DNA of 64,000 nt, from positions 480,001 through 544,000 of the forward strand of contig CBDHDF010000007.1 of the NCBI GenBank assembly GCA_965261545.1, read 5' to 3'. Source of the DNA: Bdellovibrionales bacterium. GTDB lineage: Bacteria > Bdellovibrionota > Bdellovibrionia > Bdellovibrionales > UBA1609. Shown one piece after another: positions 1 to 64,000 of this stretch. The position numbers were made by a program, and so were the translations under genes. Under the pieces are notes generated by a model. That model was not told where the DNA came from. It did no database searches and saw only the letters and a program-made list of their open reading frames with translations. Within the stretch, counting starts at the first letter, position 1, and the number at the start of each line of letters is the position of its first letter.

Positions 1-600
1 ACTTTTGAAAAGGAAGTGGCGGGAAAGCTTCACTACGCCGCTTGTTCCATTTGTGTTTCTCCCACAGAGCGAGGTAAGGGTATCTGTTTTGTCAATTCAG
101 TTTCTCCTTCTTCCTTGGCCAAGAAATTTGTCGATGCCATTGAGGCTGGGGTGAAAGAGGCAGCCGAAGTGGGACCTCTCATGAGTGCAGCTATGACAGA
201 TATTTCTATTGAACTCACCCATGTGGACCAAAGAGAGACGGAGTCCTCAGAAATGGCTTTTAAGGTGGCCTCGGCCACAGCTTTTCGAAGGGCTGTTCAA
301 GATGGAGAGAGCCAGCTCTTAGAACCCATTTTTAAGGTTGAGGTTGTGACTCCTGAAGCTTACATGGGCAATATCATGGGAGATTTAAATGGCCGGCGAG
401 GCAAGGTTCACCACATGTTTCCAAGGAGGGGGGGAGAGCAGGTTGTATCAGGGGAGGCTCCACTTATAAGTCTTTTTGGGTATGCCACAGACATACGCTC
501 TCTCAGCCAAGGACGAGCCACTTTTAGCATGGAGTTTTTGGAGTACAGCCCTATGCCCCTCAAAGTGGTAGGAGAAATTCTTTCAAAGGTAGGGCGATAA
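1..600 (+). CDS. fusA: Elongation factor G paralogue (EF-G2-like), domains IV-V, 5'-partial
   Basis: SSEMAFK, LLEPIFKVEVVTPEAYMGNIMGDLNGRRG and LFGYATDIRSLSQGRATFSMEF; frame open from base 1; not followed by tufA/rpsJ. Confidence 0.9.
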   Translation, partial: TFEKEVAGKLHYAACSICVSPTERGKGICFVNSVSPSSLAKKFVDAIEAGVKEAAEVGPLMSAAMTDISIELTHVDQRETESSEMAFKVASATAFRRAVQDGESQLLEPIFKVEVVTPEAYMGNIMGDLNGRRGKVHHMFPRRGGEQVVSGEAPLISLFGYATDIRSLSQGRATFSMEFLEYSPMPLKVVGEILSKVGR

Positions 601-674
601 AGTTCCAAAATTTAAGGTAACTGCACCCTTGGCGATCCACTTCGTTACCTACGGCGGTGGCTCCTTTCAACGTA

Positions 675-706
675 CCTGAATTCCCCTCCAGTTATAACTA
701 GGTTTA
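675..706 (+). mobile_element. Orphan, diverged IS1634-like terminal repeat
   Basis: cctgaattcccctccagttataactaggttta resembles the IS1634 end cctgaaatccctaaaagttgtaactaggttta at 52418. Confidence 0.55.
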
Positions 707-770
707 TTGGGTAGAAGGGCCGGTTACCCGACCCAAACCCCCATTACCACCACATTGTGAAAACTCTGGA

Positions 771-806
771 GAGCCACTCGGTGTCCATCCCTGACCCAAG
801 TGGCTC
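771..806. terminator. Hairpin between convergent genes (terminator or REP-like)
   Basis: gagccact...agtggctc stem enclosing catccctg. Confidence 0.4.
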
Positions 807-901
807 CTCCTCTTGCTCCACTCAAACTTCCATTCTATTCCACTCAATTCAATTTTAAAGTCTCAATGATAATACATTAATAAAATAATAAAATAATAAA
901 A

Positions 902-2617
902 TTAATGGTAAGTCATAATTTCCATATGGCGCAAGCCTGCCATCTGGCCTCTTGAAACAAGCATAACTTCAGCAGCCATATTGTTCACAAAAACTTGATG
1001 AGAGCCAGCCTTCGTCAAGGTTTCCACCACGACGCCATTGACAACAACATCAATGGCAATGGCATTCTTGCCAAACCACATGGATCGAATATCGACAATC
1101 ACTTTCTTAATGGGCATCACTCGACCTAAAGTAAAGGAGTGGGTGGTGCCTCTAAAAAGGTTCATATCTCCTTCAAATATGTTAAAGATGCGGAGGTGGT
1201 GATCGTGATGACGACCGTCGTGCTCGTGGTGGCCACCTTCAAAGGAATGATCATGGTGGTGGTGGCCATCGTCGCTTTCATGATAATGGCCATCATGGTG
1301 GTGGCCGCCTTTTCCAGGTTCTTCGGGAGTCATATCCTCATCTTCACCTTCATCGGGAATATCCTCTGGGGGAAGATCATCCGCATCATCGGGAGTCTCT
1401 TCGGGAGACTCTCCTGGCTCCGTGGGAACGAGATCCTCCGGGGGGAGATCATCCGCATCATCGGGAGTCTCTTCGGGAGAATCTCCTGGCTCCGTGGGAA
1501 CGAGGTCCTCTGGGGGAAGATCATCCGAACCATCGGGAGTCTCTTCGGGAAAGTCTCCTGGCTCCGTGGGAACGAGGTCCTCTGGGGGAAGATCATCCGA
1601 ACCATCGGGAGTCTCTTCGGGAAAGTCTCCTGGCTCCGTGGGGACTAGATCCTTTGGGGGAAGATCATCCGAACCATCGGGAGTTTCTTCGGGAAAGTCT
1701 CCTGGCTCCGTGGGGACTAGATCCTCTGGAGGAAGATCATCCGAACCATCGGGAGTCTCTTCGGGAAAGTCTCCTGGCTCCACTCCGCAAGAAAGGAAAT
1801 TGTGAGACACTTCATGGATAGAGTGAGCTGCAAATTGAAACGCTTCGTAGCTATCTGGAAACTCAGAAGAAGCATTGTTCAATCGACCCTTAATATATTG
1901 GAGTTCATCAATCACACAAGCAAATCGGCTTGCAAAAATAGAGTCCATAAGATCGGTGATAGTAAACTCTACGAACATAACGAAAGTCACAAGAAGAAGC
2001 TCTGGAGGCCCCATGGGATGATAAATTGCATGACCCGAGTCTCCATCCATAGATGATGTGGTCAACTTGGAAATCATCATATCAAGTTGCCACTTGGCAA
2101 ACTTTGCTTGATTCTTTTCTAACTGAAGACTTTCCTCCAACTCACAATCGTAGCAATCCCCATATTTGGTGATCTTCGAGTCCAGTTCCACAGAAGCAAA
2201 GGTAATAAACCTGTAAGCTTCAAAAAGAAAGTAATTCAATGCCTTTTCAACCTGAAGATTCGCCGAAGCATTGTCCATAATCACATGAGTCACTTCAGAA
2301 ACTCTATGTATGGCCTTGCTCGTAAAAGTATGACTGTAATAAGGCTTGATATTCTGGAGGGATATTTCAATTCCCCTCATTAAGGCTTTGACAGAGCCCT
2401 CGTAGTTCCCATAGATAAGGTGCCTCTGAGCCTCTTTATGGGCACGCCTGAGAATTCTTAATTGTTGACGATACCAAGCGCCAGTATCACCTTGACTATT
2501 GCGAGCGACGAGTGCTTTGATACCCTCCCTAGGTGAGTAAGAATCAATAACTTCATCAGCCATAGATACATTAAAACCTGCAAAAATTAAAATAAGCGAT
2601 ATAATGATCGATTTCAT
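902..2617 (-). CDS. Secreted protein with acidic Pro-rich 24-aa repeats, His-rich tract and C-terminal beta-rich domain
   Basis: ATG at 2617 with GGAGGA RBS, signal-peptide-like MKSIIISLILIFAGFNVSMA, repeats EPGDFPEETPDGSDDLPPEDLVPT. Confidence 0.85.
   Translation of the reverse strand: MKSIIISLILIFAGFNVSMADEVIDSYSPREGIKALVARNSQGDTGAWYRQQLRILRRAHKEAQRHLIYGNYEGSVKALMRGIEISLQNIKPYYSHTFTSKAIHRVSEVTHVIMDNASANLQVEKALNYFLFEAYRFITFASVELDSKITKYGDCYDCELEESLQLEKNQAKFAKWQLDMMISKLTTSSMDGDSGHAIYHPMGPPELLLVTFVMFVEFTITDLMDSIFASRFACVIDELQYIKGRLNNASSEFPDSYEAFQFAAHSIHEVSHNFLSCGVEPGDFPEETPDGSDDLPPEDLVPTEPGDFPEETPDGSDDLPPKDLVPTEPGDFPEETPDGSDDLPPEDLVPTEPGDFPEETPDGSDDLPPEDLVPTEPGDSPEETPDDADDLPPEDLVPTEPGESPEETPDDADDLPPEDIPDEGEDEDMTPEEPGKGGHHHDGHYHESDDGHHHHDHSFEGGHHEHDGRHHDHHLRIFNIFEGDMNLFRGTTHSFTLGRVMPIKKVIVDIRSMWFGKNAIAIDVVVNGVVVETLTKAGSHQVFVNNMAAEVMLVSRGQMAGLRHMEIMTYH
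1361..1780 (-). repeat. About six tandem 72-bp coding repeats
   Basis: Near-identical units with 72-bp period; later units drift (GSDD to DADD). Confidence 0.95.
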
Positions 2618-3016
2618 TTTTCCTCCAATAAGTAGTGAGAGTACACAGGCCACGTGGTACAAATTCCATGGGAACAAATGTGAACCTCTACTAAAATCAT
2701 CGTTTTGTTGCCTATTACGACGTACATCCCTGAAAATACCTACTGTCAAATTTATCTAAAGTACAAAGTCATAAGCCCCTTGTGCTCCGAAGGACTGTCT
2801 GTTGACAGACTGTGTAAACTCGCCCCCCCCCAGTTCGAGTTGTCACAATAATTCAAAACATAATATAATTATAAATATTAGAAAAAATTTTACATCCAAG
2901 CAAGTGAGCTATGAAAAATACTTATGATTATTATGCAATACGCCATGATTTTATGGGTCTATTAAAAATGGCCAAATTTAATTGTTGTCTAACAGTATTG
3001 GATCACATGAAAAAAT

Positions 3017-3679
3017 TCATAGTTTAGGGGGACCCCATGAGTCTCTCTGAATCTCATCAAAGTTTGAAATATCATCAGAACTTGGAATTTCATCAAAATC
3101 TAGAGTCTCATCAAAATCTGGCATATCCACCATCGGCTCTCGCATAACAGAATCTAGAAACTTATCCCTAGACACCTTTTGAAGGGAAGGCTGCCTATCT
3201 TTAGTGGAGATAGGAGGGGGAGTTGAGGCAGAAGTGGAGGTAGAAGTTGTCGCTGAAGAAGCCCTTTGAGTGGAACCAGAAGAGGCACCGACGTTGGCCA
3301 CAAATTTCCCTTGGGATTCCTTAAATAATTCCAGACCAGAAATACGAATCCATTTTTTCATCCCCGAGCACCAAGCAAAATCTGTACCACGAATAAAACC
3401 ATCTTTCACAAGATCTTTCAACTCACTGCTTGAAAACAAACCCCTTTGAATATATTTCCCATCCTCATTTTTCAGAACCACCCAGTCACCACTGGTGTTT
3501 GGAGATTCAAACTGTGAAGCAAATTCCTTAAAAGTTCCCGCTCCCATCCAGTAGTCCTCACCCTCTCGACAAATAAGATCCAAAGCACCCATTTCATATT
3601 GATTGATGCGTCGAGACAATTTTTCTATAGCCACGGGCCCATAGACCCTGCCTCTCTCTAAAAAAAACCACCCTCTCAT
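3017..3679 (-). CDS. GYF_2 (DUF4339)-like tandem-domain protein
   Basis: Two W...GP/GLF...W..GM..W-type motifs and a Ser/Thr-rich tail. Confidence 0.7.
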   Translation of the reverse strand: MRGWFFLERGRVYGPVAIEKLSRRINQYEMGALDLICREGEDYWMGAGTFKEFASQFESPNTSGDWVVLKNEDGKYIQRGLFSSSELKDLVKDGFIRGTDFAWCSGMKKWIRISGLELFKESQGKFVANVGASSGSTQRASSATTSTSTSASTPPPISTKDRQPSLQKVSRDKFLDSVMREPMVDMPDFDETLDFDEIPSSDDISNFDEIQRDSWGPPKL

Positions 3680-5376
3680 ACAATCCCTTCCTTGTGATTT
3701 GATTTGTTATTGGTCTCGTATTCATTATCTTTTAATTTTAATTTCGCTTGCAACATAAAATACGTCTTCATAAAGTCACTCCCCACCACATCATATCCCA
3801 ATATTTCATAAAGTTCTAACAAAGGCAGTTGCTTCTGCCTGTACTTATTATACAGCCGGTCCCCCAACATTTGTCCCAATATTCGAGAAGCCTCTAAATA
3901 ACTCGCCTTACGTTGAGGCTTAAAGCCTGCCTTCTGTAAATCCTGATCCTGGGAGGCCAAAAGTTCTCTCACTCTTTGATCCAGACTCAACTGCAAAGCC
4001 TCACGCCCCTTATCATCCACATGGGAAGCTGCAAGCAGAGCTTGGATATCTTGCACAGACTCCGTTTTGCGACGATAATTAATCAGCTTACTCATAAAAT
4101 AACTCACTCCCTCCACCCATATCGCAGAGAGAAAATTCTCAGGAAAGCTCCAGCACAATGACTTCCGTCCACTGAGCTTCCCATGGATGTACTGCCCCGC
4201 CATGGCGGCGGCATGATTGATCGTCCCCCGCGACAAATAAACCAATCCCTCACTGGGGAGATAAAAGCTTCTATCGTTACTCATAAGCCAATGGGCCAAG
4301 TCGAGTTCCTCAGAAGTCATTTTTGTAGGTAACAATTCCTCTAGATAGTCTTGATCCGCAGGGCAATAAACTGATAAATCGCTGGTATCGATCTCAATGC
4401 TAAGATCTCTAGCAAGAAATTCAATCAAAGACTGAACAGAGTCCGTGTAGTCGATGCCTTCTATGAGATCTTCCCCATCCAGATCCAGGTGTTTATCATG
4501 AGTTCTCTCCAGGTAAATAAGGTAGCTCTGCCATTTGACCCAAGGAGGGGAGGCCATGACGCAAAATCTTTCTCCAAACCTCTGCTCGGACCTCTCCCCT
4601 TTGGAATCATCTCCCCCACTGCGCATGACCTCTGGCCTGGACTCGGGGCTCTGTTCCGCCAGTTGAAAATAAAGTTGCTCCAAATTTTGATGAACCACAA
4701 TGGGCCAATGACCTGTCAACTTGTGGATTCTTTGGGGAAGGTGTTCCCTGGCCAAGTGGTATTCACCCACAATTCCATAAATGGTACCCCCCTCTAAAAC
4801 ATGGGACATACCATAGGACACCAAGTGCTGAGCCATAATCTCATCCCTCTTCTCAAGAATGCCACCCATATCATTGTCATGGGAAAAAACCTCATTGATC
4901 CCCAGCACGGAAAGAGAGTGCTCCTTTGCAAAGTCCATAAGCCCCTTATAGTGAGACCATGGAAAACCCCAGTGGGCTTCCCATTGGATCTGTTCCAGAA
5001 ATGTCTCGTCATCCACCTTATGGGAAAGATAATTGTCGATAAGAGGTTGGTGGCAAGACTCAAAGCACTCCAAAGCCAAAACCAAGGTCCCCGACCTTAG
5101 GGTCCTCGACCCCAGGGTCACCAATTGTCTCAAAATCCGAAGATGGGTTCTCTGGGACTGGGGAAAAGCATGAAAATCAGCGCCAAGGATCAAGGGAGAA
5201 CTCCTTAAAGTCCCTATCATTTGAGATGGAGGGCATGCCTGCCAAGAACCTTTATGCTCATCCATAAACTTTGACCTATAGGCGGCAAGTTCTTTGTCTT
5301 CATGGCCTACGTGGAGTTTCACTTGTTTTTTGAGCTGGTCCAACAAAGCTCGGCGCCGCAAGAGCCAAGTTCCCAT
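3676..5376 (-). CDS. ChaN-like (haem uptake / Tiki superfamily) protein
   Basis: LILGADFH, LALECF, W.FPW.HY, RDE.MA and VGEYHL motifs. Confidence 0.7.
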   Translation of the reverse strand: MGTWLLRRRALLDQLKKQVKLHVGHEDKELAAYRSKFMDEHKGSWQACPPSQMIGTLRSSPLILGADFHAFPQSQRTHLRILRQLVTLGSRTLRSGTLVLALECFESCHQPLIDNYLSHKVDDETFLEQIQWEAHWGFPWSHYKGLMDFAKEHSLSVLGINEVFSHDNDMGGILEKRDEIMAQHLVSYGMSHVLEGGTIYGIVGEYHLAREHLPQRIHKLTGHWPIVVHQNLEQLYFQLAEQSPESRPEVMRSGGDDSKGERSEQRFGERFCVMASPPWVKWQSYLIYLERTHDKHLDLDGEDLIEGIDYTDSVQSLIEFLARDLSIEIDTSDLSVYCPADQDYLEELLPTKMTSEELDLAHWLMSNDRSFYLPSEGLVYLSRGTINHAAAMAGQYIHGKLSGRKSLCWSFPENFLSAIWVEGVSYFMSKLINYRRKTESVQDIQALLAASHVDDKGREALQLSLDQRVRELLASQDQDLQKAGFKPQRKASYLEASRILGQMLGDRLYNKYRQKQLPLLELYEILGYDVVGSDFMKTYFMLQAKLKLKDNEYETNNKSNHKEGIV

Positions 5377-5493
5377 TTTTCTCCTTTGTTATCATTCATA
5401 TCTTTTATTTAAGCGAAGTCTTTTATTGAAACGAAACCTTTTATTGAAACGAAACCTTTTCGGCGAACAGAACCCTGTAACACTCATATTCAC

Positions 5494-6201
5494 TCATTCG
5501 GTAGAAAATATAATAAAATTTCCTTCAAACCGCTCACTTTCGTTGAGAAGGGCCTGGGCTGGATCCGTTTCATCACTAAAAAAACCCAAGAGCTCCAACT
5601 TGACGTGATAAACAAAACTATTATCATTTTCGGGAAGACTCTGGACATAGAACACAATGGGAAGAGTATGCACATCACTTCCTGGTGCCAAAACAGCATA
5701 GGTGTTGGGATCCACAAGATCGCAGGGGTTTTTATTCTCCTCATAAACACAATCCGAAGGAAGATATTCTTGGGTGGCCGTAGGAGCCTCACCTTTCCGG
5801 CTATTATTTTTAGATATCTCTAAAACAAAGCCCGTCACAACCAGTGTTTTACTGGCTTTATTTTCAATACTGAGAACAAAACTAAAGTGGGGAGGAGTTA
5901 CCTCTTCGTACTCAATGGGGTTTGTTCCAGGAAGAGGGATCCTCTTCTTATTTGTCGACACTCGCGGCTTGCCATTGATACTTACTTTCACCTTAGACGA
6001 AAGTGTATTCGAGTCACCACAAGATCCACACCAAAAAAGAACTCCGCCCACCATGAGCACTTTCATCATGAAGTATCTTATTTTCATAAAAGATCTTATT
6101 TTCATGAAAGATCTTATTTTCATGAAAGACTTTATGCAAAAAGCCACCCAAAAAGCCAAAGTCAATTCCATAACAATAGCCCCCCGTGAATTGAACCACA
6201 T
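5494..6201 (-). CDS. Hypothetical lipoprotein downstream of pilQ (true start probably near 6069)
   Basis: Long ORF co-oriented with pil genes; lipobox-like segment LFWCGSC; upstream part is an 18-bp repeat. Confidence 0.6.
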   Translation of the reverse strand: MWFNSRGAIVMELTLAFWVAFCIKSFMKIRSFMKIRSFMKIRYFMMKVLMVGGVLFWCGSCGDSNTLSSKVKVSINGKPRVSTNKKRIPLPGTNPIEYEEVTPPHFSFVLSIENKASKTLVVTGFVLEISKNNSRKGEAPTATQEYLPSDCVYEENKNPCDLVDPNTYAVLAPGSDVHTLPIVFYVQSLPENDNSFVYHVKLELLGFFSDETDPAQALLNESERFEGNFIIFSTE

Positions 6202-6272
6202 ATATTTATACTAACCATGATATTTAATACTAACCATATATTAACCCATATACTTATCATTAACATTTATTA

Positions 6273-8702
6273 TTATAACTTCTGCCCCATAATTCTTGGA
6301 GTCAAGAAGAGAAGAAGTTCATTCTTATCTTTCTCATGGGAACGACTCTTAAACAGCCAGCCAAAAAAAGGAATGTCCTTGAAAAAAGGAACACCCACTT
6401 CTGAATCGCCCTCCCTTGTACTGTAAATTCCACCTATCACGGCAGTTTGCCCATGTTGCACCAAAACCTTGGTCTTTGCGGATCGCGAGTTCACAGACCT
6501 GGCAAGAGATGTAAGGTCCTCAAGAGCCCCTGGAAACTGGCGTGTCACATCCACATCCATGATAATTCCACCCGAAGAAGTGATCTGAGGAGTCACCTTG
6601 AGGCTGAGAGTCACAGGAGTTCTATTTACTTGAGTGGTTGTCACCCCATTGTTATTCACAGCACTCAAAGATAAAATCTCACCACTTTGACTGATCTCTG
6701 AGGCCTGTTTATTCAAAGTGACAATTCTTGGAGAAGATATCACCCTAGCCACACTGTCGGACTCTGCCAAGGCCAGAGCCGCATCCAAGTCACCGAGAAA
6801 ATCTAAAGTTCCAATATTGAGGTTCATCACGGCGGTTCCACTCACGGTGTCTGCCACAGGACGAATACCTAAACTGGGAGTGATCGTCAAAGGACCTGAA
6901 GCTCCTGATCCCAAATTTGTCTGCGCTCCCGAAAGTCCCCAACTCACACCAAGGCTCTTGGAAAAAGCCTCCGTGGCTTCAACAACTTTACCCTCAATCA
7001 TCACTTGCTCGGGCGGGGTATCAAGTTGCTTAATCAAAGCCGATACACGAGCGAGGACTTCCTTGGTGTCAGTGATAATCACCGAGTTTGTGCGAGCATC
7101 CACAGCCACCTTCCCCCTGTTGGGAGTTAAGAAAGGAGACACCTGACCACTTAAATTCTCCACCTTGGCATAACTCACTGGTATGACTCGAACCAAAACG
7201 GGCTGTAAAGACCTTTGCGACTCAATGATGGATTTAGAAGTCGCAGCCTCTTCTTGCAATTGACTGATGGAGGCAATGCGAATGACATTTCCCTGTCTCA
7301 CATAGCCCAACTTATGGGTTCGTAACAAGATGACCAAAACCTGATCCCAGGGCACTTCCCTAAGATTCATGGTCACCTCTCCCTTGACCTCTTGGGAAAC
7401 CACTAAATTAGCCCCACTTTCAGCCATGATAAAGTTAATGGCATCAATGATAGGCACACCTTGGAGGTTCATTGAAATTTTCTTTCCATAAAATTTATTG
7501 TTATTGACAAGAAACTCCTCCAAACTTCTCACTCCAAGAGGCTGTCCTCTAGACGAAGAGCTATTTCCTCCAACAGTGGGCACCTCTGAGTCGCCACCAA
7601 TATCTCCATTTCCTCCAATATCTTCTCCAACACTCTCCTCAAAAACTTCCCCAGACTCCCCTTCCTCAGAGTCATTATCAGCAAGCAGAGTTCCTCCTCC
7701 ATCTCCAGAGGACAAAACATAAATCATATTTCCCTCCTTCTGCACACTGGGACTCACCGAAGAATCCTTCAGTTGCACAACAACACTCACCTTACTATCT
7801 CCATCTTCCTGATAGGCATTGATGGCTCCAAAAGGTGAGGAGGAAAAATCCTTCATAATGAAAGGACGACGCAAACTCTCAGGCAAAAAAGCATTAAATA
7901 TATCGACAGTGTATTGATTGGTGCTCTTATTAAAGCGAGTTTCATACTCCATCTCACCATCTCCAGTGATAGCCACTGTACCACCACCTTGATCCGCTAA
8001 AAACTGAATATTTGTTATGCCCAATCCACTTTCTGAAGCCGCATCTCCGGCATCTGCATATTCCTCTTGGCCTTCCTCTGCAAGAAAGTCATCTCCACCA
8101 CCTCCCACATCTTGATCCACAGGTTCTTCAGCGAAATCCTCAGAATCAGAAATATCCTCCTCAACACCGGCCACTTCCTGGCCATCATCTTCAGCCCATT
8201 CTTCTTCTAAGGATTCTTCACCGGCAAATTCTTCTTCATCTAACTCCTCATCACCTTGCCCTACGCCCTCCTGGGCTAAGTCACTACCTTCCTCAAAGTC
8301 TGAATCGAGCTCAACATCACTGGATGCAATATCTCCATCATCCAACCCCTCACTAGTTTCACTGTCTTCTTCACTGTTTGCATCCTCATCAAAGTCGGCA
8401 AACTCATCTTCAAAATCCGCAAGTTCCCCTTCGCTATTGCCTTCTGCATCCTCTTCGTTATCAGTATCAGCCCAATCTTCACCAGCCCCCTCCCCCTCTT
8501 GATCGTCAAGGCCCTCAAGCTCTCCATCATCCTCGGCGTCATCTTCGGCACCAGCGTCTTCAGCAAGATCACCCACCTTTTCCTCCAAGGCAAACTCGTC
8601 ACTTTCAGACGAAGAGAGGCTTAGCATGGAACACGAAACCCCACCACTTAACACACCTGTAAGAAGAACAATAAGATAGAAAGTATGTCTTGAAAATTTC
8701 AT
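6273..8702 (-). CDS. pilQ: Type IV pilus secretin with long acidic N-terminal region
   Basis: Secretin motifs VPWDQVL, DARTNSVII, QVMIEGKVVEA, GVPFFKDIPFFGWLFKS, ELLLFLTPRI; ATG 8702 with GAAGGAG RBS. Confidence 0.95.
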   Translation of the reverse strand: MKFSRHTFYLIVLLTGVLSGGVSCSMLSLSSSESDEFALEEKVGDLAEDAGAEDDAEDDGELEGLDDQEGEGAGEDWADTDNEEDAEGNSEGELADFEDEFADFDEDANSEEDSETSEGLDDGDIASSDVELDSDFEEGSDLAQEGVGQGDEELDEEEFAGEESLEEEWAEDDGQEVAGVEEDISDSEDFAEEPVDQDVGGGGDDFLAEEGQEEYADAGDAASESGLGITNIQFLADQGGGTVAITGDGEMEYETRFNKSTNQYTVDIFNAFLPESLRRPFIMKDFSSSPFGAINAYQEDGDSKVSVVVQLKDSSVSPSVQKEGNMIYVLSSGDGGGTLLADNDSEEGESGEVFEESVGEDIGGNGDIGGDSEVPTVGGNSSSSRGQPLGVRSLEEFLVNNNKFYGKKISMNLQGVPIIDAINFIMAESGANLVVSQEVKGEVTMNLREVPWDQVLVILLRTHKLGYVRQGNVIRIASISQLQEEAATSKSIIESQRSLQPVLVRVIPVSYAKVENLSGQVSPFLTPNRGKVAVDARTNSVIITDTKEVLARVSALIKQLDTPPEQVMIEGKVVEATEAFSKSLGVSWGLSGAQTNLGSGASGPLTITPSLGIRPVADTVSGTAVMNLNIGTLDFLGDLDAALALAESDSVARVISSPRIVTLNKQASEISQSGEILSLSAVNNNGVTTTQVNRTPVTLSLKVTPQITSSGGIIMDVDVTRQFPGALEDLTSLARSVNSRSAKTKVLVQHGQTAVIGGIYSTREGDSEVGVPFFKDIPFFGWLFKSRSHEKDKNELLLFLTPRIMGQKL

Positions 8703-8775
8703 CCTTAAAACTCCTTCATATTTAACTTGCAACTCTTTAGAATTCTGCAGGGCTAACCTCTGGAAAGGCCCTTCA

Positions 8776-9537
8776 CTACTTTTTTTTCAATCTCATAATT
8801 CTTGTTATAAAACTGGACTCTCCCCGAACTGAAACAGGCTCAACAACAACAACCTCCATCTCCCGAATGACTCCAATATAACCATTGTTCCTGCCTATTC
8901 TCTCATCTTTTTCCAAAATAAAATACTTGTTATCAGGAGACCGAAACATAGCCTTTGGATGGGTGGAATTCCATAAAATGCCAATAAGTTGGATCTGCTC
9001 AATATCCCACTTCCCCAAGGGAATCGACGGACCGGCTCCTTCACCGAATTCTGCCTCCCCCGGTTGAACTTGCTGATAAGGCTTAAAAGGATTTCGCCGG
9101 CCTTCCCCATCATATCTAAAGGGCTGGAGCAATGGGAACACTTCCTGCTCCCAAGCCTGAGCTGGCGAAAGTGAACCTGCCACAGGTCCTCCTCCAGAAG
9201 AAGGAGAAGTGCCCGTTCCGGGGGGGGGTGGAATATCTGTGCCAGGCGGAAGAGGCACGCCTCCTTCGGGGGGAGGCTCATTGGAAAAATCTGGCGGAGA
9301 AGGAGGAGGCACGCCTCCGCCGGGGGGAGGCTCATTGGAAAAATCTGGCGGAGGTGGAGGAGGCTCATTGGAAAAGTCTGGCGGAGGTGAAGGAGGCACG
9401 CCTCCGCCCGGGGGAGGCTCATTGGAAAAGTCTGGCGGAGGAGGCAAAGGGTCTTCCTCCTGTTGAGCCACAAGCTCACAAATTCCTAAAAATAAGAGAA
9501 GAAATGAAAGTGCAAAGGTCCACAAAATCGACCTCAT
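8776..9537 (-). CDS. pilP: Type IV pilus assembly protein PilP with Pro-rich repeats
   Basis: RRNPFKP, PL..W.I.QIQLIGILW, IGRNNG motifs; lies between pilO and pilQ. Confidence 0.9.
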   Translation of the reverse strand: MRSILWTFALSFLLLFLGICELVAQQEEDPLPPPPDFSNEPPPGGGVPPSPPPDFSNEPPPPPPDFSNEPPPGGGVPPPSPPDFSNEPPPEGGVPLPPGTDIPPPPGTGTSPSSGGGPVAGSLSPAQAWEQEVFPLLQPFRYDGEGRRNPFKPYQQVQPGEAEFGEGAGPSIPLGKWDIEQIQLIGILWNSTHPKAMFRSPDNKYFILEKDERIGRNNGYIGVIREMEVVVVEPVSVRGESSFITRIMRLKKK

Positions 9538-10142
9538 TTCTCCCCCTCTTTTTCTTCTTTCTCTTCTTTACTTGGTATATATGTATACCCCACCACTGTG
9601 GCCGAAAGCTTCACCTCTGAACCACTTGTTCGACTCTCCCCTCGATAAGTCGCATAAGACATATTTTTCACAGTATAAATACGCTCCCCTTGGGTCAACT
9701 GGGCAAGAAAAGACATCATTTGGCCATAGGTGCCCACAAGTTCAATGCCCACAGGAATCTCCACATATAAGCCACTGGACGAATCCACTCGACTTTTACT
9801 ACTAATACTCACAACCTTCGCCCCCACAGCACGGGCTGCCGATGACAAGTTTTTCACCAATTCCGAATCTGTTAATTTCTCAGGAATGTACTTAGCAACC
9901 CTGTTCATACTTTCGCCCATTTCCTCAGCGATTTTGGTAAGCCTACTGGCATCGGTAAAAGTGCCTTCTAAAATTGATATCTCACGACTCATTTTTTTTA
10001 ATTCCTCCTCTGTCGAAGCAATGCGACGTGCCGTCTCTCCCCCATCATTAAAAAGAAGAATATAATAAGCTCCTGCGATACCAAGCCCAATCACCCCCGC
10101 TTTTAACGCCGTCATAGATTGAATTTTTTCAGTCAACCCCAC
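9534..10142 (-). CDS. pilO: Type IV pilus assembly protein PilO
   Basis: TM plus coiled coil, YVEIPV.IEL.GTY.Q...F; GTG start overlaps pilN stop. Confidence 0.9.
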   Translation of the reverse strand: MGLTEKIQSMTALKAGVIGLGIAGAYYILLFNDGGETARRIASTEEELKKMSREISILEGTFTDASRLTKIAEEMGESMNRVAKYIPEKLTDSELVKNLSSAARAVGAKVVSISSKSRVDSSSGLYVEIPVGIELVGTYGQMMSFLAQLTQGERIYTVKNMSYATYRGESRTSGSEVKLSATVVGYTYIPSKEEKEEKEGEK

Positions 10143-10738
10143 TATGTGTTCTCCAATATGCAAGTCACTGTAAAGGATTTACCCTTTCCCGACCCCAAGG
10201 AAGATTCTATCAAGCGTACAGGAACAATTTTTTGAAAAACTCCCCCCTCTTCCAAACGAGAAAGAAACAAGTTAAAGTCATTGTCGGATAAAGCAACTCC
10301 TTCAAAGCTAAATTTTTTATTCACATAGTTCAATCGGGTAAACCAAACACGATCGGGAATAATGGTCTGCAAATAATCCAAGGCTTTGAGTTCGAGCAAC
10401 CTCGACTTAGCAAGCTCTTTGAGAATATTCATTTTTTCTTCAAGAGAACTCACTCTCTTCTGAGCCTCTTTGGCCTTATCTGCATTCTTTTTTAGTTTCT
10501 CAAGCTTCTCCCGTGAAACATTCAAAAGATTATTCTTATTCTGATAAGTCACCTCAAGACCAACCAAACCCCAAAACTCATAAAAATACAGAGCCCCCAC
10601 AATCCCCAGAAGAAGAGTCATGTTTACAAGGAGACTGGTGCGACTATCTCCACCACCCACTGAGGCCATAGAGGTACTTAATGTTGCATCTGCTTGACGG
10701 GCGGACACTCGGCCCCTGAGAAGGTTGACCCTAATCAT
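10142..10738 (-). CDS. pilN: Type IV pilus assembly protein PilN
   Basis: MIRVNLL N-terminus, IPDRVWF motif. Confidence 0.9.
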   Translation of the reverse strand: MIRVNLLRGRVSARQADATLSTSMASVGGGDSRTSLLVNMTLLLGIVGALYFYEFWGLVGLEVTYQNKNNLLNVSREKLEKLKKNADKAKEAQKRVSSLEEKMNILKELAKSRLLELKALDYLQTIIPDRVWFTRLNYVNKKFSFEGVALSDNDFNLFLSRLEEGGVFQKIVPVRLIESSLGSGKGKSFTVTCILENT

Positions 10739-11790
10739 GTTGTATCACCTAGCTCCCTCAACCCTAAACCAATAGCAATGGCTCCAAAATCCCGAGCTTG
10801 CTCAACCATATCCACTCCAAGAGCTTTTCCACACTTGATATGATTGAAAGGGTTTAATCTCACAGCCCCATAGGCATCTTTCATATAGGATTCGAGGCCA
10901 AGAGTTCGGCTCCCTCCCCCAGAGATATAACTCTCCTTCAACTCTTGGGAGCCCGTCCCCATATTGGCAAAAAACTCCATGGCGGATCTCAATTCTTCAA
11001 GAACCACCTCGTGGGTGGAGCCAATCACAGAAATGGCTTCATCAGGCGTCGCCTGGCCCATGGAAGCACTCATTTTAATGGACTCGGCCTCTTCCATGCT
11101 AATGCCCATGGCTCGATGCAAAGCTGAAGTATAAGCAGCTCCCCCAATGAGCATATCCCTAGAAAAGACAACCTGTCCGTTTTCTATAACTACAAAGTTG
11201 GTGGTGGTGGAACCAATATTAAAAAGACCAATGGGACCTGATTGAGGAACCCCACCATAATTCTTCTCAAAACAATTGGCTAAAGCGAAGCCCTCAACAT
11301 CTAAAATGCGACAACTAAGGCCCGACATCTCCACAGCTTCAGCCAACTTAAAAATAGACTCTTGCATAGCAGCGACAAGCAATATCTCCATATTGTCATC
11401 ACCCACAGTCCCTGAAGGTTCTAGTATTTTATAATCAATATTGACTTCGTTAATATCAAAGGGAATGTACTGTTCGGCCTCCCAGCGTATTTGCTCACTC
11501 ACCAAGTTTTCTTCCATACTTGGCATTACAATGCGTTTCACCACCACTGATGAGCCCCAAATTCCTGCCGCCACCAGTTTTCTCTTTGATTTGAGGTCAG
11601 CAAAAGCCTGCCTCACCACATCGGCGATAAGTTCTCCCTCGGCAATCGCCCCATGAACCATGGCTGCGGGCGGTGTCGGCACCATGCTAAAGCTATTGAG
11701 AATCACTTGACGAGAAGAGACATCGAGTTCGGCCAGCTTGACAGAACTTGTACCAATGTCTAAACCTATGAGCTTTTTCTTTCCAAACAT
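10735..11790 (-). CDS. pilM: Type IV pilus assembly protein PilM
   Basis: IGLDIGTSSVKLAEL, WEAEQYIPF, SGGGS, AIGLGLR. Confidence 0.95.
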   Translation of the reverse strand: MFGKKKLIGLDIGTSSVKLAELDVSSRQVILNSFSMVPTPPAAMVHGAIAEGELIADVVRQAFADLKSKRKLVAAGIWGSSVVVKRIVMPSMEENLVSEQIRWEAEQYIPFDINEVNIDYKILEPSGTVGDDNMEILLVAAMQESIFKLAEAVEMSGLSCRILDVEGFALANCFEKNYGGVPQSGPIGLFNIGSTTTNFVVIENGQVVFSRDMLIGGAAYTSALHRAMGISMEEAESIKMSASMGQATPDEAISVIGSTHEVVLEELRSAMEFFANMGTGSQELKESYISGGGSRTLGLESYMKDAYGAVRLNPFNHIKCGKALGVDMVEQARDFGAIAIGLGLRELGDTT

Positions 11791-12019
11791 GACAACACCC
11801 ACGCAAATCAGCACTTCTATTGGATAACTCATACTGAACTTCTTTTTCAGTCACTCACAGAACTCCCATTTAACAAAACTGAGAAGTTCAACAAACCTTA
11901 CAAAAATTAAATCGAATTCGACATGAAATGTCAAACCCTAGTTTTCATTGATTTTTTTTAAAAGCTCAGGCCACCAACTTAAGTAGAGAAACATCCAAAA
12001 ACATTGCAAAAAAATACTC

Positions 12020-12817
12020 TTACAGCAAAATAAAAACACCCCAGTACCACTCCATGATTTGCTCTCCCCAAAACATATACAAAAGAGCACCAAGGGCTAG
12101 GTACGGACCAAAGGGAATCTTTGTTTGCAAACCTTGCCTTGTCTTCATGGAGACAACAAGACCAACAATTCCCCCTGACAAAGAAGCTGCTAAGATGACA
12201 AAAGGAATTCCCTTCCAACCCAACAAAGCACCGATCCATGCCAAAAGTTTAATATCTCCTCCCCCCATCGCCTCCACTCGTTTCCAAGCATAATAAACAT
12301 AAGCCACGCTCCACAAACTCCCCCCACCCAGTAAAAAACCCCATAGAGCATCCCAAAAAATCCTATCAGGATTGATCCAGGCTCCTAACAAACCTAGGAT
12401 AATACCTGAAAGAGTAAAAACATCGGGCAAGATATAGTGATCAAAGTCAATAAAACTGGCTGTAACTAGACAAAAAATAAAAACCAAAGCTTCTAAAGTA
12501 AACCACTGCCAACCATACCAGAAAAAAGTGTAAGCAAAGAGAATTCCCATGAGGCATTCCACCACGGGGTATTTCCAAGAAATAAATGTGCGACAATAAC
12601 GACACTTCCCAGCGAGGATCAACCAGGAAAAAACAGGTATATTATCAAACCACCGCACAAGTCTGTTGCAAGAACGACAAGCGCTTCGAGGCCGAATAAC
12701 ACTCTCTCCACGAGGAAGACGCACGATGACCACATTGGCAAAACTTCCCAACAACGCACCTAGAAGACCAAATATTGCAACAATAAATGCCTCTGGTAGA
12801 ATCTGAAGACCTCCCAT
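12020..12817 (-). CDS. pilD: Prepilin peptidase
   Basis: GSFANVVIVRLP, CxxC pairs, FIDFDH, MGGGDIKLL, IPFGPYL; TGATG overlap with upstream gene. Confidence 0.95.
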   Translation of the reverse strand: MGGLQILPEAFIVAIFGLLGALLGSFANVVIVRLPRGESVIRPRSACRSCNRLVRWFDNIPVFSWLILAGKCRYCRTFISWKYPVVECLMGILFAYTFFWYGWQWFTLEALVFIFCLVTASFIDFDHYILPDVFTLSGIILGLLGAWINPDRIFWDALWGFLLGGGSLWSVAYVYYAWKRVEAMGGGDIKLLAWIGALLGWKGIPFVILAASLSGGIVGLVVSMKTRQGLQTKIPFGPYLALGALLYMFWGEQIMEWYWGVFILL

Positions 12818-13584
12818 CAAGCGAAGTCTTTTTTGCTGAGAATAAGAGTTGCACCTAAGATGAACATCGTTCCCCAAGCCAAAACACTGAAGCTTGCAAG
12901 CCCCACTTGCCCCCAGGGAACTTCGCTGGAATATATAAAGATGGATCTCCAATTGTACCACTCAAGGTTGGGAACAAGAGCCAAAACAACTTTCCCAAAG
13001 TAGTAAAAAGCCATGGATTCGCTGGCCTCAGAAAAGTGCTTGAGGCTATTGAGCCAATGACCAATGAGAAAAAAGCCTCCGGCAAAAGTGACCACCATGA
13101 TGGGCCGGGTAAAACAACTGAGCATCACTGTCATGGAGAGAAGAACACAGGACTCCAAAAAAATCCCAAACAAACCTACAAAAAAACGAATATTGATGGA
13201 GACATCTAGCTTCCAAAAAATAAAAAATAGCACGAGCGAGAGACCCAACATCATCGTAAAAATCACCAACAACAGCCCCACATATTTACCGGCAATAAAT
13301 TGCACCTTTGTAATGGGACGAACTAAAATTGTAAATATGGTTTTTTTTTCTATTTCTTTGGCCACAAGGGTGCAGCCCACAAAAATGGACATCACCATGA
13401 CACTTAGATGAATGGCTGTAAAACCAAAGTTCGCCGAAATACGACTCTGCTCAGCGTAACTCAATTGACCAAGGGCGAGACTTAAACCAATAAGCAACAC
13501 GGCAAAGACCACCAGTCCATAAAGAATGCGGTCACGAATAATCTCTCGATAAGTGTTTAAAGCGATCATAAAAATGGAGTGCAT
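12817..13584 (-). CDS. ABC transporter permease (PilI-like)
   Basis: IALNTYREIIRDR, EIEKKTIFTILVRP, FIAGKY; multiple TM segments. Confidence 0.85.
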   Translation of the reverse strand: MHSIFMIALNTYREIIRDRILYGLVVFAVLLIGLSLALGQLSYAEQSRISANFGFTAIHLSVMVMSIFVGCTLVAKEIEKKTIFTILVRPITKVQFIAGKYVGLLLVIFTMMLGLSLVLFFIFWKLDVSINIRFFVGLFGIFLESCVLLSMTVMLSCFTRPIMVVTFAGGFFLIGHWLNSLKHFSEASESMAFYYFGKVVLALVPNLEWYNWRSIFIYSSEVPWGQVGLASFSVLAWGTMFILGATLILSKKDFA

Positions 13585-13632
13585 AATAAAAAACCTACCT
13601 TATTTCAAACTCTCAACCTTTACGCCCCATGC

Positions 13633-14523
13633 TTATGGTCCATGCTTATGGTCCATAGTCAGTTCGACAAAAGCCTCTTCAAGACTCTTTTTTTGTACAT
13701 GAATTCTTTCAATAACAAGATTCTGCCCACGAAGTTTGTCGATGCTTCTTTGAACTTCTTCTTGAGAGACGACCACCTGAGTTTTTCTCTCCCCATTTTC
13801 CAAAAAAGTGACCACTCTCTTTGAACTCAATTGCAAAAGAAAGCTCTCCATACTCCCATTAAACTCAACCGCACCCTTTTTAAGAATGACGAGGTTCTGA
13901 CACAATCTCTCCGTATCGTGCAAGAGGTGGCTGCTAAAAAATACAGCCGTTCCCTGCCTGGCCGTCTCCTGAATGATTTCACTCAAATAATAACGACCAT
14001 CGGGATCAAGACCCGCCATGGGTTCATCGAGAATAATAAAGTCAGGCTTGTGGATAAGCGCCTGGGCAAGACCAATTTTTTGTAGCATCCCCTTGGAGTA
14101 GGAGCGAAGAGGCTTATCTTTGGCATGGGTGAGATCCACCTTGGCCAAGAGAACTCGAATCCTCTCGTCGACCTCCCGACGAGATAGCTTCCCATCCATG
14201 CGGCCATAAAATCTTAAGAACTCAACTCCTGTTAAGTAATCATAAAAATAAGGACGCTCAGGTAAAAAACCAATTCTTGCTCGAACCTCCTTAGTCAATT
14301 TTTGGCCGTTAAAAAATGAAATTTGCCCCTTCTCCCAGTGACAAAGCCCAAGCATACACTTCAAAGTGGTTGTTTTTCCCGCTCCATTTCCACCCAAAAA
14401 ACCCGTAATAACACCTGGTTCGACCTTAAAGCTCACACCCTTGAGAACCTTCTGCCGTCGCCCCCAAAAACCCACTGAATAAGATTTCTCTAATCCTTCA
14501 ATTTCCAAAACATCCATGGACAT
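13633..14523 (-). CDS. ABC transporter ATPase (PilH-like)
   Basis: Walker A GGNGAGKTT, signature YSKGMLQK, Walker B IILDEP. Confidence 0.9.
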   Translation of the reverse strand: MSMDVLEIEGLEKSYSVGFWGRRQKVLKGVSFKVEPGVITGFLGGNGAGKTTTLKCMLGLCHWEKGQISFFNGQKLTKEVRARIGFLPERPYFYDYLTGVEFLRFYGRMDGKLSRREVDERIRVLLAKVDLTHAKDKPLRSYSKGMLQKIGLAQALIHKPDFIILDEPMAGLDPDGRYYLSEIIQETARQGTAVFFSSHLLHDTERLCQNLVILKKGAVEFNGSMESFLLQLSSKRVVTFLENGERKTQVVVSQEEVQRSIDKLRGQNLVIERIHVQKKSLEEAFVELTMDHKHGP

Positions 14524-14643
14524 GAAGATATTGTAATTAGAAATGAGATCAATGTGTACGACACAATTTAAACTTTATAAATTTTTGTGCTCTGCGTAAT
14601 TAAGCCCCCATACAAGAAAGTGGCCCAAAAACTCACAAGAGAT

Positions 14644-15387
14644 TCACAAAGTCTCCGAGTTGCCAGACGAACAAGATGTATGAAAACCTGTATTGACCCC
14701 ACTTTTTCCAAAGGAGTTGGGCTTATCAGTGTAAATTTCTCCTATGGACACATGCTTATAATACTCCACCTTGTAGCGCATACAAAATAACTTATGGACC
14801 AAGCCCCTTCGTGCGGCCTCCAATTCTACTTCATCGGAAAAGCTCTTCAACTGCACCTTCTTAACCTCTTTTTCAATATATCTCACCGCCTGTGGAGGGT
14901 GAAAACAAAAAGAATTTGAAAAAACAAAACCTTCCTGATCAGCAATAAGGCGTGCCTCAAAAATATCACCCTTTGTGAGCCCATGAATAATGGGAGAGTC
15001 TTTGATAGTGAACTTATAACCAGAAAATATGTCTTTGATGTAAAGATCATTTTTCTTCACCTTAAGAAACTCAAATAAGCTACAGCGACTTGTCACCAAC
15101 CTTTCATAAAGATCACTCCAAGCGGGCTTAAGTTTCAAGCCACTCTCCTTAAAGGTCCATTGAATAGGGGGTCTTGCCCAATCACCACAAGGGCGAACAA
15201 ATAAATACCAATCTGTAAATTGAGCCACCTTAACTTCAAAATCTGGTGACATCTCATCAAAATTCCCTGCCCACTCACTAAAAGCCAATTTAGCCATAAC
15301 CGCTTCCTCAACAAAAGGAGGCGAAGAAAAATGCTCCATGACTCTATCTATAATCATTTCATAACCCATTGATAATGGCCCTTTCAC
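14644..15387 (-). CDS. Hypothetical protein
   Basis: 247-aa ORF co-oriented with neighbours; F.DWYLF.R and SLFEFLK segments. Confidence 0.7.
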   Translation of the reverse strand: MKGPLSMGYEMIIDRVMEHFSSPPFVEEAVMAKLAFSEWAGNFDEMSPDFEVKVAQFTDWYLFVRPCGDWARPPIQWTFKESGLKLKPAWSDLYERLVTSRCSLFEFLKVKKNDLYIKDIFSGYKFTIKDSPIIHGLTKGDIFEARLIADQEGFVFSNSFCFHPPQAVRYIEKEVKKVQLKSFSDEVELEAARRGLVHKLFCMRYKVEYYKHVSIGEIYTDKPNSFGKSGVNTGFHTSCSSGNSETL

Positions 15388-15416
15388 GATCTTTATTTAT
15401 AATTTATTTTTATTCA

Positions 15417-16490
15417 TTACAAATGAGGAAGAAGGACCTTGTCGGCAGCCCCCATAAGTATAGCAATCAAAGCCACCCGGGTCCACATTCCATTGCGCTC
15501 TTGACGCCAGTACATAGCACGAGGGTCATTATCAATCTGTCGATCGATTTCATCTCTTCGAGGAAGAGGGTGCATGATAATACAATCCGAAGCCATCATA
15601 TCCAAGTGCTTTCGAGTCAAAGAAAACGGAGTTATCTTCTCCAAACCTTCACCTCTTCTTTTTCCATCTCTTCTTACATCTTCATCTCTATCTCTCTCCC
15701 TATCCCCATCTTTGCATTCATGATCCTCCATGATCCCATCCTCACTCTGACTCTTATACTCATCTTGAAGACGAGTCATATAAATCACATTGGCCTGGCA
15801 GATAGCTCCTTCAAAATCACAGGTCTCTGTAAAGTCAATTTTGTAACTTTCTAACTCACTTCTAAGATCGCTCTTCATTTTTAAATTTGAGGGAGATACA
15901 AACAACATTTTGATGCTATGAAACTGACACAACATCTTCGCCAACGAACGAACTGTTCTCCCTCGTTGGAGATCACCTACAAAGCAAAACGTCTTTCCAT
16001 CCACCTGGTCTGGCCCCTTAAAACTACGCATAATGGTGTACATATCTAAAACAGCCTGGGTGGGATGCTCGTCAGGCCCACTTCCAGCATTAATAATGGG
16101 CACAGGACGAGGTGTTTGATCTAAATGAGCTGCCGTACGATCACAAAGTCCTGCAACTGGAGATCGCATAATAATCAAATCCACATAGCTAGAAAAAGTT
16201 CGAATGGAATCATGGATATCCTCACCCTTGACCTCGGAACTCGTCGAAGGGTCGCGAATCTCCAAGGGCTGCAAACCAAGAATGTAGCAAGCGGACTGAA
16301 AGGAGAGAAAGGTTCTCGTAGATACCTGAGTGAAATACAGCATCGCTCTCTTATCACTCAACAGACCCCTCAAATAAAGTAACCCCTCCCTGTGCTTATC
16401 AAACTGACGAATTCGATTGGTGAGATGATAAATAAATTCGAGATCCTGCCGGCCAAATTGACTGGCCCTTAGAACATGCTTTAAGTACAA
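15417..16490 (-). CDS. pyrB: Aspartate carbamoyltransferase catalytic chain with a charged insertion
   Basis: STRT, HPTQ, GDL..GRTVRSL, YMTRLQDE, IMHPLPR; AGGAGG RBS. Confidence 0.93.
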   Translation of the reverse strand: MYLKHVLRASQFGRQDLEFIYHLTNRIRQFDKHREGLLYLRGLLSDKRAMLYFTQVSTRTFLSFQSACYILGLQPLEIRDPSTSSEVKGEDIHDSIRTFSSYVDLIIMRSPVAGLCDRTAAHLDQTPRPVPIINAGSGPDEHPTQAVLDMYTIMRSFKGPDQVDGKTFCFVGDLQRGRTVRSLAKMLCQFHSIKMLFVSPSNLKMKSDLRSELESYKIDFTETCDFEGAICQANVIYMTRLQDEYKSQSEDGIMEDHECKDGDRERDRDEDVRRDGKRRGEGLEKITPFSLTRKHLDMMASDCIIMHPLPRRDEIDRQIDNDPRAMYWRQERNGMWTRVALIAILMGAADKVLLPHL

Positions 16491-19400
16491 TAGTTCCTCC
16501 TGTTGGTAGATCTTGTGGAGGATGCAGATGGTGTCGTGGAGGGCTCTATGGATTGTATGGATTGTAAAGTTCGCACAGTGAGTGATTCAACTTTTGAATG
16601 AGGTATAGCTTCCAAAGCCAACATCACCGCTTCATGAGTTGAAAAATAAGTGATCCGATTTTCCACCAAAGCACGACGAAAACCTTTGAGTTCCTGACTG
16701 CGATCCGTACAAGCCACAAAGGCAAGCTTTCCCGATTGCATAAATTCACAAAATGACATTCCCAATTTCTTTAAGACCGAACTCAAGGTCCATGAAAAGT
16801 CATGGGATGTCACTTTTTCCATTTCTCCCACGAGCGCCACCTCAAAGCCCAATCCCCTCAAACGAGAAGCCACTTGAAGTCCCATATCTAACTCATCCTG
16901 ACCATAAGCCACACAAGCCCAACCCTCACCTACAAGTCCATTGGATACCGAAAGCTGAGCCTTTGCAAAAGCCTTTCGCCAATCCTTGTCCCATCCCATA
17001 ACCTCCCCTGTGGACTTCATCTCAGGTCCTAAAAGAATATCCGAATGAGGAAACCGAGCAAATGGAAGCTGAACCTCCTTCACAGCATAGTGAGTGGGGG
17101 CGGAAGAATCTGTGGGAGCCCTGGCTGTGGGACCCTGTGGCAAGTGAAACTCCGCAAGCTTGTGGCCCACCATCACCTGGGCCGCCACCTTCACCAAGGG
17201 AATCCCTGTGGCCTTGGCCACAAAGGGAGTTGTTCGTGAAGCCCTGGGATTGGCTTCCAAAACATACAGCTCTTCATCCTTCACCGCATACTGAATATTA
17301 ACCAAGCCCACAGCCCCTAGGGCCTTTGCCAAGCGACAGGTACTCTCCTTGATCTCCAACATTATTGAAGTCGAAAGGCTTATGGGAGGAAGCACGCAAG
17401 CCGAATCACCAGAGTGAACCCCTGCGTGCTCCACATGCTCCAACACACCTGCGATGAATACCTCTTCCCCATCGCAAATGGCATCCACATCCACCTCTAT
17501 GGCTTGATTCAAAAAACGCTCGACCAAAATGGGCCCATTCATCACACTCTGACCATGCTCAAACAAATATTTTTCAAGATCCTCATCCCCCTGCAAAACA
17601 GCCATGGCCCGCCCACCAAGAACATGGGAGGGTCTCACAACCGCAGGGTAATCAATCTTCTCTTTGATGGCAGAGACCATGCCATCCAAACCATGGCAGA
17701 TCATGTTCTTAGGTTGCTTTAATCCCAGCCTGAGAATAAGAGGCCCTGAAACCTCTCCCTGTCCTCAGCTAAGTCGATACTCTCCGGAGAAGTCCAAATG
17801 ATGGGAATTCCCTGATCTTGAAGAAAGCCCGCAAGCGCTTAAGGGGTGTCTGCCCCCCCAATTGCACAATCACACCCACAAGTTCACCATTTTGCTGCTC
17901 ACGGCGAAGAATTTCTAAAACATGTTCACGGCTCAAGGGCTCAAAATAAAGCTTGTCCGATGAGTCATAATCCGTAGACACAGTCTCTGGATTGCAGTTT
18001 ACCATGATGGTTTCATAACCTATGGAGGACAGGGCCTGCGCAGCATGAACGCAGGTATAGTCAAACTCGATCCCCTGCCCAATGCGGTTGGGACCACTGC
18101 CAAGAATCACCACTTTACGCCGCCCACTGGGTCCAGCTTCACATTCAGGCTCCATAAAGCCGTTTCCCTCATAAGTGGAGTATAGACAAAAAACAGAGGA
18201 TTCAAACTCAGCAGCACAGGTATCCACGGCCTTGTACACGGGAGAAACCCCCTGTTGATGACGTCGAGCCCTTACATCTTCCTCCGTCAGATGAGTTTCC
18301 ACTCCATGGGTTTTCGTCCCATGGGGCTCCTTGACCTGAGTCAACTGAGCAAGCCGGGCATCAGAAAAACCCATCTTCTTGCACTGCACCCAAGCCGACT
18401 TATCCTTGGGTAAACCACTGCGGAGAATCTGATCTTCGGCTCTCACAATACGCTCAATTTCTTGTAAGAACCACATATCAATGGAGGTGATTTCTTGAAT
18501 TTCCTCCAAAGAAAAACCCTGGCGCATAGCCTCTGCTGTTATAAGAAGGCGATCGGGCACGGGTTGCTGTAAAATGCGGCGAAGAATGGAGCACCTTTCC
18601 TCAGACTGAGTAACCCCCTCTAGTTCCTTTATGGGAGGTGCTCCTAAACCTACAATTTCGGATCTCTCTAGAGAGTCAAAGCCCTTTTGAAGACTCTCCC
18701 CAAAGCTACGCCCTAGAGACATCACCTCCCCCACGGAGCGCATGGAGGTCGATAAGAGAGGAGTTGTATCCATAAATTTTTCAAAATTAAAACGCGGGAT
18801 TTTTGTCACCACATAATCAATGGCAGGCTCAAAGGCTGCCGGAACCAAATGAGTCACCTGATCCCCAAGATGACCCTGATGATTCCCATGGCTATAGTCC
18901 CCCTGACGATCCCCCCCATAGCTCTGAGAACTACAATGATCCTGGTGACCTTGGTGGCCTCGATGCCCCTTAGATGTCTCACCCACAAAACTCCCACCTG
19001 AGGAGGGAAGAGGAGGTTTCTTCACAGCCGAATAGGACAATTCGTCAAGAGTGTAACCAAGGGCGAGTTTTGCCGCCACCTTCGCAATGGGAAACCCCGT
19101 GGCCTTAGAAGCAAGAGCCGATGAACGAGAAACTCTAGGATTCATTTCAATGACAAGCAAACGACCATTCCGTGGATTCACTGCAAACTGAACATTGGAA
19201 CCCCCCGATTCCACACCCACTTCCCTCAGCACAGCAATAGCAGCATTGCGCATGATCTGAAACTCCTTATCTGTAAGGGTCAGTGCGGGAGCGACAGTGA
19301 TGCTGTCCCCGGTATGAATTCCCATGGGATCTATATTCTCAATAGAACAAACAATCATGGCATTATCATTTCTATCCCGAACAACCTCCATTTCATACTC

Positions 19401-20066
19401 TTTCCACCCAAGTACAGACTCATCAATAAGCACTTGGTGAGTGGGGGATACCTCCAAGCCATAGCTGACGATCTCTCGAAGCTCATCCATGTTTTTGGCA
19501 ATCCCTCCCCCTTGCCCTCCCAAAGTAAAGGAGGGGCGAATCACAGCAGGAAAACCAATAAAGCCCACGGCCTCAATGGCCTTCTCCAAAGAAGAAACCA
19601 TGGTGTTCCGTGGAACCTCAAGACCAATGCGAGACATAGCCTTGTTAAACATTTCACGATTTTCAGCCTTTTCAATAGCCTCAGGAGTCGCTCCAATCAT
19701 TTGGACATTGTGCTTTTCAAGCACTCCCAGCCGCACCAACTCCAAGCTACAGTTGAGAGCTGTCTGCCCTCCCACTGTGCTAAGAAGAGCTTCGGGCTTT
19801 TCAATTTCAATGATCTTTTCCACCACTTCAGGAGTGATAGGCTCCATATAAGTGGCATCTGCGACCTCAGGATCTGTCATGATAGTTGCTGGGTTGGAGT
19901 TGATCAAAATAACTCTCAGCCCCTCCTCTCGCAGAGCCTTGCATGCCTGAGTCCCCGAATAATCAAACTCACAAGCCTGACCAATGACAATCGGGCCTGC
20001 TCCCACCACAAGTACCGAGGAAATATCTATTTTTTTATCCACGCTTGGATTCCCTTTTTTGTCCAT
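16481..20066 (-). pseudogene. carB: Carbamoyl-phosphate synthase large chain split by two frameshifts at about 17740-17840 (real or sequencing error)
   Basis: [18 protein letters not shown]-half and RPSHVLGG/EANPRASRT C-half; linker [29 protein letters not shown] lies in a third frame. Confidence 0.85.
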
Positions 20067-20081
20067 CTTGGGTGCCTTGGT

Positions 20082-21500
20082 TTATCCACCTTGGATCCCT
20101 TTGGACTTTTCAATCATCTTGTAAAAATCTTGAAATAAATAATAGCTATCGTGGGGGCCAGGAGAACTCTCGGGGTGGTATTGAACAGCAAATGCGTACT
20201 TATCCTTACGACGAATTCCCTCTACACTCCCATCAAAGATGGATTCATGGGTAATCTCCACATTTTCAGGAACATCTTTTCTGCTCACACAAAATCCATG
20301 GTTTTGGCTCGTGATCTCAACCTTATTGGTGAGGAGGTTCCTCACAGGGTGATTCCCGCCACGATGCCCACGGTGGAGTTTCACCGTCTTGAGCCCAGAA
20401 GCAAGGGCGAGAAGCTGCTGACCTAGACAAACACCAAAAAGAGGTATGTTGCGCTCTAAAATACCCTCAATGACCTGACGCACATACTCGGAAGTCTTAA
20501 AGGGATCCCCCGGCCCATTGGAAAGAAAAACACCATCGGGCTTGTACAGAACCAACTCCTCAATGTGAGTGAGAGCAGGTACCACAGTGACCCAAAAGCC
20601 AGACTCCACAAGACAGCGGAGAATATTTGTCTTCACCCCATAATCAATAACAACCACATGGTATTCACCACTAGGGTTGAATTCGCCACTATGTGAAGAT
20701 TTATAATTCTTTAAAGGTTCGCCACTATATGATGAAGATTTATAATTCTTTAAAGATTCGCCACTGTGTGAAGATTCGTAACTCTTTGGCCGGTCCCGAG
20801 ACCATCTATAGGCTCCTTCCTTCCAAGAATAAGGCTCTTCCATACTCACCTTGGCAGCCAAGTCCTTACCCAAAAGGGTGGACTCCCCCTTGACTTCTTC
20901 ACACAGATTAACCACAGAAACCACTTCACCTGGGGAAGCAAAATAGATCATGGCGCTACGAGCGCCCTTTCTTCGCACATTGCAGGTAATCGCCCGAGTA
21001 TCTACTCCACAGATACCCACAATTGCCTGCCCCTCCAGCCAAGAAGTAAAAGACTCTGATGCCCTAAAATTCGATGGAACCGTAATAGGTTCCCTTAAAA
21101 TGACCCCCTTGCAGAAGGCCTGCCGAGACTCCTGATCCCAGTCATTACAACCCACATTGCCCACATGAGGAAAAGTAAAGTTAATAATCTGCCCGGCATA
21201 GGAGGGGTCTGTTATGATTTCTTGATACCCCACCATAGAGACGTTGAAGCAAACCTCTCCTTTAGCCTTGCCTCGGGCCCCCTGTCCCTTACCCAGCCAA
21301 AAATCACCATCAGAAAGGACAAGGACCGCATCAACAATTTCATTGGCCGTAAAAGAAATAAGCGACTGTTGAGGCGCCATTCCCATTTGCGGAATCGACG
21401 AACATGAACTTGGACTTGGCTGACTCGACGTATGTTGATTCGAAGGTTGATTCGAAGGAAATGGGTTTGACTGAAATTGACTTGAAACACCCTTCGCCAC
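20082..21500 (-). CDS. carA: Carbamoyl-phosphate synthase small chain
   Basis: GYQEIITDPSY, LSNGPGDP, GVCLG, SQNHGF, QYHPESSPGP. Confidence 0.95.
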   Translation of the reverse strand: MAKGVSSQFQSNPFPSNQPSNQHTSSQPSPSSCSSIPQMGMAPQQSLISFTANEIVDAVLVLSDGDFWLGKGQGARGKAKGEVCFNVSMVGYQEIITDPSYAGQIINFTFPHVGNVGCNDWDQESRQAFCKGVILREPITVPSNFRASESFTSWLEGQAIVGICGVDTRAITCNVRRKGARSAMIYFASPGEVVSVVNLCEEVKGESTLLGKDLAAKVSMEEPYSWKEGAYRWSRDRPKSYESSHSGESLKNYKSSSYSGEPLKNYKSSHSGEFNPSGEYHVVVIDYGVKTNILRCLVESGFWVTVVPALTHIEELVLYKPDGVFLSNGPGDPFKTSEYVRQVIEGILERNIPLFGVCLGQQLLALASGLKTVKLHRGHRGGNHPVRNLLTNKVEITSQNHGFCVSRKDVPENVEITHESIFDGSVEGIRRKDKYAFAVQYHPESSPGPHDSYYLFQDFYKMIEKSKGIQGG

Positions 21501-21558
21501 AGTGACTACAACACTCTCTCACTTTGGATAAAGAATCAATAAGAATCATAGCCTCCAT

Positions 21559-23241
21559 TCACCCATTTTCTATGCACCGCAAAGGAGTCCTCTTTGTATC
21601 ATGGGGGAATTCCACAGGGGGATAGACCTTCACCCCCTCCATGCTAGAAACCCTATACCCATGAACGACAGGAGTTCCATAGCGCCTGCGAAACTCCATC
21701 CCTTTCATCATCTTGTAGTTCATTATAGGAGTTCCCATCCACTGCTTGGGAAACACCACCAAAGACCTCCCTAAAACTTCTTCACCTTGAACCGCCCTTC
21801 GTTGAACAGTGAGGTCACTGGCCCACACCCACATGCCTTGCTCCCTCTTAACGTAAGAGCCCATGGAGTGAGATATTTCCTTTGAACAATAAAGTCGAGG
21901 AATATTCACCCATATTCTAAGACTTACAGTTTGATGGGGTGGAAGCTTTATGAAAAAGCCATGCTCTTTCCTCTTACCACGACCATCCTCTTTTTTCTTC
22001 ACCAGTCTCTCCACCAAAAAAACAGGATCCCATTGAAATTCAGCCTCTTTAATGAAGTCCGCCACGGGAGTAACTCCATTGACTTTAGCAGCCTCAATGG
22101 GCCAGTAGTGGACAGAGTGAGGGTAAGAAGAAGTCGACGTAGCAGAGGACGTCGCCGCAGGAGAAGTGTCCGGGACCCACAAGTGAAGGGGCACAGGGTG
22201 AGGGTTGTGTATGTGAAGAGCCTGCACAGGCACTCTTTGAGCCACCCCGGGTCGATACCCATGGGGAACCAAGGGCTGCTGACTGATCTCTGCTTGTAAA
22301 ACGGGAAACTCAAGCTTGAAATTCTTTGAAAGAAATTTCACATAAGAAACATTCCCATGGAGCCCCTTGCTCTCCTTGCCCTCCTCCCGTTTCTCAGCCA
22401 CCACAAATCGACACTCTCTTTGAGGCTCGCTCAGAAGTTCTATCAAAAAATGCTCTCCATACTTGGAGGCCAAAAGGGACGGAATATCTTCTTCTATAAA
22501 TTCTAGGGGAAGGGGGGAGATTTGAAAGGCTTCACAAAAGAGATAAGACCGCCAGAGGTCTGTTTTTCTGATATTTTCAAAGATTTTTGCAAAACCGCTT
22601 ATTTTTATGATTTCGCCCAACTTTGGCTCTGATACAAAAACAGGTATTTGAGAAGGCTGCATAGACTCATAAATATCAGAGGATCCGAAAATCGAAATCT
22701 CTCTAAAATCAAAAGAATGTTTGACCCCATCTTTATTTTCAACAGTAAAGTCCATATTACAAACCATGAGCAGTTTCTCGTCTTGACCAAGGGGGAGGTG
22801 AATATCCTTGTACATTTGACGTGGAATAAGCTCCCAAAAGTTCAACCACGGTCTAAGTTCTCTCACCCAAGACTCTTCCACAGGCTGTAGGTGGGGATCA
22901 TTGCTTCTTCTCTTCCACAAAAGTCTCTTTGCACCACCACGGCCCATGGAAGATTTACCATCTCTCCACTCCTTGATAGAACCCACAGAATTTATAGAAT
23001 CCACAGAGTGGTCAAGCCTTCCCAGACCCAATTTGGCACTTTGCTCCCTTGTGTAACATGAACTTTTTATAGCCAAGATGGCTTTGGCGGGGATTTCTAA
23101 AAACCTTATTCCATAGGTTATCTTGAGAGGAGGAGTGGCGGCTTCATTAAAGGTTTTGACAGGCCAACTCTGACTTTGATCTTTGTGGGTGAACACCTGA
23201 GGCTCCTTACTTGAATTCGTGGCCATTTTTATACACAACAT
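21559..23241 (-). CDS. Hypothetical protein (N-terminus possibly clipped by the adjacent IS)
   Basis: 560-aa ORF, no motif recognised. Confidence 0.6.
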   Translation of the reverse strand: MLCIKMATNSSKEPQVFTHKDQSQSWPVKTFNEAATPPLKITYGIRFLEIPAKAILAIKSSCYTREQSAKLGLGRLDHSVDSINSVGSIKEWRDGKSSMGRGGAKRLLWKRRSNDPHLQPVEESWVRELRPWLNFWELIPRQMYKDIHLPLGQDEKLLMVCNMDFTVENKDGVKHSFDFREISIFGSSDIYESMQPSQIPVFVSEPKLGEIIKISGFAKIFENIRKTDLWRSYLFCEAFQISPLPLEFIEEDIPSLLASKYGEHFLIELLSEPQRECRFVVAEKREEGKESKGLHGNVSYVKFLSKNFKLEFPVLQAEISQQPLVPHGYRPGVAQRVPVQALHIHNPHPVPLHLWVPDTSPAATSSATSTSSYPHSVHYWPIEAAKVNGVTPVADFIKEAEFQWDPVFLVERLVKKKEDGRGKRKEHGFFIKLPPHQTVSLRIWVNIPRLYCSKEISHSMGSYVKREQGMWVWASDLTVQRRAVQGEEVLGRSLVVFPKQWMGTPIMNYKMMKGMEFRRRYGTPVVHGYRVSSMEGVKVYPPVEFPHDTKRTPLRCIENG

Positions 23242-24522
23242 TTATAGACTATCTTTATATTTTTTCATAACATGCCCTTCTCCTTCTGAAAAATCATTAT
23301 TTTTTTAGAAAATTCTCATAAATTACTATTGCCTCCCTTTATTTTGTTGTGTATAAATTATACACAACACTAGTGAGAGGGGAAATATGAGTTACATCAG
23401 AAAAATAAAAAAAATGGAAAAACATATTTAGCAGAAGTAGAAGGTAAGAGAATTAATGGAAAAGTAGTACAGAAACATATTCGTTACATTGGGAAAGAGG
23501 TAGATGAAAAAAAGGTAATATCGATATCATCTGATGACCTTCAAGTCAATGAGGTGAAAGTATATGGACCATTATTGGTTTTAGATAGTATTTCTAAAAA
23601 ATTAGAACTACAAAATATGTTGGGGTCTTACTCTAATGAAATATTAAGTATGGTATATGCCCACTGTCTAAACTATCAGAGCCTAAATAATATGCCTGAA
23701 TGGTTTGAGAGAACAGATTTAAATAATATATTGGATTTAGATGGTTTAACAGAATATCGGTTGCTAACATCTCTAGATACTTTAACTGAAAGTAAGATAG
23801 AGTCTATTCAGAGGAATGTATTTAATGTTGCCAAAAGAAAATATAAGCTGTCTTTGCGAGGAATGGTGTATGATGTTACTAATACATATTTATATGGGAA
23901 AAAATGCACAATAGGAAAGCTAGGTCATAGCAAAGAAGGAAAAAAAGATAAACCGCTTATTCAAGTAGGTCTATGTGTAACTCAGAAAGAAGGGGTTCCT
24001 GTTTTCCACAAGACATTTGATGGAAATATTGCCGACAGCAAAACCCTATCTGGCAGATTTAAATAATATATTGGATTTAGATGGTTTAACTTGTACAAGA
24101 ATTCTCTCACTATAATCTCCGCTCAGGTCTTCTTGTGTATGATAGAGGAATTCCTTCTGGAGAAAACCTAAGAGAGGTCAAGAAATTGGGGTGGAACACG
24201 CTATGTGGAGTTCCAATGAACAGTAAAGAAAAAAGCACAGTCCGAGAGGTTATAAATGATGGTGGGATAAAAAATGTTTCAAATATGATCCCATTAGAGA
24301 AAAGAGTATTCTCATAGGTGTTCGTGGTTTTTTTCTAATTTTAATTCCGAATTAATGGAAATACTTTTCAAGCCTCCTTTTTTACATAGAGGGAAGTGGG
24401 CGATTTATAAATATTTATAGATGGTATTTTGAGAAATGGACGCAGATTGACATTTGATATCCACGACAAGCCATGTGTTTTAAGAGACTTAATTGTGTAA
24501 CGAAAGAACTGTGGACTTTTGG

Positions 24523-26410
24523 GAGCCTGTAAACTATTTTGTGTAACTGCCGAATCATATTAGGATGAACTATCATCCTGAAAGGAGAAGGCAGAATGGA
24601 TATCAAGACAATAGGCAAGGAACTAGCGAAGAACGTCAAGACCCAAAAGGATTTATCCGACATAACGGGTCAACTGATGAAGGTTGTTTTAGAGACGGCC
24701 CTTAATGCGGAAATGGACGATCACCTAGGTTATGAGAGGCATGAGAAGTCTGAGACCCGCAAATCCAACACTCGCAATGGTTACAGTAGAAAGACCATAA
24801 AGGGAGAGAAAGGCGAGGTGGAGCTTCAGGTCCCCCGTGACCGAAGTGCCTCCTTTGAACCTCAAGTCATTCCCAAGGGTAAGACTCGTCTTGAGGGCTT
24901 TGAAGACAGTATCCTGACCCTCTATGCGAGGGGAATGACGACCAGGGATATTCAAGGAGCTATCAAAGACCTCTACCATGGTGCAGAGATATCCCACTCA
25001 GTGATAGCCAACGTGACGGATGCTGTTATTGATGAAGTTACGGCTTGGCAGAACCGCCCCTTGGATAGCACTTACCCTATCGTATTTTTGGACTGTATCG
25101 TGGTGAAGGTCCATCAAGACAAGAGAGTTATTAATAAGGCGATTTACCTAGCTCTTGGTATTACAGAGGAGGGTCAGAAAGACTTGTTGGGCCTATGGAT
25201 TTCTGAAAATGAGGGTTCAAAGTTTTGGTTGAGTGTTTTGACTGAGCTGCAAAATCGAGGGTTGAAAGATGTATTTATATTTTCTGTAGATGGTCTTACA
25301 GGTTTTCCTCAAGCCATTTCAGCGGCTTTTCCCAAGTCTAAAGTGCAACTGTGCATTGTCCATATGGTCCGCAATTCCCTTCGCTATGTTCCTTCCAAGG
25401 ATATGAAAGCTGTCGCCCAAGACCTCAAGTCCATTTATGGCTCTACGACTCTGACAGAAGCTGAAAAGGCCCTTGAGGAATTTTGTACCAAGTGGTCTTC
25501 AAAGTATCCTAATATTGAAAAGTCTTGGCGTAGGAATTGGGACAATCTCATCACTATTTTCGATTATCCGGATGAAATCAGAAAGATTTTTTATACCACA
25601 AACGCCATAGAGTCGTTAAATAGCGTGATCCGCAAGGCGATCAGAAATCGTAAGATATTTCCCAGTGATCGGTCGGCTTTAAAAGTTGTATATTTAGCGA
25701 TAAAAATGGCCTCTAAGCGATGGACACGACCATTACACAACTGGAAGCCAGCCATGAACAGGTTTGCCATTGAATACGGTGACCGTTTTGACAACTAAGT
25801 TTTTTAATAAGGTCCACCACCTGCCTTATAAGGGGGCTTAAAAGCCCCTCTAAGGCGTTGACAGAAGTACTGGAATACCGAGACTATGGTTAGGGTAATA
25901 TAGTATGGGAACCTAAATACATGCCCTCTTGGTGCAGATTTGGGTTTCCATTTTTTTTCATATTTCATCCCAATTCTGGTATTTCTCGAATATCCTAAGT
26001 TAAAAAAAATAAAAAAAAGGGGGTAATATAGTATGGGAACCTAAACACATGAACCCTTTGATGAGATTGGAATTTCCATTTTTTTGAGAGAGCCATTGCT
26101 GATTTTTTTTCAACCAAGATGATAATTATTTATTTGAGTTCTTTCCAGTTCTGATATGATCCCATTACGGCTCCATAATACAATCAAAAGTCCAGAGTAA
26201 CTAAAGAGGCCATTATATAGACCAGCGAAGATGTCCACCTCCCCATTAACTTATAATGCATTGTGACTGACAAAATCGCTTGAAGGAAAAAATGTCAATT
26301 ATACATTGACGAATAATATGGGACTGTGCTTTTTACCAGGAGTGGAGCCACATAAGTGGCTTTAAGATTTAAGAAAAAAATTGCAGTTACACAATTATTT
26401 TTACAGTCCC
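24523..26410 (+). mobile_element. IS256-family element, copy 1 (1.89 kb)
   Basis: Ends gagcctgtaaactattttgtgtaactgc / gcagttacacaattatttttacagtccc; 8-bp TSD acttttgg. Confidence 0.95.
24596..25798 (+). CDS. IS256 transposase
   Basis: RNGY, PRDR, VFLDC, QLCIVH, YTTNAIES. Confidence 0.97.
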   Translation: MDIKTIGKELAKNVKTQKDLSDITGQLMKVVLETALNAEMDDHLGYERHEKSETRKSNTRNGYSRKTIKGEKGEVELQVPRDRSASFEPQVIPKGKTRLEGFEDSILTLYARGMTTRDIQGAIKDLYHGAEISHSVIANVTDAVIDEVTAWQNRPLDSTYPIVFLDCIVVKVHQDKRVINKAIYLALGITEEGQKDLLGLWISENEGSKFWLSVLTELQNRGLKDVFIFSVDGLTGFPQAISAAFPKSKVQLCIVHMVRNSLRYVPSKDMKAVAQDLKSIYGSTTLTEAEKALEEFCTKWSSKYPNIEKSWRRNWDNLITIFDYPDEIRKIFYTTNAIESLNSVIRKAIRNRKIFPSDRSALKVVYLAIKMASKRWTRPLHNWKPAMNRFAIEYGDRFDN

Positions 26411-26810
26411 ACTTTTGGGAACAACAGAATTTAAATTTCTTTCCACTTCCGCATGGACAGGATTGATTTCTTCCAATTTTTTCGCTTTGGTCATTTTTCT
26501 GCTGTGATGCAGACATATCTTCAGTTACAATTTTTTTTTGCTTTTCATCTTCCAAATCCTCATCCAAATTATCAAAAAGAATATCTCCTAGATTCTGGTG
26601 AAAGTAACGATTTTTAAATTGAGATATGAGCATCATAAAAATACATGTAAGAACCAAAAGTGTGAGTGAAGCAAAAAACAAAGAAGATGCTTGCATCTGA
26701 GTTAATGGGAGGATGAGTGCCAGTAAATAACCAAATCCAAATACCAATAAGGAAATAAGAAGAGATATAAAGGATCCCAAAGAAAGTAATATTAAAAGTC
26801 CAAAAATCAT
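26295..26810 (-). CDS. Membrane protein with C-terminal SEC-C motif (IS4 passenger; tail replaced by IS256 sequence)
   Basis: Hydrophobic N-terminus, KIGRNQSCPCGSGKKFKFCC; ATG 26810 with AGGAG RBS; original stop at 24489-24491. Confidence 0.8.
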   Translation of the reverse strand: MIFGLLILLSLGSFISLLISLLVFGFGYLLALILPLTQMQASSLFFASLTLLVLTCIFMMLISQFKNRYFHQNLGDILFDNLDEDLEDEKQKKIVTEDMSASQQKNDQSEKIGRNQSCPCGSGKKFKFCCSQKWDCKNNCVTAIFFLNLKATYVAPLLVKSTVPYYSSMYN

Positions 26811-26954
26811 TGCTATTTTTTGCTCCTGTCGAATACAATGAATCCGCATAGATACAAGTGAGTTATCTACAGACTTAATGATTCTCGCGTTAGTATCTTA
26901 ATAGGTCAAGATTAATTGGAGGAAATTTTTATTTTTTAAACGCAGGGGGCAAAT

Positions 26955-28199
26955 ATGAGCACGGAAGCTCAAACACTTAAAACGATCAAAAAATGTTTCA
27001 AGAAAGTTATTCCTGAAAAGGACTCTCGGGCAACCATTCCACCTCTTGAGTTTATTGTGGCTCTTGTCTTGTCATTCCAGGGAGACTCTAAGACATATTC
27101 AATAGAGGGAATTAGGAGGTTTATGATAAGTCATTTAGGATTAAGAATTGAAAGACACAGCTTCTGGGAAAGACTCTCTAGAAAAAGATTAAAAGAGCTT
27201 CTGAGTAAACTGGTTGAAATGCTCATGATAAAGCTATCTCATGGAGCTTTTCATGGGAGCAAAGCCATATTATTACAACTGGGAGTCTCAGACGTTCTTC
27301 TTGTTGACTCAAGCACAATAAGCCTTTGGGATGGAGCATCTGAGAATTTTCCAGGGACAAGAACAAACGCAGGAATTAAATGGCACGCTTGTTTCAGTTT
27401 ATTCAGTGGTATAATGACTTGGTTCGAATTAACTCCGTCTTCCACTAACGATAGGAAGTGCTTTCCTGATATAAAGGAACTCGTTGGAAAATTAGTCATC
27501 TTTGATTTGGGATATTGGGACTATGGCTTATTGTCATCTATTCATGAAGCTAAAGGATTTTTCTTGTCTAGAGTGAAGTCAAATGCCTCTATTCTTATTG
27601 ATGCTGTTGTTGAAGGTTTGCCAGATTACTATGTTGGAAAAGAGTTCTCTGATATTAAACTCAAGAAAAAAAACGATGTTGTTGAATTTATAGGCAGTGT
27701 CTTGTCCAATGGTAAATGGGTAAGTTTGAGAATTGTAGGCTTCTGGAATTCCTCCGAAAAACGCTATCATTGGTATTGCACGAATTTAGATGTGGCAGCG
27801 GAGTCCATATATCCAATTTATCGTTTACGTTGGCAATGTGAACTTATTTTCAAATCTTGTAAGAATTCTTTGAATGCAAATCAGATCACCTCAAACGATC
27901 AAAATATCATAGAGAGTCTTCTTCTTGCTTCATTAGCGGCTCACCTCACATCAAGTGTTGTTTTGAGGATAGGAAGAACTAAACTCAATAAGGAACAAAA
28001 TGACTCCACATCGTTTCAAAGAGTTGCTAAGGTTACCGTCTTATTAGCCTCTGATTTTATCAAATATCTCCTAAGCTCATCTCAAAAGTATTTAAATATT
28101 TTGATAGAGAAGATCAAGATATTCTCCCATGAAATTTATGACACAAACTACCGACGGCGAAAAACATCAATGAATATGGCTAAAAAGGTCTTGCTATGA
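26955..28199 (+). CDS. IS4-family transposase, intact
   Basis: LVDSSTISL, IFDLGY, YRLRWQCELIFK (YREK motif). Confidence 0.93.
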   Translation: MSTEAQTLKTIKKCFKKVIPEKDSRATIPPLEFIVALVLSFQGDSKTYSIEGIRRFMISHLGLRIERHSFWERLSRKRLKELLSKLVEMLMIKLSHGAFHGSKAILLQLGVSDVLLVDSSTISLWDGASENFPGTRTNAGIKWHACFSLFSGIMTWFELTPSSTNDRKCFPDIKELVGKLVIFDLGYWDYGLLSSIHEAKGFFLSRVKSNASILIDAVVEGLPDYYVGKEFSDIKLKKKNDVVEFIGSVLSNGKWVSLRIVGFWNSSEKRYHWYCTNLDVAAESIYPIYRLRWQCELIFKSCKNSLNANQITSNDQNIIESLLLASLAAHLTSSVVLRIGRTKLNKEQNDSTSFQRVAKVTVLLASDFIKYLLSSSQKYLNILIEKIKIFSHEIYDTNYRRRKTSMNMAKKVLL

Positions 28200-28608
28200 A
28201 AGAATAAAAAACCACGAACACCTATGAGAGTATTCTATATAAAAAAAGTAGACTATTCATTTAACAGAGTTAAAGGAAAGTTGGCTATTTGTTATAATGA
28301 TCGGAAAAGAGTTGAAATACAAGAGTCTCGTCATCGTGAGATACAGCATGCTCAAAAATCATTATCTAAAGGGAAACCTATTAAGGCATGTTTAGAAAAG
28401 TATTTTACCCCCTCAGGAAGGATAAGGAAAAATATATTGGAGAGTGACGAAGAGATTGATGGATATTTTTGCCTTTTCTGCACAAAAAATATTCAAAACA
28501 AAGAAATGATAAAACTATACTTTGATAAAGATATAGTAGAAAAATCTTTTCGTACTTTGAAGGGAGTATCTAATTTGCGTCCAGTACGTCATTGGCTTTC
28601 AAATAGAG

Positions 28609-29733
28609 TTACTTGCTGGGCAAATCACCTGGAACCCGTCCCTCACAAATCGCCTGAACTATTTTCAAATGATTGGGGTGCCCAATCATAGAAAGCGACT
28701 GAGACAAGTGAGGTGGGTCGACTTGAGTGAGTCGAAAGGACTTTAACTCCATAATACGAGAGTAAGACTCTGCAACCCTCTGAGCTAAGGTGGGGTCTGA
28801 ATCAACAGCCGAGCGAAGACTTTCAAGAGCCACTCGAGGACTCTCAGGCTTGTTGCAGTAAAGCAAAATATCACAACCCGCCTTTAAAGCTTGGATGGGA
28901 ATGTCCTCACCCTTATGGTGAAGGCTAAGGGCTCCCATGTCCAAATCATCACTGACAATAAGGCCCTTATATCGAAGCTCTTCTCGTATCAAATCTTGTA
29001 AGAAGAACTTTGAGAAAGTCACGGGAGACTTTTCATCTATATTTGGAAAATGAATGTGAGCCGTCATGATAAGATCAATTTTAGTGCGAACAATCTTTTT
29101 AAAAACAAGTAACTCTCGATTTCTCAAGGTTTCCAAGTCGGCAAGCTCCACAGGAAGTTCCTCGTGACTATCAACTGTCGTGTTGCCATGGCCAGGAAAA
29201 TGCTTGGCACAGGGTAAGATATCCGATTTAATATACCCGCGAGCGAGGGCAGAAGAAATTTTACTAACAACTTCCTGGGTGATCCCTGGAGAACGGTCTC
29301 CAATGACTTCATTGGCCTCGTTCATAAGAATATCGGCACAGGGGGCAAAATTGAGATTAATACCCACAGATTTGAGTTCTGCGCCCATACAACGGGCAAA
29401 ATTAAAAGCTAGCAAGGTCGAATCTAAATCAGCCATTTTCCGAACAGATGGCCAGGAAGTAAAAGGAGGCTGAAGCCTTTGAACTCTTCCACCCTCCATA
29501 TCAACACCTATAAAAAAGGGGGCCTTTTCTGGAAGTTGGTACCTTAAAGCTTGCAGTTGACTACAGATTTTATGAACTTGCTCTGGTGATTCACAATTTC
29601 TTGAAAATAAGATGACACCACCCACATTGTTTTGGATGATAAAGTCAACCTCTTCCTTAGTGAGTTCTGTGCCAGAAATTCCTATAATAAATAATTGACC
29701 TATTTTATTATCTTTATCTTTCATTGGGACCAC
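28609..29733 (-). CDS. nagZ: Beta-N-acetylhexosaminidase (GH3)
   Basis: GGVILF.RN, VDMEGGRVQR, KHFPGHGNTTVDSH, SDDLDM. Confidence 0.93.
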   Translation of the reverse strand: MVPMKDKDNKIGQLFIIGISGTELTKEEVDFIIQNNVGGVILFSRNCESPEQVHKICSQLQALRYQLPEKAPFFIGVDMEGGRVQRLQPPFTSWPSVRKMADLDSTLLAFNFARCMGAELKSVGINLNFAPCADILMNEANEVIGDRSPGITQEVVSKISSALARGYIKSDILPCAKHFPGHGNTTVDSHEELPVELADLETLRNRELLVFKKIVRTKIDLIMTAHIHFPNIDEKSPVTFSKFFLQDLIREELRYKGLIVSDDLDMGALSLHHKGEDIPIQALKAGCDILLYCNKPESPRVALESLRSAVDSDPTLAQRVAESYSRIMELKSFRLTQVDPPHLSQSLSMIGHPNHLKIVQAICEGRVPGDLPSK

Positions 29734-29821
29734 CTACGTTCGAGTTTGCTCATTCATTAAAATTATGTACTATAAGAAAGAGTTTGACAACATATCATTT
29801 TCCATGAATTTGCTAAGCCCT

Positions 29822-30829
29822 CTAACCCTTCTCATCAAGCTTATGAGACTTGTCAGACAACCGAGCTTTAGGACGAACGCGATGGATAGAACGAGGGTCG
29901 GCAAGGCGAGTGGGATAGGTGGAGCGTAATGGACGAGCATCACCTTGAGATCCTCCTGGCCCTAAAGGTTGAGCCGGTTGAGAGTGGGAGGACAAAGAGC
30001 GAGAGGGAGTCGTCGAGTGAGAAGGCATAAATTGTTGAGCGTAGACATTTTGCTGTCCTTTCGGTAGACCTCCAAAAAGAGCGGCGATTTTTTTATGGTT
30101 GATTTTATAACCCTGCTGAGTCACCCTTTCAAAATCGGTGATTTTTGTAGAAATCTTTTGCACAGGGGATTCTGTAGACAAAATATCACCTTTAGGACCT
30201 ACAATGCTTATAAAGTGAACTCCATTAAACTTGTTTATCAGCTTAAATGCCTTCAAACGACTTATATAGTAAAGGGATTTTTCAATATAAGCTTCACCAA
30301 GAACAACTTTGCCCTCCTCTTCAGAAATGGCAGAAAATGTAAACTTAACCCCCTTTCTGTACCCCTTGTTGAGCATAAGGTACCCTAAAAAGGTGCTAAG
30401 AAAGGCTCCCTCTGGAAGCCTCTCTTGAATCCTTTCCTTAACCCCTCCATCACTTCTATAACCAATCATCCTATTGTTTTTAAAGTAGGCAACGATTTTT
30501 TTTGTATGGCGAGGACCTTCGTCGGTATAGCGATAAGAAATGGGTCGAAAATCTTCCGTACACCTTGCTCGAAGCGTTTCTATGACTCCTCCTAAATTGG
30601 AAGAGGTTTGAATATAGTAGGTTGAAATCAGTTCTTTCTTCTGGAGATCATGTTCATACCTTTGAATAATAAAGCCCTCAGGCTTTGAGTCTGCAAAAAT
30701 CTGCGCATAACTCTCAAAAAGAGTGGCTCCTAGGGCTGGTGAGGTCACCATAAAAGCCATCGAAACTATAGAAACCATCAAAACTAAGACAAAAGCTATG
30801 AAGACCTTTAAAGCTTTGGTATGATACAT
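29822..30829 (-). CDS. Secreted hypothetical protein with low-complexity C-tail
   Basis: Long ORF with signal-peptide-like N-terminus. Confidence 0.7.
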   Translation of the reverse strand: MYHTKALKVFIAFVLVLMVSIVSMAFMVTSPALGATLFESYAQIFADSKPEGFIIQRYEHDLQKKELISTYYIQTSSNLGGVIETLRARCTEDFRPISYRYTDEGPRHTKKIVAYFKNNRMIGYRSDGGVKERIQERLPEGAFLSTFLGYLMLNKGYRKGVKFTFSAISEEEGKVVLGEAYIEKSLYYISRLKAFKLINKFNGVHFISIVGPKGDILSTESPVQKISTKITDFERVTQQGYKINHKKIAALFGGLPKGQQNVYAQQFMPSHSTTPSRSLSSHSQPAQPLGPGGSQGDARPLRSTYPTRLADPRSIHRVRPKARLSDKSHKLDEKG

Positions 30830-30834
30830 ATCTG

Positions 30835-32910
30835 ATGATGTGGCACTTTGACTCTTTCCTATCACTTGATGACCCCCCCCTTTTTTCTCTCTTAAACTCT
30901 ATCTTAAATGAATGGAAGCGACTTGCCAACTCCCAAGGGCAAATGGCCATTTTTGTCGCCTTGATCTTTCAAGTTCTCTTTGTCTTTTTCGCCATGGCTA
31001 TCAATGTCGCTCTTGTGGTCCACGATAAAATCAATCTCCAAAATGCCACAGACCTTGCCGCCTACTACGGGGCCCAAAAGCAAGCTGAAATGCTCAATAT
31101 CATGGCTCACAAAAACTACCAAATTCGTCAATCTTGGAAACTTCTCACATGGAGATATCGGGTTTTAGGGGGCTTGGGCTTGCAACGGCCCCCTCACCCT
31201 GCCACTGTGGGTGGCCCCCTTGAAGATCAGGCAAGCTTTGGGCACCCCCCCTCCATTTGTATCACCTACAAACCCTGGGCGGAAGTCCAAGGGCAAGATA
31301 ACTTATGCAAAGAACCTGAGACGGTGATTCCCCCTCTGCCCAGAGTTCCCATTATCGCTGGCTTCAATGGCATCAATGCACAAATTCACGCCTTTGCCAC
31401 AGCCCTGAGACGTCGTGTGAGCCAAAACTGTGACAGTCATGGAGCCTTTAATTACTGGTTTGCAGCCACCATATTAAAGGCCTTCCGAGAAGATCAAAAA
31501 AACCGCAAAGATATTATGTATGCCTTGGCCGACAACCTATCTCAAAAGAACTTTAGGGATTTGAACGGACACCCCGTGGTGACGGGAGTTCAGTCCACAT
31601 TTCTCAAAAATCTCACCTACGGAAACAGTGAGGGGCAGCCCCATTTGGAATTTTTCAACTCACTTGAGGGGCGAGCCAGAAAGGAGTGGCTCTCCGAAAT
31701 TCGCATCAGCCCCACACTCCTTTACATCGACAATGCGCCGGGGGAGGGCTGTCGTGGTCACCACCAATCCGTGGTTTATCTTCCTCAAAGACCAGGATCC
31801 CTGAGCCTTTTGGACTTACAACTCGATCCCCCTCCCCACCACCTTAGACAGTTTGCCATGGATAGCACCACCTTTGGTCCCGATAATAACTATGCCTACT
31901 CCCTAGGGGTGGAAAAAAACCCTTGGATTTGGGCCTATGTAGGAATCAAAGCTGAGACAACACCTCGCCCCCTGTTTTTTCCCATAGGGCCCCATGTGCG
32001 CATGGTGGCGCGCTCCTTTGCTAAACCCTTTGGGGGTCGCATGGGCCCATGGTTTCAAGAAAATTGGCCAGAAGGGGCTTCTCAATCCCAAGGCGAGCGA
32101 ACCGACCCCCTCCTCCCACCTCGCAATAATACGGATGGCAGTGTTCCCAATCCCGAAGATAGAACTCGCCTCCCCAATTATTCTAGATTTCCAGGAGACC
32201 TGCTGGGCTTGCAGTCCAGTCTCGCTCTGGCGGGATTGCAAGGAATGAATAGATCCAATCTGGGGGGGCTCAGGTTGAGCTATGGGGCCTATGGTCCTAT
32301 TGCCGAAAACTTTGAACATGCAGCCTCCAATGATATTCTCCCCTGGGACTCCCAAAGCAACCAAGCCCCTCCCATTCGCAGGTATGAACTGGCGGCCATA
32401 GCTCCCGACCTTTTCGACATCACCTACTACTCCATTGAACCCAACTTCAACAGCAACTACCTTCCCAAGCTACGTGCCAACCGAGGCCCCTTGAGAATTC
32501 CCACCTCCATCACTATAAGAGGAGACCTAGGCACAAGAAAGCCTGAAAACACAAACTCTGTGAGTGTTCAATCCCAAATTCTCAGTGGTGTGGGCCTTCA
32601 AAGACCAGAGGCCTTTTACTTTGTGAGAGATAAGACCCATTTACTCACCTCATGGCTCCCCAACAAAGAAGACTATCGATACGATGCCTTTAGCCAGGGT
32701 CAACCTGTCACCGACTTTGGGAGGTGCCGACAGCCCGATGATACTCTTAATCTCAAAGTTCCTGGCTCCTGTGTGGCCGGGGGAGGACGCACAGGTTACT
32801 CCGTCAAGTTTATCTCCAGGGATGCCCTTCTCAACGGAAGATTTCCCATCGGCGGACCCAATATTGTAGGCCCCATTGCCAACCCTCCTCCCGAAGATGA
32901 AGGCTGGTAA
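30835..32910 (+). CDS. Tad/Flp pilus TadG-like protein
   Basis: GQMAIF hydrophobic helix followed by KINLQNATDLAAYYGA (Tad N-terminal motif). Confidence 0.75.
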   Translation: MMWHFDSFLSLDDPPLFSLLNSILNEWKRLANSQGQMAIFVALIFQVLFVFFAMAINVALVVHDKINLQNATDLAAYYGAQKQAEMLNIMAHKNYQIRQSWKLLTWRYRVLGGLGLQRPPHPATVGGPLEDQASFGHPPSICITYKPWAEVQGQDNLCKEPETVIPPLPRVPIIAGFNGINAQIHAFATALRRRVSQNCDSHGAFNYWFAATILKAFREDQKNRKDIMYALADNLSQKNFRDLNGHPVVTGVQSTFLKNLTYGNSEGQPHLEFFNSLEGRARKEWLSEIRISPTLLYIDNAPGEGCRGHHQSVVYLPQRPGSLSLLDLQLDPPPHHLRQFAMDSTTFGPDNNYAYSLGVEKNPWIWAYVGIKAETTPRPLFFPIGPHVRMVARSFAKPFGGRMGPWFQENWPEGASQSQGERTDPLLPPRNNTDGSVPNPEDRTRLPNYSRFPGDLLGLQSSLALAGLQGMNRSNLGGLRLSYGAYGPIAENFEHAASNDILPWDSQSNQAPPIRRYELAAIAPDLFDITYYSIEPNFNSNYLPKLRANRGPLRIPTSITIRGDLGTRKPENTNSVSVQSQILSGVGLQRPEAFYFVRDKTHLLTSWLPNKEDYRYDAFSQGQPVTDFGRCRQPDDTLNLKVPGSCVAGGGRTGYSVKFISRDALLNGRFPIGGPNIVGPIANPPPEDEGW

Positions 32911-33156
32911 GCCCAGGCCTTGATTTCAAAATAATGTGTCGCGTCATCTTCTCCTGTTATCCGACCACCAGCGTATAAGGTTTGACTTTTGTTTTCTTTT
33001 TCGAGATAAATAAGCCATGAATTTTTATGACTTTTGGACTTTCATGTGGGCCCTTATAAAATTAACCTTCATAAAATCAAGAAACACAAAACCAAAATCT
33101 TTCTCTCCTATCACCTGTTCTTCACTCAAACAACTCCATCCTAATTATTTGCCTCC

Positions 33157-35103
33157 ATGTCCTGCGTAAAAATTCATCTTCCAGACAACTCCATCAAAGA
33201 ATTTGACCATGAACCCACTGTTTTAGAAGTGGCCAAGAGCCTTGGTCCACGACTGGCCCGTGACACCGTGGCCGGCCAACTCAACGGCACCCCTCAAGTG
33301 GTAGACCTGCGCACTCTCCTTCCCCATAATACGAAACTACGCATTGTCACCCATCGTGACCCCGAAGGTTTGGAAGTCATTCGCCATAGTGCCGCCCATA
33401 TTATGGCCGAAGCCGTTCAAGAGCTGTGGCCCAATATCAAAGTGACCCTGGGTCCCATCATTGAAAATGGCTTTTTCTACGACTTTGATTCCCCACAGCC
33501 CTTCACACCCGAAGACTTGGCAAAAATAGAAAAGAAAATGGCTGAAATTATTCAACGGGGAGAATTGATTCAAAGAAAGTTTTGGCCCACCGAGAAGGCC
33601 CTGTCTATCTTTGGCGAAATGGAAGAAAACTTTAAAGTAGAAATTATCAAAGACCTGGGCGTCTCAGAGGTGAGTGTTTACACCCAAGGCAAGTGGATGG
33701 ATCTATGTCGTGGCCCCCATTTACAAAAGACCAACCAAGTGACAGCCTTTAAGGTGCTGAGCACTGCGGGGGCCTACTGGCGAGGCGATGAAACCAAACC
33801 CATGCTTCAGAGAATCTACGCCACCGCCTTTCACGACAAAAAAGCTCTCAAGCAACATCTCCACAACTTGGAAGAGGCAAAGAAGCGTGACCACCGGAGG
33901 GTGGGCCGTGATCTCGGACTTTTTTACTTTCACCCCTCAGCTCCTGGCGCGCCTTTTTTTACGGGAAAGGGTACAGTGATCTACAATGAACTCCAAAATT
34001 TTATCCGTGAAAAGTACCAGGAATACGACTACCAGGAGGTCATCACACCCCAGGTCTTTGATGTGGATATCTACCATAAGTCGGGACATTACGAAAATTA
34101 CCGGGAAAACATGTATTTTACAGAGATTCATCAAAGAAATTTCTCTATCAAGCCGATGAATTGTCCAGGCCATTGTCTTCTCTACTCGGCAGATCAAAAA
34201 TCCTACCGAGACCTCCCTTGGAGGGTCGCTGATTTTGGACGACTTCACCGAAATGAAAGAACGGGGGTTCTCCACGGTTTGACGAGAGTGACTTCCTTTT
34301 CCCAGGATGACGCCCATGTGTTTTGCACCCTGGGCCAACTGTCATCGGAGATACCTTCTTTTATGAAGTTTTTAAATGAAGTTTATACCCAATTGGGAAT
34401 GGATGATTATAAAATCTTTTTTTCCACCCGTCCCGAAAAACGCATGGGTGATGACAAAATTTGGGATCAATCTGAGGAAATTTTGGAGTCGGCCTTGAAA
34501 GCTTCAGGGGTGGAGTACCAAATCAATGCCGGCGACGGAGCTTTTTATGGTCCCAAGCTCGATATTATGTTTGTGGATGCCTTGAAAAGGTCCTGGCAAC
34601 TGGGGACCCTACAATGTGATTTTAACATGCCCCAAGCCTTTGACCTTAAATACATAGGGGAGGACAATACCTCTCACCATCCTGTGATGTTGCACAGAGC
34701 TGTTTTAGGAAGCTTAGAGAGATTTATAGGAGTTTACTTAGAGCACAGAGCGGGGCAACTGCCCCTATGGCTAAGCCCCACCCAAGTGGTTCTCATGAGC
34801 TTGACGGACCACCAGTTGGAGGGCTGTCGATCTTTTGAGGAAAATCTCAAGGCCAAGGGGATTCGCGTTTTTCTTGATGGGAGAGCAGAGAAACTAGGTT
34901 GGAAAGTTCGGGAAGCTCAGCTTCAAAAAATTCCCTATATGTTGACATTCGGCCCTCGAGAAGTAGAAACAAACACTCTATCTGTGCGCCTCTTGGATGG
35001 AACCACCAAACAGGGCCTTTGCAAAGAGGAGTTTGTTAAAAACCTTGTTCATGAAATAAACACTCGTCAACAACAGGTGAATGGCTGGATGATGAGGTCA
35101 TGA
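33157..35103 (+). CDS. thrS: Threonine--tRNA ligase
   Basis: RHSAAH, DLCRGPH, KPMNCPGH, GAFYGPK, HRAVLGSLERF. Confidence 0.98.
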   Translation: MSCVKIHLPDNSIKEFDHEPTVLEVAKSLGPRLARDTVAGQLNGTPQVVDLRTLLPHNTKLRIVTHRDPEGLEVIRHSAAHIMAEAVQELWPNIKVTLGPIIENGFFYDFDSPQPFTPEDLAKIEKKMAEIIQRGELIQRKFWPTEKALSIFGEMEENFKVEIIKDLGVSEVSVYTQGKWMDLCRGPHLQKTNQVTAFKVLSTAGAYWRGDETKPMLQRIYATAFHDKKALKQHLHNLEEAKKRDHRRVGRDLGLFYFHPSAPGAPFFTGKGTVIYNELQNFIREKYQEYDYQEVITPQVFDVDIYHKSGHYENYRENMYFTEIHQRNFSIKPMNCPGHCLLYSADQKSYRDLPWRVADFGRLHRNERTGVLHGLTRVTSFSQDDAHVFCTLGQLSSEIPSFMKFLNEVYTQLGMDDYKIFFSTRPEKRMGDDKIWDQSEEILESALKASGVEYQINAGDGAFYGPKLDIMFVDALKRSWQLGTLQCDFNMPQAFDLKYIGEDNTSHHPVMLHRAVLGSLERFIGVYLEHRAGQLPLWLSPTQVVLMSLTDHQLEGCRSFEENLKAKGIRVFLDGRAEKLGWKVREAQLQKIPYMLTFGPREVETNTLSVRLLDGTTKQGLCKEEFVKNLVHEINTRQQQVNGWMMRS

Positions 35104-35168
35104 AAAAATAATGAAAAAAAATAACATAGAAAACATAAAAAGAAAAATTTCAAAACGAGGAGGAGTTT

Positions 35169-35960
35169 ATTAGAAGTCCAAAAAAAGGGCGTGGCAAGCC
35201 TATAAACAGAGGTGAAAAATATCGTATGAACCATGATGTGCATGCTCCAGAGGTTCGCCTTATTGATGAGCAAGGAGCCATGATGGGAGTGATGTCAAGC
35301 CACCAGGCCCTGAAAATAGCTGAAGATCGTAACCTCGACCTTATTGAGGTGGCCCCCAAAGCCACTCCCCCCACCTGCAAAATCATGGATTATGGCAAGT
35401 GGAAATACGAAAATAAGAAAAAAGAAAAGATCTCCAAGAAAAAACAAACAGTCATCGCCATTAAGGAAATCCAAGTTCGCCCAAGAACAGAGGATCACGA
35501 TCTTAACACCAAGTTAAAACACGCCCGCCGGTTCTTGGAAGAGGGCAGCAAAGTCAAAATTAACCTACGATTTTCAGGGCGTGAAATGGCCCACCAAGAA
35601 CTAGGCTTTAACTTGTTAAATAAAATCACCAAAATACTCGCTCGCTTGTCCACTGTGGAAACTCCTCCCAAGAGGGAAGGGCGCCAAATCTTTGTTCTTC
35701 TTGCACCTGATCCTGCCAAAATGAAAGAGCTTCAAAAGATGGAAAACAGCTTAATAGAGGACAGTTTAGAGGAAAATCATAATGCCCTTACTGAACATGA
35801 CAAACTCAATCAGGGAGCCCATGACAAATCAACTCAAAAAAGTGAAAAAACTTCTCCATCCGTAGGAGAAAAATCTCCATCTGTAGGAAAGGACACCATA
35901 GCCGATGCCCTCAAAGAGGCAACAACCTTAGTCTCTGCACCACCGAATGAGTCGAGATAA
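35169..35960 (+). CDS. infC: Translation initiation factor IF-3 (ATT start) with C-terminal extension
   Basis: EVRLID, LDLIEVAP, CKIMDYGK, FSGRE; in-frame ATT at 35169 after GAGGAGGAG. Confidence 0.93.
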   Translation: MRSPKKGRGKPINRGEKYRMNHDVHAPEVRLIDEQGAMMGVMSSHQALKIAEDRNLDLIEVAPKATPPTCKIMDYGKWKYENKKKEKISKKKQTVIAIKEIQVRPRTEDHDLNTKLKHARRFLEEGSKVKINLRFSGREMAHQELGFNLLNKITKILARLSTVETPPKREGRQIFVLLAPDPAKMKELQKMENSLIEDSLEENHNALTEHDKLNQGAHDKSTQKSEKTSPSVGEKSPSVGKDTIADALKEATTLVSAPPNESR

Positions 35961-35993
35961 CTGGAACTCCAAAAGCCATAGTCGCCGAGGTAA

Positions 35994-36974
35994 ATGATGT
36001 GGAGTGCTGTTTTTCCAGGTCAAGGAAGTCAATTTGTGGGAATGGGGAAATTTTTTTTCGATAACTTTTCGTCAACGCGAGAGAAATTTGAAGAAGCCAG
36101 TGACACTTTAAGCTTGGATTTCAAAAAATTATGTTTCACAGGACCCGAAAAAGAACTCATTCTCACCTCTCAAGCCCAGCCGGCCCTGTTGCTAACTTCC
36201 GTGGCGGCCCACGAAGTGATCCAAGAAACAACAGCTATTTCCTTTCACTCCGCCGCTGGCCACTCCGTGGGAGAATATGCAGCCCTTGTCACTGGTGGAA
36301 GCCTCCAATTTCACCAAGCCCTTCAAGCCGTGAGAAAGCGAGGAGAGTTTATGCAATCGGCAGTTCCTCCAGGAAAGGGGGGCATGCTCGCTATACTGGG
36401 CCTTGAAGCCTCCCAAGTGAACGAACTCTGCCAATGGGCTGAAAAAGAGTCGGGCCTCTCCCCCCTAGAACCCGCCAATTTCAACTCTCCCACCCAAGTC
36501 GTCGTCAGTGGAACCACCCCTCTTGTGAAGTGGGTTCAAGAAAATGCATCACGCTTCTTAAGTCAACTCAACAAATCTACCAAACGAGTCAAATTCATCC
36601 CCCTCAAGGTCTCAGCCCCCTTTCACTGCTCCATGATGGAGCCTGCTGAAAAGAAAATGGCCCTTGTCCTAGAGAAAATGGAGTTTAAAAAGCCCCTCTA
36701 TCCCATTATTCAAAATCACACAGCCACTCCAACAACAGACCCCTCTCAACTGCGCACTCACCTCATTGCCCAAATTTCAGCTCCAGTTTTATGGGTCGAT
36801 TGCGTTAAAAAAATAAAAGAAACAGGAACGAAAAACTGCCTCGAACTCGGCCCAGGCAAAACCCTGGGGGGACTTATAAAAGCCATTGACAAGGAAAACA
36901 TAAAGACATTCCATATATCCTCTCTAAAAGACTTAAAAACTATTGAAGGACAAGTGAAGAAGGACAAGCCATGA
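35994..36974 (+). CDS. fabD: Malonyl-CoA:ACP transacylase
   Basis: FPGQGSQ, GHSVGEY, VSAPFHC. Confidence 0.96.
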   Translation: MMWSAVFPGQGSQFVGMGKFFFDNFSSTREKFEEASDTLSLDFKKLCFTGPEKELILTSQAQPALLLTSVAAHEVIQETTAISFHSAAGHSVGEYAALVTGGSLQFHQALQAVRKRGEFMQSAVPPGKGGMLAILGLEASQVNELCQWAEKESGLSPLEPANFNSPTQVVVSGTTPLVKWVQENASRFLSQLNKSTKRVKFIPLKVSAPFHCSMMEPAEKKMALVLEKMEFKKPLYPIIQNHTATPTTDPSQLRTHLIAQISAPVLWVDCVKKIKETGTKNCLELGPGKTLGGLIKAIDKENIKTFHISSLKDLKTIEGQVKKDKP

Positions 36975-37726
36975 ATTTAAAGGGTAAAAATGTTTTAATC
37001 ACCGGAGGAAGCCGAGGCATAGGGGCTGGCATTGTCACTTTTCTCGCTCAACAAGGGGCTCGCATTGCCTTCACCTACACCTCTCGCCTCGAAGCCGCTC
37101 AAAGTATTCTTCAAAGTCTGCCGAATCAATGTCAGAGCCAAGGCCAAAACCATGCCCTTTTTCAAATGGATATTTCCAATGAAAGTTCCGTTTGTGAAAC
37201 CGTCGCTAAGATTCTCGCCGAATTTAGCCCCCTCCACGGTCTTGTCAACAATGCGGGAATCACCAAAGACCAACTGCTCCTTAAAATGAAAACCGCTGAC
37301 TTTGACGAGGTCATTCAAACCAATCTGAGGGGAACTTACCTGTGCACCAAATCTGTGCTCAAATCTATGATAAAGGCTCGCCAAGGATCCATTATCAACC
37401 TCACCAGTGTCATTGGGCAAAAGGGAAACCTTGGCCAATCCAACTATGCCGCCAGCAAAGCGGGCATTGAAGGCTTTTCAAAATCCATCGCCCAAGAGGT
37501 CGGCCGCCGCCATATTCGAGTCAATTGCGTCGCCCCAGGATTTATTGAAACAGAGATGACCCACGAGTTGAGTGAAAACCACAGGACCGACATCCTCCAA
37601 TCTATCCCCCTCGGACGCATGGGCCAAGTCTCTGATATTTCCCAAGTGGTGGCCTTCTTACTCAGTGATGGAGCAACTTATATCACCGGCCAAACTATCT
37701 CTGTCAATGGTGGCCTATATATGTAA
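36971..37726 (+). CDS. fabG: 3-oxoacyl-ACP reductase
   Basis: TGGSRGIG, NNAGIT, YAASK. Confidence 0.96.
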   Translation: MNLKGKNVLITGGSRGIGAGIVTFLAQQGARIAFTYTSRLEAAQSILQSLPNQCQSQGQNHALFQMDISNESSVCETVAKILAEFSPLHGLVNNAGITKDQLLLKMKTADFDEVIQTNLRGTYLCTKSVLKSMIKARQGSIINLTSVIGQKGNLGQSNYAASKAGIEGFSKSIAQEVGRRHIRVNCVAPGFIETEMTHELSENHRTDILQSIPLGRMGQVSDISQVVAFLLSDGATYITGQTISVNGGLYM

Positions 37727-37981
37727 ATATTTGAAAGTAAATATTTGAAATTTAATATTATTGAGCGTAGGGTCATCAAATCCCTTGACAAACTAACTAA
37801 AAGCATAGAAAGAGGCTACGCAAGAAAGACAAGCAAGGCAAGAAAACAAAGAGACCTTGCCATTTAAAAAAGTTATGTAAGCAGTATGTATATATGTATA
37901 ATAGCAAATGGATGTAAAATTGGAATGTAACAGTTCAACACCCATCACCTAGGGTGAAGAACAAATGGGAGAAAATTCACA

Positions 37982-38275
37982 GTGTCTATTCAACCTAAAG
38001 TTAAAAAAATTATTGAAGAACAACTGGGAGTGGATTCAGAGCGCATTAAACCAGAAGCCTCCTTTATCGAAGACCTAGGAGCTGATAGCCTCGATATCGT
38101 AGAGTTGGTCATGGCTATGGAAGAAGAATTTGACCTTGAAATACCCGATGAAGATGCCGAAAACCTCAAAACTGTTCAAGATGTCTCCGACTATATCAAC
38201 ACCCATGCCCCCACAGACACGGAATCCCTTGATGAGGACGATGAAGAAGACGACGAAGACCTTGACGAACCCTAA
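37982..38275 (+). CDS. acpP: Acyl carrier protein with acidic tail
   Basis: [20 protein letters not shown]. Confidence 0.97.
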
Positions 38276-38366
38276 CTTGTCACGATTGCAAAGCAACTTC
38301 ATACACATCACACTTATACACATATGATACACAGCATATTTACATGCGTCACATATTAGGAATAGG

Positions 38367-39638
38367 ATGATGCCTGAAAATACTTACACTCGCCAAGGCA
38401 AGACTCTCCGCCGGGTTGTGGTCACAGGAGTTTCGGCCATATCACCCCTCGCCTCAAACATAAAAGACACTTGGAGCAAGTTACTCAAAGGGAAATCTGG
38501 AATCCGAAATATTTCCTCTTTTGACTCCAGCCGCTTGAGTGTGCATATCGCTGGTGAAGCTCAAGATTTTCAACCCGATGACTACATTTCTAAAAAAGAA
38601 CAAAAGAAGATGGGGCGCTTTATCCACCTCTCCTTGGCATGCGCTCAAATGGCCCTCAAGGATTCAAACCTCGAAGTCAATGACTCCATAGCTTCACGTA
38701 TGGGCGTTCTTATAGGCAATGGCATCGGAGACCTGCCATTAATAGAAAAGCAAGTCCAATCTCTTATGGCCCATGGCCCTCGCCGGATCAGCCCCTTTTT
38801 CATCCCTTCGGTTCTTATCAATCTTGCAGCGGGGCAAGTGAGTATAGCCTTGGGCCTCAAAGGACCTAACTACTCTGTCACCTCCGCTTGTGCCTCGGGA
38901 AACCACTCCATTGGAGAAGCCTCTCGTTACATTGCCCACGGCCAATGTGATATTATGCTGGCCGGGTCATCAGAATCCACCGTAAGTGAGTTGGGCATTG
39001 GTGGTTTTGCCGCCATGAAGGCTCTTTCCCGACGCAATGACGAGCCCGAAAAGGCAAGCCGACCATGGGATCAAGATCGAGATGGATTCATTCTCAGCGA
39101 AGGAGCCGCCATTCTGGTTCTCGAAGATTTTGAGCATGCCTCTCGCCGTGGAGCCCCTATCTATGGGGAACTCACAGGCTATGGAGCCTCCTCTGATGCT
39201 TATCACTTGACAGCCCCCTCCCCCGAAGGAGAAGGCGCCGCCCTCGCCATGCACCGCTGCCTGGAGCAAGCAGGACTCAACCCCGAAGACATCGACTATA
39301 TCAATGCCCATGGCACGAGCACTCCCACAGGTGATGCCGTGGAAACCATGGCTATCAAAAAAATCTTTGGAGGCCACGCCAAAAAACTATGGATCAGCAG
39401 CACAAAAAGTATGACTGGCCATGCTCTAGGGGCGGCAGGAGCTATTGAGAGCGTTTTCAGTGTTATGAGCCTCAAACACAATGTCGTGCCTCCCACTATC
39501 AATCTGGACCAACCCAGTCCCTCCTGTAACCTCGACTATGTTCCCCATGTGGCCCGAGAAGGAAAGCTCCAGCATGTACTCAACAATAGCTTTGGCTTCG
39601 GGGGGACCAACGCATGCTTAATTTTCTCAAAGATTTAG
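38367..39638 (+). CDS. fabF: 3-oxoacyl-ACP synthase II
   Basis: SACASG, NAHGTST, TKSMTGH, NSFGFGG. Confidence 0.97.
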   Translation: MMPENTYTRQGKTLRRVVVTGVSAISPLASNIKDTWSKLLKGKSGIRNISSFDSSRLSVHIAGEAQDFQPDDYISKKEQKKMGRFIHLSLACAQMALKDSNLEVNDSIASRMGVLIGNGIGDLPLIEKQVQSLMAHGPRRISPFFIPSVLINLAAGQVSIALGLKGPNYSVTSACASGNHSIGEASRYIAHGQCDIMLAGSSESTVSELGIGGFAAMKALSRRNDEPEKASRPWDQDRDGFILSEGAAILVLEDFEHASRRGAPIYGELTGYGASSDAYHLTAPSPEGEGAALAMHRCLEQAGLNPEDIDYINAHGTSTPTGDAVETMAIKKIFGGHAKKLWISSTKSMTGHALGAAGAIESVFSVMSLKHNVVPPTINLDQPSPSCNLDYVPHVAREGKLQHVLNNSFGFGGTNACLIFSKI

Positions 39639-39641
39639 CCC

Positions 39642-40124
39642 ATGAAAGCTTTAGCACCGATGAAACTTTTTATCGCCAGTGACCACGGAGGCTTTTCCCT
39701 CAAAACTCACCTTCAAAAGGGCTTTCCCCTTGTGGAATGGATGGACCTAGGATGTGACTCTCAAGACTCTGTGGACTACCCCTACTATGCAGACAAACTT
39801 GTGTCACACATCCAAGAACAAGACAAAAAAGAAAAAAGCTCTCTCACTTCACTCCAAGTCCCCCAGGGAGTGCTTATCTGTGGGTCAGGGCAAGGCATGG
39901 CCATGCGAGCTAATAAACACCACCACATACGAGCTGCTCTTTGCTGGAATGAAATCTCGGCCTCTCTAGCACGCCAACACAACAACGCCAATATCCTATG
40001 TCTCGGAGGCCGCATCTTGTTCCCACCCCTCAGTGAGAAAATATTGAAAATATTTTTAGATACTCCCTTTGAAGGGGGCCGACACCAAAGAAGAATCAAC
40101 CAAGTGAAAGCACCCACCTCTTGA
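39642..40124 (+). CDS. rpiB: Ribose-5-phosphate isomerase B
   Basis: SDHGG, VDYP, ICGSGQG, HNNANIL, FEGGRH. Confidence 0.93.
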   Translation: MKALAPMKLFIASDHGGFSLKTHLQKGFPLVEWMDLGCDSQDSVDYPYYADKLVSHIQEQDKKEKSSLTSLQVPQGVLICGSGQGMAMRANKHHHIRAALCWNEISASLARQHNNANILCLGGRILFPPLSEKILKIFLDTPFEGGRHQRRINQVKAPTS

Positions 40125-40193
40125 CAAAACTAAAGCCCTCAACGGCCTCACAAGTCCCATTTCCTTAACAAGTGGGGTTGATTGAATCTTTAC

Positions 40194-40991
40194 TTATTTT
40201 TGATGAATGGTGTGCTGCTCCCAACGAATTTGGATGGGCATGGATTTAAGCCTATTGACCACAATAGAGGCTTTGACCGGAGAAACCTTCAGTAACTCCA
40301 ACTCTCCATTGCGAACACCACCCATAATTTCACCAATATCCCACATAAACTGTGGATCGAGCAAGCTCTCTCGAATGGCTTCCAAAATATCTCCACTGTC
40401 GATACCACCAATGTAGATATTAAACCACATCACACCTTCGAGTCCCACTGAAACTTCAGAGTTGCCATACTCATTGATATCTAAGAAACCTTCCGAAGCT
40501 TCCTGAACAGGTGGCTCTGCCACCAAAGGCTCTGCCACTCCCTCCCTGTTTTCGCCTCCATGACCATCACCTCGCTCACTCCCATGAAATTCCTGTTCAA
40601 GGTGTTCATCCTCAGAGTTTTCACGCCCTAGGCTCTCACAATCAAGATTCTCATCCTCCTCAAGGTTCTCATTCTCAGGGCTCTCACTCTCAAGGTATTC
40701 ATGCTCAAGGCTCTCGCATTCAGAATTCTGTTCATACTCAAGGTCATCCTCTATAGAATCATAACCCATGGGCATAGCTGCAGTGATTTCTTCCCTAAGA
40801 ACCTCCTCAAGATTTTGCTGAGGGCCTCCTTCTTTAAAGCTTTCTTCTTTAAAGCTTTCTTCTTGAAGACTCTCTTTATGGGCTCGCAGGGAACCATCAA
40901 GTTCCACAAACAATGTGGCCCCACAGCCTTGGCATGTCGTCAAACCAAAGTCTTCTTCAATAATAGATTGACAATTGGGACAGTTAGATAT
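40194..40991 (-). CDS. Zinc-ribbon protein with acidic linker (probable ATA start)
   Basis: Frame extends upstream of the TTG at 40943 to give CPNC...CQGC; GGGGAG RBS before ATA at 40991. Confidence 0.7.
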   Translation of the reverse strand: MSNCPNCQSIIEEDFGLTTCQGCGATLFVELDGSLRAHKESLQEESFKEESFKEGGPQQNLEEVLREEITAAMPMGYDSIEDDLEYEQNSECESLEHEYLESESPENENLEEDENLDCESLGRENSEDEHLEQEFHGSERGDGHGGENREGVAEPLVAEPPVQEASEGFLDINEYGNSEVSVGLEGVMWFNIYIGGIDSGDILEAIRESLLDPQFMWDIGEIMGGVRNGELELLKVSPVKASIVVNRLKSMPIQIRWEQHTIHQK

Positions 40992-41068
40992 GTGGTCTCC
41001 CCGTAGACTCCGTAGTGTGACTGAGCCTCCTTGAATCTCCCTAGATCTCTATACTATATGAGGAGACC

Positions 41069-42076
41069 TTGAAATACAACATTCTCTCTCTTACAACAGG
41101 TGATATCGACGGCATTGGAACAGAAGTCACAGCCAAGGCCCTTATTCACCTTGGGCCCGACCCCCAAATACGATACATTCTTTGCCGATCCCCCCACTGC
41201 CCTCAAAGCCACTTAAATCTTCTCAAAAAGCAATTCCACCTGGCAACAGTTCCAACTTGGGAAGATGCTTTCCATAGGCTCCATGAAACTTCCACTCCCC
41301 CCCACCATATCCTAGATCTTGTTATGCCTGAGCCACCCACCTTCTGGTTTGAAAAATCCGTGAACCTGTGCCTTGAAAAAAAGATAAGTGGCATTGTTAC
41401 GGGCCCCCTTTCCAAGATAGAAATGATGAAGTCAACCCCCCCTTTTCTAGGGCATACGGAGTTACTAAAGGCAAAAGTCATCAACTCCCACCCCTTTATG
41501 GCCTTTGTAGGCAAGAAATTCAATGTCCTATCCATCACAGGTCATATACCCTTTCAAAGTATCACCAAAATTCTCAGTGAGAGTCTTATCCTTAAGGGCC
41601 TCCAAAGTGCCAATGAACTGCGCCTGTCCCTCCCCTCCCATTTTAAGGAAAAGCCCCTGGGCGTCCTCGGGCTCAACCCCCACGCTGGAGAGGAGGGAAT
41701 CCTTGGCAATTTTGAAGAACAGGTCCTCAAACCCCTCCTTAAAAAAGTTCAGAAAAACCACCCTATTCCCCTTCGAGGCCCCCTTGTCCCCGATGCCGCT
41801 TTCTTAAGTAAATACTGGAGCCAATACTCTATCTACCTTTGCCTTTACCACGATCAAGGGCTCATTCCCTTCAAAATAATTCATGGACAAGATTCTGGTG
41901 CCCATATTACCATGGGGCTTCCCTTTGTTAGAACAAGCGTTGACCACGGCACAGCCAAAGAGCTTTTTAACTTAAATAAAGCCAACCCCAACTCAATGAT
42001 AGATGCTCTTAAGTGGGCTAAGTATCTTTTAGAGGGAAAAAAATTGAAGACTAAAGGTGAAGAGCAAAGACAATGA
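41069..42076 (+). CDS. pdxA: 4-hydroxythreonine-4-phosphate dehydrogenase
   Basis: GDIDGIGTE, GHTE, LNPHAGE, YHDQGLIPFK, RTSVDHGTA. Confidence 0.93.
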   Translation: MKYNILSLTTGDIDGIGTEVTAKALIHLGPDPQIRYILCRSPHCPQSHLNLLKKQFHLATVPTWEDAFHRLHETSTPPHHILDLVMPEPPTFWFEKSVNLCLEKKISGIVTGPLSKIEMMKSTPPFLGHTELLKAKVINSHPFMAFVGKKFNVLSITGHIPFQSITKILSESLILKGLQSANELRLSLPSHFKEKPLGVLGLNPHAGEEGILGNFEEQVLKPLLKKVQKNHPIPLRGPLVPDAAFLSKYWSQYSIYLCLYHDQGLIPFKIIHGQDSGAHITMGLPFVRTSVDHGTAKELFNLNKANPNSMIDALKWAKYLLEGKKLKTKGEEQRQ

Positions 42077-42105
42077 TGAAGGTCAAAAGCAATGATAGAT
42101 GAGGT

Positions 42106-42152
42106 CAATGCCGTTTCCTTAAGAAAAATCGGGACTGTAAAAATAATTGTGT
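42106..42152 (+). mobile_element. Left end of an IS4 element (42106-42130) fused to a 22-bp IS256 end (42131-42152)
   Basis: caatgccgtttccttaagaaaaatc matches 42551 and 54901; gggactgtaaaaataattgtgt matches 60081. Confidence 0.9.
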
Positions 42153-43790
42153 GTCGAGTAGGGAAGGAGGTTTCCCCCCTTCCCAGAACCCAACGCGCGC
42201 AATTCACGCATTAGGCTCCTCTGATTATAGGTTCACTGCTTGGTTGGTGGGATAGGTACACCAACTCGCACTCGCGTGGGAGTCTTCTAGCATTCCTTAT
42301 TAGACATTCCATTGGAATTGCTGGTAGGGGCGCCTAAGCCTTGGTATGGGTAACGGGAAACGCTTCAACAATCGGTTGTAAGCCTCCCAGTTGATCCGGT
42401 GCCTTTGCGTCCTCCTCATAAGCCACTTTTTCCATATTCTGATGACCACTCGGTAGAACCGCTTTATATTGCGGTAGTTTCCGGAGACACCATAATAGGC
42501 GTAGTGACCGTAGAGAAATTGCTGCAAACGGTTTGGCTTGATGCTTGATGCAATGCCGTTTCCTTAAGAAAAATCTCTTGAAATTATTAGATAAATCGAC
42601 AAGAATAAGACTTGTTTTATTTTACACCCAACCCTCAACCAAGGAGTAAGTCACATGCAATCCAATATTGATCTCGAAAGCCCCCAAATGACGAGTTCGC
42701 GTCACAGATGACCATTTTATTCTACCAAAACTTGATTCTTCCTTCAAGCCAGAGCACCTTGTCGATCCAGAAAAACAAAAAAGGAATCGAAAATTTAATC
42801 CTCAAATTTTCTTTTTTACTATTATCTATCTTATTTCCGGAACAAATTACGAAGGCTACCAAATCGCTCTTAAGACGGTATGGACTCATTTTGGTGACCT
42901 GCTTCTCATGCCAGTCAAAAGCAGTCTCAGCAAGATACGTCAAAGTATTTCTTACCTATTTTTTAAAAATATCTTTGAATCTCTGATTACAGACTACGAA
43001 CCATTGAGAAAAACGTTTCATGGCTTTTATATCTATGCCATAGATGGCGACCAATTAGCACTTCCTCGCTCTAAAGATCTTTTAAAGGAGGGTTATTGTG
43101 GGTACCCTTGCCCAAATGAGATGGAAACTCATTTCTTACGTATGTATCTATCTCATGCTTATGACGTTTTATCGGGTGTGACAAAGAATCTTTGCTATTC
43201 TCCCGCTCTCAACGAAATCGCCAATGCTATTCAAATGATAGGTAGTTCCTGTCCAGGGAAGAAAGTTAAGTAGTTTTAAGTATTTACATGCCTTCCCTTT
43301 AGATTTTATGCTTTAAAATGGAGTCCATCAAACATAATCCGTGTAAATTCAGTTACTTACATAAAACGGAAAAATAAAATAAGTTCCCCCCCCTCTCTTG
43401 ACGAACCTTTCACAGCCCCTCCCTTTCAGTGACTTATGTGGCTATCAACTGGTTACTTGATATGAGAGGAAGAGTTGGATCAACCTGTGTTTCCACCGTG
43501 GTGATTTCAAACCTCCTTCAGGGAAATAACATTACGTTGCGCATCAACTTCAAAAAATACTTGACGTGTTTTTTCAGAGAAATAATTTTTGATATTTTAT
43601 TCTTCATTTATTTTTTATGTAGGTTTTAGGAGGCGTGGGAACCTCTCTATGAGGTAGAATTCTTATCCATGTTCTCCGAGAACCTCTCTGATTTTTTTCT
43701 TCTTAAAAGACATCCTTGCTCACTTTTTTCCCTCAAAAAAACGTATGTTAATATAAAAATTAAAGAGAAACTTTCACCAAAGGGGGGACT

Positions 43791-45155
43791 ATGCGCCATT
43801 TGAAGAAGACACAGTTGGGACTCTTTTCCCAATATCCTAACCACCAACTCAGTACAGAATTGCAGCAAATTAATAACATCATTGATCGCCATCCAGAGTT
43901 TGCCCATATGGTTCATGAAGACCTTGTTAAAGAAAAGAAAGATTCTGGTGATATTGGTATGACATCGGAGCAAGTTCTCAAGGTGGCTATTCTTAAATCC
44001 ATAAGAGGTCTTTCCTATCGTGCGTTAGCCTTTAATCTTGTCGATTCAGTATCCACCAGAGCTTTTCTGGGCCTTGAATTGGAAGAAAATTACGCTCACT
44101 CCACCTTACAGGACTTGATTGTTCAAATAAGTGAAGAAACTTGGGGAATTATTAGCGCCTCTTTAGTTTCAGATGCAAGAGATCAAAAGATTGAGCCGTG
44201 TAAGAAAATGAGATTGGACAGTACAGTGACGAAATCAAATATTCATCATCCAACGGATGCATCGCTTTTATATGACTGCATAAGAGTTACAGAAAGAGAA
44301 TTTAAAAAAGTTCGTAAAAATGTCATGAAAGATTTTTGGCGACTTATTTCAAGAGAAGATCTTAAGAGAGCAAAAACCTTTCTTTACAAAATTAATAATT
44401 CCAAAAATGATGCGGAAAGACTACCTTGCTATAAGGAGCTTTTAAAAATCGCTACCAAATTGAACAAAGGATTACCTGATACCATCAGAAAGATAAAAAA
44501 AGAACAAAAATGTGTGAAGATGAATGCTTTGAAAAAGAGTCTAAAACAGTTAGAAAATGTTGCCTTCTACCTGGAAAAAATCATCTTTCAAACTCAAAAA
44601 AGAGTTATTGAGGGGAAAAAAGTATCTTCTGAAAAAAAGGTCCTATCCATCTTTGAACCGCATACAGACATTATTGTAAAGGGGCAAAGAGAAGTCGAGT
44701 TTGGGCATAAAATCTTTCTGACCTCAGGGCAAAGCAACATGATTTTAGATTGTCAGATCCCTGATGGCAACCCCGCAGACTCTGATATGTTTTTAAAAGT
44801 TATGAATTCAGTGACACAAACCTATGGGGCTTGCCCTGTAAAAGTAAGTGCAGATGGTGGGTTTGCTTCAAAAGAAAATCTTGAAGAGGCCAAAGAGATG
44901 GGGGCTAAAGATGTTTGCTTCCCAGAAAAAAAAGGAATGAAAATATTAAAGATGGTTAAAAGTGCTTGGGTCTTTAAAAATCTTCTCAATTGGAGAGCCG
45001 GAATAGAGGCTGTTATTTCATTCCTTAAGAGATGTTTTGGTATGAGAGTTGCTTACTGGAAAGGGCATGATGGTTTTAAGAGGTATGTAAAGAATGCCGT
45101 TTGTGCCTATAATTTTGTTGTCTTGGCAAGACATGAATTATCAACTGTCACCTAA
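43791..45155 (+). CDS. ISNCY-type DDE transposase, intact
   Basis: RLDSTV...IHHPTD, SIFEPHT, EFGHK, ADGGF, RAGIEAVISFLKR. Confidence 0.92.
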   Translation: MRHLKKTQLGLFSQYPNHQLSTELQQINNIIDRHPEFAHMVHEDLVKEKKDSGDIGMTSEQVLKVAILKSIRGLSYRALAFNLVDSVSTRAFLGLELEENYAHSTLQDLIVQISEETWGIISASLVSDARDQKIEPCKKMRLDSTVTKSNIHHPTDASLLYDCIRVTEREFKKVRKNVMKDFWRLISREDLKRAKTFLYKINNSKNDAERLPCYKELLKIATKLNKGLPDTIRKIKKEQKCVKMNALKKSLKQLENVAFYLEKIIFQTQKRVIEGKKVSSEKKVLSIFEPHTDIIVKGQREVEFGHKIFLTSGQSNMILDCQIPDGNPADSDMFLKVMNSVTQTYGACPVKVSADGGFASKENLEEAKEMGAKDVCFPEKKGMKILKMVKSAWVFKNLLNWRAGIEAVISFLKRCFGMRVAYWKGHDGFKRYVKNAVCAYNFVVLARHELSTVT

Positions 45156-45313
45156 ATTTATCCATTAGGAATAACAGCAATGGACCAGGTCGAAGGTGCT
45201 AAAATCTTCCAAAGGTAGGGGTGCGTCTTCAAATCGAAAAAACTAGGGCGCAAGTCGCTTAAAGACCTTTTTCCCCTTAATCTGTAGAGTTTGTGTGGCA
45301 AATCTCCAACTCT

Positions 45314-45353
45314 CACTCCCCCATTGAGGCATTGGGAGGCTCAATGGGGAGTG
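45314..45353. terminator. Long hairpin near the ISNCY right end
   Basis: cactcccccattgag...ctcaatgggggagtg; also present in copy 2 near 55630-55670. Confidence 0.6.
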
Positions 45354-46553
45354 TCAGAGAACAAAAAATGGGCCTTTCTGGACAGAAACTAGGTAGTTTT
45401 GAGAGTAATAGCATAACTCTCTACATAGGCTTTATTTATCTACAGAGATTATTAAGGCCCATGCTCAAGCCAGTAACTTCTTTATTGCGCGTTGTAAGCG
45501 AGGCTCTACTTTTATCCCCATCGTAAATTTATTTAATGGCCCAGGTTGGTATTCACAAATGGTTATTGAGGGGGTGGTCATTCATCTCTATAAGTATAAA
45601 AACCCAAAGACTGGGGAGTTCTCTGTTTTGGCCACTAATCTTCCGCATGGCTCCTTGGACAAGAAGGATATGGTTGCTCTTTACTCTCGTCGTTGGGAAA
45701 TAGAAACGACATTTCGTGATTTTACATCGACAATGAAAATGGAGCAGTGGCACTCAACAAGCCTTAATGGAATATTGCAAGAGCTGTATTCTTATTTTTG
45801 GCTCTTCAATTATACAAAGATTCAAATGAGCATAAATGAGGATGAAGACAGTGTGAATCAGTTGGTAAAAAATGACTACAAAAAACCTAACTTTAAACTG
45901 ATTCTTGATTTCATAATGGATAGCATCCCCCTTTTTGTTGCGGGGCTCTATCAGAAATTTAGGAAGCAGATAAAGTTGCTGATGAAGATTTCAATGGAGA
46001 AGAGGAGGCACTTCAAAAGAAGCTATGAAAGGTCTATCAAAAGGGCTGGGAGTTCTTTTAAAAGAAATAGCTTAACGCAGAGGCAGAGGGGTGTGGTGGC
46101 TTAAGGAAACGGCATTGATGCTTGATGGGAGCGTGACGATGTCGTTTACACCAGAGGCTAACGGATGCTAGCCCCCTGTCCAAACGACTTTTCATCGTGC
46201 CTCGAAAAACAACCCAGTTTCCTTTCTGTGATCTCCGCCATGTATGACTGAAACCTAAGAAGTCAAACGACTGGATTTTTCTCACATCCCTCTCGTATTC
46301 CTTGAGGTTCGTGCGGGAAATGCGGTACGGAGGAGGGCGGAAATCTACAATCCGAGACTTCTCGGGATGCATTGTTAAGCCAAATCGAGTAAGTCTTTTT
46401 GGCAACACCTCGTAGATTCGCCGTGCGTCCTCTTCCCTCTGGAATCCCATCACGAAGTCATCGCAGTATCGAGCCATAAACCCGTATCCTTTGAGTCGTG
46501 GTTTGACATCCTTCTCAAACCATTCATCTAAGACATAATGGAGAAATACGTTA

Positions 46554-46642
46554 GGAGGTGTAAATAAATAACTTTTATTTTTTTCACTTGTCTTTACTAG
46601 GAAAGTTAACATCATACAGCAAAGTTATTTTTTTACACCTCC
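46554..46642. mobile_element. 89-bp MITE inserted in the intron RT gene
   Basis: TIRs ggaggtgtaaataaataactt / aagttatttttttacacctcc; TTA duplication; removal restores PLLANVFL. Confidence 0.9.
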
Positions 46643-46675
46643 TTAGCCAGGAGCGGAGAACAAACTCCCCGGACA

Positions 46676-48166
46676 CGAATTGGGTCAAAAATAACGACAC
46701 CAAGACGCATCACATTAAAACACCTTCGTGGTGCCCGGGTTATGGTCCTCCACCTGGCTGGCTCATTATTCCGACACCGAGTTCCCACTTTTCTCTTTTT
46801 GAGTCAAAAATGTGCGTTGAGGAGACTCCCTCACTCAATAAGACACCGGTTGTTACGCCTTCTAAAACAGATCAGCCGAGCTACCCCTCTGTTGATCCTC
46901 TCAGTAAGATTGATCTTTGGAAACAAACAATCAACGAGGGGGTCTTCAGTGAGGGAGTCGGCTGTTAATGCTTACTTAACTGCAATTTCAGGCTTATATC
47001 AACAAAGTTCTAAGGCTAAAAAAGGGGAGTTGCTAGATCATGCGGAACTGGTCACAAACCTCTCTAGGAAGCGACTCATAAGGAGATTAAACGAGATTCA
47101 ACAAAATAATGGCTCTGTGCCACTCAAGCGGTCAGGGAGGCCTCTGGCTTATTCTCAAGAGGAGTTACGACCCCACATCAAATATTTGTGGGAACAAATG
47201 GAAAAAATCTCGGCTGTACGAATAAAAGCCGCTCTACCGGATTGGCTCCCCAATTATGAGTCGTGTCCTCCCCACTTAAAGCTTCAGTTAGAAAAAATGA
47301 GTGCCAGCACCTTGAAGCGTTATCTGAAGGAAATTCGCTTGGCTTCATTGGTCTCTAAGGGATTGTCCACAACCTGTCCTGCCCAATATATGAAAAATAA
47401 GGTTCCCATCAATACACTGGACTCCAAGGTCACAAGGCCTGGTTATATACAAACAGATACGGTTGCTCACTGTGGAACCAGTGCCCAAGGCCCTTTTATC
47501 AGCTCTCTTACAGTGACCGACATTAACACCACATGGACAGAGTGTCGGGCTATGTTTACCAAGAAAGGGACGGAGGTGAGAAGGCAAATCAACAACATTA
47601 ACCAAGCTATACCTTTTAAACTACTGGCCATGAACTCAGACTCAGGAAGTGAGTTCTTAAACAAGCCTGTCCTTCAATTCACCCAATTATCTAACATCAA
47701 GTTCACTCGTTCTCGCCCCTACAAAAAGAATGACAACTGCTACATTGAGCAAAAAAACTTCACCCACGTCAGAGAATTGTTTGGCTATGAGAGGTTTGAA
47801 GATCCAAGGCTAGTTCCTTTAATGAATGACATTTATAAAAACCACTGGAGTCCCCTCCAGAACTTCTTTCTCCCCACATTTAAACTTCAGGAAAAGGTAC
47901 GAGTGGGAGCCAGAATCAAGAAAAAGTATGGCACCCCTAAGACTCCCTATCAGAGAGTTATTGAAAGTGGGGTATTAAACCATGAGGAGGATGAAGCACT
48001 GAGGAGGCGTAAAGCTGAACTCAACCCCTTTGAGCTAAAGAGGGGACTTGAACTAAAACTTAAAGAGTTTTTCAAATTAGTACGACAGGAAAATATCAAG
48101 GAGGTGGCATAAGATGAGCAAAATGACAAACCGCTCCTTGGTGTCGTTTACTTATGACCCAATACG
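46676..48166 (+). mobile_element. IS with integrase-core transposase (ISNCY/IS481-like)
   Basis: Imperfect TIRs cgaattgggtca...acgacaccaag / cttggtgtcgt...tgacccaatacg; no matching TSD. Confidence 0.85.
46949..48112 (+). CDS. Integrase-core (rve-like) transposase
   Basis: PGYIQTDTVAHCG, SDSGSEF, FTRSRPYKKNDNCYIEQKN; GTG at 46949 after GAGGGGG. Confidence 0.9.
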   Translation: MRESAVNAYLTAISGLYQQSSKAKKGELLDHAELVTNLSRKRLIRRLNEIQQNNGSVPLKRSGRPLAYSQEELRPHIKYLWEQMEKISAVRIKAALPDWLPNYESCPPHLKLQLEKMSASTLKRYLKEIRLASLVSKGLSTTCPAQYMKNKVPINTLDSKVTRPGYIQTDTVAHCGTSAQGPFISSLTVTDINTTWTECRAMFTKKGTEVRRQINNINQAIPFKLLAMNSDSGSEFLNKPVLQFTQLSNIKFTRSRPYKKNDNCYIEQKNFTHVRELFGYERFEDPRLVPLMNDIYKNHWSPLQNFFLPTFKLQEKVRVGARIKKKYGTPKTPYQRVIESGVLNHEEDEALRRRKAELNPFELKRGLELKLKEFFKLVRQENIKEVA

Positions 48167-48186
48167 ATAATTTTGCGGATTTCAGG
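48167..48186 (-). mobile_element. Orphan IS1634-like end
   Basis: Reverse complement cctgaaatccgcaaaattat versus cctgaaatccctaaaagttg. Confidence 0.55.
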
Positions 48187-48361
48187 AAATTATCCTCCCA
48201 AGAGAACTTGGAAGTCTCAAGTTCTCTTAATTTCTTGAGCCACCAAACGGGAGAGCAAACCAAACAGAAAGAATCAGTCATCCTTTTCTCACTCACTTCA
48301 CCTCGACACACCTTTAATCAAAATATCACTCTCAACAACTTAAACTACGACTCCCGGGGTC

Positions 48362-49890
48362 GCCACCTTGAGTTCCTAGCACTCACATCAGGCGTGGACC
48401 TGTGCTTTAAAGAAGCATCAAGGGGGCGATACGATTAAATCAACAGGGAAAATTTTTTTGACGAGCGCTAGGACCTACCTCCCAAGGTTATGAGATGGCC
48501 ACACTTCCTCTAACTGTGTGGGGTCTGTCACTCCCAGCTTATTGTGATGGTAAATACTCACATTTCCGGTACCACAATCTCCGAAGTCATCGCAACTAAG
48601 TGTGCCGAGAAGACCTCGGAAATTCCTTATCCCTCGAATCTCCCTACGTAGTTCCTTTCGGTGGATATACAACTTGTCGTTGGCTACTTGCCCCACGGAT
48701 TTGATGGCCTTCAACAACAAGGTTGCTGCATCGTAGGCGTGCACCCAGTAAGGCGTCCCCGGAGAATCGCCGTATGTGGCTGTAAAAGTAGACAGCACTT
48801 CTTTTACGCTCTTTCCAGTGGCTTGATTGGTGTTTTCAACAGAAATTCGCTCTGGACCGGCAAGGTAGATTCCCAAGGACTCGGGCACTTCTAAAAACTC
48901 TCTTAAAAGGAGGGCGGCACCCGTAACAAGTTTTACGCTTTTTAAAGCTTCCACGGAGCGTACTTGTCGCACAAAAGGAATTCCTTCTTTGTTAAATATT
49001 GGGAAAAAAACTCCGTCCGGTTGCAATGCCGCCAATCTCACCAAAATATGGCTCATATCCATATCACCTTTCCCAACTCTGACCATCAGGAGGACTTCTC
49101 CTCCCAGTGAATTAAATTCATGGCGAAACGCCATGGTCAAGCCCAGGGTGTACGGATCCCCATCATCCAAGGTGGCCATACGCCGCAAATCCAAATGGTG
49201 ATAGGCAAACTCGGCAAGGGTCTTGGCTTGGTGAAGGTCGTTATTGGAGGTGCGAAAATAACCCGGGTGATAGTTCGGGCTTGGGCTGCCTGCAAGGTCG
49301 GAAGTTAATGCCGGCGAGGTGTTGGATGGAGAGATCATCACCAAACCGGCCTGACTGATCAAGGGTGAAGCCGCTACGGCAGCACCCGAGCAAGATGTGC
49401 CAATCACACCGACAACCTGTGAGTTGGCGATGATTTGCTTGGCACCGACGTGCCCACCTTCTGCAGAGCACATGGCATCCACAGGCTCCCCCAATTCAAC
49501 TTTAAATCCGTGAATGGGGCCAAAATCTTGAATAGCCAACTCAATGCTGTGTCGAGAACTCTTCCCAGTGCCAGTAAAAACAGTGTGAGCAAGCAGCGAA
49601 CGTATTTGCACACCTTCTCCATGGTCAATTTCCACGAAAGACTTACCCCAAGAAACTGAGAATCCCATAAACAACCCAATGAAAATAAAAATATATCGCA
49701 TTATAAAACCTCCTGATTGATTTTGCTGTACCATTTTCTATACTATATTTTTTACCGTCAAGCCACTGAACGCATGTTATGGGCATACCAAGTTATGAGT
49801 TTAGAAGCAAGATTTATCGTAACGACTCACCCCCTTCATGCTCTTTAAAGCACGGGTCGCCTGGATGTGAGTGCTAGGAACCAAGGTGGC
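48362..49890. repeat. About 80-bp imperfect inverted repeats (48362-48441, 49811-49890) flanking one gene
   Basis: gccaccttg.gttcctagcactcacatc...gtgctttaaaga...gcat.aaggggg...acgat.aaatc found on opposite strands. Confidence 0.88.
48475..49701 (-). CDS. Branched-chain amino acid ABC substrate-binding protein (LivJ/K-like), orphan
   Basis: Signal peptide, VVGVIGTSCSGAA, MISPSNTSPALT, YFRT, HAYDAA; AGGAGG RBS. Confidence 0.9.
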   Translation of the reverse strand: MRYIFIFIGLFMGFSVSWGKSFVEIDHGEGVQIRSLLAHTVFTGTGKSSRHSIELAIQDFGPIHGFKVELGEPVDAMCSAEGGHVGAKQIIANSQVVGVIGTSCSGAAVAASPLISQAGLVMISPSNTSPALTSDLAGSPSPNYHPGYFRTSNNDLHQAKTLAEFAYHHLDLRRMATLDDGDPYTLGLTMAFRHEFNSLGGEVLLMVRVGKGDMDMSHILVRLAALQPDGVFFPIFNKEGIPFVRQVRSVEALKSVKLVTGAALLLREFLEVPESLGIYLAGPERISVENTNQATGKSVKEVLSTFTATYGDSPGTPYWVHAYDAATLLLKAIKSVGQVANDKLYIHRKELRREIRGIRNFRGLLGTLSCDDFGDCGTGNVSIYHHNKLGVTDPTQLEEVWPSHNLGR

Positions 49891-50147
49891 AAGGAACGAA
49901 TCTATATAAGTATCTTTGGTCTGTGCTTAAATAATCTCATTGGCAACGATCCTAGACTTATTAGAAAGATCAAAAGATCCGAAGACACTATTAGAAAATA
50001 ATATTATTATATTTAATTTAATTAATAATCAATGTCGTATACAATAAATATGTAACTGTTCAGGTGGCGGCAGAGTTCAAGGGGTAAAACTATTCATTTT
50101 ACAAAAGATACATAAATATTATATTTTCATCAAAACATCATCCGGAT

Positions 50148-51473
50148 ATGATGAGGAGATTCGTGAAAAATCCACCCTTCTTAAAACTGAAAACTCTTCC
50201 AACCCTTACAGCCGCCTACATTTTTACCTTTCTATGCCTGGGATGCAATAAAAATCTTCCTCACAAAAATGAAATATTTTCGAGTTCTTCACCTATTTGT
50301 TCACAACTTGTAGTAGACAATGAATTTTTAGTTCATTGGAAAAATGGCAGCGTGACCTTAGAAAAGTTTGACAGTATAGACACTTTTAAAAACTCATTGC
50401 TCAAGAGTCGCTCCAAAGATATTCTGTGGGCTGAGCCCAACTACTATGTTTCTCTCTCCCCATCAAAGCCTCCCTCTCAAAGGGTTTGCAATGAAGAACA
50501 CGTCAACAACTGGGGCATTCAAAGTATTGAAGCTCCTTCAGGCTGGCAGCGAGGAGCGCGAGGGCAGAATGTTGTTGTCGCTGTCATTGACTCTGGCATT
50601 GATCCTCACCACCTACAATTATCTTCCAATATTTTTGTGAACCAAGGAGAAACTGGCATAGACGAAGATGGCTCTAATAAAAGTCACAACGGAATCGACG
50701 ACGACGATAATGGTTATATTGATGATGTCCGGGGTTATAATTTCGTCAACTCTTCACCCTATCCTATCGACAATCTTGGACACGGAACCCTTGTGGCGGG
50801 AATTATTGCAGCCCAACATGATGACAATGAATACAACATTCAAAGGGTTCAAGGAGTTGCCCCAAAAGCACAAATACTCCCCCTCAAGTTTATCGAAGGA
50901 AACACAGGAGGAGAAACATTTGCCATTATTGAGGCCATCGACTATGCCATTCTCATGGGGGTCCAAGTGATTAACGCCAGTTGGGGCGGCCCTCTTTGTT
51001 CAATCACCCTAAGGAGTCGTATTGAATCTCTCATAGGTGAAAATATTCTCTTTATCTCTGCCGCAGGAAACTCCGGCCATGACATTGACAATATTCCCTC
51101 CTACCCTGCCTCCTTTCAACTCCTCCCACAAATCACGGTAGGGGCCATCGACCCCTACGAAGACAAAGCTATTTTCTCTAATTATGGAGAAACCTCTGTT
51201 CACATTTTTGCTCCAGGTCAAGATATTGTCAGCACAATTCCCATGCACTTTGGAGCCACTACGGCTTGTTCAGATGGCACCAGTATGGCCACTCCATTTG
51301 TTGCTGGAGTCGCAGCGGCCCTCTGGAGCCATGAACCTGAGGCCTCCATCATGGAAATTAAAAGCTCCATTCTCAACTCAGTCTCCAAAGACAGCAGATA
51401 CCAAAACTCCACAAGGGGACGCCTCAACATGAACAAGGCCCTTGACGAATTAAACCGCTTCATGGAAGACTAA
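50148..51473 (+). CDS. S8 subtilisin-like serine protease, probable lipoprotein
   Basis: Catalytic motifs VAVIDSG, HGTLVAG, GTSMATP; AAGN; LGC lipobox. Confidence 0.95.
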   Translation: MMRRFVKNPPFLKLKTLPTLTAAYIFTFLCLGCNKNLPHKNEIFSSSSPICSQLVVDNEFLVHWKNGSVTLEKFDSIDTFKNSLLKSRSKDILWAEPNYYVSLSPSKPPSQRVCNEEHVNNWGIQSIEAPSGWQRGARGQNVVVAVIDSGIDPHHLQLSSNIFVNQGETGIDEDGSNKSHNGIDDDDNGYIDDVRGYNFVNSSPYPIDNLGHGTLVAGIIAAQHDDNEYNIQRVQGVAPKAQILPLKFIEGNTGGETFAIIEAIDYAILMGVQVINASWGGPLCSITLRSRIESLIGENILFISAAGNSGHDIDNIPSYPASFQLLPQITVGAIDPYEDKAIFSNYGETSVHIFAPGQDIVSTIPMHFGATTACSDGTSMATPFVAGVAAALWSHEPEASIMEIKSSILNSVSKDSRYQNSTRGRLNMNKALDELNRFMED

Positions 51474-51481
51474 AAGTGACT

Positions 51482-51727
51482 TTACTCCACAATCTCAAGA
51501 ACGCTGCGCTTTTGCAGCTTTGTGCTGGCAGCGTTGAGAATGGTTCTCATAGAGCGAGCTGTCCGCCCTTGTTTGCCAATCACCTTCCCTAAGTCGTCCT
51601 TAGCCACCTTCAACTCGACAACGGTGGTTTGCTCTCCAACCACCTCACTCACCTCAACATCACTGGGATTATCCACAAGAGACTTCGCCATAAACTCAAC
51701 AAGATCTTTCAAACTACTGGGTTCCAT
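51482..51727 (-). CDS. khpA: KH-domain RNA-binding protein
   Basis: [20 protein letters not shown]; downstream of rpsP. Confidence 0.93.
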
Positions 51728-52015
51728 ACCCACTCCTCCTTCAACCAAAGATTCAATTAGTTAGAACGACAACTAAAACCATGAGAGTTCTCTAAAGGAC
51801 GCCAAGATAACAGTAGCCCCGAATGCCACTCACTGGTTTATTCTAAACAGGATTATTTATAAACTCAACTTGTATTTGCCCCCACTGAACTCCTAAGCTT
51901 CCAACTTGAAACGAAGCAGCACTTTGAAATTGTAGTGACTGTGGCCTTCCCTAATTCCTTCATGCTAGAGGAGGTAGAATCAAGACCTTGACTCCCTCGC
52001 TCCACCATGGCGGCT

Positions 52016-52324
52016 CTATTCCTTAGAGTCGGCCTTGGACTCCATTGTGGAGTCAGTTCTGGACTCTATCTTGGACTCCTTTGTGGAGTTTACCTTGACC
52101 ATCAAACTTCTGACACGTCGAGTTGGCTGGGCCCCCTTAGCCATCCAAGACTTTACCCGGTCCATATCAAGGCTTAAGCCTTTATTTATATCTTTCACAA
52201 AGGGGTTAAAGTGCCCCACCACATCAATATGCTTCCCTGTGGCGGCTCTCCTAGAGTCTGCAACTGTAACTCGATACTTGGGATAATGAGTGGACCCAAT
52301 GCGAGCGAGACGAATGACAACCAT
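52016..52324 (-). CDS. rpsP: 30S ribosomal protein S16 with C-terminal repeat tail
   Basis: MVVIRLAR, YRVTVADSR, KGAQPT. Confidence 0.95.
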   Translation of the reverse strand: MVVIRLARIGSTHYPKYRVTVADSRRAATGKHIDVVGHFNPFVKDINKGLSLDMDRVKSWMAKGAQPTRRVRSLMVKVNSTKESKIESRTDSTMESKADSKE

Positions 52325-52858
52325 TTTGCTCCTTTTCAATCAAATGCCAAAATTCATCAGCAAGACCTATTTGAATACACTGAAGCCAAGAAATGAGTCA
52401 AGTAGATTTATGAGATACCTGAAATCCCTAAAAGTTGTAACTAGGTTTAATGTATTGCGTTAATTTTCCTCTTTTCCTATGGAATTTGCTGCGAAAGGTC
52501 CTCTTCGTCCCCATTGGATAGATGAGGCATAGTGGTAGCCACAGCCACCGTCACATTTGAAACAGATAAAAAACATCATTTTGTCTTGGAAAGCCCATCT
52601 ATTTGGAAGGCTGAAAAAATATCCTTTTGTTTTTTAGACAGCTCTCCAAGCATCAGATCACCTGTAGCTAATTCATAAAATTTTAATCGGTCCAGCATTT
52701 TGTAAATTTCTATTTTAGACATTTTTTTATATAACTTCTTATCTTTCATAACAGTAATACCCGAGTTTGACAGCAGCATCCGCGTCAAGCTCGCCAGATC
52801 AAAATTAGAGGTAATAGAGGGGTAAAATCAGTATTTTTGAAAACCGTGTAGTGAACTA

Positions 52859-54757
52859 CCTGAAATCCCTAAAAGTTGTAACTAGGTGTAGGGCTTAAGT
52901 CCTGATTATTGTCTGAGAAGGCCTTCACTTTGATTAAGAGATTGTCATCTCTTCAAAAGCATAGTTACAATATTAACGATGTCATACACTTTTGAGCAAA
53001 AAAATAAGGGAAAAACCTATGTCTATAAAGTTGAAAGCTTTTGGGACAAGGAAAAAAAGCAGGCCAGGCAAAAACGCATCTACCTTGGAAGAAAGGATGA
53101 GTTTACAGGTCAAATTAAGACCAAAAGAAAAAAGATTCCCATAGGCTCCTATAATGTGGGAGCCTTATTTTTCTTAGAGAAAATATGCGAACAACTAAAT
53201 CTTCTAAAAACATTGTCTAAAATTTATCCAGATAATTACGAACATTATTTGCATTTAGCTTTTTTTAAAATAATCAAAAGAGAGCCCTTTTATCTTTACG
53301 ATATGTGGTGTCAAGAAGCTTATGTTTCAAAGAAAAATTTTATGTCGTCACAAAAAATAAGCAATCTCTTATGTGATCTTGGGAGAGATCAAAAAAAGAT
53401 AGAATCTTTCTTTAGCGAATGGATAAGTCAAGTGAAGGGTTCTGGTACGGTAATGTTTGACATCACATCCTTTTCTTCCTACTCTATGAATAATGAATTT
53501 TTAGAGAAAGGTTACAACAGAGATGGAGAGAATCTCGAACAGATAAACTTAGGTCTGATAAGTAGGAAATCTGAAGACAATAAAACTCATACGCCTATAG
53601 CGTACAGAATCTATCCTGGAAGTATACCGGATGTCAAAACTTTATCGAATATTATTGAGATCATAACAAGTTATAAATTAGATTTAGATTGTTTAGTTAT
53701 GGATAAGGGTTTTTCTAGTGTAGAAAATATTAAGGGACTGCATCGTAAGGAATTGAAGTATTTGATACCCATGAGTTTTAGAACAAAACTCTCAAGAGAG
53801 CTTGCTGTGGCTTTAAATGAGAAAATAAAATCTCCATCATGCTCTTTTACTTTTAATGAGGAAATTTATTCGCATTGCAAAGAATCAATAAAAATCGGAG
53901 GATTTGATTGTACGGCTCATATTTTCTTAGACAAAGAAAGAAGGGTTTATGAGGAATCTGTGTTAATGAAAGAGTTGCTTGATTTTATGAAACTCTTTCT
54001 TGAGAAAGATTTGAAATCAGAAGAACAAGCTAGTTCCTATATGAAAGAAACTTTAGGAAATAAAAAAAGGTTTCTCAATATCTCTGATTGCACTCCATTT
54101 AAGATTTCTTTAAATGAAGAAAATATTAATGAAGAATCTTCTACGCTGGGTATTATGATATTAATTACAAATAGTCATGATTTAAAGAAAACAGATATAT
54201 TGAGTTTATATCGAAACAAAGATATCATTGAGAAAGTATTTTTCTCATTCAAGCATGATATTAATGGAAGGAGAAGTCGAGTTCATTCTCTCATGAATAT
54301 GAGGGGAAGCATCTTTATTAATTTTCTCTCTTTAATTTTAATTTCACATATTGATACTGTTATGAAAGATAAGAAGTTATATAAAAAAATGTCTAAAATA
54401 GAAATTTACAAAATGATGGACCGATTAAAATTTTATGAATTAGCTACAGGTGATCTGATGCTTGGAGAGCTGTCTAAAAAACAAAAGGATATTTTTTCAG
54501 CCTTCCAAATAGATGGGCTTCCCAAGACAAAATGATGTTTTTTATCTGTTTCAAATGTGACGGTGGCTGTGGCTACCACTATGCCTCATCTATCCAATGG
54601 AGACGAAGAGGACCTTTCGCAGCAAATTTTTATGAATCATATTAAATATATTAATACTATTAAACCTCTCAAACCGTTGACAGCAGCCAATTCCATAGGA
54701 AGAGAGGAAAGTTAACGCAATACATTAAACCTAGTTACAACTTTTAGGGATTTCAGG
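52859..54757 (+). mobile_element. Intact IS1634-family element
   Basis: Matching TIRs and 6-bp TSD gaacta. Confidence 0.95.
52979..54535 (+). CDS. IS1634 transposase
   Basis: FDITSFSSYS, GYNRD, MDKGF, YRNKDIIEKVF. Confidence 0.95.
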   Translation: MSYTFEQKNKGKTYVYKVESFWDKEKKQARQKRIYLGRKDEFTGQIKTKRKKIPIGSYNVGALFFLEKICEQLNLLKTLSKIYPDNYEHYLHLAFFKIIKREPFYLYDMWCQEAYVSKKNFMSSQKISNLLCDLGRDQKKIESFFSEWISQVKGSGTVMFDITSFSSYSMNNEFLEKGYNRDGENLEQINLGLISRKSEDNKTHTPIAYRIYPGSIPDVKTLSNIIEIITSYKLDLDCLVMDKGFSSVENIKGLHRKELKYLIPMSFRTKLSRELAVALNEKIKSPSCSFTFNEEIYSHCKESIKIGGFDCTAHIFLDKERRVYEESVLMKELLDFMKLFLEKDLKSEEQASSYMKETLGNKKRFLNISDCTPFKISLNEENINEESSTLGIMILITNSHDLKKTDILSLYRNKDIIEKVFFSFKHDINGRRSRVHSLMNMRGSIFINFLSLILISHIDTVMKDKKLYKKMSKIEIYKMMDRLKFYELATGDLMLGELSKKQKDIFSAFQIDGLPKTK

Positions 54758-56769
54758 GAACTATTATTCTGGTAAGTGGAAAAAAGGCCGCTCATATCAT
54801 AAGGACTCCCGACTTGGTAGGTACTGAAGTAGCCTTGGAGGTGTCGCTACTCCCACCACGGCCTTGAATAAAGCATGGGCGTTGCCTTTGATCTCTGTAC
54901 CAATGCCGTTTCCTTAAGAAAAATCTCTTGAAATCATTAGATAAATCGACAAGAATAAGACTTGTTTTATTTTACACCCAACCCTCAACCAAGGAGTAAG
55001 TCACATGCAATCCAATATTGATCTCGAAAGCCCCCAAATGACGAGTTCGCGTCACAGATGACCATTTTATTCTACCAAAACTTGATTCTTCCTTCAAGCC
55101 AGAGCACCTTGTCGATCCAGAAAAACAAAAAAGGAATCGAAAATTTAATCCTCAAATTTTCTTTTTTACCATTATCTATCTTATTTCCGGAACAAATTAC
55201 GAAGGCTACCAAATCGCTCTTAAGACGGTATGGACTCATTTTGGTGACCTGCTTCTCATGCCAGTCAAAAGCAGTCTCAGCAAGATACGTCAAAGTATTT
55301 CTTACCTATTTTTTAAAAATATCTTTGAATCTCTGATTACAGACTACGAACCATTGAGAAAAACGTTTCATGGCTTTTATATCTATGCCATAGATGGCGA
55401 CCAATTAGCACTTCCTCGCTCTAAAGATCTTTTAAAGGAGGGTTATTGTGGGTACCCTTGCCCAAATGAGATGGAAACTCATTTCTTACGTATGTATCTA
55501 TCTCATGCTTATGACGTTTTATCGGGTGTGACAAAGAATCTTTGCTATTCTCCCGCTCTCAACGAAATCGCCAATGCTATTCAAATGATAGGTAGTTTCT
55601 GTCCAGAAAGGCCCATTTTTTGTTCTCTGACACTCCCCATTGAGCCTCCCAATGCCTCAATGGGGGAGTGAGAGTTGGAGATTTGCCACACAAACTCTAC
55701 AGATTAAGGGGAAAAAGGTCTTTAAGCGACTTGCGCCCTAGTTTTTTCGATTTGAAGACGCACCCCTACCTTTGGAAGATTTTAGCACCTTCGACCTGGT
55801 CCATTGCTGTTATTCCTAATGGATAAATTTAGGTGACAGTTGATAATTCATGTCTTGCCAAGACAACAAAATTATAGGCACAAACGGCATTCTTTACATA
55901 CCTCTTAAAACCATCATGCCCTTTCCAGTAAGCAACTCTCATACCAAAACATCTCTTAAGGAATGAAATAACAGCCTCTATTCCGGCTCTCCAATTGAGA
56001 AGATTTTTAAAGACCCAAGCACTTTTAACCATCTTTAATATTTTCATTCCTTTTTTTTCTGGGAAGCAAACATCTTTAGCCCCCATCTCTTTGGCCTCTT
56101 CAAGATTTTCTTTTGAAGCAAACCCACCATCTGCACTTACTTTTACAGGGCAAGCCCCATAGGTTTGTGTCACTGAATTCATAACTTTTAAAAACATATC
56201 AGAGTCTGCGGGGTTGCCATCAGGGATCTGACAATCTAAAATCATGTTGCTTTGCCCTGAGGTCAAAAAGATTTTATGCCCAAACTCGACTTCTCTTTGC
56301 CCCTTTACAATAATGTCTGTATGCGGTTCAAAGATGGATAGGACCTTTTTTTCAGAAGATACTTTTTTCCCCTCAATAACTCTTTTTTGAGTTTGAAAGA
56401 TGATTTTTTCCAGGTAGAAGGCAACATTTTCTAACTGTTTTAGACTCTTTTTCAAAGCATTCATCTTCACACATTTTTGTTCTTTTTTTATCTTTCTGAT
56501 GGTATCAGGTAATCCTTTGTTCAATTTGGTAGCGATTTTTAAAAGCTCCTTATAGCAAGGTAGTCTTTCCGCATCATTTTTGGAATTATTAATTTTGTAA
56601 AGCAAGGTTTTTGCTCTCTTAAGATCTTCTCTTGAAATAAGTCGCCAAAAATCTTTCATGACATTTTTACGAACTTTTTTAAATTCTCTTTCTGTAACTC
56701 TTATGCAGTCATATAAAAGCGATGCATCCGTTGGATGATGAATATTTGATCACTCATGTTGATACCCCC

Positions 56770-58815
56770 TTAGTAACGTAGCTTTTTAATTGATCCGGAC
56801 TTAAGTTTTTTAAAGTCAGATATGGTTTTTTTCTTATCTGGAAAGAGATAAGCCTTTGTTTTCTCGTGTTTTTTGACAATGATCCTCCCTTGTTTAATAT
56901 GGTGATAAATCCAATGAACTTTAACATCAATAAGTGCTGCAATTTGAGATGTTGTGAGGCTTCCCTCGACTTTGGTCGGAAAAGAGTGCTTTCGATTCCG
57001 ATAGATTTTATTGTTTAGTCTATAGGACTTCACAGTATTTCTGAGAAAAGTGGTATCCATTGGTGATCTGAATCCTTTTTGGGTCAATAGTTTGGCAATA
57101 TCTTCATCAGACACCCCAAGCTTGACCTGCTGCGCAATTATTTTCTTTATCGTTTCAGAAGATGACAGTTCATCAAAAGATCCAACTTTGATTGGAATGC
57201 TAGCTTCTGTTGTATCTCCTCCAATCCAAACAATTCTCAGTGCAACCATATCTCTTTTCTTTCTGTGAATGACAACCTTTTCAACCAATGTTCTAAGAAT
57301 TTTCTTTTTCATGTCTTTGGTCAATATCTTATCCTCCCATAGCGAAGGTAGTTTTTGATTCAAATCTGAAAATTCTCTTTTCATTTTTTGAGAGATCACA
57401 GTTGGAATACGCTGTTCATTCTTAACCCTCTCTAGGTGATCTTCGGCTTTTTTAAGTATTACTAAAGCCTCTTCCCATTGTGTTTCTAATTCATCTGCAA
57501 CAAGTCTATTCTCAGGGTCTACTTTGCGATACCTCTTTTCTACCAGTTGAGCTTCATACCTTAAACGCTGAATTTGCTGAATGTGTGATTTGTAAACCTC
57601 TTGGTCAATTTTTGACTTATTTTCTAAAGCCTTGGCATACAAGTCTAGCTCGACAGGGGAAAGAACCTTAAAAAAAGTGTTTACTACATAATCATCGATT
57701 GGATCTGTAGGAATGAATTGGCAAGTAGGTTCCCGATGTTGTTGGCGTAGATAGTTGCATAAGTATCGAGTTGCTGTTTTATACTGCACTGACATTTTGT
57801 GGCCACATTCTCCACAATAGACTATCCCATGTAAGAGGGCCTTACCAGGGCGAGGTATGCCTCTTGTTTTATTACGAGTATATTCAGTGTAGTTGTCTTT
57901 TAGAATTTCTTGTATTTTTAAGAATGTATTCCAATCGATATATTTAGGATATTTATCTTTCACAACAATTTTCCATTCATTAAGTGGAAGCTTTGTACGC
58001 TTAAGTTTTCCAGCTAAGTCTTTTCTACGGTATTCAGCTTTGCCATATACAAAAGTTCCGCTATAAGCTGGATTCTTCAAAATAGAAAGTATGGCTGCCT
58101 TGGATGTTTTTTTCCAATGAATACTTTTTACAAAATCAACTCTTGGAAGTAAGAGGTTGTTATCGTTAAAAAATCGCGACACCTTACCGGCTGATTTCAG
58201 TTTTAAGAATATAGTAAATACTAAATTTATGCGATCTTGTAAATCTTTATTTGGATCTTTTAGCACTTTACCTTGTTCTGTTCGAATAAAACCAACTGGT
58301 AATTTAAGAGCTAAATCTCCTCGCTTGGCTTTGTTGAGAAGACCTGCTGTTAATCTATTGCGTATCGTAAATAATTCCATTTCTGAGAGTTGACCTTTAA
58401 ACCCGAGTAACATTCTTCCATTAACATTAGAAGGGTTATAAATAGACTCTCTATCAGCAATGAGGCAATTCTTAAAAGCACACAGATCAAGTAATTGGTA
58501 CCAGTCCGTACAGTTTCTAGATAGACGAGTGACATCGTACGATAGAATAATACCAATTTTTTCCAAGGTCACTTCTGCAAGGATATTCTTGAAGCCTTCT
58601 CTAAACTGTATACTACTTCCTGTGATCCCCAAATCATCATCGACAATTTCAATACTATCTTCTTGCCAACCTAATTCAGTAGCTCTTTGCCTGAGTGAGT
58701 ATTGAAGGTCGAGACTTTCTTTGTTTTTGATGGCTTGCTGAGGGGTCGACTGTCTGATGTATATTATGGCTTTTCTCTTTAAGTGAATAGGTGTAATCAA
58801 TTCCGATGTTTTCAT
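56770..58815 (-). CDS. Large serine recombinase (resolvase, recombinase, zinc ribbon and C-terminal HTH)
   Basis: AIIYIRQS catalytic Ser, TRLSR, ILKNPAYSG, LLHGIVYCGECG, VDPENRLVA; GAGGAG RBS. Confidence 0.95.
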   Translation of the reverse strand: MKTSELITPIHLKRKAIIYIRQSTPQQAIKNKESLDLQYSLRQRATELGWQEDSIEIVDDDLGITGSSIQFREGFKNILAEVTLEKIGIILSYDVTRLSRNCTDWYQLLDLCAFKNCLIADRESIYNPSNVNGRMLLGFKGQLSEMELFTIRNRLTAGLLNKAKRGDLALKLPVGFIRTEQGKVLKDPNKDLQDRINLVFTIFLKLKSAGKVSRFFNDNNLLLPRVDFVKSIHWKKTSKAAILSILKNPAYSGTFVYGKAEYRRKDLAGKLKRTKLPLNEWKIVVKDKYPKYIDWNTFLKIQEILKDNYTEYTRNKTRGIPRPGKALLHGIVYCGECGHKMSVQYKTATRYLCNYLRQQHREPTCQFIPTDPIDDYVVNTFFKVLSPVELDLYAKALENKSKIDQEVYKSHIQQIQRLRYEAQLVEKRYRKVDPENRLVADELETQWEEALVILKKAEDHLERVKNEQRIPTVISQKMKREFSDLNQKLPSLWEDKILTKDMKKKILRTLVEKVVIHRKKRDMVALRIVWIGGDTTEASIPIKVGSFDELSSSETIKKIIAQQVKLGVSDEDIAKLLTQKGFRSPMDTTFLRNTVKSYRLNNKIYRNRKHSFPTKVEGSLTTSQIAALIDVKVHWIYHHIKQGRIIVKKHEKTKAYLFPDKKKTISDFKKLKSGSIKKLRY

Positions 58816-58839
58816 ATATAATCTCCTCAATGGCTAAAG

Positions 58840-59201
58840 TTAAGTCTTTGATGACTTGCTTTTGAATTTCTTTTGGCAGTCTTGGCCAGACATCTTTTGG
58901 TGTAATTGACATAGTTGCTCTTCCAGTTGTTGAGTCAGTGAAATTAGCTCCTGAATTGCAACTATACCAAGTTTGCTTGGGGCCTGCCTATCGTAGAGAT
59001 TGGGGTTCAGATTGGTAGAAGCCAATGGTATGCGTAGCGTCATGTGGTTCTTGTATTGAACAAAAGCAAAAGTAGATTTTTTCTGATTTTTAGGTATGGA
59101 AATCACCTTGAATGACTTCCTATAAAGGGGATGGGAGGGGTCCGTGACCCTTAGCTCTCTAAAACCTCTGTCGTTGACGGGGGTATTAAGTAATGGACTC
59201 G
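58840..59201 (-). CDS. Accessory ORF (resembles Y4bD/DUF5372 type), open to the element end with no start before its conserved motif
   Basis: Frame reads SPLLNTPVNDRGFRELRVTDPSHPLYRKSFKVISIP...; first in-frame start (GTG 59106) lies after the VTDPSHPL motif. Confidence 0.75.
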
Positions 59202-60080
59202 TTTGATTTCGTCACTGTACTGTCCAATCTCATTTTCTTACACGGCTCAATCTTTTGATCTCTTGCATCTGAAACTAAAGAGGCGCTAATAATTCCCCAA
59301 GTTTCTTCACTTATTTGAACAATCAAGTCCTGTAAGGTGGAGTGAGCGTAATTTTCTTCCAATTCAAGGCCCAGAAAAGCTCTGGTGGATACTGAATCGA
59401 CAAGATTAAAGGCTAACGCACGATAGGAAAGACCTCTTATGGATTTAAGAATAGCCACCTTGAGAACTTGCTCCGATGTCATACCAATATCACCAGAATC
59501 TTTCTTTTCTTTAACAAGGTCTTCATGAACCATATGGGCAAACTCTGGATGGCGATCAATGATGTTATTAATTTGCTGCAATTCTGTACTGAGTTGGTGG
59601 TTAGGATATTGGGAAAAGAGTCCCAACTGTGTCTTCTTCAAATGGCGCATAGTCCCCCCTTTGGTGAAAGTTTCTCTTTAATTTTTATATTAACATACGT
59701 TTTTTTGAGGGAAAAAAGTGAGCAAGGATGTCTTTTAAGAAGAAAAAAATCAGAGAGGTTCTCGGAGAACATGGATAAGAATTCTACCTCATAGAGAGGT
59801 TCCCACGCCTCCTAAAACCTACATAAAAAATAAATGAAGAATAAAATATCAAAAATTATTTCTCTGAAAAAACACGTCAAGTATTTTTTGAAGTTGATGC
59901 GCAACGTAATGTTATTTCCCTGAAGGAGGTTTGAAATCACCACGGTGGAAACACAGGTTGATCCAACTCTTCCTCTCATATCAAGTAACCAGTTGATAGC
60001 CACATAAGTCACTGAAAGGGAGGGGCTGTGAAAGGTTCGTCAAGAGAGGGGGGGGGGGGAACTTATTTTATTTTTCCGTT

Positions 60081-61969
60081 GGGACTGTAAAAATAATTGT
60101 GTAACTGCAATTTTTTTCTTAAATCTTAAAGCCACTTATGTGGCTCCACTCCTGGTAAAAAGCACAGTCCCATATTATTCGTCAATGTATAATTGACATT
60201 TTTTCCTTCAAGCGATTTTGTCAGTCACAATGCATTATAAGTTAATGGGGAGGTGGACATCTTCGCTGGTCTATATAATTGGCCTCTTTAGTTACTCTGG
60301 ACTTTTGATTGTATTATGGAGCCGTAATGGGATCATATCAGAACTGGAAAGAACTCAAATAAATAATTATCATCTTGGTTGAAAAAAAATCAGCAATGGC
60401 TCTCTCAAAAAAATGGAAATTCCAATCTCATCAAAGGGTTCATGTGTTTAGGTTCCCATACTATATTACCCCCTTTTTTTTATTTTTTTTAACTTAGGAT
60501 ATTCGAGAAATACCAGAATTGGGATGAAATATGAAAAAAAATGGGAACCCAAATCTGCACCAAGAGGGCATGTATTTAGGTTCCCATACTATATTACCCT
60601 AACCATAGTCTCGGTATTCCAGTACTTCTGTCAACGCCTTAGAGGGGCTTTTAAGCCCCCTTATAAGGCAGGTGGTGGACCTTATTAAAAAACTTAGTTG
60701 TCAAAACGGTCACCGTATTCAATGGCAAACCTGTTCATGGCTGGCTTCCAGTTGTGTAATGGTCGTGTCCATCGCTTAGAGGCCATTTTTATCGCTAAAT
60801 ATACAACTTTTAAAGCCGACCGATCACTGGGAAATATCTTACGATTTCTGATCGCCTTGCGGATCACGCTATTTAACGACTCTATGGCGTTTGTGGTATA
60901 AAAAATCTTTCTGATTTCATCCGGATAATCGAAAATAGTGATGAGATTGTCCCAATTCCTACGCCAAGACTTTTCAATATTCGGATACTTTGAAGACCAC
61001 TTGGTACAAAATTCCTCAAGGGCCTTTTCAGCTTCTGTCAGAGTCGTAGAGCCATAAATGGACTTGAGGTCTTGGGCGACAGCTTTCATATCCTTGGAAG
61101 GGACATAGCGAAGGGAATTGCGGACCATATGGACAATGCACAGTTGTACTTTAGACTTGGGAAAAGCCGCTGAAATGGCTTGAGGAAAACCTGTAAGACC
61201 ATCTACAGAAAATATAAATACGTCTTTCAACCCTCGATTTTGCAGCTCAGTCAAAACACTCAACCAAAACTTTGAACCCTCATTTTCAGAAATCCATAGG
61301 CCCAACAAGTCTTTCTGACCCTCCTCTGTAATACCAAGAGCTAGGTAAATCGCCTTATTAATAACTCTCTTGTCTTGATGGACCTTCACCACGATACAGT
61401 CCAAAAATACGATAGGGTAAGTGCTATCCAAGGGGCGGTTCTGCCAAGCCGTAACTTCATCAATAACAGCATCCGTCACGTTGGCTATCACTGAGTGGGA
61501 TATCTCTGCACCATGGTAAAGGTCTTTGATAGCTCCTTGAATATCCCTGGTCGTCATTCCCCTCGCATAGAGGGTCAGAATACTGTCTTCAAAGCCCTCA
61601 AGACGAGTCTTGCCTTTGGGAATGACTTGGGGCTCAAAGGAGGCACTTCGGTCACGGGGGACCTGAAGCTCCACCTCGCCTTTCTCTCCCTTTATGGTCT
61701 TTCTACTGTAACCATTGCGAGTGTTGGATTTGCGGGTCTCAGACTTCTCATGCCTCTCATAACCTAGGTGATCGTCCATTTCCGCATTAAGAGCTGTCTC
61801 TAAAACAACCTTCATCAGTTGACCCGTTATGTCGGATAAATCCTTTTGGGTCTTGACGCTCTTCGCTAGTTCCTTGCCTATTGTCTTGATATCCATTCTG
61901 CCTTCTCCTTTCAGGATGATAGTTCATCCTAATATGATTCGGCAGTTACACAAAATAGTTTACAGGCTC
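60081..61969 (-). mobile_element. IS256-family element, copy 2
   Basis: Reverse complement of 24523-26410; 8-bp TSD tttccgtt. Confidence 0.95.
60694..61896 (-). CDS. IS256 transposase
   Basis: Same protein as 24596-25798 except N13S. Confidence 0.97.
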   Translation of the reverse strand: MDIKTIGKELAKSVKTQKDLSDITGQLMKVVLETALNAEMDDHLGYERHEKSETRKSNTRNGYSRKTIKGEKGEVELQVPRDRSASFEPQVIPKGKTRLEGFEDSILTLYARGMTTRDIQGAIKDLYHGAEISHSVIANVTDAVIDEVTAWQNRPLDSTYPIVFLDCIVVKVHQDKRVINKAIYLALGITEEGQKDLLGLWISENEGSKFWLSVLTELQNRGLKDVFIFSVDGLTGFPQAISAAFPKSKVQLCIVHMVRNSLRYVPSKDMKAVAQDLKSIYGSTTLTEAEKALEEFCTKWSSKYPNIEKSWRRNWDNLITIFDYPDEIRKIFYTTNAIESLNSVIRKAIRNRKIFPSDRSALKVVYLAIKMASKRWTRPLHNWKPAMNRFAIEYGDRFDN

Positions 61970-63549
61970 TTTCCGTTTTATGTAAGTAACTGAATTTACA
62001 CGGATTATGTTTGATGGACTCCATTTTAAAGCATAAAATCTAAAGGGAAGGCATGTAAATACTTAAAACTACTTAACTTTCTTCCCTGGACAGGAACTAG
62101 GTAGTTTTGAGAGTAATAGCATAACTCTCTACGATAGGCTTTATTTATCTACAGAGATTATTAAGGCCCATGCTCAAGCCAGTAACTTCTTTATTGCGCG
62201 TTGTAAGCGAGGCTCTACTTTTATCCCCATCGTAAATTTATTTAATGGCCCAGGTTGGTATTCACAAATGGTTATTGAGGGGGTGGTCATTCATCTCTAT
62301 AAGTATAAAAACCCAAAGACTGGGGAGTTCTCTGTTTTGGCCACTAATCTTCCGCATGGCTCCTTGGACAAGAAGGATATGGTTGCTCTTTACTCTCGTC
62401 GTTGGGAAATAGAAACGACATTTCGTGATTTTACATCGACAATGAAAATGGAGCAGTGGCACTCAACAAGCCTTAATGGAATATTGCAAGAGCTGTATTC
62501 TTATTTTTGGCTCTTCAATTATACAAAGATTCAAATGAGCATAAATGAGGATGAAGACAGTGTGAATCAGTTGGTAAAAAATGACTACAAAAAACCTAAC
62601 TTTAAACTGATTCTTGATTTCATAATGGATAGCATCCCCCTTTTTGTTGCGGGGCTCTATCAGAAATTTAGGAAGCAGATAAAGTTGCTGATGAAGATTT
62701 CAATGGAGAAGAGGAGGCACTTCAAAAGAAGCTATGAAAGGTCTATCAAAAGGGCTGGGAGTTCTTTTAAAAGAAATAGCTTAACGCAGAGGCAGAGGGG
62801 TGTGGTGGCTTAAGGAAACGGCATTGATCTCTGTACGAATCCAGACCTCTCGATCACCGACCTGTACAGGTACTGCCTCAACCTTAAGTAAATCTTGCAT
62901 GGCTTCAGCGACAGTGAGAGGGCGAGTCTTAATATCCCCACTTTCTACTGCTGAACTTTTTAGAGTAGCGTACCCTTGTGGGGTTTTAACCTTTCTAATG
63001 TACATATCTACATTAACTACAAAATAAAGAGAAAAATCAATAAAAATGTCTCATGTCATATATATAGAATATTGAATCACTTTAAAACTCCACTACATTA
63101 TTTTCTGTAAAAGAGCTAATTTCGGGCTGAAATGTCGATAGGTTTGAGTAGAGCACTTTTGACACATATGCTGCTGTCAAACTCGGGGAGCCTATGGGAA
63201 TCTTTTTTCTTTTGGTCTTAATTTGACCTGTAAGCTCATCCTTTCTTCCAAGGTAGATGCGTTTTTGCCTGGCCTGCTTTTTTTCCTTGTCCCAAAAGCT
63301 TTCAACTTTATAGACATAGGTTTTTCCCTTATTTTTTTGCTCAAAAGTGTATGACATCGTTAATATTGTAACTATGCTTTTGAAGAGATGACAATCTCTT
63401 AATCAAAGTGAAGGCCTTCTCAGACAATAATCAGGACTTAAATCCTACACCTAGTTACAACTTTTAGGGATTTCAGGGAGATAATACGAAGCTTCTTTTT
63501 TTGGCATTTATACATTTATGGAAGTTTAAAAAAGGAAAATCCGGGAAGT

Positions 63550-64000
63550 TTAAAAGGGGAAACCTCCTCGCCCCATGCCACCTTTTATTCCACCTTTCAT
63601 CATCTTGGACATAAGACGCTTGGTTTGTTCAAAGTTCTTGATAAATTGATTCACATCTCTCACTTCTGTTCCACTCCCCTTGGCGATGCGAAGTCTTCTT
63701 GATCCATTGAGAATTTGGTGATGACGACGCTCCTTAGGTGTCATCGAAGAAATAATGGCTTCGATTTTAGTCACCTCCTTGTCGGGTGGAGTCATATTTT
63801 TTACTTGCTTCATAAGCTGGCCAGCTCCTGGGAGCATCTTCAAAATACTTTCCATTCCCCCCATTTTTTTTATCATCTTAATTTGCTTAAGAAAGTCCTC
63901 CACTGTGAACTGATTTTTGGCCATTTTCTTGGCAGCGGCCGTGGCCTCTTTTTCACTCACCAGGCCATCCACTCTCTCCACAAGACTGAGAACATCCCCC
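63550..64000 (-). CDS. ffh: Signal recognition particle protein, M domain (5'-partial)
   Basis: FTVEDFLKQ, EAIISSMTPKER, SRRLRIAKGSG. Confidence 0.96.
   Translation of the reverse strand, partial: GDVLSLVERVDGLVSEKEATAAAKKMAKNQFTVEDFLKQIKMIKKMGGMESILKMLPGAGQLMKQVKNMTPPDKEVTKIEAIISSMTPKERRHHQILNGSRRLRIAKGSGTEVRDVNQFIKNFEQTKRLMSKMMKGGIKGGMGRGGFPF

Follow-up and report, generated by a model that had tools for sequence, protein, structure and literature searches.

A small serine recombinase element whose first gene probably acquires a ribosome-binding site and a start codon only upon excision as a circle

We identified a minimal large serine recombinase (LSR) element in the window, the whole 64,000-nucleotide stretch of DNA that was analyzed. 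Its first gene, here called gene A, appears to be split at the attP of the element. A Shine-Dalgarno (SD) sequence, an ATG and codons 2–4 lie at the LSR-side end of the integrated element, while the remainder of the gene lies at the opposite end. Excision likely rejoins the two parts, and gene A would thus gain its ribosome-binding site and start codon, and be expressed, only when the element is a circle. This split-gene layout is a design of the family, retained in relatives from many bacterial phyla.

The element occupies positions 56746–59202 of the minus strand (2,457 bp from crossover midpoint to crossover midpoint), as defined by comparison with an empty site and by a contig joint. Its unique part (56751–59201) is the 2,451 bp separating two copies of TTTGAT, one at the LSR-side junction (56745–56750) and one at the gene-A-side junction (59202–59207). 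An earlier note on this DNA had claimed these exact ends from an empty site within the window, and the uninterrupted site (GACGAA-ATCAAA-TATTCA, 44228–44245) is indeed present. It belongs to an intact IS copy in which the target site (attB) spans 44228–44251 of the plus strand, with the core ATCAAA at 44234–44239. The occupied site is exactly 2,457 bp longer than the empty one, a conservative insertion in which nothing of the target is duplicated apart from the shared core. Both forms are present in public contigs from the organism, and in contigs of four runs the empty joint passes from 56744 directly to 59202, skipping exactly 2,457 bp. The interrupted gene encodes the IS transposase, whose 5' part (59208–59650, minus strand) continues in frame 16 nt into the element to a stop at 59186 and whose 3' part lies at 55829–56744 (minus strand). 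The intact transposase copy is 454 amino acids long and matches DDE_Tnp_1 (1.7e-12).

The crossover center was set from the symmetry of a 12 + 12 nt inverted repeat. The left arm (56758–56769) reads GGGGGTATCAAC in gene orientation, and the right arm (59179–59190), CTTAATACCCCC, is also codons L-N-T-P of gene A. The two arms are identical at 10 of 12 positions and each lies 12 nt from the central TT (56745–56746 and 59202–59203), the symmetry about a central TT that the earlier note had described. The attP of the element falls within codons 1–13 of gene A.

The recombinase gene (56770–58815, minus strand, 681 aa) is preceded by its own SD, GAGGAG, at 58823–58828. The protein matches the Pfam families Resolvase (PF00239, 6.7e-20), Recombinase (PF07508, 2.6e-18) and Zn_ribbon_recom (PF13408, 3.1e-09), all above their cut-offs, and an integrase in PHROG (1.6e-65). 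The best NCBIfam match is XisF (3.9e-29), with a score of 101.9 bits that falls far under the 375-bit cut-off. On the basis of its domains, the conservative insertion and the symmetric imperfect repeats, the element belongs to the large serine recombinase class. A conserved 78-aa reading frame, ORF X (58676–58912, minus strand), has its own GAGG-ATG and overlaps both the tail of gene A and the first 46 codons of the LSR gene.

The LSR stop codon (56772–56770) is followed by GGGGGTATCAAC-ATG(56757–56755)-AGT-G, pointing outward as claimed previously. An SD-like GGGGG (56765–56769, minus strand) lies directly behind the stop, 7 nt ahead of the ATG and, as also proposed, within the left arm of the repeat. 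The ATG (56755–56757, minus strand) is the putative start of gene A, and codons 2–4 (AGT GAT CAA) run through the core. In the integrated state this ATG opens only an 18-codon outward ORF outside the transposase frame. When the ends were joined through one core by script, a 124-codon frame beginning MSDQTSPLLNTPV was obtained, in agreement with the in-frame 124-aa product predicted for the circle.

The body of gene A extends from codon 5 (ACG) to a TAA stop (58840–59202, minus strand), and its frame is open to the element end. The first ATG, GTG or TTG in the gene A frame of the window is a GTG at 59106, downstream of the VTDPSHPLY motif, which bears out the claim that no start precedes it. 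When the element is integrated, this frame meets a TGA three codons upstream of the element end. Protein A represents a genuine family whose coding region begins ahead of any internal start. Its homologues comprise 232 cluster representatives at E≤1e-3, and the family is marked by the motifs LNTPxxNP and E(I/V)E-VTDPxHPLFGRRF. An AF2 model (pLDDT 80.9) presents protein A as a small SH3-like barrel plus helix, in which the first strand begins at residue 17 and the preceding 16 residues are coil. The wobble positions of the L-N-T-P codons in the right arm are invariant across the family, and the constraint therefore acts on the DNA. Given the modeled coil and the wobble positions fixed by the DNA site, the first 16 residues may not matter as protein.

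The gene A product appears to be a distant relative of Pfam DUF5372 (PF17342). This family is matched by 23 of 56 family members at E≤0.1 (best 6.3e-07); the window's own protein A shows no match at E≤1, and P0013 scores 21.1 bits, below the 25-bit gathering score. PF17342 is present in 12–61% of the members of the ESM Atlas neighbors. Complex prediction weakly suggests contact between protein A and the LSR, with an ipSAE of 0.59 compared with 0.00 for the best of three controls. Of the solved complexes, 116 of 157 passed the ipSAE mark, as did 2 of 215 mismatched pairs, and the score for A and LSR lies in the weak band (≤0.60) that holds only 18 of the 157 solved complexes and both of the mismatches that passed. 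At least 95% of the contacts agree between runs, and the partner pLDDT is at least 63 (custom alignments).

We compared 80 loci, the window's own and 79 from other genomes, of which 68 have enough sequence to assess the 3' end. The motif (purine-rich SD-ATCAAS-ATG-N5-TC) occurs in 56 of the 80 loci, 1.8–2.9 kb after the stop of gene A. The position of the GGGGG is occupied by GGAGG, AGGGG or AGGAG in homologues. All 56 loci share the ATG, with codons 2 and 3 differing between them. No match to the motif regex was found in 12 of the 68 assessable loci; in two of these (L065 and L088) the motif can be recognized by eye, two (L023 and L055) have an intact LSR and no clear motif, and the rest have truncated or shifted LSR frames. 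Both ends are available for 51 loci, representing 23 lineages (clusters at 80% nucleotide identity), and the arm geometry of the window is shared by 49 of the 51.

Circles built in silico from these 51 loci are open and in frame in 49 cases under an arm-symmetry rule and in 47 under a core rule, with every locus passing at least one, counts that express conservation and not independent trials because the loci share ancestry. The frame at the junction is thus not random, and L043 alone appears truly out of frame, being one base off under the core rule. The position of the core is constant. ATG, GTG and TTG are all absent from the 21 codons preceding VTDP in 75 of the 80 loci (54 of 59 unique 5' regions), and ATG occurs there in none of the 80. 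Divergence between copies in one genome begins exactly upstream of the ACG codon. A sigma-70-like promoter spanning the joint in gene orientation, the only promoter type covered by the test, was found at none of the 51 in silico joints, and the data fit a translational switch and not a junction promoter. The conserved frame, the lack of internal starts ahead of VTDP in nearly all loci and the absence of such a promoter support, at the level of sequence, the earlier suggestion of a recombination-gated translational switch that would yield a circle-specific protein.

Proteins with the predicted N-termini are found in public collections. The far ends of the elements encode MPSR, MRDR, MRNR, MHDR, MPNR, MPDR, MTNR, MSNR, MPYR or MSDQ, and 3 of 152 homologues (P0003–P0154, drawn from the 232 representatives) begin with the junction-type M-x-x-R-T. 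P0047 (MPDR...) is identical at 94 of 114 positions to L056, and P0086 (MPYR...) at 60 of 74 positions to L100; the far ends of these two loci encode MPDR and MPYR, respectively. In both cases the N-terminus is the tetrapeptide encoded approximately 2.5 kb away in the nearest relative. The P0047 contig is 2,600 nt long and the L056 element 2,567 bp. Such proteins imply that joined forms exist.

The family targets conserved motifs in genes of other mobile elements. The target in the window is a DDE transposase, and most relatives insert into the DIxxFFD motif of reverse transcriptases (RTs). Among the RT-targeting loci, 35 of 36 lie antisense to the target gene. The exception, L047, is the sole sense-orientation insert and has a central TT instead of AA, as expected of a serine recombinase, for which insertion orientation is dictated by the central dinucleotide.

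We propose that LSR-mediated excision joins the element ends at the central AA (gene orientation), forming a small circular operon in the order LSR > A > X > LSR, from which A would be translated, probably coupled to translation of the LSR. Integration would part gene A from its start again and silence it, and A would therefore be made only from the circle. The protein may work alongside the recombinase as long as the element remains outside the chromosome, perhaps committing the circle to integrate. Another option is that translational coupling through A and X increases the amount of LSR made from the circle, in the manner of the junction promoters of other elements.

It could be argued that GGGGG-N7-ATG is nothing more than an attP half-site, that translation of A takes place from the integrated element by way of a near-cognate start, a flank fusion or an internal start, and that the frame is a by-product of attP geometry. 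The SD-like G-run has a mirror image in the other arm, the ATG lies inside the site at 10–12 nt from the crossover, and the 12 + 12 nt spacers are multiples of three by geometry. Conservation of the SD and ATG thus partly reflects constraint on the DNA site. In some integrated copies, such as P0004 (MVHGQYCQT) and P0005 (MGCYRT), gene callers also place the start in the flank. However, the ATG is invariant although its neighbors vary, as does the mirror triplet of the right half-site (GCA, GTG, TTG, TAA or GTA); the latter is not proof, because asymmetric half-sites are normal for attP. Flank fusion is opposed by stop codons that often lie directly ahead of the element (TGA ACG in L031 and L073–75) or nearby, as in the window copy, and by the antisense orientation of most elements. 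Internal starts fall after the most conserved motif, and the sole conserved valine able to serve as a start, that of VTDP, is GTG in only 5 of 59 versions compared with 157 of 393 other valine codons of the same ORFs. Considering also the existing proteins with junction-type N-termini, we regard this explanation as unlikely.

A different possibility accepts the junction start and holds that A, with X, is translated mainly as a leader that hands ribosomes on to the LSR gene, doing at the translational level what the Tn4451 and IS junction promoters do, with a burst of recombinase from the circle and little when integrated. In 23 of 60 unique versions, –4 or 3 nt separate the A stop from the LSR ATG, a stretch that never carries indels. 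X overlaps both genes, and the LSR stop abuts the SD of A, so that the cistrons of the circle are coupled in an unbroken ring. However, the LSR has a good SD of its own in nearly all lineages, including the window, where the gap is 24 nt. The confidently modeled, conserved fold of A and its strongly conserved motifs argue that it works as a protein, and the weak-band predicted contact with the LSR points the same way; a role mainly as leader is accordingly quite improbable. Least credible is that the element is immobile here, its copies having spread as passengers of host IS transposition and the split gene being a relic. All eight copies in the genome (99.8–100% identity) do occupy the same site of one IS, which is present in about 55 copies (47 empty and 8 occupied; at 2 more left junctions the right end is missing). 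The organism's contigs showed no circle junction; these contigs, derived from four runs of one sample, cannot reveal rare forms. A degenerate junction motif was not found in assemblies of this genome and five others. However, occupied copies fall in at least four IS haplotypes that also include empty copies, all three ORFs are intact in 8 of 8 copies, and relatives with the same precise ends occupy many different targets and genomes. We therefore consider a relic very improbable, and favor a gene A that is completed by excision.

Full-text literature searches returned no prior description of such a junction-completed gene, in keeping with the earlier note, which knew of none for these elements. 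Lyras and Rood are said to have reported in 2000 that the circular intermediates of Tn4451 and Tn4453 (LSR TnpX) form a promoter for tnpX. As proposed for the element described here, these LSR elements excise as a non-replicating circle in which joining of the ends turns on an element gene. However, theirs is a –35/–10 promoter driving the recombinase, whereas here, with no spanning sigma-70-like promoter at any joint, an SD, an ATG and four codons would be assembled onto the body of another gene. Tn4451 is also cargo-bearing and multi-targeting, while this element is 2.46 kb and site-specific. Circles of IS911, IS30 and IS492 likewise carry junction promoters. The same is described for IS110/IS1111 circles, whose joined ends form promoters, in PMC11187229. 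These share with our proposal circle-specific expression through joining of element ends, but they use DDE or DEDD transposases and act on transcription, whereas the present element combines a serine recombinase with the proposed assembly of a translation start and ORF; as far as sigma-70-like promoters are concerned, it does not fall within the junction-promoter class.

The recombination directionality factors (RDFs) of serine integrases, such as phiC31 gp3 and Bxb1 gp47, resemble A as small accessory proteins encoded beside an LSR and possibly binding it. RDFs are mentioned in PMC10083194. No relation in sequence or fold was found between A and RDFs, and directionality, one of the roles suggested by the earlier note, fits badly in its canonical RDF form: an excision factor is needed in the integrated state, exactly when A could not be made.

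In the SSV-type 'suicidal' tyrosine integrases of archaea, as described in PMC7253208, attP lies inside an ORF and integration splits the gene. Both systems have attP within an element ORF that is intact only in the circular form. However, the SSV-type integrase is itself cut mid-ORF into two pseudogenes, whereas here attP is located within gene A and beyond the LSR stop, and the serine recombinase ORF is whole. The split falls behind codon 4 of a different, small gene and removes only the initiation region of that gene; the element is thus not of the SSV type. The XisF fdxN element and the SpoIVCA skin element are developmentally excised LSR elements whose precise excision restores an interrupted gene, as would occur here. 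However, those elements are large and single-copy and restore a host gene, whereas the present element is minimal and multi-copy, targets genes of other mobile elements, and would restore a gene of its own.

The large serine recombinase (LSR) element lies within an IS transposase gene and carries its genes on the minus strand. Its core, TTTGAT, occurs on the plus strand at 56745-56750 and again at 59202-59207, and 2,451 bp separate the two. The empty site, found at 44228-44251 in an intact copy of the IS, reads GACGAA-ATCAAA-TATTCATCATCC and joins both flanks via one core. The LSR gene (58815-56770, minus strand) encodes 681 aa with Resolvase, Recombinase and Zn_ribbon_recom domains above the Pfam cut-offs. 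Upstream of it on the same strand is a small ORF, gene A, which terminates at 58840 and stays open as far as the element end. When the element is integrated, a TGA is present three codons past this end, upstream of the gene A body, and the first ATG, GTG or TTG of gene A is the GTG at 59106, downstream of the residues VTDPSHPLY. At the far end of the element the LSR stop codon TAA is followed by GGGGGTATCAAC and then by ATG AGT G, directly abutting the ATCAAA core. Joining the ends via one core gives a 124-codon ORF that begins MSDQTSPLLNTPV, and the predicted N-terminal peptide of this junction product is MSDQTSPLLNTPVNDR. The description in the earlier note of both cores, the empty site, the open ORF and the outward-facing SD-ATG was confirmed.

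The joined site contains two 12-nt arms, GGGGGTATCAAC and CTTAATACCCCC, that are complementary at 10 of 12 positions and each lie 12 nt from a central AA (TT on the plus strand). The SD-type G-run falls within the left arm, and the right arm encodes codons L-N-T-P of gene A. A promoter scan of the integrated element returned 8 sites compared with 8.8 expected; one predicted site falls within gene A (58990-58961, coding strand). The LSR also has a C-terminal extension of about 140 aa (residues ~540-681, window 56770-57200) in which many residues are conserved in the family. Residues 620-650 give a weak match to HTH_17, an excisionase-type HTH (E 0.005, below cut-off), and the extension matches a PHROG 'DNA binding protein' at 0.0024.

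We compared the element with 79 loci from species-representative genomes, making 80 with the window's own. These loci derive from Planctomycetota, Chloroflexota, Cyanobacteria, Alpha-, Gamma- and Deltaproteobacteria, Acidobacteria, Rubrobacter, Gemmatimonadota and a Wolbachia record, and gene A is directly upstream of a 680-700 aa LSR in nearly all 79. At the 5' end, copies from the same genome diverge exactly upstream of a conserved ACG codon (L026, L028, L029, L031 and L032), and some copies (L031, L073-75) have a stop codon immediately before it. The 3' end is marked, after the LSR stop, by the motif (A/G)GGRG-N-ATCAAS-ATG-NNN-NNT-CGA-A, beyond which the flank diverges. A regular expression for this motif matched 56 of the 80 loci, 1.8-2.9 kb after the gene A stop, where 68 had sequence enough to be assessed. 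Of the 12 loci not matched, L065 and L088 have a motif that is visible on inspection, L023 and L055 have an intact LSR and lack a clear motif, and the remainder have truncated or shifted LSR frames. In one subfamily (L027, L034, L041, L043, L045, L052, L062, L063, L071 and L078) the LSR has lost its stop codon and its ORF continues across the SD-ATG region to a TAA or TGA that overlaps codons 2-3 of the junction gene; these loci retain the SD-ATG motif.

Both ends are present in 51 loci, which form 23 clusters at 80% nucleotide identity. When the crossover is placed 12 nt from each arm, a rule that makes no use of the reading frame and is anchored on the 3' motif, the junction ORF is open and in frame in 49 of the 51; when it is placed at the shared core, 47 are in frame. 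An in-frame junction like the one described in the earlier note is therefore found in most of the homologues with both ends, and the design is shared by Planctomycetota, Chloroflexota, Cyanobacteria, Proteobacteria, Actinobacteria-like MAGs and a Wolbachia record. Each locus passes at least one of the two rules, and the misses are due to mis-picked anchors except for L043, in which the right spacer is 1 nt longer and the core rule gives an out-of-frame product. This locus could be a pseudogene or contain an assembly indel. The encoded junction N-termini are MPSR, MRDR, MRNR, MHDR, MPNR, MPDR, MTNR, MSNR, MPYR, MPLR and MSDQ.

Other explanations for the conserved ATG were considered. It might be required by symmetric contacts of the recombinase with the two half-sites of attP. 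The ATG is invariant in 56 of 56 motif-bearing loci, with variable codons 2-3, while the mirror-image triplet of the right half-site is variable (GCA, GTG, TTG, TAA, GTA), so symmetric contacts probably do not account for it. Alternatively, the ATG might serve as a restart for the interrupted transposase. We rejected this because the outward ORF in the integrated state is 18 codons long and in another frame.

Start codons are avoided in the 5' part of gene A. Of the 80 loci, 75 contain no ATG, GTG or TTG in the 21 codons preceding VTDP, as do 54 of the 59 unique sequences, and ATG is found there in none of the 80. The missing internal start upstream of this motif, reported in the earlier note for a single copy, is therefore typical of the homologues. 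The valine of VTDP itself is encoded by GTG in 5 of 59 unique sequences, compared with 157 of the 393 other valine codons of these ORFs. From VTDP onward, the first canonical start usually lies at least 14 codons in, beyond the most conserved motif. Annotation pipelines miss or truncate gene A: it is called from an internal start (97 aa) on a Mesorhizobium plasmid and is not listed for a PGAP-annotated Microvirga plasmid, the latter being only a hint as PLSDB tables omit pseudogenes.

An exhaustive HMMER search identified 232 cluster representatives homologous to gene A at E<=1e-3, 37 of them at E<=1e-10. With the query used, the gene was not found in the genomes of 60 relatives. The alignment begins with LNTPxxNP, followed by approximately 10 variable residues and E(I/V)E-VTDPxHPLFGRRF. 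Gene A is a real family with a wide distribution, and its coding sequence starts ahead of any internal start codon. One homologue, P0003, looks like the N-terminus of another IS fused to the gene A C-terminus. PHROGs and NCBIfam contain no family for gene A. The window's own copy has no match to Pfam DUF5372, a family that is not mentioned in the full-text literature searched; of 56 family members, 23 touch it, the best at 6.3e-07. An AlphaFold2 model built from 56 sequences (pLDDT 80.9) predicts coil at residues 1-16, a four-strand SH3-like barrel at 17-60, a helix at 81-100 and a basic tail thereafter. Foldseek found no PDB match at E<=0.001 (best PsaE and Tudor, ~0.03), and the wide VIA comparison gave a best Z of 4.9 for NdhS (rmsd 2.0 over 47 residues) and 4.7 for the NusG KOW domain. 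Because likeness to SH3, KOW, Tudor, PsaE and NdhS marks the fold as a generic SH3-like barrel, function cannot be drawn from it.

Proteins with junction-type N-termini exist in public data and are evidence for joined forms. Three of the 152 homologues read (P0003-P0154) have an M-x-x-R-T N-terminus. P0047 (MPDRTIPQL...) is identical at 94 of 114 positions to gene A of L056, and the far end of that locus, 2.5 kb off, encodes MPDR. Similarly, P0086 (MPYRTKPYL...) is identical at 60 of 74 positions to L100, whose far end encodes MPYR. The third, P0097 (MTYR...), fits the junction pattern; its nearest locus encodes MHDR. The contig encoding P0047 measures 2,600 nt, compared with 2,567 bp for the L056 element, and a k=31 assembler would probably yield such a length from a circle. 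P0086 and P0097 are encoded on contigs of 3,610 nt and 637 nt. None of the 80 metagenomic matches listed for a degenerate junction motif has gene A downstream, all being chance matches to a pattern that is too loose, and a longer junction motif has no match in viral contigs. The degenerate junction motif was found in 0 of 6 assemblies (the source genome and five other genomes with copies), and no RNA run is among the sequencing runs listed for the element. A back-joining contig is not among the contigs of four runs from one sample, which cannot show rare forms and are uninformative on circles.

The 4.3-Mb source genome (11 contigs) contains eight full copies of the element at 99.8-100% identity, plus fragments. 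The left flank is common to all eight and the right flank to seven; in one full copy the flank after ATCAAAT on the LSR side differs. Damaged copies are located at C11:326875-331346, C11:191233-193683, C10:8499-8588 and C7:583399-584343 of this genome; one is split by an insertion of ~2 kb and two are terminal fragments. The target is an IS transposase gene (DDE_Tnp_1, 1.7e-12), entered in the window within the stretch DSTVTKSN/IHHPTD. There are 47 empty and eight occupied copies of this IS, and two more left junctions without a right end. Occupied copies belong to at least four IS haplotypes that also contain empty copies, which favors repeated site-specific integration over a single IS with a passenger. 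Publicly available contigs of this organism, from four runs on one sample, show the occupied form at a depth of 30-39 and the empty form, a joint skipping exactly 2,457 bp, at a depth of 59-140. Another IS-like ORF occurs in the window at 55258-55671. The 165 bp following an IS copy (window 45156-45555 region; probe 2000-2165) recur ~100 times in the genome, so a second abundant repeat abuts that IS.

In 36 of 51 loci of the family, the empty site restored in silico has a joint that is spanned by codons of the reverse transcriptase (RT) motif (D/E)xD(I/L)xx(F/C)FD, and one flank was confirmed as RVT_1 (4e-08). The element is antisense to its RT target in 35 of these 36. The sole sense-oriented case, L047, has a central TT in place of AA, as expected if the central dinucleotide of a serine recombinase sets orientation. 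TT is also found in L098, and L080 has a TA-like dinucleotide. Other targets are IS3/IS481-like transposase motifs (L027, L080), the Ser/Thr-kinase motif HRDLKPSN (L098) and dctP. Target-site evidence comes from the flanks of L026-L100 and from L222 at 3470-3600 and 5930-6010. The family homes into conserved motif codons of other genes, RT and transposase genes included.

A third, conserved ORF, X (58912-58676, minus strand, 78 aa), occupies the +2 frame ahead of the LSR start codon and has the consensus M(S/P)IxPxxVWxRLPxxLQxxIxxDLxxIxQEVI(H/Y) (loci L023-L101). In 39 of 57 unique versions the ATG of X precedes that of the LSR by 97 nt, and GAGG is found 4-5 nt upstream of the X ATG. X overlaps the gene A tail and extends 116-227 nt into the LSR gene (the first 40-75 codons); the conserved 'LC' and 'SG' columns of gene A are shadows of the M and VW of X. 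Resampling of synonymous LSR codons in the four lowest-GC lineages gave P=0.019 for the open length of X in the window's own lineage and 0.049, 0.020 and 0.038 in the others. Of 60 unique versions, 23 have a gap of -4 or 3 nt between the gene A stop and the LSR ATG, and indels never occur in this gap. The gene A, X and LSR cistrons look translationally linked. An LSR N-terminal extension produced from X by a +1 frameshift was set aside, as the shift site has no re-pairing codon.

At the level of sequence, then, the split layout, its in-frame conservation, the depletion of alternative starts and the junction-type proteins are established. We propose that excision would join the SD, ATG and three codons to the gene A body, and that integration would take away this initiation region. 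The 2.46-kb circle would form a closed chain in which the LSR gene is followed by A, X and again the LSR gene, with gaps of 11-60 nt. Since the initiation region is joined only on excision, protein A should be specific to the circle state. A sigma-70-like promoter spanning the joint was found in 0 of 51 loci, which points to a switch at translation.

A complex of protein A with the LSR was also predicted. With custom alignments, the pair scored 0.59 (ipSAE) compared with 0.00 for the best of three controls, a pass in the weak band: 116 of 157 solved complexes attain the mark, as do 2 of 215 mismatched pairs, and scores <=0.60 include only 18 of the 157 solved pairs plus both passing mismatches. 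At least 95% of contacts are common to the runs, and the partner pLDDT is at least 63. The prediction as a whole hints that A may contact the LSR. A role as a canonical recombination directionality factor fits poorly, as the protein would be absent when excision needs it. We favor a factor working together with the LSR on the excised circle, where it would commit the circle to integration or boost LSR synthesis via coupling.

A broader reading, which we consider possible and hold only tentatively, is that circle-only A is a family-wide sensor of serine-recombination state that binds the LSR and sets the next step, in a family of hyperparasites homing into catalytic-motif codons of RTs and transposases. 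Three genes and attP would be packed into 2.46 kb, with attP within the first 13 codons of the conserved gene A so that only the circle would yield the protein. A could commit the circle to integration, or might instead set off an excision burst by acting in trans on sister copies. If such a sensor exists, it would represent a new way for mobile DNA to distinguish its integrated and free states, with the element's own recombination site splitting a gene from its translation start. Precise homing into RT and transposase motifs makes the family a natural parasite of, and possibly a brake on, other mobile elements. LSRs are prized genome-engineering tools whose accessory factors are mostly unknown, and A, as a putative circle-specific partner, and X are direct candidates for factors controlling LSR direction or efficiency.

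Junction promoters are known in IS911 and IS30, and invertases swap parts of ORFs. Tn4451 reportedly also has a junction promoter, whereas the switch in the element described here would operate at translation. The full-text literature searched contains no description of this LSR family or of a start codon supplied by the circle junction in a serine-recombinase element, and the passages searched in an LSR census (PMC10083194) do not mention such elements. IS110/IS1111 elements form a junction promoter (PMC11187229), and SSV-type integrases are split by their own attP (PMC7253208). Junction-dependent expression is a known principle; what appears new here is a translation start assembled across the attP of an LSR element.
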